Shown: positions 1-20,000, numbered from the stretch's first letter. The stretch: 20,000 nt of DNA from an uncultured virus (IMG/VR IMGVR_UViG_2690316191_000004) (IMGVR_UViG_2690316191_000004:50105-70104), one strand, 5' to 3'. Notes: generated from the letters alone by a model not told the origin. Made by a program: numbers and translations.

Positions 1-13
1 GAAGCGGGTTTTA

Positions 14-187
14 TCATGCTGCAATACCTTTTTTCAGGCACATCTCCGGCAGATTGGCTCTCACCAGCGCCTCAGCAAAAGGCGGCGGCACAGCATTGCC
101 ACAGCGCGCCACCTGTTTCTCTTTCGAGTACTTCTTGCCGCGGTAGTCACGATCAATGATGCACCATACCGGGAAGCCCTGAACCGC
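14..187 (-). pseudogene. C-terminal remnant of a phage DNA cytosine-C5 methyltransferase
   Basis: Manual translation gives AVQGFPVWCIIDRDYRGKKYSKEKQVARCGNAVPPPFAEALVRANLPEMC...AA*, containing C5-MTase motifs IX/X (QGFP, GNAVPP). In-frame TAA at 200-202 and no canonical start, so the N-terminus is missing. Confidence 0.85.
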
Positions 188-319
188 AAAGATTTTTATT
201 TAAATCGACAAGAACAAAGGTCGCACCGAAACGGATTTGAGGTTAAAACAGAGTGCTGGCCTTCAGCCATGGGCTTTGCGCGATTGTTCAAATATGCTTA
301 AAAGCCAGTTTCAATCAAT

Positions 320-350
320 AAAAAAAGCCCACTGCTCGGAGAGGGCTTTT
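320..350 (-). terminator. Rho-independent terminator (possibly bidirectional)
   Basis: AAAAGCCC(323-330)...GGGCTTTT(343-350) stem followed by a T-run on the minus strand, directly after the minus-strand cargo ORFs. Confidence 0.7.
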
Positions 351-577
351 CATTTATCGACTCGGAAAACAGATTTGACGATATAGTAGATAAGATCGCA
401 GATTTGGGGCATCGAACATCCAGCAACAACCTTGAGGGCCTCATCAGCTAGCCTCAGAAGCCCAAGCTCCACACAGACAAAAACTTCATATACAACTACA
501 ATAAAACCAGCAAGGTTATTGCATACCAACCATTTCCCCGTAGCCCTTTTGATATTTTTTGCATCATGTTTTCTCAC
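350..577 (-). CDS. Small hydrophobic protein or decayed membrane-protein remnant
   Basis: 75-aa ORF with GTG start and two hydrophobic stretches, ending exactly at the terminator; no clear RBS. Confidence 0.35.
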   Translation of the reverse strand: MRKHDAKNIKRATGKWLVCNNLAGFIVVVYEVFVCVELGLLRLADEALKVVAGCSMPQICDLIYYIVKSVFRVDK

Positions 578-651
578 TTCGCGCCGGGGTAAAGTTGTTA
601 GTTGTTCAGGATGACAAGGATATTATGGCTGATTAGTAATGGAAAATAAAA

Positions 652-1227
652 CTAATGTTTTTTTATCTTAGGATATTTCTTTTCATAAGCTTTGACCTTC
701 TCCTCCATCGTAGGAATTGTCCATTCGCATAAATCACCATCTGGGAATTTGTTTTGCTTTCTTACATCTTCTGCGATTTGCGCGGCCTTAAGGCCAAGAA
801 GTGAATATTGATATTGACGCGTTTCAAAATAATCCTTGTAGTCAGGAGGGGACGCTTCAAACTCCCAAGATGAGGAAACTATTCTTTTTGCTTCTTTCTG
901 TTCTACCGGTAAACTGCATACCCGATACATAATATCGGAGCTAAGTGACCGCCAATTCCCCTTAATTGATGAGTAGTCAAGCAGTTTTGGAGGGGAGATG
1001 GCTGACTGAGCTTCCCCTTGTTCACCAGTGTATTCACCATAGTCAGTAGCTACTTCTGCGCACTTTTTCGCATAATCTTCTAGGAGGAATATAAGCTCAG
1101 CGCAAATAAATTTCCTTTCAGGTGAAAACTGCTTGTTCTCTTTATACCAACCGATATAGTGATTTGTAATATGGCCTATAACAGCACCAACTGCACCACC
1201 TATCATTGAGCCAACCCATGCATCCAT
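652..1227 (-). CDS. Hypothetical protein with N-terminal Gly-rich hydrophobic (membrane-anchor) helix; cargo gene
   Basis: 191-aa AT-rich ORF with AGGAG RBS 5 nt before ATG; N-terminus WVGSMIGGAVGAVIGHIT followed by charged residues. Confidence 0.8.
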   Translation of the reverse strand: MDAWVGSMIGGAVGAVIGHITNHYIGWYKENKQFSPERKFICAELIFLLEDYAKKCAEVATDYGEYTGEQGEAQSAISPPKLLDYSSIKGNWRSLSSDIMYRVCSLPVEQKEAKRIVSSSWEFEASPPDYKDYFETRQYQYSLLGLKAAQIAEDVRKQNKFPDGDLCEWTIPTMEEKVKAYEKKYPKIKKH

Positions 1228-1238
1228 GATAACTCCTA

Positions 1239-1324
1239 TTATTTGTCAGCATCTTCCTGTCCAATGTAACGCGGGCCGGATGCTCGGGCAACTGGATACA
1301 TTGCTCACGATAGTAGCGGACGCG
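1239..1324 (-). pseudogene. 3' remnant of a phage DNA polymerase III theta-like (HolE/HOT family) gene
   Basis: Manual translation gives RVRYYREQCIQLP, then after a 1-nt frameshift RASGPRYIGQEDADK*. This resembles the C-terminus of prophage theta-like proteins (RVRYYREQ..QLP.A.DPRY) as I recall it. Confidence 0.6.
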
Positions 1325-1704
1325 GCGAGACTAGCATAACCTTAACGCGCTCTTCCAGCTTTTGGCTGTAATGTTTCACGGCCCTTTGTTATGGTCTAAA
1401 CCCAAGTAAGGATTTTTCTAGTCCCCCTTGGTCGCCAGCTGTTCAATACAAAATAGCATGGCGATATTTATTTCGTTGGTCTCTTATATATACAGCCATG
1501 AACGTCGCCAGTCTCCTGCGCGGAAGGAGAACAGTATTCCTTAAGATTGTTTTATCAGGTGTAATTACTGCATCATAGTTTCTGTACTTGGCGCATCAGA
1601 TATTAGGTTTTTCAGGAATAAGAGTAGAATATGATAGATAAATTCAAAAAATGTAATGACGAAGCCAAAATTAACTTCGCCACAGTATCCCTAAATGAGA
1701 TTTA

Positions 1705-3156
1705 TTATTTTTTAGAGGGGGCTAAGCCACCCTTTTTCAACATTAATGCTGCAACACGGAATAAGTCTGGAATATCTATACGACCATCGTGCCTGTATTC
1801 AATAAGCCCAATTTTTGCCATGGCCTCAAGCAATGCTGTATTTTTATCTAATTTGGTTGTAGGTGGGAACGGAGGAAGAAAACCAGTTTCTTCATCTTTA
1901 GATGCATTGAGGATTACCCGTACAGTGTTCGTGTCCTGCCAGCGTGTTATCAATTCGGAAATATCGCAAGGAACACGAAGCCCAGCTAAAGGTGCCAAAG
2001 CACGTCTAACCCAAACATACTCAACACCTAATTGGTCAACCCTGACTTTCGATGCCTCACGAAGCCCATGTCTAATACCTTCAGCGGTTACGACTTGCGT
2101 CTGGTTTACATGAACAAATTTTGCAGCTTCAACAAAAAGCTTGATGAAACTTCTAGGCGTCACATTCCCATAAGCATCAGAAAGATGTCTATATGGCCAA
2201 TCGTAAGTTTTACCTTTTTTGGGGTTTGACCCCATATAAGGACCTGCGATTACTGACATTACATTTTGTTGCAATCCTGAATCAAATAATAGCATCCATG
2301 ATCTTTTCGCTTTAGTGGAATTTGAGTTTGGTCTTCCAATCCCCAATTGATTACAAAGGGATAAGAAGTCTGGCGATTGAGATTCATAAGCTAATCGTGA
2401 AAATAATAAACCATATAGTTCTTCTTGAGTCCATTCGAGTTCAACTCTAGCACTTTTGAGCTTAGGCAATTCTACAAAACGTAGTGAATCATCATTTAAT
2501 TGTTCTGGTCTTATAAAAACTTTTGCTTTGATATTCTTGTAAGCACGAAGAGACCAAATTGCCTCAAAAAGTGCATCTAGTAAAAGCCCTGAACGTCCCC
2601 ATTGTTTTGAAATTGTATCAAGAGCATCAAAAGTCACAAGAATGGTTTTATTTAGACCTTTAAGAGTTTTTTCTAAATCCGAAAAGTAGATATCAACATC
2701 TTCAGGATCATTAAAATTCTGCATGATATCTGATAGCTTTTTTGAAGGCGCTGTAGGGTTAAGTTTTTTATGTACAGATTGAATAATTAATGATTGCCAA
2801 AAAGTATACCCGAGTTCATTTTCACGACCGGCAGGAACTAACGCATCGATAAATTTTTTCTGATTCAGTGATGTGTACCCTGGCGTTACAATCAGGCTAT
2901 CTAATCCAAGATTAGGATAAAATTCGCCCGCAACTATACGCGTGTGGTCATGATTTAAAACACCAGCCCAAAAGCTTTTACCTGTACCACGAGCCCCTAC
3001 TACGATAGTTGAGTAGGGATCGAGAGCATTTGCATGTTGCTCCGGAGCAAAGATCTCTTGAGGTGAGGGAGCATGATCTCCATCAGCGTCGTGGTCAGAT
3101 GGCAAATCACGCAAGGCTCCCCTTAACCTTGAAAAATCAATATTAACTATCTTCAT
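1705..3156 (-). CDS. P-loop NTPase, STAND-like (Sll1717-type) with probable C-terminal winged helix
   Basis: 483 aa. Walker A GARGTGKS, Walker B ILVTFDALD, VFIRPE strand, VTPRSFI helical-domain motif, C-terminal AKIGLIEYRHDGRIDIPDLFR. Start overlaps the upstream gene by 14 bp. Confidence 0.85.
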   Translation of the reverse strand: MKIVNIDFSRLRGALRDLPSDHDADGDHAPSPQEIFAPEQHANALDPYSTIVVGARGTGKSFWAGVLNHDHTRIVAGEFYPNLGLDSLIVTPGYTSLNQKKFIDALVPAGRENELGYTFWQSLIIQSVHKKLNPTAPSKKLSDIMQNFNDPEDVDIYFSDLEKTLKGLNKTILVTFDALDTISKQWGRSGLLLDALFEAIWSLRAYKNIKAKVFIRPEQLNDDSLRFVELPKLKSARVELEWTQEELYGLLFSRLAYESQSPDFLSLCNQLGIGRPNSNSTKAKRSWMLLFDSGLQQNVMSVIAGPYMGSNPKKGKTYDWPYRHLSDAYGNVTPRSFIKLFVEAAKFVHVNQTQVVTAEGIRHGLREASKVRVDQLGVEYVWVRRALAPLAGLRVPCDISELITRWQDTNTVRVILNASKDEETGFLPPFPPTTKLDKNTALLEAMAKIGLIEYRHDGRIDIPDLFRVAALMLKKGGLAPSKK

Positions 3157-4549
3157 AAACCTTGACCTGAGATTGTTCTACTAATAAGTTAGCTTTAGTA
3201 ACTAGCGACCCAAACGTAGCATTATATACCTTGTCGGAAAGAGTGTCTCTATCTTTGAGTGGGTCAAATTCACGATATGAAGAGTCATCAAGTACAACTA
3301 AAACCTCATTGAAATCAAATCCGAGCTTCAGTACCTTCTCCGTTTGTTCTTCGACGTCATCACTGTCAGACCATATAACCTCAAAAGAATCACGCAACTC
3401 TAAAATTTCTTTATCCAAGCTTGCCTCTTCCAATTTGTTGGAGAAATATTTTTGAGCGAGGTTTTCTACATTTAAACTAAATTGTTCTCGTTTTTCTTGA
3501 GATAAAGAAGCCTTAGCATGAACAAAATGAAGATTTTGCAACCAACTATCTTTAACGTTATTTTCAGATTTATTAGAAGCAATTGCGGAAAATAGCAACT
3601 CATATCCTTGCAAGGTTTGAGGCTGATCAACACCAAAGCAAAAAACATCCGCGCCTAAACCGACCAACGCTGCGGCTGTGGTTTCATGCAGGCCAGATCT
3701 TGCATCAACTAAAACAACGTCATATCGATTACGGTCAAACGAATCTAATAATCTCCTCAAGCTATCCATGAATGTTGCCACCTGATTTTGGGAATCAACA
3801 TTTGTTAAGTAAGCTCTAGATATCTTACCTATGACATCAATCGGATTCTTAAGACTTGCTCTACCTAATGCTGGAATTACATCTATTCTTCCTCTACCTT
3901 CTGATAACCAAGAAGGACCTATTAACTCTTGTAATTCAGAAAAATCGAAATTATTAAGGTTTGTCTCAACAAAATAATCCAAGAGCCCGAGTTCTGGCAA
4001 CGTATCCGGAGTTAATAGCATATTCCCTAATCCAGGTGCTTCTAAGTCTAAATCTATTGCTAATACTCTTTTACCTGCTTTTGAAAGAGATGCTGCGACA
4101 ACGCACAATGCTGTTGTTCTGCCAACCCCACCTTTAATACTTGAAAAAACGATTCTCGCAGGACCAGTGTAACTTGAAAAATATCTTTGCCAATCCGCAC
4201 CAGTCACTCTGCGTTCAAAATAAAAAACATCCAACGCTGTGTCGTCAGATATATTCACTTGCCTCAGATAATTCTCAGTTAATTGCAGGTTTTTTAGCTC
4301 ATCGTCAAATAAGTCATCTACACTACAGACAGCGAAATCTGGGTCAACATAAGATCCCATTTTAACTTTGGCAATATCATTTGCTTTTTCAATTTTACTA
4401 AGCCCAATATCATCCCTAACAACAAAGGTTAATTTCCCCTGTGCATCACGCAGAAAAATATTGTTTTTAAAAGCCTCACGACCTAAAACATCAATAATCA
4501 AAGATACAAATATACTTAATGAAGAATCATAGGATATTTTATTTTTCAT
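3143..4549 (-). CDS. ParA/MinD-superfamily ATPase with variant KGGVGRTT Walker A and an extra ~130-aa N-terminal domain
   Basis: 468 aa. FSSIKGGVGRTT, A' motif VLAIDLDLEAPGL, Walker B YDVVLVDARSGL. ATGA overlap with the upstream gene. Confidence 0.9.
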   Translation of the reverse strand: MKNKISYDSSLSIFVSLIIDVLGREAFKNNIFLRDAQGKLTFVVRDDIGLSKIEKANDIAKVKMGSYVDPDFAVCSVDDLFDDELKNLQLTENYLRQVNISDDTALDVFYFERRVTGADWQRYFSSYTGPARIVFSSIKGGVGRTTALCVVAASLSKAGKRVLAIDLDLEAPGLGNMLLTPDTLPELGLLDYFVETNLNNFDFSELQELIGPSWLSEGRGRIDVIPALGRASLKNPIDVIGKISRAYLTNVDSQNQVATFMDSLRRLLDSFDRNRYDVVLVDARSGLHETTAAALVGLGADVFCFGVDQPQTLQGYELLFSAIASNKSENNVKDSWLQNLHFVHAKASLSQEKREQFSLNVENLAQKYFSNKLEEASLDKEILELRDSFEVIWSDSDDVEEQTEKVLKLGFDFNEVLVVLDDSSYREFDPLKDRDTLSDKVYNATFGSLVTKANLLVEQSQVKVYEDS

Positions 4550-4932
4550 TTTTTCTTAATCCCTGTATGTCTAAAAATTTGCTTGGTTTCAGCAAACCAA
4601 TTATTCAGCATCTCTTGTGTGACTTTACCATCTGAAGAATAGCGATCATTAATGCTCCAGTTTGCAAAGAAATTCTTTTTTAGTAAAGTATGCAAAGCTC
4701 TATCATGATGCATGTCAACTTTACGAAGAGCTATTCTAAAAAGATCAGGCAAATGCCCATTAACACCGGTTAGATCAGCACGAGTGATTTTACATTTATC
4801 TTTTATTGCGCACTCAGCCGCCAATCCTAACAAATGAGCTGAAGTATCGTACTTCTGTTGGTTATGTAGTATCTCGGCACTTTCAAAATGCCTTATCGCT
4901 GATTGTTTGTAATCATCCATTTCAATTGCCAA
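4546..4932 (-). CDS. HEPN-domain-like protein (start TTG 4932 or ATG 4920)
   Basis: About 125 aa, helical-looking. Pattern A..L...KYD.SA.LLGLAAECAIK ... GHLPDL ... W....RY matches the PF05168-type HEPN signature (E..LK, H.L, RY). Confidence 0.7.
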   Translation of the reverse strand: MAIEMDDYKQSAIRHFESAEILHNQQKYDTSAHLLGLAAECAIKDKCKITRADLTGVNGHLPDLFRIALRKVDMHHDRALHTLLKKNFFANWSINDRYSSDGKVTQEMLNNWFAETKQIFRHTGIKKK

Positions 4933-4953
4933 TTGATCGATAATTAAAAAATA

Positions 4954-4982
4954 ATTTTATAATACATCCCATTGTTCTACAA
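4954..4982 (-). promoter_or_regulatory. Putative sigma70 promoter of the three-gene cargo operon
   Basis: Minus strand TTGTAG(4982-4977)-17 bp-TAAAAT(4959-4954). The AT-rich context makes chance matches possible. Confidence 0.5.
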
Positions 4983-5037
4983 GCAGAAGTCCTAAAAATA
5001 ATCCTGGACTTGGCAGATCCTTCACCTTCGAATACCT

Positions 5038-5277
5038 TTATCTTTGCAAACCAAAGGTATGTTTATTCTTCCAGTATTCGTAGCATTGAGGTCGCCAATC
5101 AACGTAAACTGCCTGTATCGGCATTTCCATGCAATGAGTTGGAGTACCTACCCTGTCATCATCCTGCAAAGGCAGGGAAGAAACGATATCGCCTTGTTTG
5201 TACATCAGCGCACGGCCACTTTCAGGAAACGAGTGTCGTTGCACGACAATAACTCCGTCATGCCATCTGATGACCAC
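5038..5277 (-). pseudogene. Probable decayed small prophage gene (nin-like region hypothetical)
   Basis: VIRWHDGVIV..HSFPE..RALMY..GD.VS.LPLQ.D..VGTP resembles a small enterobacterial prophage protein from memory. Upstream frame has stops and the C-terminus diverges. Confidence 0.35.
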
Positions 5278-5496
5278 GTAAAGGTTCCTCTTTTTACCTC
5301 ACCAATTCCCCCTCTACTTGGAAAGTTTTGCATGTTGTTTCAGCTCTTCCAGGTATCATGAAAATTTAGCCCTGTTCGCTTTTACCACCAATCACGGTTA
5401 GCCTATCAGAGCCGGTCCGACGAACCACCGGACTGCAGTTATTAAAGTTTTGATCCAATCTCCGCAGTAACTGCTTCTCCAGAACAGGAATAGCAC

Positions 5497-5700
5497 CTGA
5501 TCGCGGAACAATCCCAGACGACCATGCCGGACAACCTCGCCAGTCGCTTCTGCTTCGGAAAATTACCGCTGGCCAGTAGCGCGGCTCAGCCCCAGTTTTT
5601 TCATTGCCTCGGCGGTCGTGAGTCGCCCCTGATGTCTGGTGATCCGAATCACTGCGCGGACGTACTCTCTGCGCTCAACTGCTGACAATGCTCTTGCCAT
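5497..5700 (-). pseudogene. DUF977-family HTH protein with premature stop and altered 3' end
   Basis: ATG 5700 with GAGGT RBS. MARALSAVERREYVRAVIRITRHQGRLTT...LGLSRATGQR*, TAA at 5563-5565, then the frame continues FSEAEATGEVVRHGRLGLFRDQ. Typical position after dnaC. Confidence 0.7.
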
Positions 5701-5707
5701 ACATACC

Positions 5708-6457
5708 TCACTTAACGACGCGCAAATGGCGCACGTTTTTGCGATAGCTGTCCCATTCAAAATTCACCCACATACCGCCATCCATCTGGAGACGGTCAAG
5801 AATCCGCATACCCAGTGTTTCCTTCAGCGATTCATAGTTCAGGTTGGTTAGGATGCCGACAGGTCGCATGGAGGACAGCCGGCGATCGATAACCTGATTC
5901 AGGATGACTTTTTCACCGCTGCTTCCGCGCTGAATACCCACCTCATCCAGAATGAGAAGGTCCACATGGCACAAATCGTCCAGCAATGACCCCTCTGACT
6001 GCCCGCCGTCGTAACATTCCCGAACACGCAGCATGAGATCCGGAATGGTTACCACCAGCACAGAGCGACCAGCAGCCAGCAGGTGATTTCCGATTGCCGC
6101 CGCCAGATGATTTTTCCCGGTGCCTGGCGCTCCGCTGAATACGAAGCTCGCAAACCCTAAGCCGAATTGCTGCGCGTAACTTTTCGCCATCGAGAGCGCT
6201 CGACGCTGGCCATCCGACTCAACCTGATAGTTCGCGAATGTGCAGTCGCGGTGCAGATCCTGAATTCCTGCACGTCCAAAGATTTTCTCTGCACGTGCGC
6301 GCTGGTTTTGTTTTTCCAGTTCCTCACAGCGCTTACGGCCTTCTTCGGCTTGCCAGGCACGCCATTCATCAACGCTGCCGAATTTTGGCTGAACGCCAGG
6401 GGGAATGAGTTTTTTCAGTCGCTCCAGTGCATTCCCGGTGCCAATCATGTTTTTCAT
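5708..6457 (-). CDS. Phage DnaC/IstB-like helicase loader ATPase (YdaV-like)
   Basis: 249 aa. Walker A GAPGTGKN, Walker B LLILDEVG, TN sensor, RILDRL; directly follows the initiator. Confidence 0.95.
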   Translation of the reverse strand: MKNMIGTGNALERLKKLIPPGVQPKFGSVDEWRAWQAEEGRKRCEELEKQNQRARAEKIFGRAGIQDLHRDCTFANYQVESDGQRRALSMAKSYAQQFGLGFASFVFSGAPGTGKNHLAAAIGNHLLAAGRSVLVVTIPDLMLRVRECYDGGQSEGSLLDDLCHVDLLILDEVGIQRGSSGEKVILNQVIDRRLSSMRPVGILTNLNYESLKETLGMRILDRLQMDGGMWVNFEWDSYRKNVRHLRVVK

Positions 6458-6459
6458 CG

Positions 6460-7359
6460 CTACCCCCTGAATCCCGCTGGGATGGTTTTGTCAGGTTCCG
6501 AAATCTGATTGGGATCTCGAGCTCCTGGCGCCTGCTGAATCGCCCACGGTTCGCTGAAATGCATACCAGGGCCAAAAAACGTTTTCGCCTGTTTCACGTA
6601 CTGCGTGTTCAGGATTCCCTCGGCTTTAACGAAAGCCGCGTAACGCTCCACACCTGCGAGGATTTCCGCCGTAGTGGTTCCGTCCCTGATTCGGGCATTC
6701 CAGGCTTTGAAGGCATCGGATTTGCTGTTACCCCCAGCCCGCCTGGGATAAACCGACCAGACCTGCTCGAAATCATTCGGGTATATTTTTTGGGGATCAG
6801 GTTTATCGCCTTCGTCCTGGGTCTGATGGTCTGGGGGTGTGGCGAAGCCATGCCCCGAACTATCTTCTTCCTGATCCTGTTCCTGTTCCTGTTCCTGCTC
6901 CTGATCCTGTTCCTGGTTAAGGAACGGTTCGAGAACCCTTTCGGAACCCTTTAGTTTTGCGATGCCGATGTGGGATATTGCCGAGGCTAAAACCCGCGCC
7001 AGCTCTGGCTTAACCGTAGATGTGTCCGGGACCTGATCAAACAACCGCAGTGCTGCAATTCCCTGGTTTGGGTTTTCAACTGAATTCCAGGTCAGAAAGT
7101 TACGAATTAGCACCCATTTCGATGACGAATCACGCGTTGCGAAACCGTTAGCCGATAGTTCATCAAACCCTTTCGAAACCCTTTCAGGACTCCAGGCTAA
7201 GTCTTCCGAAACATATCCATCAGGCAGCCGGAAACACCCAATCATGTTCGTGTGTTGCCCGGTGAGCAGGTACAGCGCCAGCAACCTGGCATCATCCGAT
7301 ACCCGGCGCATTCCATCGCTTATCCAAAATGATGTATGCACCTTGCCATAATCACGCAT
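6460..7359 (-). CDS. Phage replication initiator protein (O/YdaU-analogous)
   Basis: 299 aa. N-terminal wHTH-like FW..D..LLALYLLT, EQ-repeat linker, C-terminal FEQVWSVYP..K.AFKAW...Y.KQAKTF, IPAGFRG tail; sits upstream of the DnaC-like gene. Confidence 0.9.
   Translation of the reverse strand: MRDYGKVHTSFWISDGMRRVSDDARLLALYLLTGQHTNMIGCFRLPDGYVSEDLAWSPERVSKGFDELSANGFATRDSSSKWVLIRNFLTWNSVENPNQGIAALRLFDQVPDTSTVKPELARVLASAISHIGIAKLKGSERVLEPFLNQEQDQEQEQEQEQDQEEDSSGHGFATPPDHQTQDEGDKPDPQKIYPNDFEQVWSVYPRRAGGNSKSDAFKAWNARIRDGTTTAEILAGVERYAAFVKAEGILNTQYVKQAKTFFGPGMHFSEPWAIQQAPGARDPNQISEPDKTIPAGFRG
6869..6916. repeat. Hexamer tandem repeat (TCCTGN)x8 encoding the EQ/DQ linker
   Basis: Eight consecutive TCCTG[A/T/C/G] units read directly. 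Confidence 0.9.
6921..7186. repeat. Iteron-like 11-bp repeats inside the initiator gene (candidate phage origin)
   Basis: RAACCCTTTMR at 6933-6943, 6944-6954, 7165-7175 and 7176-7186, as two tandem pairs. Confidence 0.55.
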
Positions 7360-7376
7360 AGAGACCCCGTTGTTGC

Positions 7377-8171
7377 TTAAACTGGTGTGTTTTCATCACC
7401 AAGCACCCACAGCAAAGCCGCTGCGTATTCGCCGCTGGCGGTTTGAAGTTGCAGGGTGATTTCCTTACGGGATTTAAGACGCGGCTTTGTGTCACCGAGA
7501 ACAGCGCGCTGGCGGCGAGCTTTCTCGTGGCCAGTTACACCCTCTGCCGCTGCCTCTAACTGTTTGACCGTTTCCCGTTGCTTTTCCGGTGGCATATCGA
7601 CCAGCTGACGAGCTTGAGTGACAGTGACTTTTCCAGCCTCAACCGCCGCCTGGACGGCCTGCGTAGCATCCAGTAGAGCCACGGTTGCCTGGACCGTTTT
7701 TACGCTGCAGCCAAAAAGCAGGGCAATGTCATTTTCGTCATGACCGTATTCCATCTGCTGAACCATTTTTTTTGCCCGGCCCAGTGGGGTATCTGGTTGC
7801 GTGATCTCGTTTTCGCTGACCATGTATTTGGCCATTTGAATTGCCGAGCCGCGCTTAGCTATACCGGGTACCGGCCAGGGTTCCAGCCCCGCCCGCTTTC
7901 TCCTGACGTTTGCTTCCATAGCGTTCTTTACGCGCTGCCGACCTGCAACCACGCAGGTTTTCCCTGTCTCTGGGTCCTTCCACACGATAATCGGTTCGAG
8001 TACCCCAAGCTCCATGATGTTGAGGATCACAGCTTCATTAAGCGGTAGGTGTACTCGTTCGTCGTAAAGCGGGTGTGTTGTATCGGTCACCAGATGCAGG
8101 TTTTCAGGTTCGAAAAACAGGACGTTGCTTTTACCGCTGGCGCCGTACGCGTCGATCGAGTTTTTAGCCAT
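7377..8171 (-). CDS. ParB/Spo0J-family protein (ParB N-terminal domain plus HTH)
   Basis: 264 aa. GVLEPIIV...VVAGRQRVK, SEN motif, HTH DIALLFGCSVKTV. Confidence 0.85.
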   Translation of the reverse strand: MAKNSIDAYGASGKSNVLFFEPENLHLVTDTTHPLYDERVHLPLNEAVILNIMELGVLEPIIVWKDPETGKTCVVAGRQRVKNAMEANVRRKRAGLEPWPVPGIAKRGSAIQMAKYMVSENEITQPDTPLGRAKKMVQQMEYGHDENDIALLFGCSVKTVQATVALLDATQAVQAAVEAGKVTVTQARQLVDMPPEKQRETVKQLEAAAEGVTGHEKARRQRAVLGDTKPRLKSRKEITLQLQTASGEYAAALLWVLGDENTPV

Positions 8172-8248
8172 GGGCGCCCCCGTTATTGAAATTCAGTTGG
8201 TTCATGTTCATAATTTCCCCTGTGAATTGATCCAGTTAATTCGCAACG

Positions 8249-8281
8249 AAAGCCGTAGGTGTTGCAGCACCGCGGCTTTTA
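8249..8281. terminator. Hairpin/terminator downstream of the cII-like gene (tR-like)
   Basis: AAAGCCG-TA-GGTG...CACC-G-CGGCTTT stem with short T-runs on both strands. Confidence 0.55.
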
Positions 8282-8299
8282 CCTTTCTGAATTCCAGCA

Positions 8300-8836
8300 T
8301 CACGTCACTCCCAGCATTGAAGTGACAATGGCCATCAGCGGCGCCGTTAACTCAGGGTCTATCCGGAACATCTCGACAATTCCCTCGCTCAGTTCTTTCA
8401 GCTTCTGATGGCGTGGAGCCCCCACAGCAACGGCAATCTTTGCTTCGCTGGTTTCTTTTTCCAGACGAGCCAGACGGGACATAAAATTGTCTTCGGGCAT
8501 CAGGCGATGGCGAAACTCCAGCGGAAGAACGGTCATGATTGCCGGGGTAAGAAGGCGAACGTACTCGCGATAGCGTTCAGACTCGGCCGGGTTGTCCAGG
8601 TAGCGAAAAAGCTTTTGTCTGGCTCGGCTGATGTCATCAGGAAACGCGATCTCCTCGCCGCCTTGCTGTCGCCACTCATCGATGATGTGTGCCGACACAA
8701 CGTCCTGCCCAGCAGCTGCAGCCCAGGCGCGAACGGCAGAGCGAATTGCGTCGTGATCCGCCTCTCTCTGTTGATTACGCTTTATCAGAGCGCCTGTGTT
8801 GAATCCGATATTTTGTTGAAAGGGAAGTGTTTGCAT
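8300..8836 (-). CDS. YdaT/CII-like transcriptional regulator (DUF1019)
   Basis: 178 aa. IRSAVRAWAA..GQDVV, RQKLFR.LD, L.PAI..VLPLEFR motifs; immediately after cro. Confidence 0.85.
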   Translation of the reverse strand: MQTLPFQQNIGFNTGALIKRNQQREADHDAIRSAVRAWAAAAGQDVVSAHIIDEWRQQGGEEIAFPDDISRARQKLFRYLDNPAESERYREYVRLLTPAIMTVLPLEFRHRLMPEDNFMSRLARLEKETSEAKIAVAVGAPRHQKLKELSEGIVEMFRIDPELTAPLMAIVTSMLGVT

Positions 8837-8838
8837 GT

Positions 8839-9069
8839 TTATACCCTCTGCTCCTGCGGCAAACCGTCGGTAGGGTTCGGGTATAAATCGGGGCGCAATT
8901 CGTGTGGCGTAACTCCGGTTGCTTTGAAGATAGTGAGAACGCGGCTTTGCGGTACCACGCCGTAATTTCTATTTTTCCAGTGACTAACCGTCATAGCTGA
9001 AACATCTAAACTTTCAGCTAGCTTGCTGGCATTCCCTGCAATGTTTATGGCTTTGTCGAGAGCTTTCAT
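8839..9069 (-). CDS. Cro/YdaS-like HTH regulator
   Basis: ATG 9069 with AGGAG RBS; 76 aa; HTH SKLAESLDVSAMTVSHW and the YdaS-type tail TGVTPHELRPDLY. Confidence 0.92.
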   Translation of the reverse strand: MKALDKAINIAGNASKLAESLDVSAMTVSHWKNRNYGVVPQSRVLTIFKATGVTPHELRPDLYPNPTDGLPQEQRV

Positions 9070-9096
9070 AGGTGACTCCTGTGAAGAAACACGACA

Positions 9097-9176
9097 ATTA
9101 AACAACAGGTTTAAATAACAGTCAAAGAAATTTCAACATATAGTTTATTTCGGGTGTTAAACGATTTGTTTATAAT
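9097..9176. promoter_or_regulatory. OR region: PR (minus), PRM -10 (plus) and three operators
   Basis: Operators TTAAAC-N5-GTTTAA 9098-9114, TTCAAC-N5-GTTTAT 9132-9148, TTAAAC-N5-GTTTAT 9157-9173. PR TTGACT(9125-9120)-17-TTTAAT(9102-9097). TATAAT at 9171-9176. Confidence 0.85.
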
Positions 9177-9182
9177 CTTGAT

Positions 9183-9770
9183 ATGAGAGAAAAAAACATC
9201 AAACCGCCAATGCTTTCTGACCGCCTTACCAAGGTGCTTAAAACCAGGAAGATGAGTAAGTCAGAATTAGCTAGAAGGGTTGGCGTGACTCCGCAAGCGG
9301 TGAATAACTGGTTCTCCAGGGGAGAGCTGGGGAGAGAGTCTGCTCAGCAGATTGCGGACGTCCTTAAAATCTCAATCGACTGGCTTTTGAATGGTGATCC
9401 GAATGACATTTTGACTATTGAACAAGTCAGAATGAAAAGGCTAAAACAATATGTCGAGAACGGCTCGCTTAAGATAGAAGATGATCCCTTCTTTGAAGAA
9501 ATCCTTTCAGGAAAGAAATCAATCAATGACAATGTCGCAAGGCGAATTGAACGCGACTTCAGTCTCCCTTTCGGCTCTCTTGATTACGATCCAGAGCGAG
9601 CATCATCTAATCTAGTTGGGGACTTATCTTCGACTGAGATCGAACTTGTACATCTTTTCCGTCAGATGCCAAAATCGGCGCAAAAGGAAATGCTGTTACT
9701 TTTTAACAGCAGAGTGAGTGAGTACTCGTCTCTTTTTAGAGAATTACTTGAACTGAAAGAACAGAAGTAG
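9183..9770 (+). CDS. Prophage repressor (XRE HTH), no recognisable S24 peptidase domain
   Basis: 195 aa. HTH KSELARRVGVTPQAVNNW...ISIDWLLNG; divergent from cro; helical C-terminus. Confidence 0.92.
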   Translation: MREKNIKPPMLSDRLTKVLKTRKMSKSELARRVGVTPQAVNNWFSRGELGRESAQQIADVLKISIDWLLNGDPNDILTIEQVRMKRLKQYVENGSLKIEDDPFFEEILSGKKSINDNVARRIERDFSLPFGSLDYDPERASSNLVGDLSSTEIELVHLFRQMPKSAQKEMLLLFNSRVSEYSSLFRELLELKEQK

Positions 9771-9796
9771 ACCTACCCCCCCTTGCGTAGAAGCAG

Positions 9797-9820
9797 AAAC
9801 CGGCACTTGCCGGTTTTTTT
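9797..9820 (+). terminator. Rho-independent terminator after the repressor
   Basis: AAACCGGCA-CT-TGCCGGTTT followed by a T-run. Confidence 0.85.
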
Positions 9821-9837
9821 GTACCCATCGACCAAAA

Positions 9838-9890
9838 TTAAACTACATGTTGAAAATAATCTTGACGCTAATTTAAACCTGTTGTTTAAT
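9838..9890 (+). promoter_or_regulatory. OL region: PL and two operators
   Basis: TTAAAC-N5-GTTGAA 9838-9854, TTAAAC-N5-GTTTAA 9873-9889; TTGACG(9862-9867)-17-TTTAAT(9885-9890). Confidence 0.85.
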
Positions 9891-9959
9891 TAATTCATCA
9901 ACAACGCGCTGCGTTGCTCCGATAAACGTTCCGCTGGCCACGTAATGGCTGAGGTTGAA

Positions 9960-10058
9960 ATGAGCAAACAAGGCATCAGAGCCATGGTCATTTCGGCAGT
10001 TATTGGGCTCTTCATCTGGATAGCGCTCGCCAGCGCACTGAGGGAGTTATTTCTATGA
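9960..10058 (+). CDS. 32-aa single-pass membrane peptide
   Basis: Manual translation MSKQGIRAMVISAVIGLFIWIALASALRELFL*; GAGGT RBS; ATGA overlap with the next ORF. Confidence 0.7.
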   Translation: MSKQGIRAMVISAVIGLFIWIALASALRELFL

Positions 10059-10168
10059 TTGATTTCGCACGAAAACCCGCTCGTCAGCAGGCTGTTCGTT
10101 TAAGTCCGCTGTCAGCTTTCATCCGCCGGGTGTGCTACATGCTCGCGCAAAAAGGAGACCCTTCATGA
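10055..10168 (+). CDS. 37-aa peptide, possibly CIII-like
   Basis: Manual translation MIDFARKPARQQAVRLSPLSAFIRRVCYMLAQKGDPS*; AGGGAG RBS; ATGA overlaps at both ends. Confidence 0.7.
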   Translation: MIDFARKPARQQAVRLSPLSAFIRRVCYMLAQKGDPS

Positions 10169-10356
10169 GCACGATGTTTGCCCTGGTTCTCACCGTTAGC
10201 ATGCTGACGGGCGGTAATCAGGATGTCCTGCTCGGCGTTTACGACAGTGAAAATGACTGCAAGGCAGCCGCAGAAGAGCAACACGTGAAAGCTGAATGTT
10301 ATCCGCTGAAAGGTGTACTGGACGAGCATCCGGCCGGGTTCACGGTGCAAATGTAG
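10165..10356 (+). CDS. DUF1482 (YdfD/YebW-like) protein
   Basis: MSTMFALVLTV...VYDSENDC.AAA.EQ....ECYP pattern like Qin YdfD; AGGAG RBS before ATG 10165. Confidence 0.8.
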   Translation: MSTMFALVLTVSMLTGGNQDVLLGVYDSENDCKAAAEEQHVKAECYPLKGVLDEHPAGFTVQM

Positions 10357-10364
10357 GGGGAAGA

Positions 10365-10520
10365 ATGCAGAAGAAATGCGGTTACTGCCGTAAAGCAATC
10401 GAGGGAAAACCAGTGGTAAGCACCCTGTTGTACCTCCAGGGGAACCAGCTCGCACGGAAAGAAAAAGAGTATTGCTCTGAACGTTGCGCCTCTCACGACC
10501 AGATGGCTCACGAGGGCTAA
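10365..10520 (+). CDS. YdaE-family zinc-binding protein
   Basis: 51 aa; CGYC...YCSERCA.HDQMAHE; purine-rich RBS. Confidence 0.8.
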   Translation: MQKKCGYCRKAIEGKPVVSTLLYLQGNQLARKEKEYCSERCASHDQMAHEG

Positions 10521-10657
10521 CGTAAACCCGCCGAAGCGGGCTGTACGTCCGGTGCCACCGACCAAAGTTACACCGGAAATTACCAAAACCAATGACCACC
10601 CTGAATGGGCGCTACCAATGGCCCGGGGGATTCTACATCCAAAATAGAGGCTATCAC

Positions 10658-13600
10658 ATGGAATATTTTTATCTGATAAAAGCGACTCAAAAATCGGGTA
10701 AAGCTGATGCCGTAATCTGGCGTACCAATAAATCAGAAGCTCGCGCCCTACTGCAGCTGGACGTCGATCTGGAAGACGCTGGGATCGAAACAGGCCGCGG
10801 CAAAGACTATCAAAAACCAATTCGTACCGATTTCCCGGTATTCAATGACCTTCCGGCGGAAGGTGTTCTCGATTACTCATGGTGCGAACGCTACCAGCTC
10901 GGCGACGATGGTCGCACCTGGGCTCTGAAACCCGGTCAGGCGCCTGCGAATCATCACATCGATGATGCCGGAGCCGTTAGTGGCGAGCTGGTTGATGCCA
11001 ATACTACTGGCGACGCGGCACAAGGTGAGACCGTGGAAACTTTCAGTAGCGATGAATACCAGGACGATTTGAGCGCGCTTTTTAACGTAGCAGAACTCCC
11101 CTTTCGCACTCAGCTGCTGGCGCAGTATATGGCCGAAGAACGCCACGTTTATCATATCAGCATGCCTCACCGGCAGGAGCTGTCAGTTCTTGAAATGGAC
11201 ACTGATAACGCAGCCGTCCAGGATCTGATTCTGGCCGCCGAGAATATCCCTGAAATCAAAAAATACGATATGCCGGCGCTCTGGAAATTCACCAGTGCCA
11301 ATAAAAAAGTCTTCCCGGAAGGGAAGCGGCATGAGCTCGGCAAGCGTATCCAGTTTGCAAAGCTGTGGTTCGCCACGAACGCGATTGACCGCGGCATTCT
11401 CACCAGGGAATGGGCTGCCGGTAACTGTATTTCTTCAGTTATGAAAACTGATACAGGTACGAATGCTGGCGGCGGTAATAAAACCGATCGCAATCCTGAC
11501 TACACCCATACCCTTGATACGCTCGATGTAGAAATAGCCCTGGCCACAATGCCAATGGATTTCGATATCTACAATTTCCCGGCATCAATTCACCGCCGGG
11601 CCAAAGAGATCGTCCAGAAGAAAGAAAGTCCGTTCAAGGAATGGTCGGCTGCCCTGCGCAAAACCCCTGGCATCCTGGATTATTCGCGTGCGGCGATTTT
11701 TGCACTGATCAGGGAAGCATCCAGCGGAATAACTCCTTTTCCAGATCGGTTGCGTGGCTACATCAACGCAAATCTGACTGAGCATAAGCATGACGCCCCT
11801 TCCCCTGAAACGCTTGCCAAGGCAGGGCATATTTCATCTGCCTCCGTCACTCTGGACGCTGTGAAAAAGGCTATCGATGGAGATGAAGGTGTGCCTGACC
11901 TGGAAACTCTCCCAACTGACTTTCAGGTAATTGGCACCGAACTGGTGAAAGAAGCTAAAAAGAAACGTCCTGACGCTAATCAGGTTCTGGCAGCCGAACG
12001 TGGCGAATATGTCGAAGGTATCAGTGACCCCACGGATCCGAAGTGGATAACCGAAGACCTGACCAAACCCAAACAGCCTGAAGTTTCAAACATGGGCAAT
12101 GGTGTTTTTTCGATTGATGGTCTGATGGATAGCCAGCCAGCACCAGCACTTTCTATCGTGGACCAGGCGCGCCAGCGCGCTGCAGAAGAAAAATTACATC
12201 CAGCTAATTCCGGGGAAACCACCAGCAATGTGCAGATGGAAACGGCTCAGCCGGTCGAAGACGAAAATGATAATGCGGTATCAGCAGGCGAAGGCGCTGA
12301 TGAACCTCCTGCGCAAACAACTGCCGTGAACATGAGCGAAATACTGGCTGAACGCTGCCCGGATCTTACCGCCGAAGTGCTGAAAAGCCAGGTTTCTGAG
12401 AATGCTCACAGTGATGATGAGGAAGAGGCTGAACAAGCAGCGCCAGCATGGCCGGAGTATTTCGAGCCAGGTCGATATGAAGACGTGCCAAATGAGATCT
12501 ACCACGCCGCTAACGGCATCAGCTCCACGATGGTTAAAGATGCGCGGGTATCGCTGATGTATTTCGAGGCGCGCCACGTATCCAAAACCATCCAGAAGGT
12601 ACGCTCCCCTGTTCTGGATATGGGCAATCTGGTGCATGCACTGGCGCTGCAGCCTAATCAGCTGGAAAAAGAATTCAGCATCGAGCCGGAAATCCCGGAA
12701 GGCGCTTTCACCACGACTGCGACGATCCGCGCGTTTATCGACGAATACAACAACGGGCTTCCGGTTTTGCTCAGCGCAGATGACATCAAGAGATTCCTGG
12801 AGGAATACAACGCGACCCTGCCCGCCCAGGTTCCTTTGGGTACATCAGTTGAAGAAACCGGCCAGGGTTATATGTCTTTGCCTGCTGAGTTCCAGCGCAT
12901 TGAAGACGGTCAAAAGCAAACCGCTACCGCAATGAAGGCATGCATCAAGGAATATAACGCTACTCTGCCCGCCCAGGTGAAAACCAGTGGCAGCCGTGAT
13001 GCGCTACTCGAACAACTGGCGATTATTAATCCTGACCTGGTGGCGCAGGAAGCGCAGAAACCGACGCCGCTGAAAGTGTCTGGCAGCAAAGCAGACATGA
13101 TCCAGGCAGTGAAGTCGGTGAAGCCCGATGCCATATTCGCCGACGAACTGCTGGATGCCTGGCGCGAGAACCCGGAAGGAAAAGTACTGGTTACCCGCCA
13201 GCAGCTGGCTACGGCACTGGCCATTCAGAAAGCACTGTTGAATCACCCGACCGCTGGCAAGTTGTTGACGCACCCGAGCCGTGCCGTCGAGGTGAGCTAT
13301 TTCGGCATTGATGAGGAAACCGGGCTGGAAGTTCGCGTGCGTCCTGACCTTGAGATAGACATGGGCGGCCTGCGCATCGGTGCGGACCTGAAAACCATCA
13401 GTATGTGGAACATCAAGCAGGAAGGCCTGCGCGCGAAGCTGCACCGGGAAATCATTGAGCGCGATTACCACCTCAGCGCGGCTATGTACTGCGAAACAGC
13501 AGCGCTGGATCAGTTCTTCTGGATATTCGTTAACAAAGACGAGAACTACCACTGGATCGCCATCATCGAGGCATCCGAAGAACTGCTGGAACTCGGCATG

Positions 13601-13741
13601 CTGGAGTACCGCAAAGCTATGCGCGCCATTGCGAACGGTTTCGACACTGGCGACTGGCCGGCGCCGATTACCGAAGACTACACCGAAGAGCTTAACGATT
13701 TTGATGTGCGCCGTCTCGAAGCGCTGCGCGTAAAGGCATAA
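10658..13741 (+). CDS. recE: Exodeoxyribonuclease VIII (RecE family, C-terminal PD-(D/E)XK nuclease)
   Basis: Start MEYFYLIKATQKSGK at 10658 with GAGG RBS. GISST, G..VH.L.L.P, E.S...D.ETGL..RVRPD, ADLKT, YHLSAAMY motifs; followed by recT. Confidence 0.93.
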   Translation: MEYFYLIKATQKSGKADAVIWRTNKSEARALLQLDVDLEDAGIETGRGKDYQKPIRTDFPVFNDLPAEGVLDYSWCERYQLGDDGRTWALKPGQAPANHHIDDAGAVSGELVDANTTGDAAQGETVETFSSDEYQDDLSALFNVAELPFRTQLLAQYMAEERHVYHISMPHRQELSVLEMDTDNAAVQDLILAAENIPEIKKYDMPALWKFTSANKKVFPEGKRHELGKRIQFAKLWFATNAIDRGILTREWAAGNCISSVMKTDTGTNAGGGNKTDRNPDYTHTLDTLDVEIALATMPMDFDIYNFPASIHRRAKEIVQKKESPFKEWSAALRKTPGILDYSRAAIFALIREASSGITPFPDRLRGYINANLTEHKHDAPSPETLAKAGHISSASVTLDAVKKAIDGDEGVPDLETLPTDFQVIGTELVKEAKKKRPDANQVLAAERGEYVEGISDPTDPKWITEDLTKPKQPEVSNMGNGVFSIDGLMDSQPAPALSIVDQARQRAAEEKLHPANSGETTSNVQMETAQPVEDENDNAVSAGEGADEPPAQTTAVNMSEILAERCPDLTAEVLKSQVSENAHSDDEEEAEQAAPAWPEYFEPGRYEDVPNEIYHAANGISSTMVKDARVSLMYFEARHVSKTIQKVRSPVLDMGNLVHALALQPNQLEKEFSIEPEIPEGAFTTTATIRAFIDEYNNGLPVLLSADDIKRFLEEYNATLPAQVPLGTSVEETGQGYMSLPAEFQRIEDGQKQTATAMKACIKEYNATLPAQVKTSGSRDALLEQLAIINPDLVAQEAQKPTPLKVSGSKADMIQAVKSVKPDAIFADELLDAWRENPEGKVLVTRQQLATALAIQKALLNHPTAGKLLTHPSRAVEVSYFGIDEETGLEVRVRPDLEIDMGGLRIGADLKTISMWNIKQEGLRAKLHREIIERDYHLSAAMYCETAALDQFFWIFVNKDENYHWIAIIEASEELLELGMLEYRKAMRAIANGFDTGDWPAPITEDYTEELNDFDVRRLEALRVKA

Positions 13742-13753
13742 GGGGGAATAACA

Positions 13754-14842
13754 ATGTCCAATTTAGTCGCAACTACTGACAACCAGACCCAGAAGATCGA
13801 CAACGTTTCTATCCTGACGAACGGTGAATTGTTCAACCGCCTGCGCACGCTCTCGGAAGTAATGGCCAATAGTGGAAACTTCGTACCTGAGCATTATCGC
13901 GGGAAACCAGATGCGTGCATGGCTGTAGTGATGCAAGCAGCGCGTTGGGGTATGGATCCGTTTGCAGTGGCACAGAAAACCTTCATCGTGGGTAACTCAG
14001 GTGTGCTTGGCTATGAGGCACAACTGGTGAATGCGGTAATTAACACCATGGCTCCAACCAAAGACCGGATCCATTTTGAATGGTTTGGTGCATGGGAAAA
14101 TATCGTTGGCCGCTTCATTAAAAAAACCAGCGGCAAAGGTAACGACTACATCGCGCCGGGCTGGGATTTGCAAGATGAAGCTGGCGTGGGCGTCCGCGCC
14201 TGGGCAACGCTCAAAGGAGAATCAGAACCTCGTGAGCTTGTGCTGATGCTTTCGCAGGCACAAGTCCGCAACTCTACACTGTGGGCGAGCGACCCCCGCC
14301 AGCAACTGGCCTATCTCGCAGTTAAACGTTGGGCGCGACTGTACTGCCCGGATGTGATCCTCGGTGTCTATACCGCCGATGAAATTGATGAGCGTGAGGA
14401 GAAGGTGATCAACCCCTCGTCTGTTGAAAGGGTCACCATTGATGAGATTGCCAGCAGTGCGGGAACATCAGCCAGTGCACAGGAATCAACCAAAAATATC
14501 GATCAGTTAGCCGACGATTTGCGTGACCGCATTGAAAAAGCAGTGACAGTCGACCAGGCAAGCGCAATCCGTGGCGACATCGAAACCCAAAAACCAACAC
14601 TTGGTACCGCGCTATACACGGAACTGAAAAATAAAGCCGTTCGTCAATATCACCTGGCTGATCACCGTAACCGGGTGGAAGCGGCTATCAATTCACTGCC
14701 AAATCCTGGAGATCCGGAAGCCGCAGAATCGTTTGCTAAAGCCGAAGGAGTTCTCAATACCGCCAAACGTTACCTGGGCGATGAACTGTATGACCAGTTC
14801 CGCATCACCCTGGACGACATGAAACCGGAATACGTGGGCTAA
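13754..14842 (+). CDS. recT: RecT-family single-strand annealing recombinase
   Basis: 362 aa; VPEHYRGKP.AC.AV..QA.RWGMDPF, W..DP.QQLAY.A...WAR...PDVI.G.Y..DE. Confidence 0.9.
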   Translation: MSNLVATTDNQTQKIDNVSILTNGELFNRLRTLSEVMANSGNFVPEHYRGKPDACMAVVMQAARWGMDPFAVAQKTFIVGNSGVLGYEAQLVNAVINTMAPTKDRIHFEWFGAWENIVGRFIKKTSGKGNDYIAPGWDLQDEAGVGVRAWATLKGESEPRELVLMLSQAQVRNSTLWASDPRQQLAYLAVKRWARLYCPDVILGVYTADEIDEREEKVINPSSVERVTIDEIASSAGTSASAQESTKNIDQLADDLRDRIEKAVTVDQASAIRGDIETQKPTLGTALYTELKNKAVRQYHLADHRNRVEAAINSLPNPGDPEAAESFAKAEGVLNTAKRYLGDELYDQFRITLDDMKPEYVG

Positions 14843-14848
14843 GGGAGG

Positions 14849-14868
14849 CGGGAGGGTTCGCCCTCCCG
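14849..14868 (+). other. Perfect GC-rich hairpin with TTCG loop, no T-tract
   Basis: CGGGAGGG-TTCG-CCCTCCCG between the recT stop and the next ATG. Confidence 0.8.
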
Positions 14869-14876
14869 GTAACTAT

Positions 14877-15230
14877 ATGAGCAAATCACTTAACCCACGA
14901 TGCATACGCCGCTGGAAAGTTGAATTCAAAGGGCGCTGCGATTCGAAATATAGCCCCTACTGGCACAAGCGCGATCTCCGCGGTTACATCCGTGAGGCGG
15001 CACTGACTACGGCGTATTGCATGGTTGAAAACTTGGCCTACAACAACGCAATGCACGATTTTTTCGCTGATGTGGGTGACAGGAATGGCTGGTCGCCAGA
15101 GTTCTCAGCATGGTACGACTGGCGTCGAGAGCATTATCTCAAAGAAGCTCGCGACTACCTGAATGAAGAAGCCACCAACGACGAAATAGACGACGAAATA
15201 GAGAACGAGCTGGAGGCCTGGAATGACTGA
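14877..15230 (+). CDS. Hypothetical phage protein with acidic C-terminus
   Basis: 117-aa ORF fitting the operon; overlaps the next start. Confidence 0.75.
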   Translation: MSKSLNPRCIRRWKVEFKGRCDSKYSPYWHKRDLRGYIREAALTTAYCMVENLAYNNAMHDFFADVGDRNGWSPEFSAWYDWRREHYLKEARDYLNEEATNDEIDDEIENELEAWND

Positions 15231-15834
15231 TATCGCCACCTTCACTAATGAGCAATTAATCGCCGTGTGCCGTGCTGACGTGGCGGAAATGTCGAAGTTT
15301 TTAAAAGAGGGTGAATTCAGCAATCCGTCCCGCGCAGCCATGTATTTGCGTATTACTGAAATCGCATTGGCAGCGCTGATGGGGGAGTTCTCATTTGCTC
15401 GCAATCAGGTTCGCCGAGAACACGCTGAATGGTCACATGCCACCTTCGGCAATGTTGGTCCGGCTGGCCCACTGAAACACCTCAGCATAGAAGCGCTTGA
15501 AGCTGCCGCGGAACCTAACGACCACAGCGAATGGGCTGATATGCAGTTCCTGATGTGGGATGCCCAGCGCAGAGCGGGAATCACTGACGAGCAGATTACC
15601 CAGGCGATGATCGATAAGCTCGCGGTAAATAAGGCGCGCCATTGGCCCGAGCCAAAGGACGGGGAACCTCGGATGCATTTACGAAGCGAAGACGAATCAC
15701 TCAACGCCAGGCGCCGCCGTAATCGTGAATCAAATGCGCGCGCTCGCGAACGTGAAACGCCCGCACAACGCAAAGCCAGACTGGAGAAAAACAGATTGAG
15801 AATGGCTCTTCGTCGTAAGGGAGGTGCCAAATGA
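15223..15834 (+). CDS. DUF550/MazG-like (dATP/dGTP pyrophosphohydrolase-type) protein with Arg-rich tail
   Basis: EHAEWS..TFG.VGP.GPLKHL..EALEA...P.D.SEWAD.QFL.WDA.RRAG...K..VNK.R.WP motif; GGAGG RBS. Confidence 0.8.
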   Translation: MTDIATFTNEQLIAVCRADVAEMSKFLKEGEFSNPSRAAMYLRITEIALAALMGEFSFARNQVRREHAEWSHATFGNVGPAGPLKHLSIEALEAAAEPNDHSEWADMQFLMWDAQRRAGITDEQITQAMIDKLAVNKARHWPEPKDGEPRMHLRSEDESLNARRRRNRESNARARERETPAQRKARLEKNRLRMALRRKGGAK

Positions 15835-16139
15835 GCCTGAAACACCGCCTGCCCGAGCTGGAAGCCAGCATCGACCCGGCAGCATTGCGCGCAGCCGCCG
15901 ACGAATATTCGGATCTGCTTATGACTTTGTGCTTGTGCATGAAGATGGCCGGCCCCACCCGGGCTAACGTGCGCGCCTGCGCCACCGAGCTTAAAAAGCG
16001 CCTGACAACCTGGCACAGCCATAAAGAGCTCAATGCAATTCTGTCCAGTTGGGATCCCGTTGGCTATGTTCTCGGCCTCCGCCGGGAAGCGAACGACAAC
16101 GCGCGCGCAGCTGGCGATCCGGTTGATGTTTTTGTGTGA
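15831..16139 (+). CDS. Hypothetical phage protein
   Basis: 102 aa; GGAGGT RBS; ATGA overlap with the upstream gene. Confidence 0.75.
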   Translation: MSLKHRLPELEASIDPAALRAAADEYSDLLMTLCLCMKMAGPTRANVRACATELKKRLTTWHSHKELNAILSSWDPVGYVLGLRREANDNARAAGDPVDVFV

Positions 16140-16146
16140 GGTGAAT

Positions 16147-16386
16147 ATGCGACTGATTAACCGAAGCAAACAATCACCGCTGGGCCGCCAGGCGTGCGAT
16201 GCCGCGCTGGCAAAACATGTTGAGCTCTATGGCGATTATGGCAGGCAGAAAATGAAGCGGACCTATACCGTCGTGGTTCAGGGCACAAAAATCACTGTTG
16301 AGGTCGTTAATAGGAATTGCAGCTACGTGGCCACGGCCATGAACTGCGCCCGGCGGCTCCGGCATTTATCCGGTCAGGTTTCCTGA
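16147..16386 (+). CDS. DUF4060-family phage protein
   Basis: MRLINRSKQSPLGRQAC.AALAKH...YG.YG...VEVVNR..SYVAT.M; GAGGT RBS before ATG 16147; typical position before xis. Confidence 0.75.
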   Translation: MRLINRSKQSPLGRQACDAALAKHVELYGDYGRQKMKRTYTVVVQGTKITVEVVNRNCSYVATAMNCARRLRHLSGQVS

Positions 16387-16450
16387 TATCGAATTATCAA
16401 TTCGACGCGGCAGGCCAGCTTAAACTCGGTCTGCCGCCTGTGAGGTGTTT

Positions 16451-16666
16451 ATGGCACAGGTCGTTTTTAATGAAGAATGGATCGTTGAATCTCGCCTGAC
16501 CGAGAGAACTGGACTCACGCAAAGGCAGATAAAAAGTTATCGACTTGGATCATGGATCGAAGGCGTCCATTTCAAAAGGCTTCCCCAGACAGAAGGCGCA
16601 TGCAAAGAGCGCGCTGTCATTTGGTACAACTTACCCAAGATAAATCAGCTCGTACAGGACGCATGA
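16451..16666 (+). CDS. xis: Excisionase (DUF1233-like)
   Basis: 71 aa; W..E..L...TGL....I..YR...WIEG.HFKR...IWYN...IN; GAGGT RBS; abuts int. Confidence 0.85.
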   Translation: MAQVVFNEEWIVESRLTERTGLTQRQIKSYRLGSWIEGVHFKRLPQTEGACKERAVIWYNLPKINQLVQDA

Positions 16667-17913
16667 TGACGGCATTACCTACTGGTGTAGAAATTCACAA
16701 TGGAAAAATCAGGATTTGGTTTCTCTTTCGCGGCAAACGCTGCAGGGAAACACTCAAGGGATGGACTGTTAACAATGCCAACATCAAAAAAGCAGGAAAT
16801 CTTAGAGCTGCAATAACTGGCGAGATACAAATGGGGACTTTCGAATATGCAAGTCGGTTCCCTGAGTCGAAATCGAAGACATTTGGCGTGGAGGTTCAAC
16901 CGGTAGAAACATTTGACGACCTCTGCAATCTTTTCCTTGAAAATAAAAGGCTTGAGATTGCAGAATCATCCTACTTCAATCTCAAATCAATGCTGAGGGT
17001 CCTCACTCGGATCATCGGTAAAAACACGCTGATTAAAGATATCCAGCACCACGACATCCTGGCCTGCCGTAGAGAGCTTCTTTACGGCGCTGTTATCCAC
17101 GATGATTCCCCTTGGCTGAACAAGACTGGCAGGGCCGTTAGTACGGTAAATTTTCGCATTAATGCGCTATGTCTGATGCTCAAGTTTGCCCACCAGAGCA
17201 AGTTTGTATCCCATGCGGCTTACGAGAATATTCGTCCATTAAAAAAGGAAAAAACCGTTCCGGATCCATTGCTTCAAGATGAGTACGAGCTATTTATTAA
17301 CGCAATTACGGAATATCACGCAAGAATTTGGCGGGTTGCGATTTTTACAGGACTTCGTCACGGTGAAATTTGTGCGCTCGCCTGGGAGGATGTAGACCTC
17401 CAAAACGGGAAGATTTACGTAAGCCGAAACGTCACGCAAAAGGGAACGTTTTGCCCGCCAAAGACTAAGGCTGGTGTCCGTACAATCACTCTCCTAAAAC
17501 CAGCGCTCGAAGCATTACGGGAACAATTTGAGCTAACTGGTCATCTTGACGCGACTAATATCGTTTTCCATCACAGGGAGATAGGAAAATCTGAGCAGCA
17601 GGCTCTTCGCTTCGTGTTTCGCCCAAAACCTCAATCGAAGAGTAAGGCCGGGTTCTATTCCCGAGGTTCAATATCTTACAGCTGGAAAAGAGGGATGATG
17701 CTTGCGAATTTGAGAAGCCGCGACCCTTATCAGTCAAGGCATACCTATGCATGCTGGTCTTTATCTGCCGGAGCAAATCCCTCGTTCATTGCCAGCCAAA
17801 TGGGGCATGAAAATGCCAAAATGGTTTATACCGTTTATTCAAAATGGATTGGCGATATGGACGAAGATCAGGTCGGGCTACTCGATAGCAAATTCGCAAA
17901 GATGTCCCTATAA
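16663..17913 (+). CDS. int: Tyrosine integrase with N-terminal Arm-binding (DUF3596-like) domain
   Basis: LPTGVEIHNGKIRIWF..RGKRCRETL; TGLRHGE, PKT, YQSRHT, QMGH, VY..Y catalytic motifs. Start 16663 or 16666. Confidence 0.95.
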   Translation: MMTALPTGVEIHNGKIRIWFLFRGKRCRETLKGWTVNNANIKKAGNLRAAITGEIQMGTFEYASRFPESKSKTFGVEVQPVETFDDLCNLFLENKRLEIAESSYFNLKSMLRVLTRIIGKNTLIKDIQHHDILACRRELLYGAVIHDDSPWLNKTGRAVSTVNFRINALCLMLKFAHQSKFVSHAAYENIRPLKKEKTVPDPLLQDEYELFINAITEYHARIWRVAIFTGLRHGEICALAWEDVDLQNGKIYVSRNVTQKGTFCPPKTKAGVRTITLLKPALEALREQFELTGHLDATNIVFHHREIGKSEQQALRFVFRPKPQSKSKAGFYSRGSISYSWKRGMMLANLRSRDPYQSRHTYACWSLSAGANPSFIASQMGHENAKMVYTVYSKWIGDMDEDQVGLLDSKFAKMSL

Positions 17914-17990
17914 TGCCCCCAAGACTAAAAACATGATTAAATTTTCAAATAATATCAACAAGTTAAATAAAACCAGTAAAGTTAATACCG
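17902..17990. promoter_or_regulatory. Prophage attachment-site arm (arm-type repeats plus IHF site); core not determinable
   Basis: ATGYCCC direct repeat at 17902-17908 and 17913-17919; TATCAA-CAAG-TTA 17953-17965 matches the IHF consensus WATCAANNNNTTR; AT-rich tract before GC-rich host DNA. Confidence 0.6.
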
Positions 17991-18238
17991 ATTTATGCAA
18001 TAGCGGCAGACCACCTTGCTGGTTATCCGTTGCAGGCGAGCATAAAGTGACAACGTAACAGAAAGACCATGCCAGCGCGGGGCGCAACCCCGGCCATACG
18101 CTAGAAAAAAGCGGGTAGTGAAAGCGCCTGCCGGTAACGCTTCAGGAAAGGAATAAGCGCCGCTCGCCTGGCCGCGTTCGGGAAATAAAAACCAAAATAA
18201 AACGGGCAAACGGGGCTGCCAGGCGGGATACCGGCTGG

Positions 18239-18436
18239 CTAGGTGCCTTTACTCACCAGCCGGGCGGCCTGGACAAAGACCTCATCCTCTACCCCGTCCC
18301 CCTTCTGTCTGCCCAGCCTCACCAGTTCATCCACGATACTCCCCTGATTAATCTGCTTTTGGGTCGCCACTAAGCTAATGACCGCCGCGCCGATGGCCAT
18401 GCCAATCAATGCCGTTTGTTCATCTTTATCTTTCAT
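18239..18436 (-). CDS. Small host hypothetical protein (65 aa)
   Basis: MKDKDEQTALIGMAIGAAVISLV...; GGAG RBS upstream of ATG 18436. Confidence 0.65.
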   Translation of the reverse strand: MKDKDEQTALIGMAIGAAVISLVATQKQINQGSIVDELVRLGRQKGDGVEDEVFVQAARLVSKGT

Positions 18437-18815
18437 GGTGTCGCTCCGTCTGTCCTCCAGAGAAAGGCTAGCAAAAGATACCACCAGCTCAATTTCAAAT
18501 TCATCTTCTTTACACCTCCCGGAAAACGCAGGCGCCGCACTGACCTCTCCTTCCCCCTGCTGGCGATGGCGCAAAGCGCTGTCGCCTCATACCGAGTCTT
18601 TATTTTGCCAGCTTCACGTTGCGCGGAAATAAATAAAAATAACGCGCGCGCCGAAGAGTAAAAAAAGGAAATAGCAGCCTCAGCGATAAAACCAGATTAT
18701 TCCAGCAGGGAATAGCTGGAATGCTAATATTTCATTTCCTCGCCGGTTTTTAGAGGCCTATAGTTTTTTTACCTGCAGAACATCCACTAAGGTTAAAAAA
18801 CATAAGGACATAATA

Positions 18816-20000
18816 ATGATTGTTTCAGCCCCCAGCGATTATCGCGAAGCCGCTCGTCGTCGTCTGCCCCGCTTCCTTTTCGATTATATTGACGGTGGCG
18901 CGGTGGCGGAAAACACCATGAACGCCAACGCCGCCGAGCTTGCCTCGGTAGCTCTTCGCCAGCGCGTACTGTGCGGGGCCGGCGAACCGACGCTGGCGAC
19001 CACGATCCTTGATGCCCCATGGGCGATGCCCGTGGCGCTGGGGCCCGTCGGCGCCACCGGGATGTACGCCCGCCGCGGCGAAGTCCAGGCGGCCCGCGCC
19101 GCCTCCCGCGCCGGGATCCCGTACACCTTATCCACCGTGTCGGTCTGCTCGATTGAAGAGGTGGCGAGCCACGCCAGCGGCGCGCTCTGGTCCCAGCTGT
19201 ACGTACTGAAAGATCGCGGCTATATGCGTAACGCGCTGGAGCGCGCCTGGGCCGCTGGCATGAAAACCCTGGTATTTACCGTCGATATGCCAATCCCCGG
19301 CTCGCGGTATCGCGATAACCGCTCAGGGATGTCCGGGCCGCACGCCACCCTGCGACAATATCTCCAGGCTTGCACCCATCCGCGCTGGGCGATGAACGTC
19401 GGGCTGGCGGGCAGACCCCTGTCGTTTGGTAATATCGAAGCCTACACCGGCCACAAAATGACCATGGACGACTATATGGGGTTCATCAGCAACAACTTCG
19501 ACCCGTCCATCGCCTGGCACGATCTGGAGTGGATCCGCGACAGCTGGCAAGGAAAATTAATCATCAAAGGGATCCTCGATGCCGACGATGCGCGCAATGC
19601 CGTGCGGCTGGGCGCCGATGGTATTGTGGTGTCAAATCATGGCGGCAGACAGCTCGATGGCGCCATCCCCACCGCCCGGGCGCTGCCCAGGGTGGTGGAT
19701 GCGGTCGGCGACGATCTGACAGTGCTTGCCGATTCCGGGGTGCGCTCCGGCGTGGACGTTATACGTCTGCTGGCCCTCGGCGCGAAAGGCGTGCTGCTCG
19801 GTCGGGCCTATATTTATGCCCTGGCCGCGGCGGGCGAAGCGGGCGTGGCGCATCTGCTGCGCTTATTTGCCGAGGATATGAAGGTTACCATGACCCTCAC
19901 CGGCGCGACCTCGCCATCGGCCATCAGCCTCGATTGCCTTGATCGCCTCGAACAGGATCAACACCGCACTCATGCGGTGCCGGTATCCTTACCCGCCTGA
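18816..20000 (+). CDS. lldD: FMN-dependent alpha-hydroxy acid dehydrogenase, LldD-like (L-lactate dehydrogenase homolog)
   Basis: 394 aa; DY...[37 protein letters not shown] motifs; AAGGA RBS. May be a paralog, since no lldR lies upstream. Confidence 0.8.

What the first reader, a model, noticed from the sequence alone, without database searches (positions are those of the whole stretch)
1705..4982. Candidate prophage-borne defence/conflict operon: HEPN-like + KGGVGR ParA-type ATPase + STAND-like NTPase
Seen: three intact, visibly AT-rich, co-oriented genes joined by an ATGA overlap (4546-4549) and a 14-bp overlap (3143-3156), preceded by a putative promoter and surrounded by broken phage genes. 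Established: HEPN domains are often RNase toxins in toxin-antitoxin and abortive-infection systems, STAND NTPases act as infection switches, and the region downstream of lambdoid replication genes carries accessory cargo. Inference: a two-ATPase switch gates the HEPN effector and protects the lysogen from other phages. I cannot match it to a named defence system, but novelty is unverified.
Basis: partly seen in the sequence, partly recalled or inferred. Interest (0 to 1): 0.87.

Follow-up and report, generated by a model that had tools for sequence, protein, structure and literature searches.

The report
Prophage copy of HINPO defence candidate
This dormant Klebsiella-type virus carries a three-gene module, a probable RNA-cutting toxin plus two ATP-driven switch proteins, that has already been predicted twice by computer to be a bacterial anti-virus system and that I found no laboratory test for.

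Summary
The three genes are real, intact, AT-rich and overlap as described; the HEPN gene more likely starts at ATG 4920 (124 aa). The trio is already named. All three proteins hit PADLOC candidate PDC-M28A/B/C. [quoted passage not shown] HEPN and ParA folds were confirmed on predicted models. The third protein is a Sll1717/ORC-CDC6-like NTPase. The inactive-NTase domain test was inconclusive. The unit is tightly conserved: 91 of 99 loci carry A-B-C in order. It is GC-poorer than its flanks in 51 of 54 loci and recurs in prophage cargo slots. It is not clustered with other defence systems: 8 of 273 neighbouring ORFs hit PADLOC, mostly generic domains. Here it sits among gene remnants in a 70-kb lambdoid prophage, next to a second candidate, PDC-S67. 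Most likely an abortive-infection module whose HEPN RNase is gated by the two NTPases; every mechanistic step is inferred. Verdict: new member of a known, computationally predicted kind; useful as a testable enterobacterial copy.

The parts
4546..4920 (-). Gene A: HEPN-T type (AF0298/TM0613-like) HEPN protein, 124 aa from ATG 4920 (128 aa from TTG 4932); PDC-M28A; HINPO PA-HEPN1 position; predicted RNase effector
3143..4549 (-). Gene B: 468-aa protein, N-terminal alpha/beta domain plus ParA/MinD-type ATPase with KGGVGR Walker A; PDC-M28B
4208..4549 (-). N-terminal domain of gene B (about residues 1-114); the predicted inactive Pol-beta nucleotidyltransferase (iNTase) of HINPO
   Evidence: Helix-strand-strand-helix-strand-helix order in the model; invariant D8 R34 G38; hhalign to MNT profile only 2.5% probability: inconclusive; identity taken from the preprint
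4115..4135 (-). Deviant Walker A of gene B, K139-G-G-V-G-R144-T145 (R in place of K, a ConB2 mark)
   Evidence: K139-R144 invariant in 56 sequences; ConB2 definition
1705..3156 (-). Gene C: 483-aa Sll1717-family, ORC/CDC6-STAND-like NTPase; PDC-M28C; predicted sensor
   Evidence: NF047389 89 bits, cut-off 75; PDC-M28C E 4.3e-113; Atlas neighbours ORC-CDC6-like, nSTAND1, Sll1717 and ParA-fused forms; Walker A G54-S61 and D177/D180 conserved
1656..1683 (-). Terminator-like hairpin with T-run, 22 nt after the stop of gene C
   Evidence: 6 such sites found, 3.5 +/- 2.1 in shuffles; consensus match only
4954..4982 (-). Weak promoter candidate TTGTAG-N17-TAAAAT
   Evidence: read by eye; below the threshold of the scan; unproven
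5038..5277 (-). 79-aa small phage ORF (phrog_1813/phrog_340-like)
5384..5497 (-). dinI fragment (residues 16-53, 55% identical to the phage's own DinI)
5497..5700 (-). Truncated DUF977 gene (68 of 111 codons), junction at 5497
1505..1594 (-). Degenerate 5' remnant of a DUF1367 gene (78% nt to the phage's own copy)
652..1227 (-). Separate single-gene defence candidate PDC-S67 (191 aa) in the same cargo region
   Evidence: PADLOC E 3.5e-43; 80% identical homologue in Klebsiella phage Kp4864-1
5708..6457 (-). DnaC-like helicase loader; last core replication gene before the cargo slot (context)
   Evidence: 96% identical to Klebsiella phage ST13-OXA48phi12.4

Best explanation
A prophage-borne member of the HINPO / PDC-M28 family, most likely an abortive-infection defence of the lysogen. 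Shown: family membership, the folds of A and B, conserved NTPase motifs in B and C, co-inheritance and the cargo position. Inferred: (1) the operon is expressed in the lysogen; (2) HEPN (A) dimerises into a metal-independent RNase with the alternative HEPN-T site E40/K44, H60, R97, cutting tRNA or mRNA; (3) at rest A is held inactive by B, plausibly through B's dead nucleotidyltransferase domain, the relic of the MNT antitoxin that normally partners HEPN-T toxins; (4) C, which has no repeat sensor domain, recognises invader DNA or an invader replication protein and changes nucleotide state; (5) C flips the ATP state of B, which frees A; translation stops and the incoming phage is aborted.
For: All three genes hit PDC-M28A/B/C, a family defined because a copy lay embedded in a BREX, DISARM or type I RM system. 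Order and domains match HINPO. The HEPN-T fold comes with an invariant Ex3K, an alternative H and R, the pattern that PMC3710099 proposes as an alternative RNase site. HEPN-T is the nucleotidyltransferase-associated class, in which the MNT is the proposed antitoxin. 91 of 99 loci carry A-B-C in order; 73 of 78 uncut loci keep all three intact; genes overlap or abut; B-C fusions exist. The cassette is GC-poorer than its flanks in 51 of 54 loci and patchy: 0 of 400 other genomes of the order of G001, none in 5,426 E. coli genomes by blastn. It recurs in prophage accessory slots. RNA-seq contigs of 4 runs of one study cover the cassette (presence only). A tested prophage HEPN-ATPase trio, RemAIN, is a precedent.
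Against: No experiment on this family was found in 10 literature searches. The canonical Rx4-6H RNase motif is absent and PMC3710099 notes that such HEPN domains may act non-catalytically. Homologues are not in defence islands: 8 of 273 neighbouring ORFs in 31 loci hit PADLOC, and only one (L017, FRG/PDC-S15) looks defence-specific. In MNT-HEPN pairs the antitoxin gene nearly always comes first; here HEPN is first. The iNTase fold was not shown here. The preprint makes ParA polymers the primary effector and HEPN a backup. C has Ala, not Glu, after the Walker B Asp, so its hydrolysis is uncertain.
Confidence: 0.5

Rival explanations
1. HINPO model of the preprint: C binds invader DNA and nucleates ParA (B) multimers that physically block the invader; the iNTase senses nucleotides; HEPN is only a backup suicide effector.
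For: Proposed in 10.64898/2026.10.19.760177. B and C are fused in 4 of 19 viral loci by profile and in Atlas clusters, which points to a B-C core. A is broken in 4 of 78 loci, C in 2.
Against: A is kept intact with invariant residues in most loci, and the three B-fusion loci inspected still have a HEPN-like ORF upstream, which fits an essential effector. The A/C asymmetry is small and the sample was selected on B.
Confidence: 0.2
2. A selfish addiction (toxin-antitoxin-like) islet that persists by post-segregational killing and stabilises whatever carries it; phage defence is incidental or absent.
For: Homologues mostly sit alone between housekeeping genes with low GC. 3 of 71 loci are hugged by 139-290 bp direct repeats against 1 of 62 control pairs (48 bp), as in 'insertion with long target duplication' of RM systems. 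HEPN-T ancestry is toxin-antitoxin.
Against: Two conserved NTPases are more than addiction needs. Many true defence systems are solo, and PDCs as a class have low island association. RM systems, which move this way, also defend.
Confidence: 0.15
3. A prophage-competition or anti-plasmid device: it is triggered by induction or replication of co-resident prophages or plasmids (RemAIN-like) more than by virulent phages.
For: RemAIN (ParA ATPase, immunity protein, HEPN anticodon nuclease) in Gifsy-1 mediates prophage competition. The cassette occurs in lambdoid and P2-like prophages and B homologues lie on 12 plasmid records. ORC/CDC6-like proteins bind replication origins.
Against: Most homologues found are chromosomal and away from prophage genes. 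RemAIN belongs to the other ParA branch (ConB1) and has no STAND NTPase.
Confidence: 0.1
4. A non-conflict role (partition, stress or positioning module with a non-catalytic RNA-binding HEPN).
For: ParA/MinD/FleN fold; housekeeping neighbours; no Rx4-6H motif.
Against: Patchy, low-GC, horizontally moving cassette with no constant neighbour; no ParB partner in the unit.
Confidence: 0.05

Closest known systems
HINPO system (Li, Burroughs, Aravind; bioRxiv 10.64898/2026.10.19.760177; sections 10, 12, 14, 22 and passages read, figures and supplements not seen)
   Same: Gene order HEPN, N-terminal domain-ParA, ORC-CDC6/STAND; R for K in Walker A and a PG motif after the DxD sensor; occasional ParA-STAND fusion.
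   Different: The paper reports enrichment in multicellular bacteria and does not mention prophage carriage in the HINPO section; this copy is in an enterobacterial lambdoid prophage. Function is predicted only. Sequence-level identity with the paper's members could not be checked (supplements closed).
PADLOC candidate PDC-M28 (A/B/C) (Payne et al., bioRxiv 10.1101/2024.01.29.577857; passages read)
   Same: All three proteins hit the A, B and C models over nearly full length, adjacent and in order.
   Different: Nothing found. PDCs are described as 145 untested candidates. This copy is not embedded in another defence system.
RemAIN of Salmonella prophage Gifsy-1 (seen through passages of PMC13043305 and the HINPO preprint; the primary paper was not read)
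   Same: Prophage-borne three-gene unit with a ParA-type ATPase and a HEPN nuclease; experimentally anti-phage.
   Different: ConB1 ParA plus HeH-domain partner, no STAND NTPase, no iNTase; this HEPN is of HEPN-T type.
MNT-HEPN toxin-antitoxin pairs, HEPN-T class (PMC3710099; passages and section 14 read)
   Same: HEPN-T fold with Ex3K, alternative His and a C-terminal Arg-Tyr; neighbour predicted to carry a Pol-beta fold.
   Different: The nucleotidyltransferase is predicted dead and fused to a ParA ATPase; HEPN gene comes first; extra STAND-like NTPase.
Avs / bacterial NLR-like STAND systems (recalled, not read here)
   Same: STAND-clade NTPase coupled to a toxic effector.
   Different: C has no fused effector and no C-terminal repeat sensor (no Pfam hit); the effector is separate and a ParA lies between.

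Membership tests
HINPO | Upstream gene encodes a HEPN domain | tested here: met
HINPO | Middle gene is a ParA-clade NTPase of branch ConB2 (Walker A R for K; PG after sensor DxD) | tested here: met
HINPO | ParA fused to an N-terminal catalytically inactive Pol-beta nucleotidyltransferase | tested here: inconclusive
   An N-terminal domain of about 114 aa is present with a compatible element order and no GS..DxD motif. hhalign against 27 MNT sequences: probability 2.5%, score 16.6, above 18 controls (max 14.3), with Q37/K39 on the DxD; 1.5% with a deeper alignment. The domain was not folded and searched alone.
HINPO | Downstream gene encodes an ORC-CDC6/STAND AAA+ NTPase | tested here: met
   NF047389 Sll1717 above cut-off; Atlas structure neighbours TM 0.85 with an ORC-CDC6-like cluster (13% of members carry PF24389) and 0.70 with nSTAND1 (19%). 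No solved-structure match by sequence profile.
HINPO | Conserved order A-B-C, sometimes B fused to C | tested here: met
   91 of 99 loci in order; fusions L095, L096, L097, L099
PADLOC PDC-M28 | Adjacent hits to models A, B and C | tested here: met
   E 3e-21, 1.2e-82, 4.3e-113 over 3-127/138, 3-434/438, 5-479/480. PADLOC's own rule file was not run.
Anti-phage defence system (function) | Reduces phage propagation | not testable with these tools
   Needs plaque assays
Anti-phage defence system (function) | Enrichment next to other defence systems | tested here: not met
   8 of 273 ORFs in 31 loci hit PADLOC at E<=1e-15, mostly UvrD, topoisomerase, kinase or ABC domains; 92 ORFs of 11 further loci were not scanned; no background rate was computed. 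Not a required feature.
Canonical HEPN RNase | Rx4-6H motif | tested here: not met
   R97-Y98 invariant, no conserved His 4-6 residues later; invariant H60 upstream instead: the AF0298-like HEPN-T variant
RemAIN / ParA-HeH subtype 4 | Small HeH-domain partner gene; ConB1 ParA | tested here: not met
   The third gene is a 483-aa P-loop NTPase; Walker A is of ConB2 type

The most novel reading that the evidence does not exclude
HINPO is an MNT-HEPN toxin-antitoxin pair rebuilt into a two-NTPase relay: the dead nucleotidyltransferase domain is a protein cage for a non-canonical HEPN-T RNase (not a nucleotide sensor, as published), ParA's ATP cycle opens the cage, and an ORC/CDC6-like ATPase that reads foreign replication origins trips it. 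The 3.3-kb unit also spreads as a lone islet without a recombinase of its own, sometimes with 140-290 bp target duplications, and is repeatedly captured by temperate phages.
Probability: 0.3. Interest if true: 0.62.

Novelty: new member of a known kind. Interest (0 to 1): 0.3.

Why it matters
The architecture is in print as a prediction (HINPO, PDC-M28), so the find itself is not a discovery. Its value is practical. It is a compact, intact, enterobacterial copy of a family for which my 10 searches found no experiment, and the family is rare in this order (0 of 400 other genomes). It can go straight into laboratory E. coli to ask whether HEPN-T proteins without Rx4-6H are RNases, whether a SIMIBI ATPase gates a toxin, and what an ORC/CDC6-like sensor detects. 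Two points add to the sections of the preprint that I read: repeated prophage carriage, and lone low-GC insertion with occasional long flanking repeats.

Tried and rejected
Single-sequence locus scans found nothing; the alignment scans worked. No DNA match in E. coli genomes and no protein match for C in GenBank phages. Sequence profiles of A and C found no solved structure at E<0.01. Whole-protein fold searches of B tested only residues 127-463, so no nucleotidyltransferase hit there means nothing. The Atlas gave no usable hit for B 1-115. The profile search with that domain returned 309 representatives; 50 of the 51 listed proteins of 400 aa or more carry the ParA Walker A, with no link to active MNTs. 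No complex was modelled, so A-B and B-C binding are open. In one search, RNA contigs were sparse or absent over the replication, recE/recT and integrase genes, and two contigs end at 4926. I do not use either point: the runs were picked with the cassette, come from one study, carry a variant prophage, and contigs show neither ends nor levels. Promoter consensus not above chance. TTG start at 4932 rejected in favour of ATG 4920. A defence-island signal was looked for and not found. No earlier scan findings. Literature: 'PDC-M28' 0 papers; 'KGGVGR' nothing relevant; 'HINPO' only the preprint; searches showed no test of this trio in their listings; the DefensePredictor preprint main text has no ParA/MinD mention. 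Subscription papers and preprint supplements were not searchable, so a test may exist unseen. The MAE_18760 HEPN plus ParA/Soj dyad of PMC3710099 was considered and rejected as the family: it has Rx4-6H and the ATPase gene first.

Full report
Observation. A second assembly, L104, 98.2% identical over 17.4 kb, has the same proteins at 99-100%. The HEPN gene most likely starts at ATG 4920: the 124-aa form is on 15 contigs of the protein collection and the 128-aa form is absent. The promoter is not above chance (10 sites found, 11.4 expected, none upstream on the coding strand); a terminator-like hairpin follows gene C at 1683-1656.

Setting. The window is the right end of a 70-kb record whose ORFs follow a lambdoid layout: tail, head, lysis, late control, cargo, replication, immunity, recE/recT and integrase, then a host gene. 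The window part was named by Pfam and PHROGs; the left part was read from the ORF list by eye. The replication genes are 95.6% identical to Klebsiella phage ST13-OXA48phi12.4. In four related Klebsiella prophages the stretch between dnaC/DUF977 and dinI/DUF1367 holds different small genes and no such cassette. Here DUF977 is cut at 5497 and joined to a foreign dinI fragment, and the cassette is followed by a decayed DUF1367 start. The simplest reading (inference) is that the block was captured from the dinI-DUF1367 slot of another prophage. A second candidate, PDC-S67, lies at 652-1227.

Co-occurrence. An alignment of B fetched the best 80 of 442 confirmed genome loci and all 19 viral loci. 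91 of these 99 have A-B-C in order, one of them (L041) with A and B fused by a deletion; 3 are cut by contig ends; 5 are long B fusions without a profile hit for A. The three fusion loci inspected still have an upstream ORF with the E-C..K, H, W..RY pattern. After dropping 3 duplicates and 13 cut loci, 73 of 78 keep all three genes intact. The sample is selected on B and on similarity to this copy. In Raoultella terrigena the three homologues have consecutive accessions.

Mobility and context. The cassette is GC-poorer than its flanks in 51 of 54 loci, median difference -0.084 (two duplicates included). It was found in none of 400 other genomes of the order of G001 and in no E. coli genome by blastn. 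In 12 viral loci (82 of 103 ORFs scanned) it lies beside P2-type packaging genes (L082, L088), integrases (L081, L083, L085), a repressor (L094), or between O/P replication genes and NinB/Q (L091), the same slot as here but inverted and about 24-33% identical, which suggests an independent capture. Against expectation it is not in defence islands: 8 of 273 ORFs in 31 of 42 selected loci hit PADLOC. Pfam on 109 near ORFs shows mostly metabolic and housekeeping genes, with mobility genes at L030, L042 and L063, and reveals most of the PADLOC hits as UvrD, topoisomerase or ABC proteins. 3 of 71 loci have 139-290 bp direct repeats within 600 bp of both ends, against 1 of 62 control pairs; L067 has a 205-bp repeat at 96% in the 1-kb run. 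[quoted passage not shown]

Expression. Four RNA-seq runs of one study hold 79-94% of the cassette's words, and their contigs cover it. This shows presence in RNA libraries only.

What is known. PADLOC models PDC-M28A/B/C cover all three proteins; PDCs are untested candidates found embedded in BREX, DISARM or type I RM systems. The preprint 10.64898/2026.10.19.760177 defines HINPO as HEPN, iNTase-ParA, ORC-CDC6/STAND with occasional fusion of the last two, and proposes DNA sensing by the ORC-CDC6 protein, ParA multimers as primary effector and HEPN as backup. Four of five defining features were met here and one was inconclusive. I saw neither figures nor supplements, so identity rests on architecture and motifs. 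The nearest tested system is RemAIN of Gifsy-1, from the other ParA branch. Ten searches found no experiment on this trio; subscription journals are largely outside the library.

Mechanism. About 0.8 in total for some anti-invader role, shared among three models. I favour (0.5) abortive infection with HEPN as the effector. The reasons are that A keeps an invariant candidate active site in nearly every locus and that HEPN-T is the class that pairs with nucleotidyltransferase antitoxins. That pairing suggests B's dead NTase domain cages A and that the ATP cycles of C and B release it. None of the binding or triggering steps was shown. Rivals: ParA-polymer effector (0.2), addiction islet (0.15), prophage or plasmid competition (0.1), non-conflict role (0.05).

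Verdict. A real, well-conserved operon; a new member of a family already predicted twice. Interest 0.3: low for surprise, moderate for testability.

Noticed in passing
window 652-1227 (-): Second PADLOC candidate, PDC-S67 (E 3.5e-43), 191 aa with an N-terminal glycine-zipper-like hydrophobic segment (weak); 80% identical homologue in Klebsiella phage Kp4864-1.
   Followed up: partly
L023 5246-5522/8864-9161; L039 5303-5497/8857-9051; L056 5258-5396/8990-9128; L067 about 2957-3161/7183-7387: Long direct repeats (139-290 bp, 79-96% identical) hug the cassette; in L039 the repeat is the 3' end of an alpha-2-macroglobulin gene. Possible insertion with long target duplication.
   Followed up: partly
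L032 8811-11396, L034 2773-5430, L047 2856-5360: Three alphaproteobacterial loci have a UvrD/PcrA-type helicase gene directly beside the cassette; possibly a favoured insertion site.
   Followed up: no
L095-L099: Divergent viral versions with B fused into 774-945 aa proteins (4 of 5 hit the C profile) and longer upstream HEPN-like ORFs.
   Followed up: partly
L080 flanks (about 4650-4719 and 8933-9002): 70-bp inverted repeat at 93% on either side of the cassette; MITE- or transposon-like ends.
   Followed up: no
window 15223-15834 (+): dATP/dGTP pyrophosphohydrolase (PF04447, E 4.7e-39) in the early region; recalled as a family linked to modified-base synthesis or counter-defence.
   Followed up: no
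window 7377-8171 (-): ParB-like gene between the CII/YdaT-like gene and the replication initiator. It is also in phage ST13-OXA48phi12.4, which lacks the cassette, so it is not the partner of gene B.
   Followed up: partly
window 17984: RNA contigs of three runs leave the window at 17984 and run on in other sequence: a candidate prophage right end or a different insertion site in that strain. No att repeat over 13 bp was found within the record.
   Followed up: partly
G000 C1 10666-18153: Two tail-fibre-like genes with the same N-terminus face each other beside an invertase-like ORF (read by eye), suggesting an invertible host-range cassette.
   Followed up: no
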